The position numbers were made by a program, and so were the translations under genes. The notes beneath the pieces are model-generated. The model searched no databases. It worked only from the letters and a program-made list of their open reading frames with translations, and was not told the DNA's origin. A DNA stretch of 64,000 nt from Phycisphaerae bacterium (GTDB taxonomy: Bacteria; Planctomycetota; Phycisphaerae; UBA1845). The stretch is taken from assembly GCA_963666835.2 (NCBI GenBank), contig CAXXGO010000001.1:1184001-1248000 (forward strand), written 5' to 3'. Shown in pieces: positions 1 to 64,000 of this stretch (its first letter is position 1; each line of letters opens with the position of its first letter).

Positions 1-2799
1 GGCATACGTCGCAGCCGTTGGGCACGCCGTCCGCGTCATCGTCAATATTGTCGTCGAAGCCCGGGCAGAGGTCGCACGCATCGCCAACGCCGTCCGCATC
101 GGTATCATTCTGCAACGGATTCGAGTCGTCTGGGCAGTTATCGCAGGCATCGCCGTGGCCGTCGTCATCCCCGTCCTCCTGCCCCTGATTGGCCGTGAGA
201 GGACAGTTGTCATCGAGGTTCGCTGCGCCATCTCCGTCATAGTCGCCGAAGGGATCGTACTCATACGCGCCCATGTCCACGATGAACGGATAGTCCGGCA
301 GGTCGGGCGCGCCGGTGTCTGCTGTGTCTGGATCATCAATGAACCGCTGTGCCCCCTGCAAGTCGAGCGGAGTCCTCTCCGCGCTGTCGTCATCGTCGTC
401 GAGGTCAGCCGCATCCGCCGGAACGTCGCCGCTGCTACCTGAGTCGATACACGGGGATTCCCACGTTAGCCGCACATCCCCGTAGTCATCGTCGTCGGTT
501 GACCACGTTCCGTCCGGACCGGCGTCGGGGAGCCGGACGAAGATGGGGTCGTTCGAGATGTTACCCTGCGTCCCGGTTGGATCACCCACGCCGGAGTAAT
601 CGTATTCCGTGTTTCCGAATACGCAATCGTATTGTAGGAACGCCGTTCCCGGACCGTACTTGAAGATTCCTGACGAGTTAAATGCCACAATCGTGTTGAC
701 GATTACGGGCGACGCGTCGCGGAGGTAGATCCCCGCCCCTTCATCGGCAGTGTTTGACGCGATCGTGTTGTTTGCGAATACCGGACTGCTCTCTCGGCAG
801 TAGACGCCGCCTCCCTGGCCTCGGCAGCGGTTGCCCACGATCGAATTGTTGCAGACCGTCGCCGCCGAGCGGTACAGGTAGATCCCACCCCCGTAATCGT
901 TGACCCGGTTACCCGTGATTATGTTGCTACAGATCACGGGGGAGCCCCCACGACAACTGATACCGCAACCGTTGTTGTCCGCACCGTTTTGCGTGATCGT
1001 GTTATGTACGATCAGGGGTGAACCGTCCTGTACGAAAATACCTCCGCCATCATCACCGGCCCCGTTCTCCGTGATGACGTTGTTTGAGATCCGCGGAGCA
1101 GACCGGTAGCAGTAAATGCCCGCGCCGTCTCCTCCATAAGCTTCCCCGTTGCGGATGGTGAATCCATCGATCGTACACGGCTGAAGCCTCAGATTACTCG
1201 CTGTTACGACTTTGCCGTGGTGGCCGTCCAGGATTGTCTCGTTCGCAACGGGGATTACTCGCTGTTACGACTTTGCCGTGGTGGCCGTCCAGGATTGTCT
1301 CGTTCGCGCTGGGCCAGTAACGTTTCTGTGCCGTCGAATCCGCCAAACACATGGGCGTATCCCTTCAAGGCGATGCGCTCCATGTAAGTGCCGGCCTCAA
1401 CCCAGACCTCGCCCCCTTCTACCGACGCTGCCGTGGCCGCGTCGATTCCGGCCTGCACTGTAAGCTTGGCTTGGCTCCAGGAAGAACCGTCATTAAGGTC
1501 GCTGCCGCTCGTACTGACCCGCACGATACTGCCGGTAGTGTCCGGCCAGACCGTCCCGTCGGATTCATCTGCGCCTATGTCCACTACTCCGTCATGGATG
1601 CGCTTTTGTTTATCGCGGTCAGTCCAATCGGCCTGGACAATATCGTTGGTACCGGCGTTTACACAGGGCGAGTCCGCCTGAATATGAAGGTCGCCGAACG
1701 CGGCACCGGCAATCCGGGGGTCAGCAGAGAAGTTGCCATCGGTTCCTATCGGATCCAGCAGGCCGGAAACAGCGTACTCCGAGTTGGCATATAGGCAGTT
1801 GTGACGCAACGTTGTTGTGCCGACCCCCTCATGGAAGATGCCCGAGGAGTTGAAAGCGACGATCGTGTTGGCAATGAGCGGTGACGCCTCGTTGCAGCCG
1901 ATGCCGCCCCCGTCTTCGATAGCTTCATTTCGAGTAATGGTATTGTTCACCAGCGTCGGAGAAGACGAACTGCAGTAGATCCCGCCGCCATCTGTCGCTG
2001 CCTGGTTTCCCGTGATCACATTGGAGACGATGATCGCGTCCGACTGGTGACAGTAAATGCCCCCGCCGAAACCGGCCGACACGTTCCCGACAATCAGATT
2101 GGCCATGATGAGCGGTGCTGACCCGGACAGGCAAGCGATTCCGCCACCGTGCTCTCCGCCCCCGCTTCGATTCGACGTAATCGTGTTCCCCACGATGGTC
2201 GGAGACGACTCGAAGCAACAGATGGCGCCCCCGTAGTTGCCGCCACCGTTGTCGAAGAGCAGATTGTTCGTAATCACGGCGGAGGATTGGTAGCAGAAGA
2301 TCCCACCACCGTGGTCGCCTGCGTCGCTGTCTCGGATGATGTTGTTGGCTATCGTCGGCGACGAGTTGTAACAGTAGATACCGGCGCCGTTTCCTCCGTA
2401 AGCCTCCCCGTTGTGTATGGTGAACCCATCGATGCGTGTTGCGGGCGTTGCTCCTGCGGGAGAAGTCACGACTTTTCCGCGGTCGCCGTTCAGGACTGTT
2501 TCATACTGCGTCCAGTCCCGCTGGTCGCGCGCAGATTCCGTCCCGACGAAGCCGCCGTAGAGCGCAACACCGGTCTTGAGTGTAATTCGTTCGACGTAGA
2601 TACCCGCGGCGACCCATACTTCGTCTCCTTCGGACGCGCCATCGAGCCCGGCTTGCACCGTCTGCCTGGCCGTTGTCCATGACAAGCCGTCGCCGCCTGG
2701 GGATGCATTGTCATCAACGTACCAAATGGTCTGACCGTTAGCGATGCCGGCCAGCAGGCAGAATCCCCATACCGTCAAGTGCAGATTAAGACGGGCCAT
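1..2799 (-). pseudogene. Secreted protein with two parallel beta-helix (pectin lyase-like) modules and C-terminal thrombospondin type-3-like repeats; frameshifted at about 1253-1307, 3' end runs off the window
   Basis: ATG 2799 gives a signal peptide (MARLNLHLTVWGFCLLAGIANG) and GGGIYC..SSP.I.NN repeats. The frame stops at 1255, but another frame from 1252 to 1 is open and continues (PVANETILDGHHGKVVTA...IDGFTIRNG...DMGAYEY...DGDGAANLDDNCP...DGVGDACD). Confidence 0.8.
1192..1307. repeat. 55-bp exact direct repeat (1192-1246 and 1253-1307)
   Basis: GATTACTCGCTGTTACGACTTTGCCGTGGTGGCCGTCCAGGATTGTCTCGTTCGC occurs twice, separated by AACGGG. Confidence 0.95.
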
Positions 2800-3472
2800 C
2801 TTCCTACCCCTTCCGTTGGTTCCCGCAACCTGCCGTGCTGGGCGGATGCGAGTGGTTGCTGATCGATAGATTACCGCGGTGCGCCGGGGAGGATAGACGG
2901 ATTCGGCCCTCCTGACCGCCGCCCGTTTCGTCCCCGATATGACCGCCATCTTAACAGTTGGACGCCAGCAAGGCAAGGGGGGGTGGAATTTTCGGTGGCG
3001 ATCGATTGCGGCAGCCCCTGGCGACGTCCCGGGCGTTCGCACCGGCGCCGGATGCGGCGACTGGGTATCGGACTGGGGTCCGCCTGCCCGTAGCCTCGGT
3101 TGTTGAATCCTCCCATCCTGGCGAACTTGTAGCTTCGATGGAACGTGGCCGCGGCCCGGACGTTGTGCCGCCCTCGCGCGTGTCGTCTGGTCTGGCGACC
3201 CTGGTCAGCAGCGGCGATCAAGCGACGCGATGCCATCCGGGGCACGAATGGTCACTCGGCACGGTTCCCTCCAGGGGCCCGTGGGGAGCTGGGATCGAAT
3301 CACCTCAACGGGCCGGAGCCACGCCGGATCCGTTCCGCCTGCGGGGTACTATTCGTCCCACCCTCGCCGCGCCTGGACGGGCCACCAGCGCGCAGTCCTT
3401 GGGGAAAGCGTTGGGGCGTCTGCGCCCAAGCGACCGGTGAGCGGCGCACCGTGGCACGATGCGCGTCGTTGC

Positions 3473-4480
3473 GGCAGGTCTCGTAGCTCGACCGTGCCCT
3501 ACGAGGGATGCCAACTTGGTGTCATGGGTCAACTTGTTGACCGGTGGGGCGTGATGCGCTCTGTGGAGCGGACCCTATTCGCTCGCGAATACGCCGGTGT
3601 TACGTCCTGTAGCCCAGGGTTGCCGCGAAGCGGCTACCCTGGTATAGCGGTTACATCAAAGATCAACCCCGACTGGGTTACGGCGTTGTTCAACCCACTT
3701 CGGGGTTGATGCAGAAGGGGGCTCTGTGACCCAGGGTGGCACTGCGCGGCTGCGCCGCTCCGTTTACCCTGGGCTTTGCTGTGAAACGCCTTCGGCGTAA
3801 GTTCGGAAGATGCACGTGGTACAGACAACACGGTACGTCTCGTGCCTCGACCGTGCCCTACGAGGTTCTCTCGCGATGCGCGGACTCTGCGGCAGGTCTC
3901 GTGCCTCGACCTGCCCTACAGGAGTTGGGCCTTTGCGGCAAGTCTCGTGCCTCGACCGTGCCCTACGCATGATGCCAACTTGGTGGCATGAAGCAACTTG
4001 TTGACCTGTGACGTGACAGATTCGTGTCCCTAGTTGGCAAGACCATGCACCAAGCAGTGGGGCGGAGTCGAGCCCCTTGGGGCGACAGGTCCCGTAGCCC
4101 CACGGCGTAAGCCTGGGGAAACTGTGCGGCCGCTTCACGCCAAGCCCCTTGCGGGCGGCAGAGGACATCGAGGTTTGGATCAGGCACCGGTGATTCAACA
4201 TCATAAGGGGAGCACGTTGGCGACCGCCGGGACCTCTTCGACCATCGAAGTGCCGCCCCCCGGGGGGGGCTTGGGTTGACGTGCGACTCGATCCCGCGGC
4301 TCACGCCGCGGGCTGGGCAGAGCTGCCGCCCTGGGCTCGCGAACGACGCTGGTGGCACATATTCGTGCGACTCGGGCCATTGCGGCCTTGATGGCAGGTC
4401 TCGTGCCTCGACCGTGCCCTACGAGGTTTTCGGGCGATGCGCGGTCTCTACGGCAGGTCTCGTGCCTCGAGCTGCCGTGC
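3473..4480 (-). repeat. Cluster of GTAG-family REP-like palindromes (6 copies) interleaved with other hairpin repeats
   Basis: Minus-strand consensus GTAGGGCACGGTCGAGGNACGAGACCTGCC at 3473-3502, 3832-3861, 3891-3919, 3937-3966, 4393-4422, 4452-4480; GTAG foot plus imperfect GGCA(C)GGTC/GACCTGCC stem. Confidence 0.85.
3680..3799. repeat. About 120-bp multi-hairpin repeat, copy 1
   Basis: GTTGTTCAACCCACTTCGGGGTTG...ACCCAGGGTGGCACT..GCGGCTGCGCCGCT..GTTTACCCTGG...AACGCCTTCGGCGTA; close copy at 8989-9107. Confidence 0.85.
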
Positions 4481-4736
4481 AGGAGTTGAGCGTGTGGCAC
4501 GAATCGACAAGCTTGGGGGGCAAGGGTTGGCGCGCCGGGGGATTGGCCGCCCGGGCTCTGAGCGGCGACGGGGCGAGCGTGAGATTCGCGGTTTGAGCGT
4601 CGATCCGCGGGTCCTTTCGGTCGATCCTGACGATGGGGAAGCGAGTTTGCGAAAGCCCTCGCGGCTGAATAGACTCTGTGAATTCTCTATTGTCCCTCGT
4701 GTGGATGGCGCCAAGAAGAGGCGGTGGTAAGACTAA

Positions 4737-7700
4737 ATGGCCGGAACACAACAAACTGAGAGGCGGGGTCGTTACGACTTCACGGCTATCGAGGCCAAGT
4801 GGCAGCGGTATTGGGAGGAGCATCAGTCCTTCCGGACGCTCAACCCGGGTGATCCGGGAGCGGATACGAACAAACCGAAATTCTACGTCCTTGATATGTT
4901 CCCGTACCCCAGCGGAGCGGGGCTGCACGTCGGGCACCCCCTGGGCTACTGTGCGACAGATATTGTCTCGCGGTACAAAAGGATGCGTGGGTTTAATGTC
5001 CTGCACCCGATGGGGTTCGACTCGTTCGGGCTGCCGGCCGAGCAGTATGCGATCAAGACCGGCGTACACCCGGCCGTGACGACCGGGAAGAACGTCGACG
5101 TCTATCGCCGCCAGCTCAAGATGTTCGGGTTCAGCTACGATTGGGATCGCGAGGTCAAGACGTCAGACTCTTCGTACTACAAGTTCACGCAGTGGATGTT
5201 CGCTCGGATGTTCGAGAGCTGGTACGACGAGAAGTGGCGTTGGGTGGGCGCTGAGGGGGAGGACACCGTCGGGCGCGCCCGGCCGATCAGTACGCTGACC
5301 GCCGAGCTGGAGGCGGGGCGCTGGGGCGTGGATTCGTCCATGCAACCGGTGCGCGCCAAGGATGATCCCGATCGCAAGGAGTGGGCGGATCTGTCCCCGG
5401 AGCAACGCCGCCGGGTTATCAGCAATCAGCGCCTGGCTTTTGTGGACGAGGTGTCGGTGAATTGGTGCCCGGCGCTTGGCACTGTGCTGGCCAACGAAGA
5501 GGTCGACTCCGACGGGCGCAGCGCGATCGGCAAGCACCCGGTCTTTCGCCGTCCGCTGCACCAGTGGATGTTGCGGATCACCAAATATGCCGAGAGACTG
5601 CTGGATGACATCGAAGGAGTCGACTGGCCCGAGCCCATCAAGCTGATGCAGCGCAACTGGGTCGGCAAGAGCACCGGGGCGGAGGTCGTGTTCCCGCTGG
5701 CGGACAAGTGGTCCGTCCAGGGTGGCGCGTGGAAGTGCCTAGACGACGACACTAAGATCGAGGGCCCGTTGTCGTACACGAACTTCCCCCACGCGATTCG
5801 CGTTTACACCACCCGGCCCGACACGTTGTTCGGGGCGACGTATATGGTTCTGGCGCCGGAGCACGAACTGGTCGAGCAGATTACCGAGCCCGCGCAATAC
5901 GACGCCGTAAGTGAGTACGTCGCGGCGGCGCGGAATCGGTCCGATCTGGAGCGTACGGCCGATACCAAGGACAAGACCGGCGTGTTCACCGGGGCTTATG
6001 CGATCAACCCGGTTAACGGGCAGTCGATTCCGATCTGGGTAGCTGACTACGTTCTGATGGGCTACGGCACCGGGGCGATCATGGCCGTGCCGGGTCACGA
6101 CACTCGGGACTTCGAGTTTGCCAAGACCTTTGGCATACCGATCATCGCCGTGGTAATGCCGGGCGACGATTGGTTCGAAAGCGTGCTGACGGCCGCAGAC
6201 GTCCGCGGATGGCCTGAAGGAGAAGAGGACCGCGAGAAGATCCGGGCGGCGTTCCGTGAGGATCCGGGCACCCTGCCGGAGTCGTTTGTGGGCGATGGAA
6301 CCTCGATTAACTCGCCGGGCGGCGGCAAGGTGGAAGTGCCCGGCATCGCGTGCCCGCTCGATGGCCTGCCCACTGGCGAAGCGAAGGCGAGGATTACTGA
6401 CTGGTTGGCCGCCGGCGGCGTGGGGCGCGGGGCGGTCAACTATAGGTTGCGCGACTGGATCTTCAGCCGGCAGAAGTACTGGGGTGAGCCGTTCCCTATT
6501 CTGCACGGCGACGACGGTGAGATGATCGCCGTGCCGGACGATGAGCTGCCGGTCGAACTACCGTCGATGGAAGATTTCAAGCCGACTCCGCGGGATGAGG
6601 ACGACGTCGATTCCATGCCCGAGCCACCCCTGGGCCGGGCGAAGGAGTGGGTTACCTGTCAGCGCGACGGACGCACCTATCGGCACGATCTGAACACGAT
6701 GCCGCAGTGGGCGGGATCGTGTTGGTATTATCTGCGTTTCCTGGATCCGACCAACCCGGACAAGTTCTGCGATCCGGAGGCGGAGCGCTATTGGATGCCG
6801 GTGGATCTGTACGTGGGCGGGGCGGAGCATGCGGTTCTGCATCTGCTCTATGCCAGGTTCTGGCACAAGTTCCTGTACGATTTGGGCCACGTATCCACGC
6901 GCGAGCCGTTCAAGAAGCTATACAACCAGGGGATGATTCAGGGGTTCGCGTATCGAACGAAGAGCAGCGTGGTGGTCGGACCGGACGAAGTCGAGCAGCG
7001 CGGCGAAGACGACTACGTGCTCAAGTCGTCCGGTGAGCCGGTGACGCGGGTCATCGCCAAGATGAGCAAGTCTCTGCATAACGTGGTCAATCCGGACGAG
7101 ATCATTGCGCAGTACGGGGCGGATACTTTCAGGCTCTACGAAATGTATATGGGCCCGCTGGACGCGGCTAAGCCGTGGAACACGCGTGATGTTCCCGGGT
7201 TGTTCAAGCTCTGCCAGCGTATCTGGCGGTTGGTAGTCGACCCGGAAACCGGCGAGCTAAGCTCTGCACATACTGAAGATACGCCGGACGAGGCGACGTT
7301 GCGCGTTTTGCACAAGACGATCAAGCGGGTGGGTGAGGAGCTCGAACAGCTCAAGATCAACACGGCGATCGCGGCCATCTTCGACTTCGTCAACTTCATG
7401 ACGCCGCGGAAGAAGAGACCCCGAGCGGCGCTGGAGCCGTTCGTCTTGTTGTTGTCCCCGTTTGTGCCTCATTTGGCCGAAGAACTCTGGCAGCGTCTGG
7501 GGCACGAGGCGAGTGTCGGCGAGCAGACCTGGCCGGAGTATGACAAGAAGCTGGCTCGAGACGAGGAAGTCGAGGTTGCGGTCCAGGTTTGCGGGAAGAT
7601 CAAGGCTCGCGTGACGGTTTCGGCCGATGCTGACGAAGAGAGTTTGAAATCGGCGGCGCTGGCCGACGAGAGCGTAGCCAAAGCGATCGAGGGCAAGACG

Positions 7701-7754
7701 ATCCGCAAGGTGATTGTGGTCAAAGGCCGGCTGGTGAACATCGTGGCGACGTAA
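4737..7754 (+). CDS. leuS: Leucine--tRNA ligase
   Basis: MFPYPSGAGLHVGH (HIGH), KMSKS, YTTRPDTLFGA editing domain, YGTGAIMAVP, WIFSRQKYWG. Confidence 0.98.
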   Translation: MAGTQQTERRGRYDFTAIEAKWQRYWEEHQSFRTLNPGDPGADTNKPKFYVLDMFPYPSGAGLHVGHPLGYCATDIVSRYKRMRGFNVLHPMGFDSFGLPAEQYAIKTGVHPAVTTGKNVDVYRRQLKMFGFSYDWDREVKTSDSSYYKFTQWMFARMFESWYDEKWRWVGAEGEDTVGRARPISTLTAELEAGRWGVDSSMQPVRAKDDPDRKEWADLSPEQRRRVISNQRLAFVDEVSVNWCPALGTVLANEEVDSDGRSAIGKHPVFRRPLHQWMLRITKYAERLLDDIEGVDWPEPIKLMQRNWVGKSTGAEVVFPLADKWSVQGGAWKCLDDDTKIEGPLSYTNFPHAIRVYTTRPDTLFGATYMVLAPEHELVEQITEPAQYDAVSEYVAAARNRSDLERTADTKDKTGVFTGAYAINPVNGQSIPIWVADYVLMGYGTGAIMAVPGHDTRDFEFAKTFGIPIIAVVMPGDDWFESVLTAADVRGWPEGEEDREKIRAAFREDPGTLPESFVGDGTSINSPGGGKVEVPGIACPLDGLPTGEAKARITDWLAAGGVGRGAVNYRLRDWIFSRQKYWGEPFPILHGDDGEMIAVPDDELPVELPSMEDFKPTPRDEDDVDSMPEPPLGRAKEWVTCQRDGRTYRHDLNTMPQWAGSCWYYLRFLDPTNPDKFCDPEAERYWMPVDLYVGGAEHAVLHLLYARFWHKFLYDLGHVSTREPFKKLYNQGMIQGFAYRTKSSVVVGPDEVEQRGEDDYVLKSSGEPVTRVIAKMSKSLHNVVNPDEIIAQYGADTFRLYEMYMGPLDAAKPWNTRDVPGLFKLCQRIWRLVVDPETGELSSAHTEDTPDEATLRVLHKTIKRVGEELEQLKINTAIAAIFDFVNFMTPRKKRPRAALEPFVLLLSPFVPHLAEELWQRLGHEASVGEQTWPEYDKKLARDEEVEVAVQVCGKIKARVTVSADADEESLKSAALADESVAKAIEGKTIRKVIVVKGRLVNIVAT

Positions 7755-7758
7755 CGGC

Positions 7759-8325
7759 ATGCCTCTGGAGATTGAGATAAAACTTCAGGTGGATGCGCAC
7801 GAGCCGGTACGCGAGAAACTGGTTGCGCTCGGGGCGACGCGCGGTGATCGCGTCGTCGAGACCAACGAGATATTCGACCGGCCGGACGGGTCGTTGCGGG
7901 GGCAGGGGTGTGGTTTGCGCGTCCGGGCCCTGGCGCCTGAGGACGGGGGCTCGCGCCTTGCCACGTTGACCTTCAAAGGTCCGCGGCTGCCGGGCCCCAT
8001 GAAATCTCGCGAGGAGCTGGAGGTAGAGGTCAGCGATTCTGAAACCACCGCGGGCATGCTGGCCATGTTGGGATTCGTCCGGATCCTGCGTTACGAGAAA
8101 CGCCGCGAGAGTTGGCAATGGCGCGGCTGCTGCATAGAGCTGGACACGCCGCCGCACATCGGTCTGTTCATCGAGATTGAAGGCCCTAGCGAGGACGTGA
8201 TCCGCCAGGTTCAGGCGGAACTGGGCCTGGCAGAAGTGCCGCACGTCAAGCCGTCCTATGTCCGCATGCTGTCGGAGTACTGCAGCCGGAACGGGATCGT
8301 CGAACGCGATTTGGCGTTGTCCTGA
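7759..8325 (+). CDS. CYTH domain protein (class IV adenylate cyclase-like)
   Basis: N-terminal EIEIK motif, LRVR, LTFKGP..KSREELE, YEKRRE, FIEIEG. Confidence 0.88.
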   Translation: MPLEIEIKLQVDAHEPVREKLVALGATRGDRVVETNEIFDRPDGSLRGQGCGLRVRALAPEDGGSRLATLTFKGPRLPGPMKSREELEVEVSDSETTAGMLAMLGFVRILRYEKRRESWQWRGCCIELDTPPHIGLFIEIEGPSEDVIRQVQAELGLAEVPHVKPSYVRMLSEYCSRNGIVERDLALS

Positions 8326-8343
8326 CCGGCCGGAATATCCCTC

Positions 8344-8387
8344 AGGCCTGTGAAGTGTTTGACAGGCCTCGCCGTCGGTACCATAAT
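8344..8387 (+). promoter_or_regulatory. Sigma70-type promoter with an overlapping palindrome
   Basis: TTGACA (8359-8364), 17 bp, CATAAT (8382-8387); inverted repeat AGGCCTGTGAA-GTGT-TTGACAGGCCT at 8344-8369. Confidence 0.65.
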
Positions 8388-8445
8388 CGCGCCCGCCTAA
8401 CGGAGTGTTCGGCAACAGAAAGCAGACGGCAAGGAGAAGGAGCTC

Positions 8446-8874
8446 ATGGCCGGTAGAGCAGCTCTTACGCTTATCCTATTGGCGGGGTGCGGGTGGTGTT
8501 TGACGCTGGTGGCGCGCGCGGAAAACGCCCTTTCGAGTCAACCCGAGGCCGCGGCTGAGTCGACGGAGTCGGTGCGTCTGCTAATGCGCGAACAGGATCG
8601 GCATCGCCGGTTGATCGCGGAACTGGTTATGGATGACCGGGATCCCGACGGCATGAAGCGGATCGTCTTCGAGGCAGAACGCCTGGCCGAGGTTGCCGGT
8701 TCACTCGTCACGCGTGTGGACGGTTCCGGGCGGGAAGAACTGGTGCGCGACCTGGCGATCAGGGTGATGGCTGAGGTCCGCGGAAGCGTTGCGTCCGGCG
8801 GTTCCGTGTGTACTCGGGTCTTTTCCGAACGACTCGACACCGCCTGCCAAGCCTGTCACGATCTGCCCCGGTAA
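8446..8874 (+). CDS. Exported monoheme cytochrome c, cytochrome c'-like
   Basis: AGGAG SD, signal peptide, helical-looking body and single C-terminal CQACH. Confidence 0.65.
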   Translation: MAGRAALTLILLAGCGWCLTLVARAENALSSQPEAAAESTESVRLLMREQDRHRRLIAELVMDDRDPDGMKRIVFEAERLAEVAGSLVTRVDGSGREELVRDLAIRVMAEVRGSVASGGSVCTRVFSERLDTACQACHDLPR

Positions 8875-8899
8875 CCGTGCGCCGGCGCGCGAGGGCTGT

Positions 8900-9169
8900 G
8901 GCAGGTCTCGTTCCTCGACCGTGCCCTACGGCGCTTTGGGGGCTGGGCCGATTGCTTCGATTGAGGTTTGACGGGTTCTGCAAGGCGGACGGTGTTGTTC
9001 AACCCACTTCGGGGTTGGTGTGGGAGGGGGCGTCGTGACCCAGGGTGGCACTCCGCGGCTGCGCCGCTTCGTTTACCCTGGCTTTGTTGTTGAACGCCTT
9101 CGGTGTACATTCAGAATGGTCGCGTTGCGCAAAGACCACGGCAGGTCTCGTTCCTCGACCGTGCCCTAC
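8900..9169. repeat. Composite REP cluster between convergent genes
   Basis: GTAG-REP copies at 8900-8929 and 9140-9169 flank the about 120-bp repeat copy 2 (8989-9107). Confidence 0.85.
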
Positions 9170-9214
9170 CTGCTTCTCGTCGAACGCATCGAGATTGTAC
9201 TCCCCGAAGAGCCG

Positions 9215-11851
9215 TTAGGGCGTCGGGCCGTGAAACTCGAGCAGGAACAGGGCGAAATCGATAAGGTCGACGTCGCCGTCGTTGTCCAGGTCGGCGCTTG
9301 CCAATCCGCCGAGCATGATCGACCTGTAAGCCTCAACAACATGACTGCTGGAGCCGCAATCCAGCACCGCCGCGTCCGAGGCCTGCAGCCTGATCGTGTA
9401 GGCGCATGCCGGCAGACCGGCAGTGTCCCAGGTGGCCAGAAGCCCGGAGGCGTTCAGCATCGTTGGTCCCGCGATGACGTGCCAATCGTCATACGGCCCG
9501 CCGGTCACGGCCAGCGTCCAAGTGTCGAGGTTGTTGTCGAAGACTTCACCGTGAATCTCGATACTCGCTCCCGGCGCGAAGACCTCGCAGTTCTCTGGAG
9601 CGGTGAGGCGGGCAACTGGAGCGGTGTTGTCTACGGTGACTGTCAAGCTCGTGGTAGCTGCATTTCCGCACTCGGTTTCTCCGACTACCCGCAGTTCGTA
9701 TTCTCCGTCTGCAAGCCCCATCTCAACCGTACTCCAGGAGGCCAACCTGCCCTCGATTATCGGGGACGTATAGACGGCCGTGTGCGGATCGACCGGCCAC
9801 CAGGTTCCGCCGCCCGCCGGCCGGTAGCTGACGGTGTAGTCGGCGAAGCAGGACTGCGTCCAGGCGGTGCCATGGAAACACACCCAACCACCGTACACCC
9901 TGCCGTTCTCCGGCGTGCTGACTTTCAGGCTGTCGAATTCGGTGGGGTTGTAGACCAGGGTCGAGTCGCTTTCGCTCAGGCCACACTCGTTCTCGGCGAC
10001 GATGCGGACGTCGTAAAAGTCCTGCGTGAGGAGGCTTGTATCCCAGTTGTACAGCACTCCGGATCGTGCCCCGAAAGCCGTAGCTACGTCGACCCAGCTT
10101 GAAGTGCCGCTACGTCGGGTTTCGAGCCGATCGCGCACGTACGTTCCGTCCGGGTCATCGACCGAGCCGGTGATATCAATCGAACCGCACGCGCACTCGA
10201 GGGCGGCGGGCGAGTCGATGCTCACCACCGGCGGTGTGGTGTCGCCGCAAGAAGCCCCCGCGGAGCCCGGGCGGTCAAAGTAGATTGTGCGGAAGTCGGG
10301 ATCGAGGCTGAGGTACATCGCGCCGTGGCTGAAGAGCTCACCGGCCAGCGGCGGAAGATAGCCGATTGCGGTGTCACTACCGGTGTACACGTCGTAGTCG
10401 TTGAAGATGGTCGGGTCGCTCCAAGCGCCGGGAGCGAAGCCGGCGCGTGTGCGGTAATACATCGGATCGAACTCGCCGGCTTCAGCCTGGTAGATGATGG
10501 CGGTACCCGCGCCGTTGCGTGCATCGACATCCGGTTCGAAGTAGCCGAATACACTAGAACCATCCGGAACGGCGAGTGTGCCGGGACTCCACGAGGCGCC
10601 GCAGTCGTAGCTGATCCCGTAGCGGATCCCGGTGCCATTGCTATACGGATACTCAAAGGCACACATAATAGCGTCCTCATAGGCTGAGATAGCCGTGGTT
10701 CGGAAACTGCCGGCTCCGGTCTCGATCGTCCAGTCGGTCCAACCGGTTTCACTGTGCCCCAAGACGTGGATGTTGCCGTCATTGCCCGTGTACGATACGT
10801 AGATAAACTCTGCGCAATTATCACGGTTGTTGTCCCAGGTCATATCCAGCCCGAACTCGGGGTTGCTGCCGGCGGGGGAATCCTCGACGAAAGTAGTGCC
10901 GTCGTCGGCTGCATCGTAAGCCCAGCGCAACACGTCGTTGTCCTGGATGATCGCGTAGTAGATGCGATTGTCGAAGTCGTCGGCGTTGGAAGCTAGCGCC
11001 ACCTCTTCAACCGCATTCGCGCCGGCATCGAAAACCAATTGATATCCGTAGCTGCCGTCGATTCCACCGGTGCTCACCAGGCAGCGCCGAATCCGCGCCT
11101 CGTCAGTAGTGTTGCCGGCAACATAGGCGACGTAGACGTAGTCGTCACTAACGGCGCAATCCACATCGATCATGCCGACTGAGCTCGAAAACGAGTACGA
11201 CTCGGACCACGTTAGGCCGGAGTCGACAGAGATACTAATGCTCCAAGCGCTGTCCCCCGTTGTCGATCCCCAACGGACGGCGGTAAACAGGTTGCCGCTC
11301 TCGGCATCGTAGTCGAGGTTCATCGTCTGGGCCTTATCACGTGTCCCGCCGATACGGCGGTCGAGTCCGCGCGAGCCCGACAACGCCCGCGGGACTTTCC
11401 AAGCAATCCCCAACCCCAGGGGTGCTGCGGCTTCCTCCAGCTTGCGTAACTGCGCGAGCGCAAGCTCGTAGTTTCCGCGGTTCCACAGGGCGGCGATACT
11501 CGTAGCCGCCTCGTGATCGGCGTTGCTTGCCGCGCTGCCCAGCTCCAGCTCGATGTGTGCGTTGGCGCGTTCGTCGAGCGTCAGATTGGCCAGTTGCTCC
11601 CACAGCGCCAGGGGCGTATCGACAGGCTCCCGCTCCGCGGCGGTATCGCGCACGTCAACCAGGTCTGAACCGGGACGGGCTCCCACGTCGATCGGGTACA
11701 ACGCGTCGTCCAATCCCGACGATTCGATCGCTAATCCTGCACTGGCGCCGGACTGATCCTCCTGGGCGACAGCGAGGCCGCCGGCTCCCGCCAGCAGAAG
11801 TAAAACCACGGAAGAGGCACAGACTCTCCCCGTCGACAGGGCGGTTAACAT
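9215..11851 (-). CDS. Large secreted protein with BNR-like motifs, three Ig-like repeats and a C-terminal dockerin/EF-hand-like motif
   Basis: AAGGAG SD, signal peptide, SVDSGLTW and SYDCGASW Asp-box-like motifs, repeated DxTxP...LxxWDT..L..G.Y.IR units, ADLDNDGDVDLIDFALF end. Confidence 0.75.
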   Translation of the reverse strand: MLTALSTGRVCASSVVLLLLAGAGGLAVAQEDQSGASAGLAIESSGLDDALYPIDVGARPGSDLVDVRDTAAEREPVDTPLALWEQLANLTLDERANAHIELELGSAASNADHEAATSIAALWNRGNYELALAQLRKLEEAAAPLGLGIAWKVPRALSGSRGLDRRIGGTRDKAQTMNLDYDAESGNLFTAVRWGSTTGDSAWSISISVDSGLTWSESYSFSSSVGMIDVDCAVSDDYVYVAYVAGNTTDEARIRRCLVSTGGIDGSYGYQLVFDAGANAVEEVALASNADDFDNRIYYAIIQDNDVLRWAYDAADDGTTFVEDSPAGSNPEFGLDMTWDNNRDNCAEFIYVSYTGNDGNIHVLGHSETGWTDWTIETGAGSFRTTAISAYEDAIMCAFEYPYSNGTGIRYGISYDCGASWSPGTLAVPDGSSVFGYFEPDVDARNGAGTAIIYQAEAGEFDPMYYRTRAGFAPGAWSDPTIFNDYDVYTGSDTAIGYLPPLAGELFSHGAMYLSLDPDFRTIYFDRPGSAGASCGDTTPPVVSIDSPAALECACGSIDITGSVDDPDGTYVRDRLETRRSGTSSWVDVATAFGARSGVLYNWDTSLLTQDFYDVRIVAENECGLSESDSTLVYNPTEFDSLKVSTPENGRVYGGWVCFHGTAWTQSCFADYTVSYRPAGGGTWWPVDPHTAVYTSPIIEGRLASWSTVEMGLADGEYELRVVGETECGNAATTSLTVTVDNTAPVARLTAPENCEVFAPGASIEIHGEVFDNNLDTWTLAVTGGPYDDWHVIAGPTMLNASGLLATWDTAGLPACAYTIRLQASDAAVLDCGSSSHVVEAYRSIMLGGLASADLDNDGDVDLIDFALFLLEFHGPTP

Positions 11852-12395
11852 AGCAGTTGCTCCTTTCGCATCACTTTCCGGCAGGTATCAAAATGACCTA
11901 CCAAGTGCTGTTTTCCAAGAAAGCGGTCGAGTTTCTCCCTCCCCACCTCTTACGAAGGTTGAAGATCCCGGCGGGCCGAGAAGGGGCCGGAAGAGAATCC
12001 TCCACGGCGGGACTCGCTTCCTATCTTCATGCCCCTCTGGTAAGGAGGGAAGAATCTTGACCGGTTCTTCTGGAAACAGCACCAGAGCCCTCACGACTCC
12101 AGAATATCGCGTTCCGGGCGCTTTGTACAAGTCAAATCGCGGATTCCAGTAGGAATTGTCTTCCGGACAGGAAAGGCCTTGGTGCCGGTACCGCTTTCCG
12201 AGATATTGGGAAGCAGGCTCTCCAGCGATACTGCTCTGTGAACAACGTTGGGCTCTCTGGGCCCCGGTCAAGGCCCGCGCGGCCGCGGCGCCCACGAGGA
12301 GAGTACTGTTATGGGACGCGCACGGAACGCACGCCGGTTGAACCAGCACGGCCGGCCGATCCTGAGGTCCAGCCTTTTGCAGCGTAGGCCCGGCG

Positions 12396-13727
12396 TTACT
12401 GCTGGGCTGGGCGCGCAAAGAGAACCTTGCCGGCGACCAACAGCAACAGGGCAAGGACGGCCAGACCCCATTCGGATACCGTAGGGATTGCGTCGCCGCA
12501 TCCCGGGGCGAAGAGGTCATCGTCCGCGCCGGGGCAGACATCCACGCAATTGGCGACGCCGTCACCATCGTCGTCGGCATCCGACACGCCGCATCCGCAG
12601 ATACCGGGGACTTCCTTGTTCGCGTCCTGTGGACACTCATCGCCGCAAACGCCGTCCAAGCCGTCGCCGTCCTGGTCGCGCTCGCATGATAAGCCCACAC
12701 TGCTCGCGGTCCCCCCCAATGCCAGGCACGGACCCTCATCCAGTAGGGCGCAAGTGCCATCTGGAAGACAGCAGGGGGCTCGCAGGTCCAGGGCAATGCC
12801 GATCGGACTGCCGCCTGGCGAAGTGAGGACTACCTCAACGTTCGAGCCGTCAAGATCCGCCCGCTGGATCGTGCCCAGCTCGGAATCGGTCCAGTACATC
12901 TTGCCGGCCGCGGCATCCAATGCAATCTGCCGCGGCTCGGGCGTCCCGGCGGTAACGAGATCTTCCATGTTCGAGCCGTCCAAGTCAGCCCGGCGGATTC
13001 TGCCGGGCTGACTGCCCGCGCTCTCCACCCAATAGACCTTGCCGGCCGCCTGGTCGAGGGCGATCCCCTCGGGATACCAAAGGTCGCCGCTGTAAATGAT
13101 GTCCTCGTAATCCAACCCATCCGGGCTTGTGCGATATAGCGATGCGTGCATGGGAGCCGGCCCGCCGCCGCCCCAATCGGTTCCGTAAAACTTGCCGCTC
13201 GTCGAATCGAAAGCAATGCCACGCGGGTTCAGACCCAAGTATGTGGCTAACGCGACGTCCGATCCATCGAGGTTGGCCGAACCGAGGTGGGGGGCCGAAA
13301 TGAAGAAACACCCGGCAATCCACCCGCCGCTCCAATACAACCTTCCACCATCAGAGTCGACGACTATGCCCCACAATGGACGCCGTGCACACGAAAAAAA
13401 GTCGGGGCAGATCACAGGCGAGAAACCTATGGCCTCCGAGCCGTCCAGATTCGCCCGATAAATGTCATGGACGCCGGAGTCGTCGTACTGTGACTGGTTG
13501 TTCACCCAATACAGCTTGTTCGCCACCATATCGAGAGCGACACTCGTGGGGTTGAACGCTTCGGAGTCTGTGACGACCTGCTCAATGATGCTGCCATTCA
13601 ATCCAGCGCGATAGATGGCGTTGCTGGCGCCGTCGGTCCAATACAACCTCTGCCCGTGGGCAACTGGTGAACAGACGCCAATCACGAACAGACACCCGAC
13701 CATGCAGCAGACGTTTCGCGTATTCAT
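12396..13727 (-). CDS. Secreted YWTD (LDL-receptor class B) beta-propeller protein with IPTL-CTERM sorting signal
   Basis: Start reassigned to ATG 13727 (AGGAGG SD). Repeated LYWTD/KxYW..I.RA.LDGS units, Cys/Asp-rich linker, C-terminal IPTVSEWGLAVLALLLLVAG. Confidence 0.85.
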   Translation of the reverse strand: MNTRNVCCMVGCLFVIGVCSPVAHGQRLYWTDGASNAIYRAGLNGSIIEQVVTDSEAFNPTSVALDMVANKLYWVNNQSQYDDSGVHDIYRANLDGSEAIGFSPVICPDFFSCARRPLWGIVVDSDGGRLYWSGGWIAGCFFISAPHLGSANLDGSDVALATYLGLNPRGIAFDSTSGKFYGTDWGGGGPAPMHASLYRTSPDGLDYEDIIYSGDLWYPEGIALDQAAGKVYWVESAGSQPGRIRRADLDGSNMEDLVTAGTPEPRQIALDAAAGKMYWTDSELGTIQRADLDGSNVEVVLTSPGGSPIGIALDLRAPCCLPDGTCALLDEGPCLALGGTASSVGLSCERDQDGDGLDGVCGDECPQDANKEVPGICGCGVSDADDDGDGVANCVDVCPGADDDLFAPGCGDAIPTVSEWGLAVLALLLLVAGKVLFARPAQQ

Positions 13728-13938
13728 CTGACCCCTCCTGAAGAGAATACCGTCACGATACCGAACCTCGAATGTACAGCAGTACACACATTGTGGCATC
13801 CTGGCATCTGGAAGTCAACGTTTTCCCGTATCGGGCGGACAGATGCCCGTTTCTGAACGGAAACCGCGTTTTTCGGACCATTAGGGCGGATCCGTCGGAC
13901 GGGGCGGTAGAAGACCGCAGCTCCGGCTGAGGACCATT

Positions 13939-14139
13939 GCGACACGTTCCCGTCGGCCCCGCGGACGCCGTTTTGCCGCTTCAACCGCTCAAACAACTCC
14001 ACCGCCGACGGTCGACCGGCGGATAGAGAGCCTGAAACGCCTTGGTTTGGAGTGCCGAAGCCTGGGTAGGATCCGCTCCGCGGACCGTTCGGTGCGACGT
14101 TCTGTCCCGGGGTGGTCCGCACAGCGGACCCTGCCCCAA
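13939..14139. repeat. 201-bp direct repeat, copy A, containing an inverted REP pair
   Basis: Matches 16085-16285 with 2 mismatches by eye. Contains GTAGGATCCGCTCCGCGGACC (14066-14086) and inverted GGTCCGCACAGCGGACCCTGC (14114-14134). Confidence 0.95.
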
Positions 14140-14216
14140 CTCGGCGCGCAGGCGCTCCGTTGCGATCGACCGTCAGGAGTTTTGGTTGCCCCGCGAGATC
14201 GCTGTTGCCGTCTGAC

Positions 14217-14906
14217 CTACAGGATGATGTTCAACTCCAAGAGCTTCTCCCGCGCGGCTTCGAGGCCCGTGGTGTCACAGGCAGTGCGCTCGAGAACACG
14301 CCTATCCTCTTCGCTTAGCGTGATCGGTGCATGTGCGTTGTCCATTCTCCGGACGAACAGACGCTGGATCAACTCGATTTCATCATCAACCAGATCGAGT
14401 TCCTCGGTCCAACACTCGATCGCCTCCTTCGGCTCCAAGATATGGTTCCGAATCAACGCGCCACCATGCGCGATCACCGAATCCCAATCGTCAGCGGATT
14501 CAACTGGTCCATTTGTGCGATCGGCCCAGAAAGCCGTCGTGATGACCGGGATGGGCTTACCGTGGTATTCCTCGATCATGTACTGAAGCGCTTGACCGTA
14601 GGCCAATGACTGCAGGTTTGATGGCATGCCTTCGAAGTAGCGGTCAACATCATAGTGTATGTGTCTACGGAACGGACTGCGCTCGCTGTTGGTCTCAAAG
14701 AAGACCGCAACCAGTGCGGTCTCGGAGAACGCGATCGTCCCGTTCATACTCTGCCCATTCCTGACGCAGTAGTTCGTCCCGTCCATGGTCTGTTCGTGCC
14801 GAAAATCTGGAAATCGCGCAGTGCTAATACTGTGCGTGAGCATGGCAAGCATGGTACCGCGCCACAGCGTCGGATAATCGGGCAGCCTGTCAATGTTCCT
14901 GGCCAT
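14217..14906 (-). CDS. Hypothetical cytoplasmic protein, putative immunity protein
   Basis: 229 aa, acidic, no signal peptide, TAAGGA SD, directly downstream of the HNH toxin. Function is inferred from position only. Confidence 0.6.
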   Translation of the reverse strand: MARNIDRLPDYPTLWRGTMLAMLTHSISTARFPDFRHEQTMDGTNYCVRNGQSMNGTIAFSETALVAVFFETNSERSPFRRHIHYDVDRYFEGMPSNLQSLAYGQALQYMIEEYHGKPIPVITTAFWADRTNGPVESADDWDSVIAHGGALIRNHILEPKEAIECWTEELDLVDDEIELIQRLFVRRMDNAHAPITLSEEDRRVLERTACDTTGLEAAREKLLELNIIL

Positions 14907-14982
14907 GATCTGTCCTTATTCTCGCTTTACCAAGGTCTGTTTGTGCGCTTGGTGGAATCGGAGACGACCTCGTGCAGACTTG

Positions 14983-15981
14983 CTAGTGGTCGGATTTCAC
15001 CGTGTTCTCGGCACGAGATAGTACCTGTGCATTCGTGTAGCTATTCGTTCCGCCCTTGCTCTTCGGTACTACGTGGTCTACTGCCCACTCATTCGGTTCA
15101 TGCGTGCTTCCTGGCCTGCACGGAGTCGGCTGTGTCAGTTCGGCGCCTGACTTATCAGATCTGACGACTCCTCGGTTCCGTGATCTATTGGATGCTATGA
15201 TCTCCGCTCTCTGTGCGCGTGTAAAGTCCTTGCCCGCGGCAACGCCCGGTGGATCGGTTAGGTGACCGTAGAGGCCGCGCCTGGCCCAAAGGGCTGCCGC
15301 ACGAAGGCCGAGGCCAGATCCGATGACTCCGATACCCGCCGTAAAGGTGTCAAACACGCCGAGAGAGAGTTCATGATAATCCTGTGCATCTTGAATCTCC
15401 GCCTGCCCGTAGGCAAAGCCCACCGCGCTTGTTCCCAGACCCAGAGCTGCGAACAAAGCTGCCCCGGCCGGCCCGGATGCGACAATCGGAGCGCCGATGA
15501 GCACCGCTGCGAGACCTGTGAGACCCGTCAGGCCCGCATTCCTTGAGATCAAGATAGCGATTTCTGTGGCCGTGAGATCGTGTTTGTCGCGACTTCCGAT
15601 CAGGTCGATGGCGGTTCGGGTCGCGCCGATCATTGATCCGGAAACATACGCTCCGATGCTGACGGTAGCCAGAATCTCCCCCTTCGACCACAACCCACTC
15701 GGGTCCGTGCCGTTGCCGGGGTTGCTTTGCAGGTATTCGTAGAAGTTCATGCCGTCGGCGAATTGGAGTTCGTAGGCGGCGGAGACGGTGACTACGGGGT
15801 TGCGGGCCTGGTAGGACAGGGCCTGCTGGAGTACGATCCCGACGCCGTTGGGGTCGCGTTGCAGGAACCTGCCGGTTTCCGGATCGAAAACCGCCGACGC
15901 CGGGGTGACACTCCCGCCGAGCAGGATCGCCAGCAGCGTTACGATCGAGAGAAACCGCCGATTACGATGCATGAATCTCAT
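14983..15981 (-). CDS. Signal-peptide-bearing minimal Rhs-core polymorphic toxin with C-terminal HNH nuclease
   Basis: Signal peptide ending TPASA, then FDPETGRFLQRDP...DGMNFYEY..SNP...DPSGL, hydrophobic Gly/Ala helices, then VDHVVPKSKGGTNSYTNAQVLSRAENTVK. Confidence 0.85.
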   Translation of the reverse strand: MRFMHRNRRFLSIVTLLAILLGGSVTPASAVFDPETGRFLQRDPNGVGIVLQQALSYQARNPVVTVSAAYELQFADGMNFYEYLQSNPGNGTDPSGLWSKGEILATVSIGAYVSGSMIGATRTAIDLIGSRDKHDLTATEIAILISRNAGLTGLTGLAAVLIGAPIVASGPAGAALFAALGLGTSAVGFAYGQAEIQDAQDYHELSLGVFDTFTAGIGVIGSGLGLRAAALWARRGLYGHLTDPPGVAAGKDFTRAQRAEIIASNRSRNRGVVRSDKSGAELTQPTPCRPGSTHEPNEWAVDHVVPKSKGGTNSYTNAQVLSRAENTVKSDH

Positions 15982-17609
15982 TGTCTTGCTCCTTGTCGGG
16001 GGAATGACGGATGCGGTACGGTCGGGACGCTGTATGCGTTATACGGCGACCATTGGGCGTTCGAGCCGATGGGAGGCTCCGGCCGCGACACGTTCCCGTC
16101 GGGCCCGCGGACGCCGTTTTGCCGCTTCATCCGCTCAAACAACTCCACCGCCGACGGTCGACCGGCGGATAGAGAGCCTGAAACGCCTTGGTTTGGAGTG
16201 CCGAAGCCTGGGTAGGATCCGCTCCGCGGACCGTTCGGTGCGACGTTCTGTCCCGGGGTGGTCCGCACAGCGGACCCTGCCCCAATTGATTGCAGATGCC
16301 ACTGGGCGTTTGGCGCAACCGGGAAGTTGGACACCTGCGGGGGCGAACTCTGTTGCGTCTCGTCCCGCTTCTTCGGATATAGAATCGCCCGTGCGTAGCG
16401 TGCCAACGCCTCGTTACGCCGGTTCGTTTCCTCGAGCCAGGCGTTCATTGATGTGGGTGACCGGTTGTCGACGTCAAGGAAGTCGAACGCACTCGATGAT
16501 TGCGGAACGGGATACCCCGGTACCGCGAACGCACCGGTGGAAGTCGGCGGCCCGAATCCGGATTGCCGGCTACTGGCCGCATACGCCGTCGGCACGACCG
16601 GCATACCGGGCACCATCAGCCGCGGATCGGTCCAGCGCCGCCGCTCGTGCCTCTGATACGCATCCTCTACTTCCTGCGCGAGTCTCTCGGCCCGGCGCTG
16701 GGCCTCCAGGTTGGCAATCACTTGCGAGGTGTGGCGATATTGAAAGTTCGCCGCGTAGTTTCTGGGTGACAACTTTATGGCAGTTTCGTAGCAGTGCAGC
16801 GCATCGTGAAGCCGGCCGGAGAAGAAGAGGTTGTCGCCCCGCGTGGTCATGAAGACGGCCAGCTCCCCGCGCGGCGAGAGGGACTTCAGGAAGTTACTGC
16901 TGTCTCGCTCGGCGGCGTTCCACTCCCGCGGCCAGGTTCTGTAGGATTCGTCCGAGTAGCTGCCGTACCCGCGGCTTGTCCCTTCGATGTTGAATCGCTC
17001 GCCGGTCTCGGGGTCGTCCCAACGCAGAAAGCTGTGCTCGGCCGTGGTGACCAGCTTGAGCGGATACCCCAGTCGCCGCCCGATGGCGATATACAGCACC
17101 GGCATCGACGTACACGTCCCGCCGGTTCCTTCGAGCAAGCCGTTGATGAACAGGTCTTGAGACCGGGTGAAGTCGAAGCGATTGGGGTCGTCCTCCGGTG
17201 GGATCTGGTCCGGGTTGTAGCGGACGCCAAGGTCCTGCTGGAGGGTCATGGCCATCATGAGCATGGCGAACTCGCCCCAGGAGTGGTTGTACTCCTCCGG
17301 ATTCTGCTCGAAACGGTAGCGGTGCCGGTTCGTCTCGTAGGCGACGTATGCCGCCCAGGCGTCGAGTTTGGCGAGCAGGGCCTTGCGGTCGATGCGCTCG
17401 GAGCCGGGGAGTCCCTCGGTGCAGATGAGGTTCATCGTGGCGATGTCGACCTTGGCCAGGTCACGCTCGGGCAGGTTGATGAGTTCCTCGAGCGTCAGCG
17501 ACTCCTCGGGTATCTCCGCATCCGCCCGGGTCGTGCCAGGCTGGATCGCGGCCGCGAGGGCCAACACAAGGACGCCCGCTCGGTACGTTCTGACACACAT
17601 TATCCCCAT
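15978..17609 (-). CDS. Secreted transglutaminase-like (SirB1-type) protein with a TPR and a Pro/Ser-rich tail
   Basis: GAGGTG SD, signal peptide, DLFINGLL..GGTCTSMPVLYIAIGRRLGYPL...EHSFLRW...NIE (Cys-His-Glu), TPR-like ALHCYETAIKLSP; stop overlaps the toxin start (ATGA). Confidence 0.75.
   Translation of the reverse strand: MGIMCVRTYRAGVLVLALAAAIQPGTTRADAEIPEESLTLEELINLPERDLAKVDIATMNLICTEGLPGSERIDRKALLAKLDAWAAYVAYETNRHRYRFEQNPEEYNHSWGEFAMLMMAMTLQQDLGVRYNPDQIPPEDDPNRFDFTRSQDLFINGLLEGTGGTCTSMPVLYIAIGRRLGYPLKLVTTAEHSFLRWDDPETGERFNIEGTSRGYGSYSDESYRTWPREWNAAERDSSNFLKSLSPRGELAVFMTTRGDNLFFSGRLHDALHCYETAIKLSPRNYAANFQYRHTSQVIANLEAQRRAERLAQEVEDAYQRHERRRWTDPRLMVPGMPVVPTAYAASSRQSGFGPPTSTGAFAVPGYPVPQSSSAFDFLDVDNRSPTSMNAWLEETNRRNEALARYARAILYPKKRDETQQSSPPQVSNFPVAPNAQWHLQSIGAGSAVRTTPGQNVAPNGPRSGSYPGFGTPNQGVSGSLSAGRPSAVELFERMKRQNGVRGPDGNVSRPEPPIGSNAQWSPYNAYSVPTVPHPSFPRQGARQ
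16085..16285. repeat. 201-bp direct repeat, copy B, in frame inside the transglutaminase-like CDS
   Basis: Near-identical to 13939-14139; offset 2146 bp. Confidence 0.95.
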
Positions 17610-17792
17610 GATTCACCTCAATAGTTGACAAGAACTGCGATGCGTCTTTAATATTCAAGCCATCGGCGTGGTTCCTGCGCGGCTTTAGATAGGCGAGATT
17701 TTCGTCAATCGAGGTTGGATTGGCCGGACCCATGGAGATGTCGGTCCGCACGGTGGCGGAGGCGGAGTGAGGGAGCCTCCAACCGCCCGCGG

Positions 17793-18000
17793 GCCGGGTT
17801 CAGCCTTTTGTCACGTGGGGGATTCGCTATCGTGCTTTGATCGTTGCGATCACGATTAAGAAGGTGTCCGCCGCGCGGACTATCTAGTGCGACGTCCAGT
17901 CTCTGGTCCGCACAGCAGACCCTACCACGTAAGCCGGGGCCAGCCTTTTGTCGCGCGGGGGATTCCCTATCATGCCTTCATGGCCGCGATCACGATTCAG
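17793..18000 (+). repeat. Diverged duplication (period 140 bp) of the ABC-F promoter and start region, with a REP between the copies
   Basis: 17801-17860 versus 17941-18000 match at 50/60 positions by eye; REP TGGTCCGCACAGCAGACCCTAC at 17904-17925. Confidence 0.8.
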
Positions 18001-19893
18001 GGAGTTACGAAACAGTTCGGGACCCAGGTGGTTCTTGAGAACGTTACCTTGGAGCTGCATCCGCGCGAGGTGGCGGGGCTCGTCGGGGCGAATGGGGCCG
18101 GCAAGACGACGCTATTCAAGGTGATCGCCGGCGAAGAAGTGCCGGATATGGGCACGGCGACGACCTCGCGCGGGCTCGATGTCGGATACCTCCGCCAAGA
18201 GCCGGAAATCTCGCTGGATCGCACGCTGCGCGAAGAGGTCGGCAGCGTGTTCGCAGAGCTGCTCGCCCTGGAGGAGCGTCTCCACAAGGTGGCGGACGAG
18301 ATGGCCGCCAAGGCCCACGACCCGAACCTCGCCGAGCTGATGGAGACCTACGACCGGATCAACAGCCGGTTCCTGGCCGCGGGTGGGCATACGTTCGAGA
18401 CGAGACTCAACGAGATTCTCGGGGGACTGGGGTTCTCGCAGGCCGACCACGTTTTGCCCATGTCGAGCCTGTCCGGAGGGCAGAAGTGCCGGGCGGCGCT
18501 GGCTAAGCTGCTGTTGGCCGATCGGCGGTATTTGCTGCTGGATGAGCCGACGAACCATCTCGATATCGACGCCGTGCGGTGGCTGGAGAAATTCCTGGCC
18601 GGTCATCATGGCGGAGCGGTAATCATCTCTCACGATCGCTATCTGTTGGATCGGCTCTGCGACCGGGTAATCGAACTGGACCGGCGGCGGGTGTACAGCT
18701 TCCCGGGCAACTATACGAACTATGCCCAGACCCGGGAGATCCGGATACTCACCCAGCAACGTCAATACGAGAAAGACCAGGAGTTCATCGAGAAGGAGCG
18801 GGCCTTCATCGACAAGCATCTGTCGGGGCAACGCACGAAGGAGGCCCAGGGTCGGCGGACGCGTTTGGAGCGGCGATTGAAGGCCGGAGAGTTCGTAACC
18901 GAGGCTCCCCAGGCTCGCCTGACGTCTCGTTTCAAGTTCACGCCCTCGGACCGAGAGATGACGACCGTTCTGCGCTGCGATGAGTTGGGCATGCGCTACG
19001 GCGACAACGTTCTGTTTACCGACTTGAGCTTTCAGGTGCGAACGGGGGACCGGTTCGGCATCACCGGCCCGAACGGTACGGGCAAAACCACTCTTCTGAA
19101 GATCATCCGCGGCGAGGTGAAGGCGGTATCGGGGGAGTTCACGCTCGACCCGAAGTTCCGCGTCGGATACTACGCGCAGGAAGGCGCTCTGGTGGATCCG
19201 AATCGAACGGTGTTGGATGAAGTCCGCGCAGCCCGGGACGGGTTCGGAGAGCAAGCCGCGCGGGACTACATTGCTCGCTTCATGTTCACCGGAGATTCCG
19301 TCTTCAAGCCGCTGGGGCTGCTTTCCGGGGGTGAACAATCGCGGGTGCGGCTGGCCACGTTGATCCTGACCGAGCCGGATCTGCTGATCCTGGACGAGCC
19401 CACGAACCACCTAGATATTCCAACGTGTGAGACTCTTGAGGAATCACTGGCGGCGTATCCCGGCACGATCATCACGGTCAGCCACGATCGTTACTTCCTG
19501 GACCGAATTGTCGGGCGTCTTTTGGTGATTCGACGCGAAGGGCACACGGTGTGCGCGGGCAACTACTCGGATTACATCGCTCAGGTGGAGCAGGACCGGG
19601 CCGCGACCGCCGCGCCGGCTCCCGCTTCGCCGAAGAAGCCCAAAGAAAGTCGGCCGGAACCCACCCGGCCGGCCGTCAATACCTCCAAATACGACCGACT
19701 CTCCGTTGATGAAATCGAGCTGATTGTGATCGACAAGGAGGCGGAGCTGGCCGCTCTACAGGAGCGGTTTGCCGACCCGGCCGTGTTGCGCGACCCGATC
19801 GCCCGCGAGGATCTCGAGGACAAGATCGCCGAGGTCGAGGAGGAACTGGCGATTGTCGACGCCGCCTGGCAAGAACGCGCCGATTCCGAATAA
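17980..19893 (+). CDS. ABC-F family ATP-binding protein (Uup/YheS-like), probably leaderless
   Basis: Two NBDs (GANGAGKTT, LSGGQ, LLLDEPTNHLD; GPNGTGKTT, LSGGE), no TM helices, coiled-coil tail. TATCAT lies 6 nt before ATG 17980 with no SD. Confidence 0.93.
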   Translation: MAAITIQGVTKQFGTQVVLENVTLELHPREVAGLVGANGAGKTTLFKVIAGEEVPDMGTATTSRGLDVGYLRQEPEISLDRTLREEVGSVFAELLALEERLHKVADEMAAKAHDPNLAELMETYDRINSRFLAAGGHTFETRLNEILGGLGFSQADHVLPMSSLSGGQKCRAALAKLLLADRRYLLLDEPTNHLDIDAVRWLEKFLAGHHGGAVIISHDRYLLDRLCDRVIELDRRRVYSFPGNYTNYAQTREIRILTQQRQYEKDQEFIEKERAFIDKHLSGQRTKEAQGRRTRLERRLKAGEFVTEAPQARLTSRFKFTPSDREMTTVLRCDELGMRYGDNVLFTDLSFQVRTGDRFGITGPNGTGKTTLLKIIRGEVKAVSGEFTLDPKFRVGYYAQEGALVDPNRTVLDEVRAARDGFGEQAARDYIARFMFTGDSVFKPLGLLSGGEQSRVRLATLILTEPDLLILDEPTNHLDIPTCETLEESLAAYPGTIITVSHDRYFLDRIVGRLLVIRREGHTVCAGNYSDYIAQVEQDRAATAAPAPASPKKPKESRPEPTRPAVNTSKYDRLSVDEIELIVIDKEAELAALQERFADPAVLRDPIAREDLEDKIAEVEEELAIVDAAWQERADSE

Positions 19894-19908
19894 CTGCACG
19901 TTGAAAGA

Positions 19909-20622
19909 ATGCCTGGGATGACTGACGGTTTGACTATCGACGCGTTCAGGAACATCCGTGACGTGTTCGCGATCACTGGGGACGACATGCGTGTTCACAA
20001 AGGCCGCAGCGTTGTGATGGTGACGGTTGATGGGAAAACCCATTATCTGAAACGGTTCTGGCTCTCGCCCTCGCAACTGTTCAAACGACACGTTGCGCGT
20101 GGTTTCCACGAGATGGGGATGATCGATTGGCTGAACGGCAACGGCTTCGCCGGCCCGCGGATAGTGCGGCGGGGTTGGGCGGGGATCGGCCCACTGCGCC
20201 TGAGACTGTTCTTTCTGATGGAAGAGATGCCCGACGAGATGCCTTTGGAGGCCTGTTGGCGACGGTATCCGCAGGAGCGGGACGGGTTGATGGCGGATCT
20301 CGCCTCGTTTGCTGCTCGACTGCACGATGCGGGGTTCGTACACACCGATTTCTCCGAGCGGCATATTCTGGTGGGCCGCGGTGACCACGGCTGGACGTTC
20401 CGACTTATCGACGTGGAGCGGGCCGACGTGGGCCGCGTGACGGATGCCCGGGTGGCGAACGACCTGGCCACGCTGGCGGCGAGTGTAATGGACGAAGCTC
20501 TGCGCGAGTGCGTGAATGGGGCGTTTCTCGATGCATATATCGCTCGACGTGCGTCGCTGGGCGGCGGGGCTGGGTTTCGGGCGTTGCTTGCCAAGGCGAC
20601 TCCGACGAAATCGTTCTACTGA
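19909..20622 (+). CDS. Kdo/WaaP-family lipopolysaccharide kinase-like protein
   Basis: YLKRF, LHDAGFVHTDFSERHIL, LIDVER, DLATL. Confidence 0.8.
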   Translation: MPGMTDGLTIDAFRNIRDVFAITGDDMRVHKGRSVVMVTVDGKTHYLKRFWLSPSQLFKRHVARGFHEMGMIDWLNGNGFAGPRIVRRGWAGIGPLRLRLFFLMEEMPDEMPLEACWRRYPQERDGLMADLASFAARLHDAGFVHTDFSERHILVGRGDHGWTFRLIDVERADVGRVTDARVANDLATLAASVMDEALRECVNGAFLDAYIARRASLGGGAGFRALLAKATPTKSFY

Positions 20623-20652
20623 TTCTCTCGGAAACGCCGACAAGGCGACCCG

Positions 20653-21609
20653 ATGCGCGGAGCAGAGATGCGGGGGCACGAACTGGGGACGGGAATGAGA
20701 GTCCAGACGGAGACTGTCGAGCTTGTTGACGGCTGGTCCGCGTCGGTGGTGACGCGGATCGATGGGACGTTTGCAGATGCCGGAGCACTTGTCCAACTGC
20801 CCTCGGCCGAACAGTGGCGTTCCCTTCTGACCGAGCTTGTTCGTTCGCCGGCGGATCTGCCAGAGTACAGTGTGCTGAAGTACTCGGAAGGGGCGGAGGT
20901 GTTTCGGGCTCGGCTGAAATGGGCCGAAGGCGCTATTGAGGTTGTGTGCAAACACACGGACATAGATGGGGGGCTGCGCGGGCTGCTCGGCAGATGGCGG
21001 GTGCCGCGAGAGAAGCGGGATTTCGACCGCGGTCTGGAATTGATGAATGCGGGGATTGGGACGGCACAACCGCTGGCGTTATTGGAGAGCGGCGGCAGGA
21101 GGCGCGAGACGCGGGTGGTGACGGCGTTCCTGGCGGACGCCGTCGACCTCGATCAGGTTGCCCTGACTTTGATGTCCCGGCTGGAGCCAGGGCGTCGGCG
21201 GGCGGTGAAAGACGAACTCATTGCACGGGTTGCGGACTTGTTTGCGCGCCTTTGGGCTCGCGGGTATTACCATCGCGACCTGAAGGCCTCGAACATCCTC
21301 GTGACGGATTGGGACGAATCGCCGCGTGTGTGGGTCGTTGATTTAGAGGGGCTACGGCACCGAAGGGTGCCGGATCGCCGGCAACAACGGCAGCCGTTGG
21401 TCCGGCTGGCCGCGAGCCTGCAAGGCTACGCCGCCGTAACGCGGACGGATCGAGCCCGATTCCTGCGGGCGTACCTGGACCTCGCTCAGAACGCCGGAGT
21501 GATGTGGAAGGAACAGTATCGCGAGCTTGGAAGACAGGCCACTGACTACGTCCGCCGAGCTCGCGGCAGAAAAACTCACAAGCTGGATGGGTTTGCCGAC
21601 GGAGCGTAG
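20653..21609 (+). CDS. Kdo/WaaP (InaA)-family kinase-like protein; start uncertain
   Basis: VVCK, AGIGTAQPLA, YYHRDLKASNILV, VVDLEG, TRTDRARFLRAY. Confidence 0.8.
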   Translation: MRGAEMRGHELGTGMRVQTETVELVDGWSASVVTRIDGTFADAGALVQLPSAEQWRSLLTELVRSPADLPEYSVLKYSEGAEVFRARLKWAEGAIEVVCKHTDIDGGLRGLLGRWRVPREKRDFDRGLELMNAGIGTAQPLALLESGGRRRETRVVTAFLADAVDLDQVALTLMSRLEPGRRRAVKDELIARVADLFARLWARGYYHRDLKASNILVTDWDESPRVWVVDLEGLRHRRVPDRRQQRQPLVRLAASLQGYAAVTRTDRARFLRAYLDLAQNAGVMWKEQYRELGRQATDYVRRARGRKTHKLDGFADGA

Positions 21610-21990
21610 ATGGGAGAGCTGTGTCGGATGACCACGATCCTCCCTGCCTTGCCCTCGTTGTTCTACACCTCATTCGATGCATCCACCAACTGCGGCCGTT
21701 GGGCTTGCGATCTGGTTCTCCCAGCCCGAAGGGCTTGGATGAAGTAGCCGTGGGCAAGCGCAGCGCCGCCCACGGACCGCGGTTTGCTACATTCCATTCG
21801 ACCGCGAAACGTGTCGCACCGGATGCTGGGTGCCATGGTCCACGCTTGCGTGGCCATGAATGTCGCGGGTGGCCCATGGCTTTAGCCGTGGGGGACGCCA
21901 TCACGTAGCGTAGGCATCCTGTAGCATGTCGCGCAACGCGCCGAACGACGCCGTTCCCCGGGCATGGCTTTGGACAATGCGCGCCGTGGC

Positions 21991-22102
21991 GGCAGGTCTC
22001 GTTCCTCGACCGTGCCCTACGCAAGAACCGCGGCAGGTCTCGTTCCTCGACCGTGCCCTACGCGAGAACCGCGGTAGGTCTCGTTCCTCGACCGTGCCCT
22101 AC
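21991..22102 (-). repeat. Three tandem GTAG-REP copies, period 41 bp
   Basis: Copies at 21991-22020, 22032-22061, 22073-22102 with linkers GCAAGAACCGC and GCGAGAACCGC. Confidence 0.9.
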
Positions 22103-22278
22103 CTGACTCGAACGCTGACACCCTCGCGTCACTATCGAGAACTCACGCGGATCATCGGCTCCCCCACGTCCGGACAATACAGCATCGCGCGATTCTCGGC
22201 GGATTGTAAGATACGCACGAATCAAGAGGACGTGGTCCACCCGCCGGGGTCCGTTCCACCTTGCCAGCGGTGGCTGCG

Positions 22279-24399
22279 TTAACCGGATGGTGAGTTCGGC
22301 GTCGAGTTGCCCGCCGCGGCTGCGGTGCTGGTGACGGCATTGCCGGGCGTCAGGACGCGGTAGATTCGGGTGGCGGCGGTGGTCGAGAGTGCCCGGTCTT
22401 CGGTGTCGTCGAAGATGCGCTCGACGGGAAGATCGGCGGGCCAATCCGTTGGCCAGGGAGCCCGGACGTACACGTACTCGATCTCGTTATCCCACAGTGC
22501 TTGAGCGGAGATGGTTTTGCCGTTCAAGAGCACTGCCCATTCCGGGCCGGAGACCACATCGTTCGATAGATTCCGTCCGAAAAGCGGGTAGGTCATCGGG
22601 GGCTGACCGAGATTCAGCACGCGTGTTCCCGGGGGGAGATTGTCTATTAGCGAAGGGGTCTGATAGAAGGCCGCGCGGTCCCACGCGCCGTCCTTGAGTC
22701 GCCCGAGGAAAGAACGCAGCGGAGTCAGCGAAGCGATTGAGGCCGTAGCCAGAAGCGATGCGGTAAGGAGTGTGACCGTGGTTCGCGGATGGTGCCTCAT
22801 AAGCCCGTCCGCCAGGACTGCCGCGAGCGGCACGGCCACGAGGATCTGCGGAAGAACGTAACGCGGGACCTCGTGGAACACGGTTAACAGCAGAACGACT
22901 CCGGACAGGGCGAGGAGGAGATACGTAAGCCGCCATCGATCTTCCGGGCGGCGCACTTTCGTCCTGAGCACTGCTACAATGGCGGCGAGAATACCGACAG
23001 GAACAAATGTGGCATATGCCGCTCCGAGGGCGTTGTTGGTGCTGTAGGTCTCGCCGGTTCCGGAGCTCTTCACTTCCGTCCAGGGGTAGTTCCACCAGCG
23101 TCGGATTTTGGTGCTCATCGAGCGGGGGGGGAAGTAGTCGGCTCCGGTGAAGCCGGGGAGCACTTCGTGCCCGGCGACTTTCACGCCGAGCGGGTAGATC
23201 GGGTTGTTGGCCTGAACGGTCCCGCGGACGAACCAGAAGCCTGAACAGGCCAGGCTCGCCAAGCCGAACAGGATGACGTTGCGCAGTGCGATGCCCAGCC
23301 GGGGGCGTGCGGTTAGCGGGCGGATCCACTCCAGGGCGATGACGACCAGGCCGAGCAGAGGCACGAGGACTAAGAACACCGTTTTGCACCCCAGGGCCAC
23401 GCCGGCCGACAGGCCGGCAAGCAGCACAAGCCCGCGGGGTCCGTTCGTCTGCTGTGGAAGAGACGTTTCACCGTCCGGAGTCTGGTCCTCGGGTCCACAC
23501 GCGAGGTTGCGGTCGGGGCTACCCACCCTTTCTGACGCGATTCCCGGTGTCCGGGACGCCCAAGTTAGCGCCAGCAAGGCCAACAGCCAGGACACGGCCG
23601 CGTAGAGATCGATATAGCCGGAGAAGCTCTGGAAGGTGACGATGGGAATGCTTAATGCGAGGCAGCCGGCCATCAGGGCGGCGGGGCGGCTCACGCCGAG
23701 CGCGTGTGCCAGGGCATAGATTGTAGCTGACATTATTATGGCATTAGGAACGTTGAAGATGGCGATAAGTCGTTCGAGCCCGGCGAACGCGAGCAGAAGT
23801 GGAGCCAGCATGGCGTTTTCAGGCTCCGCGCGATGCAGGTAACCGTGGATCAGGTCGATCGATTGGGTTTGCATCGCCTCTACGGCCATCGGGAGATGAT
23901 AGTGCCGGCCATCGTATCCGGTCGGGTATCCGGTAAGGGCGTCCAACAGGAACAAGGCGTACATGCCGATGACGATGAACATCGGTACCCAGATAAGCTT
24001 GGTTTCATCGCCGTTTCCGAGAAGGTAGTCGCGTCTATTCTTCCCCTCCTTACCGAGGTGAGGCTGGGCGAGATCCCTCCCCGGGGGAACGGCCCCCCCT
24101 CGATCCCCCCTTGGCAAGGGGTGAAGGTCCTGAACGAAGCGACCGGCTGCGAGAGTCAGCAGGACGAAGATCGCCGCTACGGCTTCGGGCGTGACGAAAC
24201 CGCGATCTAGAAAGAGCGAGACGAGCGCGGGAGTTTGTACGGAGATTATCAACCCGGCAGTTGCGGGGATTGTGCCGAGAGCTGCTGCCGCGGCGCGCTC
24301 TCGAACGCCCCAGGCGCATACGCACCGATACCCGATCCGCCAGGCGCCGAGCCAGGTGACTGCGATAACCGTCAGGGATGCCAGATGGAGCCAGAACAC
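22279..24399 (-). CDS. Polytopic membrane protein, possibly a GT-C fold glycosyltransferase
   Basis: Many TM segments; YDGRHYHLP, YIDL, GVALGCK and WFVR..V..NNPIYP motifs resemble GT-C-like proteins. Confidence 0.6.
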   Translation of the reverse strand: MFWLHLASLTVIAVTWLGAWRIGYRCVCAWGVRERAAAAALGTIPATAGLIISVQTPALVSLFLDRGFVTPEAVAAIFVLLTLAAGRFVQDLHPLPRGDRGGAVPPGRDLAQPHLGKEGKNRRDYLLGNGDETKLIWVPMFIVIGMYALFLLDALTGYPTGYDGRHYHLPMAVEAMQTQSIDLIHGYLHRAEPENAMLAPLLLAFAGLERLIAIFNVPNAIIMSATIYALAHALGVSRPAALMAGCLALSIPIVTFQSFSGYIDLYAAVSWLLALLALTWASRTPGIASERVGSPDRNLACGPEDQTPDGETSLPQQTNGPRGLVLLAGLSAGVALGCKTVFLVLVPLLGLVVIALEWIRPLTARPRLGIALRNVILFGLASLACSGFWFVRGTVQANNPIYPLGVKVAGHEVLPGFTGADYFPPRSMSTKIRRWWNYPWTEVKSSGTGETYSTNNALGAAYATFVPVGILAAIVAVLRTKVRRPEDRWRLTYLLLALSGVVLLLTVFHEVPRYVLPQILVAVPLAAVLADGLMRHHPRTTVTLLTASLLATASIASLTPLRSFLGRLKDGAWDRAAFYQTPSLIDNLPPGTRVLNLGQPPMTYPLFGRNLSNDVVSGPEWAVLLNGKTISAQALWDNEIEYVYVRAPWPTDWPADLPVERIFDDTEDRALSTTAATRIYRVLTPGNAVTSTAAAAGNSTPNSPSG

Positions 24400-24536
24400 G
24401 TCGAAATCTCAGAGTTTTCCGATCAGGCGGACTACTTCCCGAGCGAATCCGTATACTGCCTGAGAGAACAGCAGATACGCCAGAAGGCTGGCAGTACATA
24501 GGCTAAGCCACAGACGGTCGGACGGGAGATCACATC

Positions 24537-25307
24537 TCATTGATTAATCATCCGTTCTGCGGTACAGGATGCTTGGACGAAGACGGCAGGACGTTGCGCG
24601 GAGATCAGCAAGGAGCCTGCAATTTCGCGAACCAGCGGCATCTGCTCCAGCACGCTACCCACGCCTTTGACAAACGACACCAGCGGTCCGGGCACGGCCG
24701 GGTGGACGAAGTCATGCGGAGTCACGCTCACGTTATCGAATCCGGCCTGTTCCAGTTGGGCTGCCAGGGGTCGACGGAAGAACGCGGTCTCTTCGGGGCT
24801 AACTCCCATTCTCCGGCGGATGGCCGGAGTGCTTCGCTCGAAGATGACGTGCGGGTTCATCATGTTCGGTTCGGCGAAGGCCAAATGCCCCTGCGGTCTG
24901 AGAACGCGATGGATCTCCGAGAGCGCCACGTCGACATCGAGATGGTGGAGAATGCTAGACCCCACGACGGCGTCGAACTCCTCGTTGTCGAAGGACATCT
25001 GCTCGGCATCCTCGACGCGGAAGGTGATATCTCCGGTGAGAGCCTTGGCTAAAGCCAGATCCAGTAGCACGGCCGACAGATCAACCGCCACGATCTGAGC
25101 GCCGGTTCGGGCGAATGCGGCCGTGAAGATCCCGGTTCCGCACCCCAGCTCCAGAACGCGCGTGTTCGGTCCAATGTGACCGGCTTCGATGAGTAACCGT
25201 GCGCGGCGGGTGGCGCGCTGCTGGCCGGCCGGCGTGCTCCAGTGCCAGGTTTGCTCACCGCGTTCGGCGATGACCTCTGCGTGTTGGATTTCGCCCGGTT
25301 GGGCCAT
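24537..25307 (-). CDS. Class I SAM-dependent methyltransferase
   Basis: VLELGCGTG, VAVDLS, FDAVV..ILHH, VLRPQG; start set at ATG 25307 after AAGGTG. Confidence 0.9.
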   Translation of the reverse strand: MAQPGEIQHAEVIAERGEQTWHWSTPAGQQRATRRARLLIEAGHIGPNTRVLELGCGTGIFTAAFARTGAQIVAVDLSAVLLDLALAKALTGDITFRVEDAEQMSFDNEEFDAVVGSSILHHLDVDVALSEIHRVLRPQGHLAFAEPNMMNPHVIFERSTPAIRRRMGVSPEETAFFRRPLAAQLEQAGFDNVSVTPHDFVHPAVPGPLVSFVKGVGSVLEQMPLVREIAGSLLISAQRPAVFVQASCTAERMINQ

Positions 25308-25888
25308 GCTCTTCACCTTTGTCGCAATGTACTGCTATTCGGACGCCGTTCTCCGCGGGGACCGGCGTCTCGCACGCGACGTCATTCGTCGTCATACGCA
25401 CTTCCGGCCGCGCGACGCGGCGCGCACAGTCTCCGAGGTTGTTATCGGTCGATGGGGGTCGCAACCGGAGCACAAAGGGTGGGTAATCCCGCTAACAGGA
25501 TACTCCCCACGATGCGGGACCCCGGTATACGCGGGCAGACCTGGTTCGGATTTCACAACCAACGGACAGGCTTGGCGGTTGCAGGGCCTCGGCTGACCGG
25601 CATGACAGCGTCGGCGCCGCATCCCTGATGGTAGTGGCGCACGTGAGTCTCCATCTACCTTTCCGGCCGCGGCATTAGTTGCGTAGAACTTCCTCCTTCC
25701 AGCGCTTACGGCGTAACGGCTGTTGATGCCAGGGACTCGTTCAAGTCCGCCACGGGATTGGAGTTGTCGGTCGACTCAAGGTCGGGTTTCTCCTTGGCAG
25801 TCCGCCGAAAAAGGCACAGACACCTCGCCCAAGACGACTGTTGATACCGTAATCAGGGATCTGCTCGGGGCCAATCCCCTTTCTCACA

Positions 25889-27553
25889 TTACCTGCCAGC
25901 GATTATCGCCTCGATATCTTCTTGGACCGTGCCAATGGGTCTCAGGTTGAACTTCTCCACCAGGGCACCGGCCACCGTCGGGGAAAGGAAACCCGGAAGG
26001 GTGGGACCGAGCCGAATACTCTTGACTCCGAGGTGAAGGAGCGCCAACAGGACCGCGACCGCCTTCTGTTCATACCAGGCGATATCATACGAGATCGGCA
26101 ACTCGTTGATATCTTCCAGGCCGAGAATCTCCTTCAGTTTCAGCGCGATCACCGCCAGTGAATAGGAATCGTTGCACTGGCCCGCGTCCAGCACGCGAGG
26201 TATGCCGCTGATGTCACCGAGGTCGAGTTTGTTGTAGCGGTATTTGGCGCACCCGGCCGTGAGGATGACCGTGTCTTTGGGGAGGTTCCGAGCCACGTCC
26301 GTGAAGTAGTCCCTGGTCTTGTGGCGTCCGTCGCACCCTGCCATAACGACAAACCGTTTGATCGCTCCAGATTCGACCGCCGCAACGACCTTGTCGGCCA
26401 GGGCGAGGACCTGATGGTGGGCGAATCCGCCGACGATCTTGCCGGTTTCGATTTCAGTTGGCGGCACGCATTTCTTGGCCAGCTCGATCAGTCCGGTGAA
26501 GTCTTTGGCTCCATTGTCGGGCCGGTCGGGAATGTGCTTGGCGCCGGCATAACCGGCCGGGCCGGTTGTGAAGAGCCGGTCCAGATAGGTGTTGCTTTTC
26601 TTCAACGGGACCAGGCAGTTCGTAGTCAGAAGAACCGGACCGTTGAAGGACTCGAACTCCGTGTTTTGTTGCCACCAGGATCCGCCATAGTTGCCGACAA
26701 GATGGTCGTACTTCTTGAAGGCCGGATAGAAGTGGGCCGGGAGCATCTCGCCGTGCGTGTACACATCCACGCCGGTACCTTGGGTTTGCTTGAGCAGCTC
26801 TTCCATGTCCTTTAGATCATGGCCGCTGATCAGTATGCCTGGATTCGCGCGGACTCCGATATTGACTTCAGTCATTTCGGGATGACCGTACGCCGAGGTG
26901 TGGGCCTCGTCCAGCAGGGCCATGGTCGTGACTGCGGTTTCACCGGCTTTCATGACCAGACCGATCATCTCGTCCACTGACAGTTCCTTCGTCGTTGATG
27001 CCAGAGCCTCCATCATGAAATCGTAGATTTCCTCTTTCTCCGCACCCAGGACTGCGGCGTGGTCCGCATAGGCGGCGACTCCCTTCAGCCCGATGATCAG
27101 CAGCTCTCGCAGGGAGCGGACATCTTCGTTATCAGTGGCGAGGATACCGACGGACTTGGCCTTATCCGCGAACACGGCGTCGTTGTCGGGAGACCAAGTA
27201 GCGGCATCCGGCAATGGTGCGGAGAACTCCCGGCCGTTCTTCTCTTTGTAGGCCGCCACGAACCGGTCCCGCAGCTCGTCTCGGTGTTTCAGCGCGTTTC
27301 TGATCAGGGTGGCGAAGCGGTTGTCATCCCAGTTGGCGTTTGTAATCGTCGCAAACAAGCCCTGGCCGACGAGTTGACCGGTCTTTCTGTCGGTCCACCC
27401 GAGATGCTTGAGGTGCTCGGCATAGACTGCGGTACCTTTCAGCACATGGATCAGAAGGTCTTGGAGATTAGCGGTTTCTTCTGGCTTGCCGCACACGCCC
27501 TTGGCGGTGCATCCGGTATTCTTGGCGGTCTCTTGGCATTGGTAACAGAACAT
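25889..27553 (-). CDS. hcp: Hybrid cluster protein (hydroxylamine/NO reductase), class I
   Basis: [23 protein letters not shown] (Cx2Cx8Cx5C), [35 protein letters not shown]. Confidence 0.97.
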
Positions 27554-27556
27554 GCG

Positions 27557-28387
27557 TTAACTCCTTGTGTTTAGGCAACAGGTCGCATGACCGTTGCTTG
27601 AAGCCTTCGATTCGACGGGAATCCAGCGCGTCTCCAGTATTTCACCACGAACGCTTATCAGTACGTCGTGGACCGGCACATCGGATTCGGCGAGTTGACG
27701 CGCCTGAAGCACCATCTGGAGAATCCCGCCGCAGCAGGGAACTTCCATGCGTGCCACGGTTATCTCAGCGAAATCGTTGTGTTGGATCATCTCGGTCAAC
27801 TTCTCGACGTATCCGGTCAAATCGTCGAGTTTGGGGCACGCTACGGCTACCGCATGGTCGCGCAACAGTTCGGTGTGGAAGCCGGCGTAGGCTACCGGCA
27901 CGCAATCTGCAGCGAGGAGCAGACGTGCTCCACGCAAGACGGGCGCGGTTGCGGGTAGAAGCCGGAGCTGGACCGGCCAATGAATGAGGGCGGAGTCCGC
28001 CACCACGGTGCCCGAGTCGTGACCGGAATCAGCACAGAGGCCGGCGACGCCCGGTGGAGGATCGAATTGGGCGAACCGGCTCGACGGACATGCTGGGGGA
28101 GCCACCGGTTGTGGGGGGCTCGGTTCAGAGTGATTGCTGACGTGGAGGGCGGCCTCTTGTTGTCGCCGCACGGTCGCCTCGTCGAAGCTCTGCGCCTCGC
28201 GGCGTTCGATCTTGATTGCTCCTTGGGGGCAGTGTCCCAGGCACGCCCCGAGGCCGTCGCAGAGTTTGTCGGAGATGAGCTTGGCTTTACCGTTGACGAT
28301 CCTGATCGCCCCTTCGGCACAGGCCGGAACGCATTCCCCACAGCCGTTGCAGAGATCTTCGTCTATCGAGACAATCTCGCGGTACAT
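27557..28387 (-). CDS. Hcp-associated 2x[4Fe-4S] ferredoxin-domain protein
   Basis: CNGCGECVPACAEGA, CDGLGACLGHCP, WPVQL, AADC, ACPKLD, MEVPCCGG. Confidence 0.88.
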   Translation of the reverse strand: MYREIVSIDEDLCNGCGECVPACAEGAIRIVNGKAKLISDKLCDGLGACLGHCPQGAIKIERREAQSFDEATVRRQQEAALHVSNHSEPSPPQPVAPPACPSSRFAQFDPPPGVAGLCADSGHDSGTVVADSALIHWPVQLRLLPATAPVLRGARLLLAADCVPVAYAGFHTELLRDHAVAVACPKLDDLTGYVEKLTEMIQHNDFAEITVARMEVPCCGGILQMVLQARQLAESDVPVHDVLISVRGEILETRWIPVESKASSNGHATCCLNTRS

Positions 28388-28478
28388 TCCCGATGCCCTC
28401 CCCGCTTCACGTTAGGAACTTGCTTGCGCGGCGCACAAGCGGCATACTGGATAATCGAATATCCCGGCTCTTGACGCC

Positions 28479-28492
28479 TTGAGGTGGATCAA
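28479..28492. promoter_or_regulatory. FNR/HcpR-type binding site
   Basis: TTGAGGTGGATCAA, one mismatch to TTGAT-N4-ATCAA, between the divergent ferredoxin-hcp and Crp/Fnr genes. Confidence 0.65.
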
Positions 28493-28528
28493 GCCACGAG
28501 CCGATTTTTGTTTTCTTGAGAGGCCGAT

Positions 28529-29224
28529 ATGGCAAATGCATCGGTCGGGATCATCCGGGATTGCAGTCTCTTCTGCGGACTAAGTGAGACATCGCTCGAC
28601 AAGTTGGTGAGCATTGCGCGCACGGTCCGATTCAAGAAGGGAGAGCTGATCTTCCGCGAGGGGGATCCGTGTCCGGGCATCTTCGTGGTGGGCGAGGGGG
28701 CGGTCCGCGTGTTCAAGCTCGCCCCCGGAGGCAAGGAGCACGTCCTGCACTTCGCCTACGCTGGGGCGACTTTTGCCGAGGTGGCGGCGATCGGAAAGTT
28801 CGACTGTCCGGCCTTTGCCGATGCCACCGAGGACGCGGTCTGCGCCTTGATTCCGGAGCGAGAGTTCAGGCGGATCGTGACCGCCGACCATGGTTTCTGC
28901 ATCGAGATGATGACCGGCATGGCCAAGTGGGTCCATTCCCTCGTGGGTTTGTTGGAGGATCTGGTCCTTCGCGACGCGACGGGGCGGGTGGCCCGCCATC
29001 TCATCCAGTCGGACGAGACCGGGGGGCAAGGGGAGTTCTCTCTGCCGATGCGGAAGAAGGACTTGGCCAGCCACCTGAACCTGACCAGCGAGACCCTCTC
29101 GCGCACGTTGCATCGCCTGGCGGAGTGCGGCCTGATCGAGACCAAGGAGCGTAAGATCCGGATTCGTGAGTTGGCCAAGCTCCAAGACGTAGCGGACGGG
29201 CTCGCGCCGGCGGAGTTCGCCTGA
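28529..29224 (+). CDS. hcpR: Crp/Fnr family regulator (HcpR/Dnr-like)
   Basis: cNMP-binding-like domain (IFREGD, GKEHVLH, TFAE) and HTH LASHLNLTSETLSR; divergent from the hcp operon. Confidence 0.85.
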   Translation: MANASVGIIRDCSLFCGLSETSLDKLVSIARTVRFKKGELIFREGDPCPGIFVVGEGAVRVFKLAPGGKEHVLHFAYAGATFAEVAAIGKFDCPAFADATEDAVCALIPEREFRRIVTADHGFCIEMMTGMAKWVHSLVGLLEDLVLRDATGRVARHLIQSDETGGQGEFSLPMRKKDLASHLNLTSETLSRTLHRLAECGLIETKERKIRIRELAKLQDVADGLAPAEFA

Positions 29225-29462
29225 CAGCACTTCGGGCTGGACCACAACGTCCTTGCCAAAGAGGAGTGTTGGGGGGCGGAGAGTTGCCCGAAGGAAGCTG
29301 CAATCACTGCCACTCTAACCCGTCTCCCGCGGTCGACCGGCAGGTTCTGATGGATCCCTTCGATGCCGACGGGCAACCGATCTACCGGACGGTTCGGGAG
29401 ATGACCGGCATAAACCCGTCTTGACCGAGCCGGGTGATCAAGTGCCGGGAATGTCCTGAGTA

Positions 29463-31418
29463 TCAGCCAACTGAGGCACAGACCGTGCCCACTGCGGAGA
29501 GTCCCGCGTCCGTTTCGACGCCTTGCGCGGGCGCGAGAGTGAAAAGAAACGTCGTGCCGTTTTCGGATTCGGGGTCGATCCAGATTCGGCCGCCGTGCCG
29601 CTCGACCACCTTGTGGCAAATGGCCAGACCTATTCCCGAACCTTCGTATTCACTGCGTCCGTGGAGGCGCGTGAAGGCCCTGAACACACTCTCTCGATGT
29701 TCCGGTTCGATTCCGATACCGTTATCCCGGACGCTCAACACCAGCGTTCTGTCGGCCTCTTTGGCTTCCAGGTGGATTGTCGGTTGCTGCCCGGGCGCGA
29801 CGAATTTCAGTGCGTTGCCGATCAGATTCTGATAGAGCTGCGTGAGCAACGTGGCGTCGCCCTTGATGTCGGGCAGGTCATCGACGATCTTGATCTCGGC
29901 CCGTGTTTCGGCGATTCGCTCCGCCAGGGCTTCGATGGCCCGATTGGCACAGTCCGCCAGCGACACGGTTTCGGTCTTCATGGCCGCTCGCCCGGCGCGC
30001 GACAGGGCGAGCAGGCTTTGGATGAGCTTGTGCATCCGGGTGGCAGCATCGGTTATGAAGTCCAGGTCTTTGGCAGCACGTTGCGGGAGGTTCCCCCCGG
30101 CGTCCGTTCGGAGCAACTTGCTGAAAGAGACTAACTTGCGGAGCGGCTCTTGGAGGTCGTGGCTTGCTATGTGTACGAAGTCGTTGAGTTCGGCGTTCTT
30201 GTATTCGAGGGCTTCTGCGTATTCTCGTAGCTTCTGCTCGGCCCGTTTGCGCTCACTGACGTCTCGAAGGACTTCGAGCTTACGCATGCGGCCGTCGGAA
30301 CTGTTGTTGAGCGTGGTATCGAGTACTTCGTAGGTGTTGCCGTTCTTGGTGGAGTGCCACTCCCATCGGCCGGTCTCTTCTGGTTTCTCTTTGTTGAGCC
30401 AGCAATTTGGGCAGGCTTCTGTGCGGTTGTCGAGGTACTCGTAACACTTGCGACCCTCAAACGGCCCGAGGAGCTTGGTGAGCGCCGGATTAGCGTACTC
30501 GATGTTGAAGTCCTCATCCGCCACGTAGGCCCCGTCTTCCATGGACTCCAGCATGCTGAGGAAGTTGTCCCTCTCGCGGCGGAGAAGGCGGTTGACCTCG
30601 ACGAGTTCGTTCGACCGCTGCTCAACGAGCTCCTCGAGATGCAGTTGATAGTCAGCCAGCTCTTGCTCGGCTTGATCGCGCTCTCGAAGTCGCCGCGCGG
30701 CATATCGACATCCGATGAAGATCCCGGTGATTCCCAGAACCCAGATGAGCCCGTGTCCCAGAATCATGGAAGCCATGCTTGTGCTCGCCATGGCGTTGTA
30801 GGGGGCCATCGGAACCGATACGCTGATGCCTCCGCGGACTTCACCGAGTTTGTATCCCTGATGTGCATGGCATTTGAGGCATGAGCGCTCAGTTATCATC
30901 GCGTGCATGAGGCGCAGGTACGGCTGACCATCCATCGTTTCTATCGAGCTGATCTCGGTTTCGCCGTGCTCGAATGCCAGCAAGGCCTCGGTCTCCCACG
31001 GATCTGCGGCGTTCTCGGGTCTGAGCGGGTTGAGACTGGTGATGTGCCCGCGGTGGCCGTACTGATCCCGGCCCAACTCGTGGACCTGCCGGGTCATGTA
31101 AGCCGGGTTGACTAGGGTGAGCTGCTTGCCAGTAGGGGTTGTGATATCACGCTCGTCGACGTAGCTGAGATATGGGTTCGGCGGAGTCAGCTCGGTCTTT
31201 GGGACATAGACGCCACCGTGCCGCGATGCCCATCGTCGGTAGATCAGGTCTTTGTTATAAGAACCCCGCGCCTCGGCCCGGGCGAAGTCGACGATGGCCC
31301 TGCGGGTCTGCCCGCCGTTCCAGGTGAGCGATGCGGCGACGATGATCGTCCAGAGCAGGATCAGGCGGATAAGCTGGCGATTCGGATCGCGTGATCTGGC
31401 GCCGGCCGGTCTGTCCAT
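29463..31418 (-). CDS. Membrane sensor histidine kinase with heme-c DUF3365 (Tll0287-like) periplasmic domain and a PAS domain
   Basis: Two TM helices, NPAYMTRQ, TSLNPLRPEN.ADPWE, CLKCH, GEVRGGISV, H-box ASHDLQEPLR, NLIGNALKF, DNGIGI, GSGIGL; start reassigned to ATG 31418. Confidence 0.88.
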   Translation of the reverse strand: MDRPAGARSRDPNRQLIRLILLWTIIVAASLTWNGGQTRRAIVDFARAEARGSYNKDLIYRRWASRHGGVYVPKTELTPPNPYLSYVDERDITTPTGKQLTLVNPAYMTRQVHELGRDQYGHRGHITSLNPLRPENAADPWETEALLAFEHGETEISSIETMDGQPYLRLMHAMITERSCLKCHAHQGYKLGEVRGGISVSVPMAPYNAMASTSMASMILGHGLIWVLGITGIFIGCRYAARRLRERDQAEQELADYQLHLEELVEQRSNELVEVNRLLRRERDNFLSMLESMEDGAYVADEDFNIEYANPALTKLLGPFEGRKCYEYLDNRTEACPNCWLNKEKPEETGRWEWHSTKNGNTYEVLDTTLNNSSDGRMRKLEVLRDVSERKRAEQKLREYAEALEYKNAELNDFVHIASHDLQEPLRKLVSFSKLLRTDAGGNLPQRAAKDLDFITDAATRMHKLIQSLLALSRAGRAAMKTETVSLADCANRAIEALAERIAETRAEIKIVDDLPDIKGDATLLTQLYQNLIGNALKFVAPGQQPTIHLEAKEADRTLVLSVRDNGIGIEPEHRESVFRAFTRLHGRSEYEGSGIGLAICHKVVERHGGRIWIDPESENGTTFLFTLAPAQGVETDAGLSAVGTVCASVG

Positions 31419-31920
31419 ACCATGTCCTTCCAGGGCATCTGGGTGTTTTCGGATTCCGTGAAGACCGGGGCTCGCCATCGGACAGAAGGCGAGCCGACCG
31501 CCGCGAAGCTCGATCCGACAAGACACGCGACTGGGCTCAGGGGATCCGGAGTTGTCGTACTCGCAACGGTCATATCGGTATTGCGGAGGCTCTGATCGAA
31601 TCTGCCGTCCGAACACCGGACGTTGCGAAGAGGGCTGCTCCGGAGTTCTTGCACGAGTTAAGAGTGCCACACCGTTTGCGCAGAACGCTAGGGAACGCCC
31701 TAGTGGTCTTGTCGGTGGTAAGTATCCCCGAATGCCACAGCCGCGTTGCCGATGTCGGCGGAGGTGCGACGGTCTAAGTCATCAAGCTTCGCAGGGGTTT
31801 CCCTTGGTTGATAAGGGGCAAGCCTGTTCCTTCGAGCGGCATTCTACTGCCGCCTTTGAAGCGATTCGGGTGTTGCCGTTCGTCGGTTCAATGGCGACGG
31901 TGTTATGGTTGATCGGCTCC

Positions 31921-32379
31921 TCACGACGGGCCGTGTTGTTCTTGCGTTTTCGCTTGCGGCCCGGAACACACCGTGCCGTCGGAGCCAACGAGATCTTGGA
32001 GGGTAGCGTTATCGAGAAGGCCCTCGATTGTCTCACTTAGCGTCTGCCACACGCCTCGAGCGGCGCATTGGTCGGCGCGCTCGCACGCTTGGGCATCCGA
32101 TACGCAGTGTACCAGCGAGAAGGGACCTTCCATCGCGGTTAGGATGTCGCTAATGCGTATCTGATCGGGAGGGCGGGATAGAATGAAACCGCCGCCCGGA
32201 CCCAGCACACTCTTGACCAGCCCGGCCGTCTTCAGGGCCGTCAGCAACGTGTGGAGGTGCTTTCGGGAGAGCCCCTGTCGCTCCGCGATCAACCCCATGA
32301 GCAGTGGTCCCTGCCCAAAAGCCCGAGCTAGCTCGGACATGGCCCGCAATCCGTATCGTCCTCTTGTTGAGATCCGCAT
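31921..32379 (-). CDS. Rrf2 family regulator with three Cys (IscR-like)
   Basis: ISTRGRYGLRAM, GLVKSVLGPGGGF.L, C-x6-C-x5-C (CVSDAQACERADQC). Confidence 0.92.
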   Translation of the reverse strand: MRISTRGRYGLRAMSELARAFGQGPLLMGLIAERQGLSRKHLHTLLTALKTAGLVKSVLGPGGGFILSRPPDQIRISDILTAMEGPFSLVHCVSDAQACERADQCAARGVWQTLSETIEGLLDNATLQDLVGSDGTVCSGPQAKTQEQHGPS

Positions 32380-32392
32380 TGACGCCCCCGTA

Positions 32393-32439
32393 TTGGTCTA
32401 CTATAACGGTAGACTATTGTTGAAGCAGGTGGATGTCAA
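32393..32439 (-). promoter_or_regulatory. Rrf2 gene promoter with overlapping palindromic operator
   Basis: Minus strand TTGACA (32439-32434), 17 bp, TAGTCT (32416-32411); GTCTAC-N7-GTAGAC dyad at 32396-32414. Confidence 0.75.
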
Positions 32440-32685
32440 GCCGATCGCCTGGGTAGTCTTCGAGTGTTGCTGGGTATTGGCAACAACGCCGGAGTTTGGC
32501 CAACGGAAGATGTCTTGATCCGATGGTGTCGTTGCCCTGCCGGCGTCGAACAGGCCGCCGGTGAGGATACCGCCTCTTGTGCAGAATCTGTTGAGTTCGG
32601 CCGTTTTCTGTTTAGGTCGCAAGTAAGGGGAGCCGGAGACCCACATCGGCCGAGCGATAATATCGTTTTTTTTCGCGAAAGGGTA

Positions 32686-32730
32686 TTGACAACGCGAGTA
32701 TAATAGTAATAATACCGAGTAAGTTTATTG
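32686..32730 (+). promoter_or_regulatory. Likely promoter and Fur/PerR operator of the stress gene cluster
   Basis: TTGACA at 32686-32691 followed by the very AT-rich TATAATAGTAATAATACCGAGTAAGTTTATTG in a GC-rich background; the exact -10 is ambiguous. Confidence 0.55.
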
Positions 32731-32854
32731 TTAAGGCTTACACCTGGAGGTCGGAGTGCTGGACGAGGCAACGGTCGGGCTGGGGCGAGGATGTGCGTGC
32801 TAGTCCGAGCGGGCGCCGAACGGTGACATGCTGGGGAGGACAGGTGTGAGGAAC

Positions 32855-33292
32855 GTGAGAGTGCAACGCAATTCGCGGCAGCGTGAGGTGGTCTTGGAGG
32901 AGCTGAGGGCGGCGAGCTTCCACCCTACGGCGGCGGAGTTGTATGAGCTGGCTCGGGCCCGTTTGCCGAAGATCAGCCTTGGGACGGTGTACCGGAACCT
33001 GGAAGTCCTGGCGGAGAATGGGGTCATCCGGAAGTTGGAGATAGCCGGAGCGGAGGCGCGGTTTGACGGTGATCTGGTGCGGCACCACCACGTTCGTTGT
33101 ATACGCTGCGGGCGAGTGGATGACGTACGCGGCGTCTCGGCGGACTTTGAAAAAGGCGAGGTTTCTGACTTGAGCGGGTACGAGATCCTTGGTTTCCGTC
33201 TGGACTTCGTGGGCGTCTGTCCGGTTTGTGGCGGTGAAGAATGGGCGAATGGAGAAGAAGGAGATTCGCCGCGGGAAGGTGACAAGTTGTGA
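32855..33292 (+). CDS. perR: Fur family regulator, PerR-like
   Basis: HPTA..LY, ISLGTVYRNL, ARFD, HHHVRCIRCG, GVCPVC; GTG start after GAGGA (alternative ATG 32828). Confidence 0.8.
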   Translation: MRVQRNSRQREVVLEELRAASFHPTAAELYELARARLPKISLGTVYRNLEVLAENGVIRKLEIAGAEARFDGDLVRHHHVRCIRCGRVDDVRGVSADFEKGEVSDLSGYEILGFRLDFVGVCPVCGGEEWANGEEGDSPREGDKL

Positions 33293-33369
33293 CGCTCGGA
33301 TCATCGGCTGCGATTACGACGCGCAGGGTTCGAGTGCCGCAAAGGCTTTAAAGAAATGGAGAGGCAAAC

Positions 33370-33882
33370 GTGATGAATCCCAAGATAGAGAGTGCTTTCA
33401 ACGAGCAGCTTAATGCGGAGTTGTTTTCGTCTTACCTGTATCTGTCGATGGCCGCACAGTTCGAGTCGCAGAATCTCAAGGGTATGGCCCGGTGGATGCG
33501 AATGCAGGCGATCGAGGAGCACATGCACGGCATGAAGTTCTTCGACTTTATTAACGAGCGGGGCGGCAGAGTCACCCTGGCCAAGATCAAAGAGCCGAGG
33601 ACGGAATGGAGTTCACCGCTCCAGGTTTTCGAAGACACTTGCGACCATGAACGCAAAGTCACTGAGATGATTAACGGCCTCGTAGATCTTGCGATCAAGG
33701 AGAAGGACCACGCGGCGAATGCATTTCTCCAGTGGTTCGTGACGGAGCAGGTTGAAGAGGAAGCCAGTGCCCAGGAGATCCGGGACAAGCTCCGGATGAT
33801 CGGCGATAACCCGGGGGCGACGTTCATGATGGATCGCGAGATGGGTGGACGCGCGGCGCCGGCAACAAGTCAAGAAGCCTGA
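33370..33882 (+). CDS. ftnA: Non-heme ferritin
   Basis: NEQLNAELFSSYLYLSMA, QAIEEHMH, HE, FLQWFVTEQVEEE. Confidence 0.95.
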   Translation: MMNPKIESAFNEQLNAELFSSYLYLSMAAQFESQNLKGMARWMRMQAIEEHMHGMKFFDFINERGGRVTLAKIKEPRTEWSSPLQVFEDTCDHERKVTEMINGLVDLAIKEKDHAANAFLQWFVTEQVEEEASAQEIRDKLRMIGDNPGATFMMDREMGGRAAPATSQEA

Positions 33883-34036
33883 TCCCTGTAGTGTCTGTGG
33901 GTGTTAAGCGGGTGAAGCGGTGGCCCGCGGGCAGACGGAGACGGATTCCGGGACAGGCGGCGGAGCTTGATGCAACTTGCTCGAGATCCGACTCCAGGCG
34001 CGAACCGTTGTGACACAACGACAAGGAGATGTCGAG

Positions 34037-34369
34037 ATGAAGAAATGGAGATGTATATGCGGCTACATTCACGATGGAGAGGAGCCGCCGGCGCAGTGCC
34101 CCAAGTGTGGGGCTGTCGCGGAGAAGTTCACGGCCTTGGACGAGACGGCTGCGAATCTGGTCGAACGGTCCCGACGCACTAACTCCCTTCATTGCCGACT
34201 CGTGGATCTCGGTCGCAAAATCGAGCGGGTCTGCAAAGATGGTATTGAAGACAATCTGGATCCCGGTTGCGTGGATGTGTTCCAGAAGGCTCTGGCGCAA
34301 AGCTATGAGATCATGAAGCTCTCTATGACGGAGATTCAGGGGCACATTGCCAAGGGGAAGTGGGGTTAA
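34037..34369 (+). CDS. Rubredoxin-like domain protein with helical C-terminal extension
   Basis: AAGGAG SD; MKKWRCICGYIHDGEEPPAQCPKCGA; C-terminal DNLDPGC...EIQGHIAKGKWG. Confidence 0.8.
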   Translation: MKKWRCICGYIHDGEEPPAQCPKCGAVAEKFTALDETAANLVERSRRTNSLHCRLVDLGRKIERVCKDGIEDNLDPGCVDVFQKALAQSYEIMKLSMTEIQGHIAKGKWG

Positions 34370-34476
34370 GTGAGCGTGCGAAGGTCATAAGTGCAAAGTT
34401 AGGGGTTTACAGCCACAAGATGCGGGTAGTCACTGTGTGATTGCTCAACTTGAGGATTAAAAGGAAGCGAAGGATT

Positions 34477-35067
34477 ATGTTAGCTCTGGTAACCAGGGAA
34501 GCCCCGGATTTCACGGCCCAGGCTGTCGTGGCGGGTAACGATTTCTGTGAAGTGAAGCTCTCGGAGCTTCGGGGTAAGTATGTGGTTCTGTTCTTCTATC
34601 CGTTGGACTTCACTTTTGTGTGCCCCTCGGAGATCATCGCGTTCGACACCGCTTTGGATAAGTTCAGGGAGAGGAATGCGGAGGTGGTCGGAGTATCGGT
34701 GGATTCGCATTTCACGCATCTGGCGTGGAAGAACACGCCGCGCGAGAAGGGCGGAATCGGGGATGTCCGGTTCCCGTTGGTGGCTGACATAACTAAGGAA
34801 ATCGCCCGATCGTATGGGGTGCTCCTTGATGACTCGGTGGCGTTACGCGGACTGTTTCTGATTGACAAGGACGGGATCATCCGGCACGCCCTGGTCAATG
34901 ATCTTCCGCTGGGGCGAAATGTTGACGAGGCGCTGCGCGTGCTGGATGCCCTGAGCTTCACGGAAAAGCACGGCGAGGTGTGTCCCGCAAACTGGCGGCA
35001 GGGCGAGGAAGCCATGAAACCGACAGCCGAGGGCGTGGCCGCGTATCTGGCCAAGCGCGCCGGGTGA
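34477..35067 (+). CDS. ahpC: 2-Cys peroxiredoxin
   Basis: [14 protein letters not shown] and GEVCPANW. Confidence 0.96.
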
Positions 35068-35334
35068 TTTCTGCGGGGGAGCGAATGGGCTCCGAGGTGT
35101 TTCGGATAAGATCGGCGTCTTTGCCAAGTGACGGTTCCGTTCGCGGGGCGTAGACTAAGCACCGTGGGGCGCGAGTGCGATTCGGAAGCGTGGTTCGCGG
35201 ATGCGAAGCAAGTGGACGATCGTTAGTGAGCGCCGGAGAGAAGGTCGGCCCGGGGTCCCGCGTCATAAGCGGAACTTGTGAGGGGGCGGGGATCTCCGGG
35301 CCGTTGGTTCTTGGAATAACAGAAGGAGCACTGG

Positions 35335-35787
35335 ATGGACCTGGGAACTGTCGACGACATTCTGGATTATGCGATCGCGGCCGAGGAGAACGCGGCCAAT
35401 TTCTATACCGACCTGGCGGGCCGAGCGCGGCAAGAGAACATGAAGAAGGTCTTTCTCAAGTTTGCGGATGAGGAGAAGGCCCACAAGGCGAAGCTGCTGA
35501 CGGTTAAAGGCGGTAAGCAACTGCTGTCGGCGCAGGAACGAGTTCGAGACCTGAAGATCGGAGATCATCTGGAGGACATCAAGCTATCCGGAGATCTCGA
35601 TTATCAGGATGCCCTCATCGTGGCCATGAAGGCCGAGAAGAACGCGTTTCGAATGTACCAGGACTTGGCGTCCGCTACGGATGATCCGAATCTCAAAGAG
35701 ATGCTGCTGGGCTTGGCCCAGGAGGAAGCTAAGCACAAGCTGCGGTTCGAGATCGAATACGATGACCACGTTCTGAAGGAGAACTGA
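35335..35787 (+). CDS. Rubrerythrin-like ferritin-family diiron protein without a rubredoxin domain
   Basis: Two E-x6-Y...EExxH repeats (AIAAEENAANFY...DEEKAH; AMKAEKNAFRMY...QEEAKH). Confidence 0.85.
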   Translation: MDLGTVDDILDYAIAAEENAANFYTDLAGRARQENMKKVFLKFADEEKAHKAKLLTVKGGKQLLSAQERVRDLKIGDHLEDIKLSGDLDYQDALIVAMKAEKNAFRMYQDLASATDDPNLKEMLLGLAQEEAKHKLRFEIEYDDHVLKEN

Positions 35788-35946
35788 CGTCGCGGTTCTC
35801 GGCGACTTGATGGGTGAGGGCGGTGGTGATGTGTTAGGGGGCCGACGGTGGTTTGGCCCCGGCGATTCTTGCGATGATGGCCGGTAGTCTTGGCGGTCGA
35901 CGCCGACGTTCTGGGCGGGGACCGGGTGACGAAAGGCGGCGAGCCC

Positions 35947-38118
35947 ATGCGAACTACAACTGACATCCAAGTTGCGATTGGTGGTGAGTCAGGGGCGCCC
36001 GCCTTCACGAATCATCTTGCCGGTGAGACCAGTCCGTATCTATTGCAGCACGCTCGCAATCCGGTGGAGTGGTACCCGTGGGGTGAGGAGGCCTTGGGAC
36101 TCGCCAAGGCGGAGAACAAGCCTATCTTCCTGTCGATCGGTTATTCCGCCTGTCACTGGTGTCATGTCATGGAGCGGGAGTCGTTTGAGGATCGCGAGGT
36201 TGCGGCGATCCTGCGCGCGAACTTCATTGCGGTGAAGGTTGATCGCGAGGAGCGGCCCGACCTGGATGAGATCTATATGACGGCTGTGCAGTTAATGACG
36301 GGCAACGGTGGCTGGCCGCTCAACGTGTTCCTCACCCCTGACCTGAAACCGTTTTATGGCGGGACGTACTTCCCGCCCGAGGACCGCTACGGTCGGCCCG
36401 GCTTCGGTAAACTCTTGGAGCACGTTGCGCAGACGTGGGCGGAGAATGCCAAGAGCGTTCAGCGCAGTGCCGACGAGCTGACCCGTGCGATAAGGGATAC
36501 GGTGGCACGGAGCACTGGTTCGTTAGGATCGCTTGACGCATCGCTTCCGGGACAGGCAGCGCGGGAGCTCGAGCAGGACTTCGATCAAGAGTGGGGCGGC
36601 TTCGATCGGGCTCCGAAGTTCCCGCCGAGCGGGGCGATTGGGGTGTTGCTGCGGCAGCACGCGCATACCGGTGACGAGAAGTTGCTCGAAATGGCCACGA
36701 CGACTCTTGATCGGATGGCCTACGGCGGAATGTATGACCAGCTCGGCGGGGGATTCCACCGTTACTCGACGGACGGTAAGTGGCTCGTGCCTCATTTCGA
36801 GAAAATGCTCTACGATAATGCCCTTATCGCTCGGGTGTATCTGGAAGCATGGCAGGTAACGCGGAAGGCGCTCTATCGGCGAGTTGCCACGGAGATTCTC
36901 GACTATGTTCTCAGAGACATGAGCGACCCGAGCGGCGGTTTTCATTCCTCCGAGGATGCGGATAGCGAAGGCGAAGAAGGCAAGTTCTACGTGTGGACGG
37001 CGGACGAGATCAAAGATGTTCTCGGCAATGAGGCAGGGGCGGTTTTCTGCGAGTACTACGGGGTGACCGACGCGGGCAACTTCGAGGGCCGCAGCATCCT
37101 TCACGTGCCGTGGGATTCTGCCGAGTTTGCCCGGCGCAAAGGCTTGCCGACGAACGAACTCGAAGAGCGGTTAGGGTTGCTTCGAGGCGAGCTGCGCAAG
37201 GCACGAAGCAAGCGAGTGCGCCCGGGCAAGGACGATAAGGTCATTGCCGCGTGGAACGGCATGATGATCTCCGCTTTGGCCCGTGGGTATCAGGTGCTGG
37301 GCGAGGAGCGCTTTCTGAAAGCGGCGATCGGGGCTGCGGACTTCGTTTTGACGGAGATGGTCCGCGAAGGCGGCTTGTTGCGCACGTACCGGGTCAACGG
37401 TGACGGCAAGCTGCCGGCCTATCTCGATGACTACGCCGAAGTGGCGGGAGGGCTGATCGACCTTTACGAGGCGACGTTCGACTTGCGTTGGCTTGATGCG
37501 GCAGACCGGCTGGCCGGCAGGATGTCGGCGGACTTCTGGGATGAAGAGGACGGTGGGTTCTTCTTCACATCCGCAGACCACAAGAACCTGTTGGCGCGGA
37601 CGAAGCCGGTCCACGATGGGGCGGTGCCGTCGGGCAACTCTACGGCAGCGCTGGTGCTTCTTAGGCTGTCGGTGCTTCTTGGGAACGACGAGTATCTTCG
37701 TAAGGCGGACGCGATTGTGGGGATCGCCCAGCCGTTGATGTTGGCTCAGCCGCGGGGATACCTCAACATGTTGTGGGCGGTCGATTTTGTGCTTTCTCCC
37801 ACGTGTGAAATCGCGATCACCGGCCGGCGGTGCAGTGATGACACTCGGCGGCTACTTAAGGTCGTTCACAGCCGGTTCATTCCCAACAAGGTGCTGGCTT
37901 TGGTTGAGCCGGGGGCGTCCGATTCTGCGGCGATCGCGGAACGGGTTCCTCTGCTTCGGCGTAAGGCGATGATCTCGGAGAAGGCGACGGTCTATGTGTG
38001 CCGGAATCGCGACTGCCAAACGCCGGTCAATGACGAAGCGTCGCTGCTGAAGGTCCTGAGCGAACCGGGGTCGGCACCGAACACGATGGACCGGCGAACC
38101 GGCGGAGGGCGGGACTGA
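35947..38118 (+). CDS. DUF255 thioredoxin-domain protein (YyaL/SSP411 family)
   Basis: [57 protein letters not shown]. Confidence 0.93.
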
Positions 38119-38324
38119 TGGACTTGGACATGACCCGGTACGCGTGTACAGTCTGCTCCTACGGATATCACCCGATGAAAGGTGATCCCGAAAACGGTAT
38201 TCCGCCGGGGCGTCCCTTTGCGAGCCTGCCGGATGACTGGCGGTGCCCGTGGTGCGGAGCTTCCAAGGACCACTTCATTCCGGAAGAGGGAGAGCAAGAC
38301 CATACAGGTGGAGCGAGTCTGTGA
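38118..38324 (+). CDS. Rubredoxin
   Basis: [32 protein letters not shown]; overlaps both neighbours. Confidence 0.92.
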
Positions 38325-39544
38325 ATACGACTTTGTGCGAGAACATTGACTGGGTCGGGTGTGTGGATTGGACGGTCCGTGATTTTCACGGTTACAGCAC
38401 TGATCGCGGTGCCACCTACAATGCATTCTTGATTCGCGATGAGAAAAACGCTCTCATAGACACGGTCAAAGAACCGTTTGCGGATCAGCTTCTGCAGAAT
38501 GTTGCGGCTTTGACGGATCTTGCGAGTGTAGAGTACGTGGTTTGCAACCATGCCGAGCCCGATCATTCCGGAGGAATGGGACGGGTCATGGCGATGCTCC
38601 CGCAGGCTACCCTCGTCTGCGATAAGAAATGTCTGGCGATTCTGGGGCATCATCACGACGTTTCTGGATGGAAGACCCGGATTGTTGCCACGGGTGATAC
38701 GCTTTCCCTGGGCAAACGCTCGCTGCAGTTCATCGAGACCCCGATGGTTCACTGGCCGGAGTCGATGTTCACGTATGTTCCCGAAGAGAAACTGCTTTTC
38801 TCGATGGATGCCTTCGGGCAGCACTATGCCAGTTCGCAACGGTTTGATGATGAGGTACCGTTGTGTACGGTCATGGATGAGGCTAAGACCTATTACGCCA
38901 ACATCGTAATGCCGTTTGCCAAGCCGGTGGCCGCGATCCTGGATCGGGCGGCCGAGCTTGAGATCGATATGATTGCCCCTAGTCACGGAGTGATCTGGCG
39001 CCGGCACATTCCAGAGATTCTCGAGGCGTACCGGAATTGGTCGCAGGGGCGGCCCAAGCCGAAAGTGCTGGTTATCTACGACACGATGTGGGACAGCACC
39101 GGGGAGATGGCTCGAGCGATTCACGAAGGTGCGTCGCAAGCAGGAGTGGCGGCGGGACTTATCAACGTGCGAACGTCCAATCTGACGCAAATCGCCACCG
39201 AGACTCTCGACGCGGCCTGCATAGCGTTCGGTTCGTCGACGCTCAACCAGGGAGTGCTTCCGATGGCAGGGGCGGTATTGACCTACTTGAAGGGGTTGAA
39301 GCCGGTCAATAAGGTGGCCGTGGCGTTTGGTTCCTATGGTTGGAGCAAGGGCGGGGCGGAAGCGGTGGATGAAGATATGAAGGCCATGAAATGGGATGTT
39401 CTGCGCGAGCCGATCAGGGCTTTGTATCGGCCGACCGCGGAAGTTCTGGATGAATGCCGCGCGGCGGGGAAGATTCTGGCGGAGAAGGCAAAAGAGATGG
39501 CGTGCGATCGGAAGGCGAACGGGAGAGTGTGTGTAGATCCGTAA
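38321..39544 (+). CDS. fprA: Flavodiiron protein (FprA/Roo, O2/NO reductase)
   Basis: GTG start overlapping the rubredoxin stop; [45 protein letters not shown]. Confidence 0.95.
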
Positions 39545-39608
39545 GGACCCGGCTTGCGCGGTTCAACGGATGGGTGCGGGCCGGCCCGGACGAATAGGGG
39601 ACTGCGGC

Positions 39609-40166
39609 GTGAGTTGGTTGAGTCTTCTTGGGATTGCGGTTGCCTTGGCGATGGACGCGTTTGCCGTGTCGATCGCGGCCGGGCTCGCGATTGAGAACGT
39701 AACGCCTCGGCACGTGTTTCGGATAGCTTTTCATTTTGGACTCTTTCAGGCTTTGATGCCGATTGTCGGCTGGCTGGGCGGGTCGACTGTTTCTGCACAG
39801 GTTATTGCGTATGGCCATTGGCTGGCCTTTGCCTTGCTCGGCCTTATCGGTGGGAAGATGTTTTACGATGCCCGCTCCGCGGCAGATGGGCGGGCGAGTA
39901 TGGACCCGAGTAGGGGTTGGATGCTTGTAGCATTGTCGTTTGCCACGAGTATTGATGCATTGGTTGTGGGTCTGAGTATGGCGTTTCTGCAAGTGACGAT
40001 CTGGTTGCCCTGTGTGGTCATTGGGGTTGTGGCTGCTCTTTTTAGCGTGGTAGGGATTATTTTTTCAGGTGGGATCCCACGCCGTTGGAGTAGGGTCGCT
40101 AATCTGATCGGCGGGTGCATCCTGATCCTGGTTGGCGTTAAGATTGTGGTTGTGCAACAGGCCTGA
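39609..40166 (+). CDS. mntP: Manganese efflux pump MntP family
   Basis: [26 protein letters not shown]. Confidence 0.92.
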
Positions 40167-40263
40167 TGTGTCGGGGCGTTTGTTGAAGGGGTGTCGCAGG
40201 AGACGCCGGGATATCAGAACGGTTCAGAAGCTACTGTATTGCAATAATGGGAGAACAGAGAAG

Positions 40264-40425
40264 ATGAAGAAGTACGAATGTGACGCATGTGGATACATTT
40301 ATGACCCGGAAAAAGGTGATCCTGACGGCGGCATCGCGCCGGGGACGGCGTTTGAGGATATTCCGGAAGACTGGGTTTGCCCGGTATGCGGGTTGGGTAA
40401 GGACAGTTTCTCGGTGAAGGAATAG
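40264..40425 (+). CDS. Rubredoxin
   Basis: [43 protein letters not shown]. Confidence 0.97.
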
Positions 40426-40475
40426 CCCGGTAGGGGGTGACCCGTGGGTCTTTAGGCCGGTTTCGGCGGTGCGCT

Positions 40476-41300
40476 ATGAACGATTGGCTGATTGAGTTTT
40501 TCGAGCAATACCATCCGGTTACGCAGGCGCTGATTGCCACGCTGTTCACGTGGTTTGTGACTGCGGCCGGAGCGTCGCCGGTGCTATTCGCCAGGCGTGT
40601 CAACCAGAAGATGATGGACGGGATGCTGGGCCTGGCGGCGGGTGTGATGATCGCCGCCAGCTTCTGGTCGCTGCTCGCCCCGGCGATCGAGATGTCGGGC
40701 GGAGATTGGAAACCGGCCACGATCGGTTTTCTCGCCGGCGGCTTCTTCCTTTACATTATTGACAAGATCCTGCCGCACCTTCACCTCGGGCTGGAGACTG
40801 TCGAGGCGGAGGGCATCAAGACTTCCTGGCACCGCAGTACCTTGCTGGTATTGGCTATTACCCTGCACAATATTCCCGAAGGGCTGGCGGTTGGAGTTGT
40901 CTTCGGGGCAGTGGCGCAGGCGGCCGATGCGGCCGCCGCCCGGGAAATGATGTTGGGCGGGATCGCGCTGGCTATCGGGATCGGCTTGCAGAACTTCCCC
41001 GAGGGTCTGGCCGTGGCTATGCCGCTGCGTCGAGAGGGCATGGGACGTTTCAAAGCGTTTATGTTCGGGCAGTCGTCGGGGGTGGTGGAACCCATGGCCG
41101 GCGTGCTGGGGGCGTGGGCGGTGATGAGCATGACGTCTTTGCTGCCGTACGGTTTGGCGTTTGCGGCCGGAGCGATGATTTTCGTAGTCGTTGAGGAGCT
41201 GATCCCCGAATCTCAACGAGACGGCTTCAGCGATTTCGCCACGGCCGGGGCTATGATCGGTTTTGCAATCATGATGACGCTTGATGTTGGGTTGGCGTAG
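40476..41300 (+). CDS. ZIP family divalent metal transporter (GufA/ZupT-like)
   Basis: AAGVMIAASFWSLL, ITLHNIPEGLAVG, QNFPEG, VVEELIPE. Confidence 0.93.
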   Translation: MNDWLIEFFEQYHPVTQALIATLFTWFVTAAGASPVLFARRVNQKMMDGMLGLAAGVMIAASFWSLLAPAIEMSGGDWKPATIGFLAGGFFLYIIDKILPHLHLGLETVEAEGIKTSWHRSTLLVLAITLHNIPEGLAVGVVFGAVAQAADAAAAREMMLGGIALAIGIGLQNFPEGLAVAMPLRREGMGRFKAFMFGQSSGVVEPMAGVLGAWAVMSMTSLLPYGLAFAAGAMIFVVVEELIPESQRDGFSDFATAGAMIGFAIMMTLDVGLA

Positions 41301-41336
41301 AAACGAATGCGGACATGTTGAATAGGAAACCGTGAC

Positions 41337-42713
41337 ATGGAACTGGACCCGCTATTTCTGTCTCGTTTGCAATTTGCCCTGACCGTAGGGTTTCACTTCC
41401 TGTTCCCGCCGCTGTCGATTGGGCTGGCTTGGCTGGTCGTCATTATGGAATGGCGCGGGTGGAAACGGGGCGATGAGGACTACGTCCGAGCGGGCAAGTT
41501 CTTCGGTAAGATCCTGGGTCTGACGTTTGCGGTCGGAGTCGCCACGGGGATCGTAATGGAGTTTCAGTTCGGTACGAACTGGGCTCAATACTCGAAGTTC
41601 GTCGGCGATATCTTTGGTGCGCCTTTGGCGGCCGAAGCCATCTTTGCGTTCTTTCTGGAATCGACGTTTCTAGGTTTGTATCTGTTCGGGCGTAATAGGG
41701 TCTCGAAGCAAGTACATTGGTTCTCTGCTTTGATGGTGGCGGTTGGTTCCACCTTGTCGGCGTTCTGGATCATTGTAGCCAACGCCTGGCAACAGACGCC
41801 GGCCGGGTTTGAGATCCGCAACGGCCGGGCGGAGCTGACCAGTTTTGCGGACGCTGTGTTCAACGCGTCCACGTGGCCGCGGTTCTTGCACACGTTTGAT
41901 GCGTGTCTGATCGCCGGGGCGTTTCTGGTGGCCGGTATCTCGGCGTACCTGGTGGTGAAGAACAACGGGGCGAAGGTCGCTCGTAGATCGCTGAGGCTCT
42001 CACTTATCTTCGGGCTGGTGGTGTCGTTGCTGGCGCTGTTTCCGACGGGGGATTGGCATGCCAAGCAGGTGGCCCGTACGCAGCCGGAGAAGTTCGCGGC
42101 CATGGAGGGGTTGATCGATGGTCAGAAGCGCGCTCCGCTGGCGGTGTTTGGGATACCGGTCGAAGAACCTCCGGAAATGAAGATGAAGATCGGAGTCCCC
42201 GGGGTGTTAAGCCTGATGGCGTTCGGCGACATGGACGCTTTCGTGCCCGGCATAAACGATCTGAGAGCTGAGGGTCATTCGACGCCGCCGTTTATAGCGA
42301 CGTTTGTGTCGTTTCACACGATGGTAGGTCTTGGAACGCTGTTTATTCTGGTGTTTCTGCTGGGTGTGTTTCTGCTATATCGCAAGAAGCTGTTCGAGAC
42401 GCGCTGGTACTTGAAACTGCTTCCGTTGATGATCCCGCTTCCGTTGATCGCCTGTGAGTTCGGGTGGATTGTCGCGGAGGTCGGGCGGCAGCCGTGGGTG
42501 GTGTATCGCGTGCTCAAGACACAGGATGCTTACTCTGCCAACGTAACCGGCGGCGAGGTGCTCTTCTCGATCATCATGTTCGGCGTGGTCTATGCCCTGC
42601 TCGGCGTCCTGTACATCTACACCCTGGCGAAGATTGTCAAGCGCGGGCCCAATCCGCTCGAGCCCGCTCCGGCGGATGGAGGACCAACGCCGAGCGCAAA
42701 GGAGGCACACTAA
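41337..42713 (+). CDS. cydA: Cytochrome bd ubiquinol oxidase subunit I (short Q-loop)
   Basis: SRLQFALT..FHFLF, EFQFGTNW, FFLESTF, QPEKFAAMEG, EVGRQPW. Confidence 0.97.
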   Translation: MELDPLFLSRLQFALTVGFHFLFPPLSIGLAWLVVIMEWRGWKRGDEDYVRAGKFFGKILGLTFAVGVATGIVMEFQFGTNWAQYSKFVGDIFGAPLAAEAIFAFFLESTFLGLYLFGRNRVSKQVHWFSALMVAVGSTLSAFWIIVANAWQQTPAGFEIRNGRAELTSFADAVFNASTWPRFLHTFDACLIAGAFLVAGISAYLVVKNNGAKVARRSLRLSLIFGLVVSLLALFPTGDWHAKQVARTQPEKFAAMEGLIDGQKRAPLAVFGIPVEEPPEMKMKIGVPGVLSLMAFGDMDAFVPGINDLRAEGHSTPPFIATFVSFHTMVGLGTLFILVFLLGVFLLYRKKLFETRWYLKLLPLMIPLPLIACEFGWIVAEVGRQPWVVYRVLKTQDAYSANVTGGEVLFSIIMFGVVYALLGVLYIYTLAKIVKRGPNPLEPAPADGGPTPSAKEAH

Positions 42714-43729
42714 TGGACCTGAACACGGTTTGGTTTCTGTTAATTTGGGTCCTGCTGGCGGGCTATGCGGTTCTCGATGGGTTCGATCTCGGGGTCGGCG
42801 TACTGCATCTGTTCGCCCGTGACGAATCGGAGCGGCGAACCAACGCCGCGGCGATCGGGCCGTTCTGGGACGGGAATGAGGTCTGGCTGCTAACCGGAGG
42901 AGGTGCCTTGTTCGCGGCATTCCCGATCGTGTATGCGACCGTATTCAGCAGCTTCTACCTGGCGTTCATGCTGCTGCTGCTGGCGCTGATTTTCCGGGCG
43001 GTTTCGCTGGAGTTTCGCGGGCAGGTGGATTGCCCACGCTGGCGGCGGGCCTGGGATCTGGCGTTCGGGCTGGGCAGCTTGGCCCCTGCGCTTCTGGTGG
43101 GCGTGGCGATGGGTAACGTGCTGCGCGGCATTCCGCTCGAAGCCGATGGGACGGCCGTGGTGCCGTTTCTGTCCCTGCTCAACCCTTACGCTCTGCTGAT
43201 CGGGGTCTTGACGCTGGTGATGTTTACGATGCACGGCGCGGCGTTCCTGACCATCAAGACCGAAGGCGATCTGCAGCAGCGGATGGCAAGGTGGACGCAG
43301 GGCGCCTGGGTTGTCTTCATTATTCTATATCTCGGAGCGTTTGCGGCCACGTTCTTCGCCGCGCCGTTTCTCTTCGAGGGCGTGTTGAGCAACCCGCTGT
43401 TCTGGGTATTTTTGGTATTGGTGTTTGTTGCGGTAGTCAACATTCCGATTGCGAACCGAGCGAAGAAGTTCCTTCGAATGTTCTTGGCATCGGCTGCTGC
43501 GATTGCGGGGATGATGGGTCTGGCCGCGGTGTGCCTGTTCCCCAGGCTCGTACCGTCGAGCCTTGATCCGGCCGATAGCCTGACGATCTACAACGCGTCG
43601 TCCACCCCGCGGACCTTGACGGTCATGCTGGTGATCGCGGTGATCGGTATGCCGGTGGTGATTGGATACAGCGCTTATATCTACCGGGTCTTCTCGGGCA
43701 AGGTGGTCGTCACGGCGGAGCATTACTAG
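42713..43729 (+). CDS. cydB: Cytochrome bd oxidase subunit II
   Basis: ATG overlaps the cydA stop; LDGFDLGVG, PFWDGNEVWL, AFP.VY. Confidence 0.97.
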   Translation: MDLNTVWFLLIWVLLAGYAVLDGFDLGVGVLHLFARDESERRTNAAAIGPFWDGNEVWLLTGGGALFAAFPIVYATVFSSFYLAFMLLLLALIFRAVSLEFRGQVDCPRWRRAWDLAFGLGSLAPALLVGVAMGNVLRGIPLEADGTAVVPFLSLLNPYALLIGVLTLVMFTMHGAAFLTIKTEGDLQQRMARWTQGAWVVFIILYLGAFAATFFAAPFLFEGVLSNPLFWVFLVLVFVAVVNIPIANRAKKFLRMFLASAAAIAGMMGLAAVCLFPRLVPSSLDPADSLTIYNASSTPRTLTVMLVIAVIGMPVVIGYSAYIYRVFSGKVVVTAEHY

Positions 43730-43875
43730 CGGAGGAGCGCGGGAGTGTGGGGCGGATCGTCAGTGAGTGGCAATGAGCGACAAGCGAGTTCGTTCAGCTC
43801 CGGGAGATTAAAGCGAGTGAGCTGTTGCGACAGGCAGGCGGCACTGTGGAGCCCGCGTATGAGGTTGAACGAAGG

Positions 43876-45069
43876 ATGATCATCGGGATTTGCAGAGAGA
43901 CGTTTCCCGGCGAGCGGCGGGTGGCGATCATTCCCGACGCGGCTCGACGGTTGGCTAAGCTCGGCCTGGACCTGCTCGTGGAACGTGGGGCGGGTACGGA
44001 AGCGGGCTTTTCCGATGCGGCGTACGAACAAGCCGGCGTTCGGTTGGCGGGTAGTCGGGCCGAGGTTTTCACGGCGGCCGAGGTAATCCTTCAAGTAAGG
44101 TCGGTCGGGGCCAATCCGGACGCGGGCCGGCGCGATCTTGGGCTGATGCGCTCCGGACAGGCGTTGATTGGCTTCAGCGAGCCTCTCTCCTCGCCGGAGC
44201 TTGTTCGGGCGGTCGGCGAGACCGGGGCAACCAGCTTCGCGATGGAGTTGTTGCCGCGAATCACCCGCGCCCAGACGATGGACGCCCTGTCTGCTATGGC
44301 CACGGTAGCCGGATATAAGGCCGTCCTGCTGGCAGCCGAAGCGCTCCCGAAGATGTTTCCCATGTTCATGACCGCGGCGGGAACCGTCAAAGCCGCCAAG
44401 GTGCTGGTGGTTGGCGCCGGAGTGGCAGGTCTGCAGGCGATCGCTACGGCGAAACGCCTCGGTGCCGTCGTAAGCGCGTATGACATAAGGCCGGCCGTGA
44501 AGGAGCAGGTGGAGAGTCTCGGCGCCAAGTTCGTAGAGGTGGAAATCGACGCCGGCGAGACGGAGGGCAAGGGCGGGTATGCCAAAGCGATGACCGAGGA
44601 GTTCTACCGCGAGCAGCGCGAGTTGATGGCCAAGGTGGTTGCGGAGAACGATGTGGTGATCACTACCGCGGCGGTACCGGGTAAGAAAGCGCCGCTGCTG
44701 GTCACCGCGGGGATGGTCGAGGGCATGATTCCGGGCTCGGTGGTTGTTGATCTCGCGGCTGAGCGGGGCGGCAACTGTGAGTTGACCAAGTCCGACGAAA
44801 CCGTGGTCCACCGCGGAGTTTCCGTGCTGGGCCCGACGAACCTGCCTTCCACCGTGCCTTGTCACGCCAGTCAGATGTACTCCAAGAATATTTCTACGCT
44901 GCTGGGTCACCTAGTGAAAGACGGGGTTCTGGAACTGAATCTTGAGGATGAGATTACTCGGGAGATGCTTCTGACTTACGGCGGCGAGGTCGTGCAACCA
45001 CGGGTGCGCGAGCTGCTCGGTATGCCGGTGCGACCTTCCCAGACAGAGGAGGCCTCGAAAGATGGATAA
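43876..45069 (+). CDS. pntA: NAD(P) transhydrogenase alpha subunit, soluble part 1
   Basis: ETFPGERRVA, PRITRAQTMDALS, AGYKAV, GAGVAGL, GGYAK, DLAAERGGNC. Confidence 0.95.
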   Translation: MIIGICRETFPGERRVAIIPDAARRLAKLGLDLLVERGAGTEAGFSDAAYEQAGVRLAGSRAEVFTAAEVILQVRSVGANPDAGRRDLGLMRSGQALIGFSEPLSSPELVRAVGETGATSFAMELLPRITRAQTMDALSAMATVAGYKAVLLAAEALPKMFPMFMTAAGTVKAAKVLVVGAGVAGLQAIATAKRLGAVVSAYDIRPAVKEQVESLGAKFVEVEIDAGETEGKGGYAKAMTEEFYREQRELMAKVVAENDVVITTAAVPGKKAPLLVTAGMVEGMIPGSVVVDLAAERGGNCELTKSDETVVHRGVSVLGPTNLPSTVPCHASQMYSKNISTLLGHLVKDGVLELNLEDEITREMLLTYGGEVVQPRVRELLGMPVRPSQTEEASKDG

Positions 45070-45385
45070 TGTCATTCTATTAGCACAGGATGCGCCGGCC
45101 GACGGTACGGCTTTGGTTATGCTCTTGACCGTGTTCGTCCTGGCCGTGTTCGTCGGCTTTGAGGTAATTACCAAAGTGCCGCCGACGCTGCACACTCCGC
45201 TTATGGCCGGGTCCAACGCGGTTTCCGGGATTACCGTGGTTGGGGCTCTCGTGGCGGCGGGCGCCGGGCACGGCGCTCTTTCCACCGGTTTGGGGTTTGT
45301 TGCAGTGATCCTCGCCACCGTAAACGTCGTCGGCGGATTCCTGGTCTCGCATCGTATGCTCGAGATGTTCCGGAAGAAGGACTGA
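45062..45385 (+). CDS. pntA: NAD(P) transhydrogenase alpha subunit, membrane part 2
   Basis: KVPPTLHTPLMAGSNAVSG, NVVGGFLVSHRMLEMF. Confidence 0.95.
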   Translation: MDNVILLAQDAPADGTALVMLLTVFVLAVFVGFEVITKVPPTLHTPLMAGSNAVSGITVVGALVAAGAGHGALSTGLGFVAVILATVNVVGGFLVSHRMLEMFRKKD

Positions 45386-45388
45386 GCC

Positions 45389-46852
45389 GTGACAGACTCA
45401 CACATTGAGACTATTCGCAATCTGGCGTATCTGTTGGCCTCGGTGCTCTTCATCTTCGGGCTAAAAGGGCTCACTCATCCGCGCACGGCGGTGCGCGGCA
45501 TGCAGTTGGGGGCGGTCGGGATGTTCGTGGCCGTGCTGGCCACCGTCATGGCCGGGGGGATTCTGTCGTGGACGTGGGTTGTAGTCGGTCTTCTGCTAGG
45601 TTCGATCGTCGGGGTCCTGATGGCGATCAAGATCCCCCTGACCGACATTCCGCAGATGGTCGCCCTGTTCAATGGATTCGGGGGGGCGGCGTCGTTTCTG
45701 GTAGCGGGAAGTGAGATGGCCGTGCAAACCGCTACGGGGGGAGTTGGAACAGAGGGCGCGGTGGGGTTTGTTGCCGGGATTCCGATTCAGTCTGTCATTG
45801 CTATCGCGGCCTCCGGCATGATCGGCTCGTTGACCCTTTCAGGAAGTCTGATCGCGGCCGGGAAACTGCACGAGGTCAGTTTCAACTGGGGTAGCAAGAA
45901 GGTCTGGATGAGCAACGCCATGTTGTTGCCCGGCCGGCACGCGATCACCGGAGTCTGCTTTGCAGCGTGCCTGGTCGTGTGTGCGCTGATGGTGGTTAAT
46001 CCCGGTGTCTCTGGCTGGTATTGGGTGCTGGTCGCCGTTGCGGCGGTCTTTGGTATTTTGATCACGATCCCGATTGGCGGTGCGGACATGCCGGTGGTGA
46101 TCGCCCTGCTGAACTCGTATTCCGGCCTGGCGGCGTGTGCCACCGGCTTTGTTATCAATAACACGGTTCTGATTATCGCCGGCGCTCTGGTTGGGGCGTC
46201 AGGGCTGATCTTAACCAACATCATGTGCAAAGCGATGAACCGGTCCCTGGCCGCGGTCATGTTCGCCACCATGGCCAAGGCGGAAGCGGAGGGTCCGTCG
46301 GAGGATGACGTTTATTCGGGCAAGATCAAATCGACGAGTGCCGAGGAAGTGGCCATGTTGTTCGACGGTGCTCGGCGCGTCGTGATCGTCCCGGGCTATG
46401 GGATGGCCGTGTCGCAGGCTCAGCACGCCGTTCGCGACCTGGCGAACCTGCTGGAATCGCGAGGGACAGACGTCGAGTTCGCGATCCACCCGGTGGCCGG
46501 GCGGATGCCGGGGCACATGAATGTCCTGCTGGCGGAGGCGGACATTCCTTATGAGAAGCTCAAGGAGATGGAAGAGATCAACCCGACGCTGGAGACGGTT
46601 GATGTGGCGCTGGTGATCGGAGCTAACGATGTGGTGAACCCGGTCGCGCGCACGGATCCGAGTTCGCCGATTGCCGGGATGCCGATCATCGATATCGATA
46701 AGTGCCACACGGTTGTCGTAATCAAGCGTAGCCTGAGCCCGGGTTTTGCGGGAATCCCGAACCCGCTTTTTGCGGCGGACAATACTCTGATGTTCTTCAA
46801 TGACGGTAAGAAGGCATTCTTAGAATTAGTGGCAGCGGTCAAAGAAAGTTGA
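45389..46852 (+). CDS. pntB: NAD(P) transhydrogenase beta subunit
   Basis: PQMVALFN, IGGADMPVVIALLNSYSG, VPGYGMA, IHPVAGRMPGHMNVLLAEA. Confidence 0.97.
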   Translation: MTDSHIETIRNLAYLLASVLFIFGLKGLTHPRTAVRGMQLGAVGMFVAVLATVMAGGILSWTWVVVGLLLGSIVGVLMAIKIPLTDIPQMVALFNGFGGAASFLVAGSEMAVQTATGGVGTEGAVGFVAGIPIQSVIAIAASGMIGSLTLSGSLIAAGKLHEVSFNWGSKKVWMSNAMLLPGRHAITGVCFAACLVVCALMVVNPGVSGWYWVLVAVAAVFGILITIPIGGADMPVVIALLNSYSGLAACATGFVINNTVLIIAGALVGASGLILTNIMCKAMNRSLAAVMFATMAKAEAEGPSEDDVYSGKIKSTSAEEVAMLFDGARRVVIVPGYGMAVSQAQHAVRDLANLLESRGTDVEFAIHPVAGRMPGHMNVLLAEADIPYEKLKEMEEINPTLETVDVALVIGANDVVNPVARTDPSSPIAGMPIIDIDKCHTVVVIKRSLSPGFAGIPNPLFAADNTLMFFNDGKKAFLELVAAVKES

Positions 46853-46856
46853 TCTT

Positions 46857-48551
46857 ATGGAGTCCTCCGGAAGCCTACCACACGAGAACCCGGGACCGGG
46901 CAGCCGCGTTGACGGCGGAGCGGCGGGCTATGGCCTTGGAGACTATCGTGGCCGGGAAAGCCGTTTCGCTGGGCTGCCCATCAGCGATGGTATCGCAGTC
47001 GGGGAGGTCTGCCTGTTCAACGAGCGGCGTCACGAGGATCTGCCGGTATACGGAGTGGCTCAGGAGGCGAAGGAACGCGAACGACAGCGCCTGATTGATG
47101 CTGTTGCGGTTGTCGTTGAGCGTATCGACGTCCTCACCGATGAGGTCGCCGAGCGCGTCGGCCCGGTAGAGGCCGAGATCTTCCAGGCCCAGAAGGCCAT
47201 TCTTGGGGATCCCGGCTTGAAAGAGCAGATGCTCAAAGTGCTTGACACGACCGGCGCTAATGCGGAGTTCGCCGTCAGCCGGACGCTGGACGATTACGAG
47301 AACCGCATTCAGGCTGTGGACAACGAGTACATCAAGGAACGCGCGACTGACATCGGTGAAATCCGCCGTCGGATTCTCGATGTGCTCCGGAACATGAGCC
47401 CGGCGCTGCAGTGTACCGGTCAGAAGCACTGCCGGCGCGGGCGTGATCGCATAATCGTGGCGGAGGAGCTCACGCCGAGCTTGACGGTGGAGATGGACGT
47501 CCGACACACGATCGGGTTCGTGACCGAACGCGGGGGCTCCACCTCTCACGCGGCGATTCTCGCTCGCGCGCTGGGGGTTCCCGCGATCAGCGGAATCGAG
47601 GGAATCCGCAGCCGGGTGGCCTGCGGCACTGAGCTGCTCTTGAACGGGACAACGGGCGAAGTGGTCATGTGGCCGGGCGCTCAAACCTTGGCTCAATATC
47701 CCGCCTTAGGTCGTGGGATCGCGACCGTGCCCAACGCCGTCGCGCCGGTGGCGGACCTCAAGGTAATGGCGAATATCAGCCTTGCCGCCGAAGTGGCCGA
47801 GGCGGCGGCGATGCAGGCCGAGGGGATTGGGCTGTACCGTACGGAGTTCGAGTTCATCGCGGCCGGGCGCATGCTGGACGAGGACGAGCAGTTCGAGCGC
47901 TATCACTCGGTGGTTACGGCGATGGCGGGGCGGCCGGTGACGTTCCGGCTATTGGATATCGGCGGTGACAAGGCTGCTCCGTTCTTTGGCCTTCCGGTGG
48001 AGCCCAATCCCTACTTGGGCCTGCGCGGGAGCCGTCTTCTACTGGCCCGGCCGGAGCTGTTCAGAGCGCAGGTGCGGGCTTTGGCGAGGGTTTCGGCAGA
48101 AGGTCCGGTGAGTGTGATGTACCCGATGGTCGTCGATCGTGACCAGTTCCTGGCTCTGAAGGCGGTCTTTCTCGAGGCGACGGCCGATCTCGACGCAGAG
48201 CGCATCCTGCACGGCGTGATGTTCGAAGTACCATCGGCATGTCTGCGAGCGAGTGAGATCCTGGAGGTTGCGGACTTCGGAAGTGTGGGAACGAACGACC
48301 TGGTGCAGTACCTTTTTGCGGCTGATCGCAACAACGAACTGGTAGCGCATGACTGCGACCCGGACCGGCCGGTGTTCTGGTCGTTGATCAGCGACATCGT
48401 CCGCGCCGCTAAGAAGACCGGCCGTCCGCTGTCCGTCTGCGGAGAGGCGGCTGGCGACTTGGCGCTCCTTGCGAAGTTCGTAGATGCGGGCGTGCAGACG
48501 GTCAGTGTCAGCGCGCGGCGGGTTCCGGATGTGAGATTGGCGGTAGGTTAA
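46857..48551 (+). CDS. PEP-protein phosphotransferase (PTS enzyme I family), no GAF domain
   Basis: GGSTSHAAILAR (phospho-His), GIGLYRTEF, DIGGDK, EPNPYLGLRG.R, MFEVP, GTNDLVQY, VCGE. Confidence 0.92.
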   Translation: MESSGSLPHENPGPGSRVDGGAAGYGLGDYRGRESRFAGLPISDGIAVGEVCLFNERRHEDLPVYGVAQEAKERERQRLIDAVAVVVERIDVLTDEVAERVGPVEAEIFQAQKAILGDPGLKEQMLKVLDTTGANAEFAVSRTLDDYENRIQAVDNEYIKERATDIGEIRRRILDVLRNMSPALQCTGQKHCRRGRDRIIVAEELTPSLTVEMDVRHTIGFVTERGGSTSHAAILARALGVPAISGIEGIRSRVACGTELLLNGTTGEVVMWPGAQTLAQYPALGRGIATVPNAVAPVADLKVMANISLAAEVAEAAAMQAEGIGLYRTEFEFIAAGRMLDEDEQFERYHSVVTAMAGRPVTFRLLDIGGDKAAPFFGLPVEPNPYLGLRGSRLLLARPELFRAQVRALARVSAEGPVSVMYPMVVDRDQFLALKAVFLEATADLDAERILHGVMFEVPSACLRASEILEVADFGSVGTNDLVQYLFAADRNNELVAHDCDPDRPVFWSLISDIVRAAKKTGRPLSVCGEAAGDLALLAKFVDAGVQTVSVSARRVPDVRLAVG

Positions 48552-48639
48552 CGCGGGCGGACGCCGTATTCCCGCGAAGCTGCCGGAGTCGGGGTGAGTG
48601 GTGATTGTGAAGAAGTGAGTTCCCGACCGGAGCAAGCAG

Positions 48640-49137
48640 ATGAGAGGCATGCAAAATAGCCCCACGCAGCTTCTGGAAGTTGGCGAGGAGGCCCCGAGTT
48701 TCTCTCTTCCCGATCAAAACGGGAAAGTGACTACGTTGGAAGAGTTTCGCGGGATCAAGAACGTCGTGTTGGTGTTCTATCCGCGCGACCACACTCCGGG
48801 CTGCACGCAGCAGTTGTGTAATATCCGCGACGATTTTGAGTTGTTCACCGCTGAGGATGTGGTCGTGTTGGGGGTTAATCCGCAAGATGCCCGCGCGCAC
48901 CGCGGGTTCACTGACCGGCACGGTTTCCCGTTCCGGTTGTTGGCAGATCGAGATAAGCGCGTCGTGTCGGCGTACGGGTGCCGGGGAATACTGGCGACGA
49001 AACGGACCGTTTACGGCATCGACAAGGACGGGGTGATTGTCTTTGCCCGCCGGGGGGCACCGTCGAGCGATGAGATCCTCCGTGCTTTCCGAAGTAGCGC
49101 AGCGGCAGAAGATGCGGGTTCTCCCGCATCCGGCTAG
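48640..49137 (+). CDS. bcp: Peroxiredoxin BCP/PrxQ
   Basis: APSFSLPDQNG, FYPRDHTPGCTQQLC. Confidence 0.9.
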   Translation: MRGMQNSPTQLLEVGEEAPSFSLPDQNGKVTTLEEFRGIKNVVLVFYPRDHTPGCTQQLCNIRDDFELFTAEDVVVLGVNPQDARAHRGFTDRHGFPFRLLADRDKRVVSAYGCRGILATKRTVYGIDKDGVIVFARRGAPSSDEILRAFRSSAAAEDAGSPASG

Positions 49138-49172
49138 TGGGGCTGATAGCGAGACGAGCGGCGAGAGTCGAC

Positions 49173-50579
49173 ATGGAATACCGAACCGAACACGATACTC
49201 TCGGTGAAGTTGCCGTGCCGCGCGAGGCGTACTACGGGGCGCAAACGCAGCGGGCGGTGCAGAACTTCCCGGTAAGCGGTTTGCGGCTTCCGGCCTCATT
49301 CGTGCGGGCGCAGGCGGTCATAAAGCGAGCCGCGGCCCTTGCCAACATGGCTTCGGGAGTTCTGGATCGCGAGATCGGCGAAGCCCTGGTCAGAGCGGCC
49401 GAGGAGGTGATGGAGGGTCGGTTTGGCGATCAGTTCGTCGTTGATGTGTTTCAGGCCGGTGCGGGCACCTCACAGAACATGAATGTTAATGAGGTTCTTG
49501 CCAACCGGGCAAACGAGCTCTTAGGCGGGGAGAAGGGCATGTATCACCGGGTACACCCTAACGACCACGCCAACATGGCTCAGTCTACGAATGACACCAT
49601 CCATGCGGCCATCCACATTGCCGCGGTGGGCGAGATCCGCGAGCGACTTCTGCCCACCGTGGGACGCCTTGCCGAGGCTTTGGAGTGTAAGGCGATCGAT
49701 TTCGACCACATTCTCAAAGCCGGACGGACCCATCTGCAGGACGCGGCTCCGGTTCGTCTCGGGCAGGAGTTTGGCGCGTATGCGCGCATGGTTCGGCTGG
49801 GGATAGGACGGATTGACGCGGCCTGTGTGGGTCTTCTGCCTTTGTGTATCGGTGGAACAGCGGTCGGGACGGGGCTCAACACGGATCGGGGTTATCGAAA
49901 GACGGCTGTCGGCCGGATAAACGAGGTGACCGGATACAAGTTCACCAGCGCCGGTAATCTCTTCGAAGCTATGCAGGGCATGGATGCGGTTGTGGAGGTG
50001 GCCGGCGCGCTCCGCGTGCTGGTGACCAGCCTGCGCAAGATCGCCGACGATTTGCGGCTTCTGGGTTCAGGACCGCGCACGGGTCTGGCGGAGATTCATC
50101 TGCCGGCGGTTCAGCCGGGTTCGTCGATCATGCCGGGTAAGGTGAACCCGGTGATGGCTGAGATGCTCGACATGGTCTGCCTGCACTGCCTGGGTTGCGA
50201 CAGCGCGATCGTTTCCGCGGCGCAAGCCGGCCAACTCGAGTTGAACGTCATGATGCCGGTGATTGCCTACAACCTGCTGCAGGAGATCGCGATTCTGACC
50301 GGGGGCGTTGAGGCGTTTTCAGAGCGGTGCATTAAGGGAATCGAAGCGAACGTAGAGGTTTGCCGGGCGAACGCGGAACGTAGCCCGGCGGTCGCTACGG
50401 CGCTGAATCCTGCGATCGGATACGAGCAGGCGGCCAAACTGGCGAACGAAGCCTTGGAGAAGGGGGTTTCGGTTCGAGACTTAGCACGTAAGAAGGGTCT
50501 TCTGGACGAAGGCACGTTGGATATGTTGCTGGATTTACGGAGAATGACCGAGGATCCCGCAGCCGGCGACCGGGAGTGA
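49173..50579 (+). CDS. Class II fumarate hydratase / aspartate ammonia-lyase family
   Basis: YYGAQTQRA..NF, GTSQNMNVNEV, HPNDH, GRTHLQDA, GSSIMPGKVNP; fumC versus aspA cannot be resolved by eye. Confidence 0.9.
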   Translation: MEYRTEHDTLGEVAVPREAYYGAQTQRAVQNFPVSGLRLPASFVRAQAVIKRAAALANMASGVLDREIGEALVRAAEEVMEGRFGDQFVVDVFQAGAGTSQNMNVNEVLANRANELLGGEKGMYHRVHPNDHANMAQSTNDTIHAAIHIAAVGEIRERLLPTVGRLAEALECKAIDFDHILKAGRTHLQDAAPVRLGQEFGAYARMVRLGIGRIDAACVGLLPLCIGGTAVGTGLNTDRGYRKTAVGRINEVTGYKFTSAGNLFEAMQGMDAVVEVAGALRVLVTSLRKIADDLRLLGSGPRTGLAEIHLPAVQPGSSIMPGKVNPVMAEMLDMVCLHCLGCDSAIVSAAQAGQLELNVMMPVIAYNLLQEIAILTGGVEAFSERCIKGIEANVEVCRANAERSPAVATALNPAIGYEQAAKLANEALEKGVSVRDLARKKGLLDEGTLDMLLDLRRMTEDPAAGDRE

Positions 50580-50678
50580 CCGATAGAGCTGAGGTACTGT
50601 CGCTGATGCGGTCAGTCCACCCAGATCCGCGGAACCAGGCTTAGGGACGTCATTTCATCACGTTAAAGGAGATCTCAC

Positions 50679-52202
50679 ATGAACGATCACGCAAAGAAGC
50701 TCACGACCGCCTCCGGCCAGCCGGTTGGAGACGACCAGAACACGCTAACCGCTGGTGCCCCGGGGCCCGCGCTCATGCAGGATGTACACCTGATGGAGAA
50801 GCTGGCCCATTTTAATCGCGAACGTATTCCGGAGCGGGTGGTTCACGCAAAAGGAGCGGGGGCGCATGGGTACTTCGAAGTTACAGGCGATGTGACGAAG
50901 TACACCAAGGCGGAGTTTCTGTCTAAAATCGGCAAGCGCACCGAAGTCTTCGCGCGGTTCTCGACCGTAGGAGGTGAGAAAGGCTCCGCCGACTCGGAAC
51001 GAGATCCTCGGGGGTTTGCGATAAAGTTTTATACTGAGGAAGGGAACTACGACATGACGGGGAACAACACGCCCGTCTTCTTCATCCGCGATCCAATGAA
51101 GTTCCCTGATTTTATTCACACTCAGAAGCGCGACCCGGCGACGAACGGAAAGAACGCGGATGCGTTTTGGGATTTCCTTTCGCTCACGCCCGAGTCGATC
51201 CACCAGGTTACGGTCCTCTTTTCGGATCGCGGTACTCCCAAGACGTACCGGCACATGAACGGCTACAGCAGCCACACGTTCAAGTGGTACAACGCCAACG
51301 GGGAGCACTACTGGGTGCAATATCATTTCAAGACGGAGCAGGGTATCCAGAACCTGACCCGGGAGGAGGCCACCCGGTTGGCGGGAGAGAACCCCGACCA
51401 CGCTACGTGTGATCTGCGCGACTCGATCGAGCGGGGCGAGCATCCGGCCTGGAGAGTCTGCGTGCAGATCATGACCCCGGAGCAAGCCAAGAGCTACCGT
51501 TTCGATCCGTTCGATATCACGAAGGTCTGGCCTCATAGTGATTTCCCTCTGATTGAGATCGGGCGTATGGTCCTCGATCGTAATCCGAAGAACTACTTCG
51601 CCGAGGTGGAGCAGGCGGCCTTCTCGCCGGGCAACTTCGTACCGGGCATCGCCGCTTCTCCGGACAAGATGCTCCAGGCGCGAATTCACTCTTATCACGA
51701 CGCCCACCTGTACCGCCTGGGTACGAATTACCAGCAGCTTCCGATAAACGCCCCGAAAGCCACCGCGGCGAACCACTATCAGCGGGACGGGTACATGCAA
51801 TACGGGGCTAACGGCGAGGGAGGTCCCAACTACTATCCGAACAGTTTCGGAGGTCCCGAGCCTGACCCGCAGGCGGCGGAACCACCGTTTGAGGTTTCGG
51901 GGATGGTCGCGCGGCAGCCCCACACTCACCCCAACGATGATTTCGTCCAGGCCGGGGATTTGTACCGCAAGGTAATGACCGACGAGGACCGCGATCATCT
52001 GATCGGCAACATCGTAGCTCACCTGGGCAAAGCCCAAAGGCGTATCCAGATGCGCCAGGTGGCGATCTTCCACAAGGCCGATCCCGACTACGGCGCGCGG
52101 GTGGCTACCGGCCTCGGGTTGGATCGCAAAGTCATGGAGCGGATGGCAGTCATGCCCCAGGAAGAGCGGGTCAAGGCCACTATGGAAGGAATCTACACCT
52201 GA
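50679..52202 (+). CDS. katA: Monofunctional heme catalase (small subunit)
   Basis: [43 protein letters not shown]. Confidence 0.97.
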
Positions 52203-52265
52203 TCGTACGCGGCGCTACATTAGACGGGAGCGTAGCGATTTTTTGCGACACAAAGGAGTCTCGCC

Positions 52266-53966
52266 ATGTTGACAAAAGCGATACACGTACTGATTCTGGG
52301 TTTGCTCTTATGCTGGGGTTCGGGATGCGTGCCGGTGGGTGGCGGAGATGCGCCCAACGCTAATGCCAATGACAATGCTAATGGCAATGACGATGACAAC
52401 GACAATGTAAGCGGGCCGGCCCCTACGCTGTTTACCCTCTCCACGATGTGTACCGCGTGTCACAACGGACTTGTTGACGAGGCGGATAACGATGTGTCGA
52501 TCGGCATAGCGTGGCAGCCGACGATGATGGCTAACGCGGCGCGCGATCCGTACTACCTGGCCAAGGTGAGCATGGAAGTGGCAAGGGCTCCCGACTTAGC
52601 TGAGGTTGTCGAGGATACGTGCGCTACGTGCCATATGCCTATGGCCCGCACGCAGGCGGCGGCGGACAGCTCCTCCACTGCGATACTGGGTGAGGGCTTT
52701 CTTGACTCGGAGAACGACCTGCACGCCGAGGCGATGGACGGGATCTCATGTGCATTCTGCCATCAGATCGAGGACATCGGACTCGGCGAGCAGGCCAGCT
52801 TCTCCGGCAAGTTCAGTATCGACCTGACCGCGGAGTCGCCCGATCGGGTCAACTACGGTCCGTTCGAGGATCCGGATGTGGATACCATGCGGTCGACGTC
52901 GGGTTTCACGCCGGTCTACGGGGAACACGTGACCGAGGCGGCGTTGTGCGCCACGTGCCACACGCTGTTCACACCGTACGTTGATGCCGAGGGCACGATT
53001 CTGGGCGAGTTTCCGGAACAGACTGCGTTCCTCGAATGGCAGCACAGCGATTTCGGTGACGGTGAGGGCACGGATCAAACCTGCCAGAGCTGCCACATGC
53101 CCGATGCCCAGGGGGCGGCCGTTGTCTCCGTGGTCCCGAGCGGGCTTGAAGCGCGGAGCCCGTTTGCCCGGCATCACTTCGTAGGCGGTAACACGCTGAT
53201 GCTCGGTATCCTGGACGACCACCAAGCTGAGTTGGAGGTGGTCGCCAATTCAGCCGGTTTTGAAACGGTGATTGGTCGGGCGCTGGAGCAACTGCAAGGT
53301 GCTGCCGGCGCAATCGACATTGTCACTGCCGAAGCCGAAGGTGATGCGTTGACAGTGGACGTGAAGATCGAGAACCAGGCCGGACACAAGTTCCCTACCG
53401 GGTTTCCGGCCCGCCGCTTATGGGTTCACCTGACCGTGTCGGATGCAGAAGGAGCGGTGGTCTTTGAATCCGGAGCAGCAGAGGCTGACGGGAGCATCAT
53501 GGGGAACGCCGCGGACGACGATCCGTCCACGTTTGAGCCCCACTATACAGCGATTACCAATGAAGACGAGGTCCAGATCTATGAATCGGTGATGGAGAAC
53601 AGCGACGGCGCGATAACGTATACACTGTTGCGGGCCGCGGCGTACGCCAAGGACAACCGCCTATTGCCGGTCGGGTTCGACAAAGAGACCGCCGGGGCTG
53701 ATTTTGCCACGGCGGGCGAAGCTGTTGAGGACGCCGATTTCACCGGTGGCTCGGACAGCGTGACCTATACGATGGATATTGCCGGTGAGGAAGGGCCGTT
53801 CGTGGTTACCGCAGAGCTTCTCTATCAAAGCGTGGCGTTTCCGTTTGTCGAAGACCTGCGCGAAGAAAGCACCGAGTTGGCGGAGCGTTTCGTGGGTTAT
53901 TTCGATGATGCGGACAAGACCCCAACGTTGATAGCCACGGCGGAGGTCACGGTGCAGGCGGGTTAG
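52266..53966 (+). CDS. Exported (possible lipoprotein) pentaheme c-type cytochrome
   Basis: Signal peptide ending WGSGC, Asn/Asp linker, five CxxCH (CTACH, CATCH, CAFCH, CATCH, CQSCH), C-terminal AGHKFPTG domain. Confidence 0.85.
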   Translation: MLTKAIHVLILGLLLCWGSGCVPVGGGDAPNANANDNANGNDDDNDNVSGPAPTLFTLSTMCTACHNGLVDEADNDVSIGIAWQPTMMANAARDPYYLAKVSMEVARAPDLAEVVEDTCATCHMPMARTQAAADSSSTAILGEGFLDSENDLHAEAMDGISCAFCHQIEDIGLGEQASFSGKFSIDLTAESPDRVNYGPFEDPDVDTMRSTSGFTPVYGEHVTEAALCATCHTLFTPYVDAEGTILGEFPEQTAFLEWQHSDFGDGEGTDQTCQSCHMPDAQGAAVVSVVPSGLEARSPFARHHFVGGNTLMLGILDDHQAELEVVANSAGFETVIGRALEQLQGAAGAIDIVTAEAEGDALTVDVKIENQAGHKFPTGFPARRLWVHLTVSDAEGAVVFESGAAEADGSIMGNAADDDPSTFEPHYTAITNEDEVQIYESVMENSDGAITYTLLRAAAYAKDNRLLPVGFDKETAGADFATAGEAVEDADFTGGSDSVTYTMDIAGEEGPFVVTAELLYQSVAFPFVEDLREESTELAERFVGYFDDADKTPTLIATAEVTVQAG

Positions 53967-54091
53967 GGCCGACACAGTCACAACTTGGATAAGTGAAAGG
54001 CGCATGACGCCGAGGTGATGTGGAGTCGCCGCGGCGATGCGGGCGGTCGGTGGTAATGCCGGCCGGGTAGGAACTGAAGGGGAGTACGGCG

Positions 54092-55036
54092 ATGGCCTGG
54101 GAGTACAGCGAGAAAACCAAGCAGCTCTTCATGGACGCGGTGCACGGCAAACCGGGGACCCACCTTGGTGAGATCGAGAATCCGGACGGGCTCGGGGAGC
54201 ACGGTTCGATCGCGTGCGGCGACGCTTTGCGGTTCACCTTTCGAACCGAACGGCACGCCACTGACCCCACGAAGGATGTTATTGTAGAGGCCAAGTACCT
54301 GACGTTTGGCTGTACCTCGGCCATCGCCGCTTCCGAAGCACTTTGCACACTGATAGAACAAGGACGGCATACGCCTATTGAGGCTCTGAAGATCCAGAAC
54401 AAGGACATCGTGGAGTTCCTCGAGGGTTTGCCGGATCAGAAGATCCACTGCTCCGTCATGGGGGCTGAGGCGCTGGAGGCCGCGGTGTTCGACTGGGCTC
54501 GAAAACGCGGCGTGAGCCTGGATAGCCTGGGTATCGATACGCACGCCGACGAGCAGGAGGAAGGGCGGATAGTCTGCAGTTGCTTCTCCCTGAGCGAGCC
54601 TTATTTGCGGCGCAAGATCAAGGAACTGAACCTGAGGACGATTCCCGAGATTACCGGAGCCATCAAGGCGGGAGGGGCGTGCATGTCCTGCCACCACGTT
54701 CCGGGCGGCCTGCGGGATCTCCTTGCGGAGGTCTGGGGCGAGGATGGAGCGCTACGGGAATCGCCGGTCTCGGAAACCGGGCACGATCAAGCACCTGCGC
54801 CGTCTTCCTACGAGTTCATAAAGAGAATCGAGAAGGCGGTGGATGAGTACATCCGTCCGATGCTGCAGAAAGACGGCGGCGACCTGGAGATAATCGATAT
54901 CAAGGGCCCACTCGTTTACTGTAGCCTCCGAGGCGCGTGTGCCGGGTGCGCCGGGGCAAGTCAGACCCTGAAGATGATGGTGGAGAAGACCTTGAAGAAC
55001 GTGGTCGACGAGCGCATACGGATTATCGAGGCCTGA
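54092..55036 (+). CDS. nifU: Three-domain Fe-S scaffold NifU
   Basis: IscU-like domain (GSIACGD, TFGCTSAIA, KIHCSVM), BFD-like CSC...GGACMSC, Nfu domain DGGD...GACAGC. Confidence 0.93.
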   Translation: MAWEYSEKTKQLFMDAVHGKPGTHLGEIENPDGLGEHGSIACGDALRFTFRTERHATDPTKDVIVEAKYLTFGCTSAIAASEALCTLIEQGRHTPIEALKIQNKDIVEFLEGLPDQKIHCSVMGAEALEAAVFDWARKRGVSLDSLGIDTHADEQEEGRIVCSCFSLSEPYLRRKIKELNLRTIPEITGAIKAGGACMSCHHVPGGLRDLLAEVWGEDGALRESPVSETGHDQAPAPSSYEFIKRIEKAVDEYIRPMLQKDGGDLEIIDIKGPLVYCSLRGACAGCAGASQTLKMMVEKTLKNVVDERIRIIEA

Positions 55037-55050
55037 GTGAGGGGGGGGCG

Positions 55051-56280
55051 ATGAGGATCATATATACCGACAACAACGCCACGACGAAGGTCGCGCCCGA
55101 AGTGTACGAGGCCATGGTCCCTTTTCTTACCGACGATTACTTCAACCCCAGCTCGATGTACGACGCCGCGCGCGGCGCCGCCGATGCAATAAGCCGCGCG
55201 CGAGCTGAGATTGCCGGATATCTTGGGGCGGGTGACCCAAAGCAGATCCTGTTTACGTCGTGTGCCACTGAGAGCAACAATACGGCAATCATGGGCGCCG
55301 CCAGGGCCAACCCCAGCCGTCGGCACATCATTACGACCGCCGTGGAGCACCCGGCCGTGTTAGAGGTCTGCAAGGACCTCGAACGCAGTGGCTATCGAGT
55401 CTCGTATCTTCCGGTGGACGGTGACGGGAATCTGGATACCGGTGAGTTCGTGCGGGCGCTAAGTTCCGATACGCTCATGGTGACTGTCATGCACGCCAAT
55501 AACGAAACGGGCGTGATCTTCCCCGTCGAGAAACTCGCGCGGCTGACCAAGGAAACCGATCCGGCGATCGTCTTTCACACCGACGCTACGCAGTCGGTGG
55601 GGAAACTAGCGATCGATCTTGAGGGCAACTACCGCCAGGTGGACCTTCTGTCGTTCTCCGGCCACAAGCTTCATGCTCCCAAGGGGATCGGGGCCCTTTT
55701 TGTCAGGCGCGGGACGCCGTGCCGGCCTTTCTTGATAGGCGGTCATCAAGAAGGAGGGCGTCGGGCGGGGACGGAGAACGTTGCTTACATCGTCGGGTTG
55801 GCTCGAGCCCTGGCGCTTGCCGAGAAAGAACACGACGGGGAAGAGGCGCGGATTTGCAAGCTTAGAGATCGTTTGGAGGCGGCGCTTGAGGAGTCCATCC
55901 CCTTTGTGCAGGTTAATGCCAAGAACGCCCCACGTTTGCCCAACACGTTGAACATCTCGTGCCACTATATAGAGGGCGAGGGCATGCTCTATCAGTTGAG
56001 CGCCCACGGAATCTGCGCGTCGAGCGGTTCGGCCTGCACGTCCGGATCGCTCGAGCCTTCGCATGTTCTAAGAGCGCTCAAGGTTCCGTTTACCGCGGTA
56101 CACGGATCGGTGCGTTTCAGCCTGAGCCGCTATAACACCGACCAGGATGTGGACCGGATTATCGAGGTCTTTCCGGGAATCGTAGCCAACCTCCGCCGCC
56201 TCTCGCCGTATTGGGACGAGAAGGCCAACGCCCCGCGCGCCGACGCCGAGAGTATGTTCCAACACGCCCCGACAACCTGA
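55051..56280 (+). CDS. nifS: Cysteine desulfurase NifS
   Basis: YTDNNATT, NPSS, EHPAV, ANNETG, SGHKLHAPKG, SSGSACTSGSLEPSHV. Confidence 0.95.
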   Translation: MRIIYTDNNATTKVAPEVYEAMVPFLTDDYFNPSSMYDAARGAADAISRARAEIAGYLGAGDPKQILFTSCATESNNTAIMGAARANPSRRHIITTAVEHPAVLEVCKDLERSGYRVSYLPVDGDGNLDTGEFVRALSSDTLMVTVMHANNETGVIFPVEKLARLTKETDPAIVFHTDATQSVGKLAIDLEGNYRQVDLLSFSGHKLHAPKGIGALFVRRGTPCRPFLIGGHQEGGRRAGTENVAYIVGLARALALAEKEHDGEEARICKLRDRLEAALEESIPFVQVNAKNAPRLPNTLNISCHYIEGEGMLYQLSAHGICASSGSACTSGSLEPSHVLRALKVPFTAVHGSVRFSLSRYNTDQDVDRIIEVFPGIVANLRRLSPYWDEKANAPRADAESMFQHAPTT

Positions 56281-56293
56281 ACATTCTATACGG

Positions 56294-56785
56294 TCAGGAG
56301 TTGGTCCCCGTTCGAGCCGGCTTGGCGGACCCGGATGATCTCGCATCTCGGCACGCCCGGCATATTCCGCGGAAGTAGATGTGCGGTTCGGTGATCTGGA
56401 AACCGCGGTACCTGATCTCCGGGAGCTTGATGCGGTCCAACCGTTCATCCGTCAGATCCACCACCTTGTCACAGTGAATGCACGCCAGGTGATGGTGGGG
56501 GTGTACTCCGGCATCGAACCGCGCCGCCGCGCCGGGCTGGTGTATCTTTGTTACCAGTCCGAGTTGAACAAGCACATTCAGAACCCGGTACACGGTCGTG
56601 CGCGATACCCCAGGTATTCTGGCGCTTACGTCCTCGAACAGGCGGTCGGCTGTGGGGTGATCGTCCCGGCCGAGGATCTCCTCGTACACTGCCCTCCGCT
56701 GTACGGTTACCGGGAGCCCTTGTTGGCGGCAGGCGTTCTTGAACTCTTCCAGCCGCTTGTGTACGTCTTTCGAACTCAGCTTCAT
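56294..56785 (-). CDS. Second Fur family regulator, PerR-like
   Basis: TVQRRAV, DHPTAD, SRTTVYRVL, ARFD, HHHLACIHC, GICRAC; start reassigned to ATG 56785 from the promoter position. Confidence 0.88.
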   Translation of the reverse strand: MKLSSKDVHKRLEEFKNACRQQGLPVTVQRRAVYEEILGRDDHPTADRLFEDVSARIPGVSRTTVYRVLNVLVQLGLVTKIHQPGAAARFDAGVHPHHHLACIHCDKVVDLTDERLDRIKLPEIRYRGFQITEPHIYFRGICRACRDARSSGSAKPARTGTNS

Positions 56786-56824
56786 GATAGAAGACATTGT
56801 ATTGTAGTTGCTATCATGTGTCAA
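56783..56824 (-). promoter_or_regulatory. Near-consensus sigma70 promoter of the second Fur/PerR gene with an inverted repeat
   Basis: Minus strand TTGACA (56824-56819), 17 bp, TACAAT (56801-56796), ATG 10 nt later; CATGATAG-N20-CTATCATG dyad. Confidence 0.75.
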
Positions 56825-56997
56825 ATGGTGGTTTTTCGATTCGCCGGCCCGGTCTGTTGGCATAGAATGATGAGGACTTTCGTCGGTGGGACCGCTTGTT
56901 GTTCCCCGTGATACTCGGCCGTTGCGGGCCCACGCCGAGAGGGTTGGAAGGTAGTGTCCGGCGGCAACCGCGACGTTGCTGCCGGTTCGGTGTCGGG

Positions 56998-58068
56998 TCA
57001 ATTCGGCGGGAGCGGGCACGAGCCGCCGTGTTTCGCATGATAATCCTGGTGGTACTCTTCCGCTTCGTGGAAGCGCCCGGCGGGTTCCAGCACCGTCACT
57101 ATCTTGCGGGCGCGGAACTTCTCGGTGTTCTGGAGTTGGGCGACGTAATCCCGGGCCTGCTTTAACTGGTTCTCGCCGGCGGCGAAGATCGCCGAGCGAT
57201 ACTGAGAGCCGATGTCAGGACCCTGGCGGTCCAGTTGGGTCGGGTCGTGGATCTTGAAGAACAGCTCCAGCAACCGCTGATAGGAGACTCGGCTGGAATC
57301 GTATGTCACGCGAACGGTTTCGGCGTGCCCGGTCTCTCCCGAACAGACCTGTTTGTACGTCGGGCTGTCCGTACTTCCACCCATGTATCCCGAGACCGCA
57401 TTGATAACGCCGGGCAATTGCTGTAAACGGTCTTCGACGCCCCAGAAACAACCACCGGCGAAATAGGCGGTTTCCATGGGGACCGGACGTGATTCGGCGG
57501 GAAGATCCGCACCTTCGGCGTAGAACCTCAGCGATGCCGAGTTCAGACAATAGCGAAGACCGGTCGGCGGGGGGCCGTCCTTAAACACGTGACCAAGGTG
57601 TGAGCGGCACCGCGCGCACTGGCTCTCGGTGCGGACCATCCCGTGGCTAAGATCTTGCTCGGCGCGAAGGTGTTCCGGGTCAATCGGCTGGAAGAAGCTC
57701 GGCCAGCCGGTGCCCGATGTGAACTTCGAGTCCGAGCTGAACAAGGGCAGGCCGCAAACCCGACACGTGTAGATGCCTTTTTCCTTGTTATCCAGCAAGG
57801 TGCCGCAAAACGAGCGTTCGGTGCCCTTTCCCAGCAGAATGCGACGCTCCTCCGGAGTTAGCCCTTCTGCCAGCTCTTCGATTCGTTCCCGCGTTAACAG
57901 GGTTATATCGTAGCCGCTCTTCGAGTAAGCGTTACGTTGGTCCGGCTTGTCCTCCGGCTTGCCCGGTATGCCCGGCGGTTGAGCTCGGGTAGCGGCCATG
58001 CGGAGCACCATCAGGCCGCAAGCCACGATCAACAGAACACCCAGTGACGGCGCCTCGATGCCTTTCAT
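56998..58068 (-). CDS. msrAB: Bifunctional methionine sulfoxide reductase MsrB-MsrA with N-terminal signal/anchor
   Basis: Hydrophobic N-terminus; MsrB KGTER, CRVC, GTGWPSF, HLGHVF, RYCLNS; MsrA AGGCFWG, TGHAE, AEEYHQDY. Confidence 0.93.
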   Translation of the reverse strand: MKGIEAPSLGVLLIVACGLMVLRMAATRAQPPGIPGKPEDKPDQRNAYSKSGYDITLLTRERIEELAEGLTPEERRILLGKGTERSFCGTLLDNKEKGIYTCRVCGLPLFSSDSKFTSGTGWPSFFQPIDPEHLRAEQDLSHGMVRTESQCARCRSHLGHVFKDGPPPTGLRYCLNSASLRFYAEGADLPAESRPVPMETAYFAGGCFWGVEDRLQQLPGVINAVSGYMGGSTDSPTYKQVCSGETGHAETVRVTYDSSRVSYQRLLELFFKIHDPTQLDRQGPDIGSQYRSAIFAAGENQLKQARDYVAQLQNTEKFRARKIVTVLEPAGRFHEAEEYHQDYHAKHGGSCPLPPN

Positions 58069-58240
58069 GGTGATGTCTCCGATCATTCCGCCCACTCCAT
58101 GCAGGTGGGTTACACAGCCTCGTTGGTTGCCCGACTTCGGGCCTCTGGGTAATCTGTCACCGGAGCCATGACGTGCGCCGGTACTGGTGACGTAAGCTAA
58201 CCGATGACCATGCCCGATGCCAGTTTGTTGAGGTAATTCG

Positions 58241-59548
58241 ATGTCGGGAAGGGTCGTGCATTTAGCTGCGGGGGCGGGGCGGATGTACTGCGGCGCGTGC
58301 ATGCGCGACAATCGTCTTACCGCCAGGTTGATGCAGCAAGGCCACAACGTCGCGCTGCTGCCTTTGTACATGCCGATCCGGACGGACGAATCGGATGTTA
58401 GTCGAAGCGGCGTGTACTATGGCGGACTCAGCGTAGGCCTCCAACAGAAGCTGGCTTTCTTTCGGCATGTCCACCGACGGTTGGATCGACTACTGGATTC
58501 CCCGGTGCTTCTCAGGACCCTCGGGCGCGTGATGTCTAGGATTCGGCCGGTTGGAATCGGTCCTTTGACGGTGTCGATCCTGGCCGGCGAGGAAGGGGTC
58601 CAGCGAAAGGAGCTACACAAGCTGGTTGCGGGACTAAGGGCCCTCGAGCCGAGTCTCGTGAGTCTTCCCAACCTGATGTTCGTGGGAGTGGCTAAGGCGC
58701 TGAAGGCGGCGCTGGGCGTCCCGATACTGTGTACGCTGGCCGGTGAGGATGCGTTTATCGAGGCGCTCCCGGATCCTTATCGGGACCGCGCCTTTGAGTT
58801 GATCCGCGAGAGGTCCACAGACGTCGACGGCTTCATCGCCCCGACGCGCTACTACGCCACCCGCGCGGCCGAGTGCTTTGGATTGGATCAGGATCGCGTA
58901 CATTACGTTCCCATGGGCATTCGCGTTGATGACGTGGGTTGTCCGGCTGATCCACCCGCCGAGCCGTTTACGATCGGGTACCTGGCCGGAATCTGTCCGG
59001 AGAAAGGGCTGGCAGTGTTGGGTAAGGCTTTCAAGTTGCTTGGGAAGGGCTCCCGCAGGTGTCGCCTTCGGATAGCCGGGTACGCGGGCGCGGTGGGGCG
59101 GAAATACTGGGCCAAAATCCGTTGCGGGCTGCGTCAGGACGGGCTACTTTCGGCGGTCGACTACGTGGGGGAAGTCAGTCGCCCCGAGAAGCTCAGCTTC
59201 CTTCGGTCTCTGCACGTTCTGTCGGTGCCGACCATTCATCCTGAGCCGAAGGGCCTTTATGTACTCGAAGCCATGGCCGGTGGTGTTCCGGTGGTGCAGC
59301 CGCGCCACGGGTCTTTTCCGGAATTGGTCGAAGCTACGGGAGGCGGACGGCTTTATGATTCGCCCGACCCGCAAGCTCTGGCTGAGGCCATCAAGGAACT
59401 TATGGACAATGAGACGCTACGTCGGCGTTTGGCTGAAAGCGGCAGGGCGGCAGTGCGCGACAAGTTCAGTGACGACATCATGGCCGCGAAGACCTGGGAG
59501 CTGTACGAGCGGTTTGGCGTAGAGGCCGGTGCGCATTCAGCACAATGA
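58241..59548 (+). CDS. Glycosyltransferase family 4
   Basis: AGRMYCGACMRD N-terminus, PEKG, EPKGLYVLEAMAGGVPVV. Confidence 0.88.
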   Translation: MSGRVVHLAAGAGRMYCGACMRDNRLTARLMQQGHNVALLPLYMPIRTDESDVSRSGVYYGGLSVGLQQKLAFFRHVHRRLDRLLDSPVLLRTLGRVMSRIRPVGIGPLTVSILAGEEGVQRKELHKLVAGLRALEPSLVSLPNLMFVGVAKALKAALGVPILCTLAGEDAFIEALPDPYRDRAFELIRERSTDVDGFIAPTRYYATRAAECFGLDQDRVHYVPMGIRVDDVGCPADPPAEPFTIGYLAGICPEKGLAVLGKAFKLLGKGSRRCRLRIAGYAGAVGRKYWAKIRCGLRQDGLLSAVDYVGEVSRPEKLSFLRSLHVLSVPTIHPEPKGLYVLEAMAGGVPVVQPRHGSFPELVEATGGGRLYDSPDPQALAEAIKELMDNETLRRRLAESGRAAVRDKFSDDIMAAKTWELYERFGVEAGAHSAQ

Positions 59549-59727
59549 GGAAACCGGCAAAGCGGTACGCCCGAATCGGATTGAGGCGAGTGTAGCGTTT
59601 CGGGTTTCGGTCTTACGCTGCTGACGGTATAGTCAGCGCCGGCGATGCGTTTTCGCGGTGCGCGTGCGAGAGTCGCAGCGGTACTCTCCGAGGGTTGATC
59701 ACGTGGAGGAAAGGGAGCCATACAGCC

Positions 59728-60093
59728 ATGGCAAAGAGGAAGAACAAGACGGCGCAGGTTGACTGGTACTACCATCGCCGGGGCTGAGTATCCAGCGCCC
59801 GATCGCAGGAGTTTCTTGCGAAGAACGGGATCGACCCGAAAGAGGTTGTCGATGCTAAAGCGAAGTTGGGTCGGGAAGCCGCGTTGGAGCTGGTTCGGGC
59901 GGCCTCAACCGTAATCGTCGCCAAGGGCAAGAAGGTGACGCGGTTCGATATGAAGAAGGAGCCCCCGGACGAGGACACTCTATTGGGCCATCTACTTGGC
60001 ACTACCGGCAACCTCAGAGCCCCGACGGTTCGATCGGGGAAGACTCTCGTCGTGGGGTTCCACGAGGAGGTCTACGGAAGCGAGTTCCTCTGA
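59728..60093 (+). CDS. ArsC-like thioredoxin-fold selenoprotein (Sec at TGA 59785-59787, UxxS motif)
   Basis: ATG 59728 is in frame with the called ORF 59866-60093: MAKRKNKTAQVDWYYHRRG-TGA-VSSARSQEFL...GNLRAPT...LVVGF; hairpin downstream of the TGA. Confidence 0.8.
59798..59829 (+). promoter_or_regulatory. Putative bacterial SECIS element
   Basis: Stem TCGCAGGA/TCTTGCGA with GTT loop starting 23 nt after the TGA; lower stem CCCG/CGGG. Confidence 0.65.
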
Positions 60094-60399
60094 TCGTTGC
60101 GAAAGCGTTGGTCGGGCACCCGGTAAGGGACCGGGAAGGACGTGCGAGCTCCGCAGGGCAGCTCAACGACCTGCTTTTGCCCTCGATCAACCACTCGTCC
60201 GATTCGCGGCGGCACGAGGGGAGACGGAACATGTTCGTCTTCCAGTGGTGTCGCAACGGTGGGGCCGGCCTGGTCCACCGAGGCGCCCGGTGGGCGTGCG
60301 CCTTGCTCGGGGCTGCATACCTGTGTATCTTGAGCGCGCCAATCGACGATGGCGAGAGCGTGTCACTTCGAGAAACTCGAGACGGAAGGCTGGCTACCG

Positions 60400-61470
60400 A
60401 TGCTCCCGAGCCCGGAAGAGCTTATCAACGCCACCATAGAGGCGTTGGGTAAGAGCGCGAAGACCGATTACCGGATAACGCCGACTACTCACGCCCGTGA
60501 GCTTGCCGAGCGTGCTGGTGAGCTGGCGGAGATTCTCAGGACCAGTGAAGCGTTAGTTGCTGCCCGGCAGTACGAAGAGCGGGACCAGCGCGCTCGGGAC
60601 GCGCGCGACCGGTTTGGGAGACTGACCTCCCGCGCCCGCTGGGCCGTGCTGATCGCAGCCTGCTTCGCGGTGGCCCTGATGTTGGCCGGAGCTTTTGCGG
60701 AGCGCCTGCAGATCGCCGACCGGGGGTGGGTGTTTATTGCTCTGGGGGGTGCGGGTACGGTGGCGGGCGCCTTGGGCACCATGTGGGTCTTTCGGATTCG
60801 CGAGGGGAAGCTGCTCGATGAGTGGATGCAGCACCGGGCCCATGCCGAGACTCGGAGGTTGGCGTATTTTGCCCTTGTCACCGGTTGCCGCAATGGGTCG
60901 ACCGGATCCGGTCTACCTCTTCGTCTTCAGCAACTCGAGTACTTCCGGCGGTACCAGCTCGAGGTCCAGGTGAGATATTACCGAGATCGCAGTGCCGAAC
61001 ATTTGGCAGCGTCCCGGAGGACGCTGGCGGTGAGCAGTTGGGCCGTGTTTGTGTCGACGTTGTCCGCAGGGCTAGCCGGGGTCCTGGGTGCGTGGTGGCC
61101 GGCCTTGGCATCGCTTGCGGCGCTGAGCGTGTTGGGATCGGCGCTATCCTCGTTTGCGTCCGTTAAGGAATCCGGCAACCAGGACCGGCGCAACGCGGAA
61201 CGGTACGGCAGGACCTATGAAAGTCTGGAGCAACTCGAGAGCAAGTTGCCGGCGGTCCGTCATGCGGTTACGGCCGGATCGAGCAAAGCTCTCAACCAGT
61301 TCGTCAGGGCCGTCCATGAGCAGTTGTCGCTGGAACACCGGCAGTGGCTTCGGGGAGCGGAGGCCATCAGTGACGGCGTGGCGAGTCTCGAAGAGACTCT
61401 GGCCGGGCTGAAGGACCAAACCGCGTCGATCTCTTCGTGCCAGGCAAAGCAACCCGTGAACGCGGGTTAA
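60400..61470 (+). CDS. Four-TM protein resembling tandem SLATT/DUF4231 domains
   Basis: Two TM hairpins, followed by W..HRAHAETRR and RNAERYGRTYESL; Y.RY....Q.RYY linker; C-terminal LSLEHRQW. Confidence 0.55.
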   Translation: MLPSPEELINATIEALGKSAKTDYRITPTTHARELAERAGELAEILRTSEALVAARQYEERDQRARDARDRFGRLTSRARWAVLIAACFAVALMLAGAFAERLQIADRGWVFIALGGAGTVAGALGTMWVFRIREGKLLDEWMQHRAHAETRRLAYFALVTGCRNGSTGSGLPLRLQQLEYFRRYQLEVQVRYYRDRSAEHLAASRRTLAVSSWAVFVSTLSAGLAGVLGAWWPALASLAALSVLGSALSSFASVKESGNQDRRNAERYGRTYESLEQLESKLPAVRHAVTAGSSKALNQFVRAVHEQLSLEHRQWLRGAEAISDGVASLEETLAGLKDQTASISSCQAKQPVNAG

Positions 61471-61506
61471 TCTGAGGGGGAGATGTTTGACGATCAAGGC
61501 TGTCCA

Positions 61507-64000
61507 TTACGGTGCCTGGGGCGCCGTTGTGGCCAGCGGCCGCTCTACGATCGTGACGTCCAATCGAGTCGCAGGAGCGACGAAATCGAGCACCTGGGAG
61601 CCGCGCTGGATCTTGAGCGTTCGGCTGCTTACCCTCATTATATCAGTGTCAGTCAGCACCTGGAGCTGATACGCCCGGGAGATCTGATGACCATCGTACT
61701 CCAGAATGATGTCCCCAGGGACGATTCCCAAAGTCTGACCAACTCCGCCCGGCGACAATGACTGCACGGTCAACTGCGCAGGAGGGTACCCGTTAGCGAT
61801 CTCCCAGTCGACCGCCTTCTTGCGGTCTTGCTGATACCGTTTCCGGTCACCGAGCTTCCAATACGCCAAGGCGCGGTAGAAGTACACATCGCCGCGGGCC
61901 TTTGCGTATAGCCGGGTGAACTGGTCGAAATCGCCGAGCGCCTCGCTCCACCGGGTGCGATACAGGTTGCACAGACCGCGATCCACGAGGACCCACGTGG
62001 CCTGGGGTTCGATCTTCAGGATCTCGTCCAGCTCGGCCAGAGCCGCGTTGGGGTTGAACGTCCATAAGTACACACCTGCCCGCCAATGGCGGTATTGGGT
62101 ACTCGATGGCGCCAGGGTGACCGCTTGGTTGATATCAGCGAGGCATTCGTTTACTAAGCCTTTTGCCTGGTAGGCTTGACTTCGCGCTGCGTACACGGCG
62201 GGGTTGTCAGGGGCAAGCTCGACAGCTTTCGAGGCGTGTTCGATTGCCTCGTCTGGGTTGCCCTGTCCCGACGCACACCTCGCGTAGTTCAACAGCAGAT
62301 CCGCGTCCTCCGCGCCCAGGGCGCGGGCCTTATCCAGGTCCGCCCGCGCCGCGTCATAGTCCATCCGTTGCATGTGGAGCATGGCCCGCTTCACGAAGGT
62401 GGGGGCATGCTCCGGGGCCAGCTCGATGGCCTTCGAGGTGTGCTCGATTGCCTCGGCTGGATTGCCTTGTCCCGCCGCGCACACCGCGTAGCCCAGCCAC
62501 AGATCCGCATCATCCGCCCCAAGGTCGCTGGCCTTATCCAGGTCTGCCCGAGCCGTTTCATAGTCCATCTGTTGCATGTGGAACGTGGCCCGTTTTGCGT
62601 AGGCCGGGGCGTGTTCGGGGGCCAGGTCGATGACCTCTTGTAGAAGTTCCATGTGCAGTTCGTTGTCCCCCGTAGCTTTGGCCAAGTCTGCGATCATCAG
62701 CAGCACCCTCAGTGCCCCTTGCCGGTCCGAGTCGTTTATCTTGCGACCCAGGGCTTGACGGATGTCGTCGGCGGTGGCGCGAAGTTGCTCAATATCTGGG
62801 GAAACCGTATTGGCAACTGCTGATACTCTCGCAACAGCGCGGGAGAAGTACGCTCCGGCGCTGTCCGGGTCCAGCCGGATCTGTTCACCATACGTCATCA
62901 CCGCGTTCTCGTGATCTCCCGATTCCTGGTACGCCTCGCCCAGCCGGCCGTAGCGGTCCGCCGTCGGCTCGATTTGAACGGCCTTCTCGAGGTCCGCGAT
63001 CGCCTCGGAGTACCTTCCGGTGTTCGAGTAGACCCGCCCGCGAAGTTCGTAGTTCGCCGCATCGCGCGGCTCGAGACGGACGGATTCGGAGAGATCAGCA
63101 ATAGCTTCGTCATACGCTTCGAGTTTGTTGTGGGCTTCGCCGCGGAAGTAGTGCATCAGTTCATGGCTGGTCGGCGGGCACTCTTCGAGCGCCCGCGTCG
63201 TCTGCTTGAGGACTTCTTCCCAATCTTCGGTGCTGCGGGCCATCTCCACCATGAGACCGTAGGCTTCCGCTGAATGGGGATCGCGCAGCAGGGCCTCGGC
63301 TATGTCTTGCCGGGCCTTTTCCTGATCCCCTTGCTTGAACCTGGCCCGCGCGCGGGAGACGTAGGTCACTGGGCAGGGCGTGAGTTCGATGGCTTTCTCG
63401 AAATCGGCGAGAGCGAATTCTACTTCATCTTGTTCGAGCAACACCGTGCCGCGTCCGACATAGCTGGGCCAGTATGTCGGTAGGATGGTGATGGCAGAAT
63501 TGTAGTCTGCGATCGCTGCGGTGTGGTGGCCGGATCCGAAGTTGGCCATGCCGCGAACGAGGTGACCGAAGAACGAGCGTTTATCGAGTTCTATAGCTGT
63601 TTCGGCATCTGCCAGAGCATCGTCCCACTGCTGCAAAGTGCACTTTGCGAGCGACCGGGCAGCGAAGCTCAGATAGAGATTCGGATCCAATTGGATTGCT
63701 TCGTTGGCATCGTTGAGAGCCTCTATTCCGTTCCCGAGCATCGCGTGGGCCAAGCTGCGCTCGACGTAACCCAGCGCCCGGCTCGGGTCGACCCGGACTG
63801 CCTCGTTGGCGTCCTTTAATGCCTCGACAAGCCTGCCTTGTGCGATGTGGGCGCTTGCGCGTAAGTAATGAGTATATCCGTTCTTGGGCACGCGTTTCAG
63901 GGCTTCGTCTGCGTCAGCGAGCGCCTCGTCGAGACGCCCCACGTATGAGTAGGCCAATCCTCGTGCAATGTAGGCATGGCCCGCATCCGGGTTGGCGCGG
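61507..64000 (-). CDS. Long TPR-repeat protein with C-terminal PDZ domain; 5' end beyond the window
   Basis: Many A..D...AI.L.P TPR units; SPGGVGQTLGIVPGDIILEYDG...LKIQRG PDZ-like end; frame open to the window edge. Confidence 0.88.
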   Translation of the reverse strand, partial: RANPDAGHAYIARGLAYSYVGRLDEALADADEALKRVPKNGYTHYLRASAHIAQGRLVEALKDANEAVRVDPSRALGYVERSLAHAMLGNGIEALNDANEAIQLDPNLYLSFAARSLAKCTLQQWDDALADAETAIELDKRSFFGHLVRGMANFGSGHHTAAIADYNSAITILPTYWPSYVGRGTVLLEQDEVEFALADFEKAIELTPCPVTYVSRARARFKQGDQEKARQDIAEALLRDPHSAEAYGLMVEMARSTEDWEEVLKQTTRALEECPPTSHELMHYFRGEAHNKLEAYDEAIADLSESVRLEPRDAANYELRGRVYSNTGRYSEAIADLEKAVQIEPTADRYGRLGEAYQESGDHENAVMTYGEQIRLDPDSAGAYFSRAVARVSAVANTVSPDIEQLRATADDIRQALGRKINDSDRQGALRVLLMIADLAKATGDNELHMELLQEVIDLAPEHAPAYAKRATFHMQQMDYETARADLDKASDLGADDADLWLGYAVCAAGQGNPAEAIEHTSKAIELAPEHAPTFVKRAMLHMQRMDYDAARADLDKARALGAEDADLLLNYARCASGQGNPDEAIEHASKAVELAPDNPAVYAARSQAYQAKGLVNECLADINQAVTLAPSSTQYRHWRAGVYLWTFNPNAALAELDEILKIEPQATWVLVDRGLCNLYRTRWSEALGDFDQFTRLYAKARGDVYFYRALAYWKLGDRKRYQQDRKKAVDWEIANGYPPAQLTVQSLSPGGVGQTLGIVPGDIILEYDGHQISRAYQLQVLTDTDIMRVSSRTLKIQRGSQVLDFVAPATRLDVTIVERPLATTAPQAP

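Follow-up and report, generated by a model that had tools for sequence, protein, structure and literature searches.

The locus described here raises the question of whether a short gene that keeps only the last part of an Rhs toxin can be a toxin gene in its own right, and of what the overlapping upstream enzyme gene does for it. The gene lies in a window of 64,000 nucleotides, the whole stretch of Phycisphaerae DNA that was analysed. The pair of a transglutaminase-like enzyme and a shell-less mini-Rhs protein to which it belongs is widespread in Planctomycetota and Verrucomicrobiota, and no description of this pair was found in the literature searched, in which coverage of subscription papers was thin.

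Organization of the locus and the mini-Rhs protein

The three ORFs proposed in the sequence-only reading to form a Sec-exported toxin system were found again on the minus strand at the positions given there (Table 1), together with the ATGA overlap of the P0002 stop and the P0001 start at 15981-15978. A GTGA overlap occupies the corresponding junction in the closest relative of the P0001 locus (L031).

Table 1. Coordinates of the genes, predicted domains and repeats at the mini-Rhs locus
Feature	Position	Strand	Details
Partner gene P0002	15978..17609	-	543 aa; predicted signal, transglutaminase-like domain, TPR, Pro/Gln-rich tail
P0002 predicted signal	aa 1-29	-	hydropathy peak (KD19) 1.61
P0002 predicted catalytic triad codons	16983..17114	-	Cys166 17112-17114, His192 17034-17036, Glu209 16983-16985
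P0002 TPR, single	aa ~256-289	-	TPR_2, E 7.8e-5
Mini-Rhs toxin gene P0001	14983..15981	-	332 aa; start overlaps partner stop
P0001 predicted Sec signal peptide	15892..15981	-	aa 1-30, ends A-S-A; KD19 peak 1.97
Shell-less Rhs C-terminal plug	15691..15891	-	aa 31-97; Arg42-Asp43, Asp93 (DPSGL), 27-aa insert
Gly/Ala-rich hydrophobic region	15286..15690	-	aa 98-232; predicted membrane-crossing module; KD19 peak 1.85
Predicted HNH nuclease tip	14986..15285	-	aa 233-332; DH302-303, N317, N326
Likely cognate immunity gene P0003	14217..14906	-	229 aa; no hydrophobic segment
Direct repeat copy 1	16085..16285		201 nt, inside partner gene (aa ~442-509)
Direct repeat copy 2	13939..14139		behind P0003; 99% identical to copy 1

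As that reading had it, P0001 combines a predicted signal, the last part of the Rhs core, hydrophobic helices and a predicted HNH domain, as judged from Pfam and TIGR03696 matches and hydropathy, and no Pfam or NCBIfam model for a YD shell, PAAR or VgrG matches it; no match to RHS repeats was found either, and the core starts at residue 31. Signal peptides were called from a basic N-region, a hydrophobic stretch (KD19) and a conserved small-x-Ala site. The site of the leader predicted for P0001 is conserved in register in 61 of the 65 exported relatives, with Ala or Gly at Tyr-2 and a small residue at Tyr-4. Tat export is unlikely because the RR pair in the P0001 leader is missing from some close homologues.

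P0001 matches TIGR03696 (Rhs_assc_core) with an E-value of 1.9e-7 and 31.5 bits, just under the cut-off of 32.5, the excised core alone reaches 37 bits, and the same model matches all of the 73 aligned mini-Rhs cores. In the PDB, a profile of the plug aligns with the final ~41 residues of Rhs/Tc shells (E 1e-14), and ~45 conserved residues are all of the Rhs shell that P0001 keeps. Among the 73 cores, Asp43 is present in 73, Asp93 in 72 and Arg42 in 65; in Tse5, the residues at the same two aspartate positions are catalytic according to the consulted part of PMC10684867. The DPSGL motif reported at 15705-15691 was confirmed as residues 93-97; the plug contains the DPxG-L motif, after which autocleavage would be predicted. 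Two plug aspartates are found as in Rhs toxins (DPxG-x18/19-DPxG), but their spacing is longer and variable, ranging from about 21 to 121 residues. In P0001 the two motifs of the core are separated by an insert of 27 residues, which, like the direct repeat in Table 1, had gone unmentioned in the earlier reading. AlphaFold modelled the isolated plug with low confidence (pLDDT 62, pTM 0.30). The hydrophobic region that follows is common to P0004-P0006, whose ends are a NucA/NucB nuclease rather than HNH. Truncation of a long Rhs gene was considered as the origin of P0001 and rejected, as the gene is equally short in close relatives, in place of a long Rhs, and no long Rhs was found at the P0001 locus.

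The partner enzyme

The proposed identity of P0002 as a Cys-His-Glu transglutaminase-like/TPR protein was borne out by a match to Pfam Transglut_core2 (PF13369) at E 2.5e-6 and 27.5 bits, above the cut-off of 23.5, with TPR models matching below cut-off. In the best 150 representatives of the enzyme family (1,285 in all at a threshold of E 1e-30), the triad is conserved nearly throughout (Cys in 149, His in 150, Glu or Asp in 149), and Cys and His are invariant across 73 aligned rows. The closest structural match of the P0002 AlphaFold model (pLDDT 91.9) is menin, with a Z of 13.8 over 207 residues; Foldseek returned nothing at E 0.001, menin again being the best match at 4e-3. Other fold neighbours include transglutaminases and acyltransferases and, with lower Z scores, TglA and pseudomurein endoisopeptidases. 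The Pfam match, the papain-like fold and the Cys-His-acid triad assign P0002 to PF13369, and it may have protease or acyl-transfer activity. The gene is present as a single copy in the source genome (G000).

Linkage, export and fusions

The linkage proposed between the two genes was searched for at 113 testable unique loci picked by enzyme similarity alone and proved to be kept: at 106 of them a mini-Rhs directly follows the enzyme gene, its core lying between 86 nt before and 539 nt after the enzyme stop (median 98), as compared to none of 15 control paralogues (the long-TPR Transglut_core2 subfamily of the same class) with an Rhs core nearby. Five of the seven loci without a downstream core have one upstream. 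The pair is also present on two complete Pirellulaceae chromosomes (L051 and L060). Across 301 genomes, the enzyme family was found in 42, and the reverse search in the same genomes recovered it in 24 of the 29 that carry a signal-plus-core gene. Two of the remaining five, in which no enzyme was detectable, are 95% complete and have this gene between unrelated genes, from which it follows that the partner is not obligate or that the standalone genes are relics.

Export signals are concordant in 93 of 100 pairs (71 with both, 22 with neither), and about three to four joint switches were counted on a quick tree, with modest support (SH-aLRT 84-85) and with kin that are not independent. Since both genes also occur in a form without a signal, Sec export had to be given up as the defining trait of the system; its three-gene composition is retained on the basis of the linkage, the relatives of P0003 that track the HNH tip, and gene fusions. 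Natural single-chain fusions of enzyme, linker, core and tip make up seven of the best 150 representatives; they keep the triad, have neither an RHS repeat array nor a signal, and contain the enzyme in the position that a shell would occupy. Several were seen on more than one contig, and none was found among the 19 matches listed in 401 genomes; a further candidate (G762) was rejected, as it has a separate enzyme gene and three cassettes. A mirror-tree comparison gave a Spearman coefficient of 0.34 between partner and plug, with 0.22 as the maximum after shuffling; it was not counted because adjacent genes give such values anyway. A conserved fourth gene was not found at these loci, T2SS genes or a phage capsid gene lying near three to five loci each.

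Tips, candidate immunity genes and cassettes

The tip of P0001 matches Pfam HNH at E 8e-4 and 19.9 bits, under the cut-off of 21.4, with H303, N317 and N326 present, and the same domain terminates Rhs, PAAR and other toxins. P0003 is likely the immunity gene for this tip, since related genes come after this HNH domain in toxins that are otherwise unrelated: the tip occurs at 13 of 23 loci with such a relative, in 12 of them directly upstream, across about six lineages. P0003 itself has no Pfam or NCBIfam family match, a protein-cluster search returned hypothetical clusters only, and no known immunity family was found among 73 third genes.

The tips are polymorphic, 91 of them falling into 79 clusters. 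Near-identical leaders carry different tips in close relatives, and in a close strain the cassette is exchanged at DPSGL. Some loci contain cassette arrays, and some of the arrays mix mini- and long-Rhs cassettes. A constant N-terminal module with a variable tip, a likely immunity gene tracking the tip and cassette arrays with repeats are thus all found, as in polymorphic toxins. Pfam matches were obtained for 14 of 126 tips, seven of these being of a toxin-type enzyme, and 112 had none; for most tips, "toxin" is therefore a presumptive term. The predicted compartments of action differ among tips that share one enzyme. Copy 2 of the direct repeat, which has no toxin gene after it, is likely what remains of a cassette anchor, and similar copies occur in 9 of 65 loci. 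Assembly artefact was rejected as the origin of this repeat, which appears in run X1 as a collapsed node of about twice the depth and in runs X4/X5 in a 512-nt version.

Proposed function and alternative explanations

Taken together, the gene order, linkage, polymorphism, fusions and residue conservation observed lead us to favour, with moderate confidence, a polymorphic toxin operon. Its exchangeable tip sits on an Rhs plug without a shell, and the transglutaminase/TPR neighbour would be a dedicated carrier and maturation enzyme. Judged from the sequences, the enzyme probably takes over the shell's role of holding and activating the toxin, and it more likely processes or activates the toxin than anchors it covalently. 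We propose that both proteins would be made by coupled translation and sent to the same compartment, here presumably via Sec, and that signal cleavage would leave the plug beginning one residue before the conserved aromatic. The partner may then bind the plug in its enzyme-TPR cleft as a substitute for the absent shell, its Cys-His-Glu site would process the precursor and, with Asp43 and Asp93, release what lies C-terminal to Leu97. Through the hydrophobic helices the HNH DNase might then reach the cytoplasm of a neighbour cell, the producer being shielded by P0003. Both the plug and the copies of the partner 3' end would serve as sites of recombination for the exchange of tip-immunity cassettes. 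Binding, each cleavage, the export route, toxicity and immunity are in this scheme what we infer. The points against a carrier and maturation enzyme are the standalone mini-Rhs genes, the loci lacking a downstream core, the few tips with a Pfam match, the third genes outside known immunity families, the modest tree support for the joint switches, and the signal-less pairs and the lack of a conserved fourth gene. In addition, the plug retains its own catalytic aspartates, which leaves no evident need for another protease. A bolder version, less likely than not, is that the whole Rhs cocoon has given way to the papain-fold enzyme and that the 45-residue plug serves as a universal cargo tag, through which any tip could be processed or tethered covalently in the periplasm or, when signal-less, in the cytoplasm.

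Covalent tethering is central to an alternative that we consider unlikely, in which the partner is a ligase that forms an acyl-enzyme with a donor, either an envelope component or the Pro/Gln-rich tail of the partner itself, and joins it to the free mini-Rhs N-terminal amine, giving a sortase-like surface tether from which plug self-cleavage frees the tip. The predicted mature N-terminus, fixed one residue before Tyr in the exported relatives counted above, is consistent with it, as are the same register in 15 of 18 signal-less cores (M-Y in nine, M-S/G-Y in six), the intact triad, the N-terminal membrane anchor of most exported partners, and the transglutaminases and acyltransferases among the fold neighbours. 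Yet the fusions keep the triad with no free plug N-terminus, three exported cores have three extra residues each and three signal-less ones 21-28, some cores begin right at R-D, the register may only reflect the first beta-strand, and the Gln content of the tails is modest (median 7%). Less probable still is a helper effector, an amidase, protease or cross-linker acting on the own or target envelope for toxin passage, with a plug that folds and self-cleaves alone. The triad kept even in fusions, the intact plug aspartates, the standalone genes and the more distant fold neighbours TglA and pseudomurein endoisopeptidases would suit such a role; the pairing of signal-less enzymes with signal-less toxins fits action on the toxin better, the low pTM of the isolated plug is a weak sign that it does not fold alone, and the association of one enzyme with tips of different predicted compartments also speaks against it.

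Long Rhs proteins enter the argument in two further ways. Loading of the mini-Rhs in trans into, or its recombination onto, a full-length Rhs shell encoded elsewhere, with the enzyme as adaptor, appears highly improbable: despite the 18 other Rhs cores in G000, of which 11 have a similar ~27-aa insert and two lie in frames of >3,000 aa, and despite tip regions common to mini- and long-Rhs cassettes (E 3.6e-12) and the mixed arrays, the core in the window has no DNA similarity to long-Rhs cores, every mini-Rhs has its own start and signal, and the variable aspartate spacing fits a fixed shell poorly. That the short gene is a silent orphan cassette or a decayed Rhs beside an incidental neighbour is the least credible reading and is largely refuted by linkage and fusions. 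Core-fragment orphans are standard at Rhs loci, as far as the consulted part of the source goes (bioRxiv 10.1101/2024.02.26.582050), and are present in G000, where they keep at least 160 shell residues and have no signal; the conserved leader, the coupled start and the joint gain and loss of signals set the genes described here apart.

Comparison with known systems

The mini-Rhs proteins resemble the Rhs/YD-shell toxins (Tse5, RhsA, Rhs1, TcC/YenC2, WapA) in the two-aspartate C-terminal plug, the DPxG motif, the variable tip, the adjacent immunity gene and the downstream cassettes. Unlike them, they have no YD repeats, N-terminal plug or PAAR/VgrG, the plug directly follows a signal peptide or Met, a variable insert separates the aspartates, and there is a dedicated enzyme, encoded by a linked gene or fused to them. 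An Rhs orphan cassette is a leaderless shell fragment downstream of a full-length rhs gene, whereas the mini-Rhs gene has a start of its own that is coupled to the partner, and encodes a predicted leader. The Rhs plug, known as part of a large shell, persists here alone under strong constraint and tied to one enzyme family, in carriers from two little-studied phyla. With small proteins, the pair makes it testable whether Rhs self-cleavage or delivery needs the shell and what PF13369 enzymes do, and the mostly unannotated tips and third genes form a pool of candidate antibacterial effectors and immunity proteins.

Neisseria Maf loci contain an immunity gene and cassette arrays, and MafB is not known to have an Rhs plug. 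No Maf domain was matched in the window proteins by Pfam or NCBIfam models at E up to 1. In the consulted parts of the sources, MafA-MafB-MafI is similar in that an accessory gene precedes a small signal-peptide toxin with a variable tip (PMC7738311; PMC4287609); MafA is described there as an outer-membrane oligomer required for secretion (PMC7738311), whereas the partner here is a papain-fold enzyme of the transglutaminase fold. Closer in composition are the RHS polymorphic toxins with an inactive transglutaminase of Zhang et al. (2012), in which, in the sections consulted, a transglutaminase-fold domain is fused near the start of a Sec-exported protein, the triad residues are lost and an RHS repeat array follows (PMC3482391). 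By contrast, the enzyme described here is usually encoded by a separate gene, keeps Cys-His-Glu and is not followed by repeats. A table of the same paper gives "Proteases: Transglutaminase" for Ntox10 (Bacteroidetes, Verrucomicrobia) and Ntox13, and its Ntox10 entry may overlap the present system (PMC3482391).

If the enzyme does replace the cocoon, this would be the first bacterial function for PF13369, and plug and enzyme could serve as a naturally occurring tag system for ligating or releasing proteins. According to the consulted part of PMC10318531, PF13369 (Transglut_core2/SirB1-like) is described as of unknown function, and menin is a scaffold with a peptide pocket and Ser in place of Cys. 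P0002 is like both in joining a transglutaminase-like to a TPR fold, and shares the triad and the Pfam match with PF13369.

The three-gene system and its conservation

All three genes of the proposed layout, with the ATGA overlap at the toxin start, were located in the window as the sequence-only reading had described them: a transglutaminase/TPR partner (P0002), a putative mini-Rhs toxin (P0001) and a third, likely immunity gene (P0003). The P0001 leader, basic then hydrophobic and terminating in A-S-A, is a predicted signal. After it come a profile match to the Rhs-associated core TIGR03696, a hydrophobic region rich in Gly and Ala, and lastly an HNH-like tip that matches the HNH model below cut-off. 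GC3 was 0.78 for the partner, 0.81 for the P0001 leader and core, and 0.61 for the tip. The exported neighbours downstream were not kept beside the system at other loci.

Features of the system and its surroundings in the window
Feature	Position	Length	Remarks
P0002, partner	15978-17609	543 aa	Transglut_core2 above cut-off; TPR models weakly matched
P0001, putative toxin	14983-15981	332 aa	Start within ATGA overlap with P0002
P0003, third gene	14217-14906		No family, no hydrophobic segment
Direct repeat (82%)	17793-17860; 17933-18000	68 nt	Lies between partner gene and divergent ABC-F gene
Exported proteins	12396-13799; 9215-11851		Downstream; one an LDL-receptor-type beta-propeller with IPTL-CTERM, the other an Ig-domain protein
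Palindrome, four exact copies	14070-14130; 16216-16276		All within the two 201-nt repeats; two copies inside partner's coding sequence

Loci were picked by enzyme similarity alone from 301 genomes of the class (30), a species collection (76; labelled Planctomycetota 52, Verrucomicrobiota 15, other 9), 24 further family matches and 16 weak matches. Leaving out nine identical duplicates, one locus of the unpublished genome G283 and the weak matches gave 120 loci, the window's own included, 113 of them with at least 400 nt downstream. The core started between 86 nt before and 539 nt after the enzyme stop in 106 of these 113, which leaves no room for a shell, and lay upstream of the enzyme in five of the other seven. 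No Rhs core was found beside 15 long-TPR paralogues or beside one partial match, and the linkage in homologues that the earlier reading had proposed to look for is thus conserved. The detection profiles were derived from 33 of the loci tested, but TIGR03696 also matched 73 of 73 aligned cores. The paralogues (L127-L141) form a distinct SirB1-like subfamily, weakly similar to the partner, that keeps Cys and His; families f17 (23/23) and f22 (10/10) all match the enzyme search, mostly as this weak kind.

The enzyme family comprises 1,285 representatives at E 1e-30 and occurs in 42 of the 301 genomes at E under 1e-20, a tally that counts G283. In the reverse search, 24 of the 29 genomes with a signal-plus-core match contained the enzyme family; among the five in which it was not detected, three were fragmented and two were 95% complete with a standalone mini-Rhs gene. 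Standalone signal-plus-core genes in genomes with no enzyme detected include L183 (G192), flanked by phosphoglycerate dehydrogenase and acyltransferase genes, and L184 (G003).

Plug, enzyme and proposed mechanism

A profile from 73 cores matched PDB entries of Rhs and Tc shells over their final ~41 residues, i.e., the plug, which by itself gave a poor structure model. In Tse5, mutation of the aspartates of DPxG-x19-DPxG blocked self-cleavage (PMC10684867, available part); Arg42-Asp43 and Asp93 of P0001 are their counterparts, with a 27-residue insert between the plug aspartates, unlike the x19 spacing of Tse5. At L011, L017, L113, L124 and L144 the plug is reduced further, R-D coming almost straight after the leader and the YxPxxGRF strand being absent. 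The enzyme model, whose alignment A2 contains one G283 row, was confident (pLDDT 91.9) and matched menin best (Z 13.8, rmsd 3.7, 207 aligned), followed by TglA (Z 8.6) and other transglutaminase-fold proteins; Foldseek agreed, weakly. The part of PMC10318531 consulted describes menin as a scaffold with Ser in place of Cys and gives the function of PF13369 as unknown. The triad was kept in 149, 150 and 149 of the best 150 representatives.

Export signals, called by hydropathy rules, were present on both proteins in 71 pairs and on neither in 22, with disagreement in seven and six unscorable. The signal label requires seven changes on a quick tree, in which the pair from the window is nested, like its closest relative, in a mostly signal-less group (SH-aLRT 84-85), so that both signals were probably regained together, with modest support and kin that are not independent. 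Signal-less versions of both genes occur at L013, L014, L026, L043, L047, L067, L079 and L119-L126, among others. The third gene at signal-less loci often has a hydrophobic N-terminus (18/25, by a crude rule), and the toxins there may therefore still act outside the cytoplasm. Single-chain enzyme-TPR-linker-core-tip fusions without a signal account for seven of the best 150 representatives; they all belong to one related group, their clusters hold one to five members, and several are present on more than one contig. Among P0023, P0024, P0032, P0094 and P0116, some proteins carry the enzyme domain twice in tandem, one has an Rhs YD fragment fused ahead of the enzyme, and another combines enzyme, internal signal and core within a single frame.

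The two proteins are predicted to share a compartment and the in-cis fusions keep the triad, which suggests that the enzyme acts on the toxin. We cautiously favour a partner that is both carrier and maturation enzyme, its biochemical steps being putative: it would bind the plug, standing in for the shell, and process the precursor, and a fragment would be freed after Leu97, the last residue of DPSGL. The main rival, covalent tethering of the toxin by the partner, would use the fixed N-terminus, which among scorable cores is predicted to lie one residue ahead of a conserved Tyr (61/65 exported, 15/18 signal-less); it fits poorly with both fusions and extended cores, and we regard it as unlikely. 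A helper acting on an envelope appears less probable still. Loading of the mini-Rhs in trans into a long Rhs could be argued from the 18 other cores in the window's genome (G000) and from tip modules common to G000 and mini-Rhs relatives, but is improbable in our view; a plain orphan cassette is the least credible reading of all. The classical cores of G000 lie with orphan cassettes in four clusters (C5:42-54 kb, C5:127-136 kb, C6:366-392 kb and C6:1059-1078 kb), and 11 of the 18 carry a ~27-aa insert between plug motifs, as in the window's mini-Rhs.

The system is real and widespread, and apparently an undescribed variant of polymorphic toxin systems. It resembles Rhs toxins in the plug and differs in the absent shell; it shares its gene layout with Neisseria Maf (PMC7738311, part consulted), the domains of which it lacks. 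In the available part of PMC3482391, Zhang et al. (2012) describe inactive transglutaminases fused ahead of RHS arrays, the opposite in both fusion and inactivity; a table there enters a transglutaminase for Ntox10 in Verrucomicrobia, which may be a passing earlier notice. The available parts of PMC3239186 and PMC8195603 do not describe the pair, and no description was found in the literature searched, which covered few subscription papers.

Likely immunity gene, tips and cassettes

Of 23 P0003 relatives, 13 share their locus with the same HNH tip, 12 of them directly behind it, across about six lineages with unrelated toxin N-termini; the ten others lie on short contigs or are orphans. A set of 73 third genes yielded no known immunity family. 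The tips are diverse (91 fell into 79 clusters), and 14 of 126 had a Pfam match, several below cut-off, including HNH, M35 peptidase, two phospholipases A2, Tlde1, SLT and Ntox44. Homologues with the window's leader carry other tips, NucA/NucB or Hint-linked.

Behind P0003 lies a 201-nt copy of the 3' part of the partner gene, and both copies are backed by sequencing run X1. A strain in runs X4 and X5 (one sample, another study) agrees up to 15688, just beyond DPSGL, followed by 2,247 unlike letters and then a 512-nt copy of the partner's 3' part. Such downstream copies occur at 9 of 65 loci with long flanks, and cassette arrays reach five cassettes. G000 contains 44 copies of the REP-like palindrome GGTCCGC-N3-GCGGAYC, where base composition would predict ~0.5. 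Related ORFs of one family lie on the opposite strand near L035, L044, L070, L102 and L145; the one at L070 matches a phage capsid family, which suggests carriage of the system by prophage-like elements at some loci.
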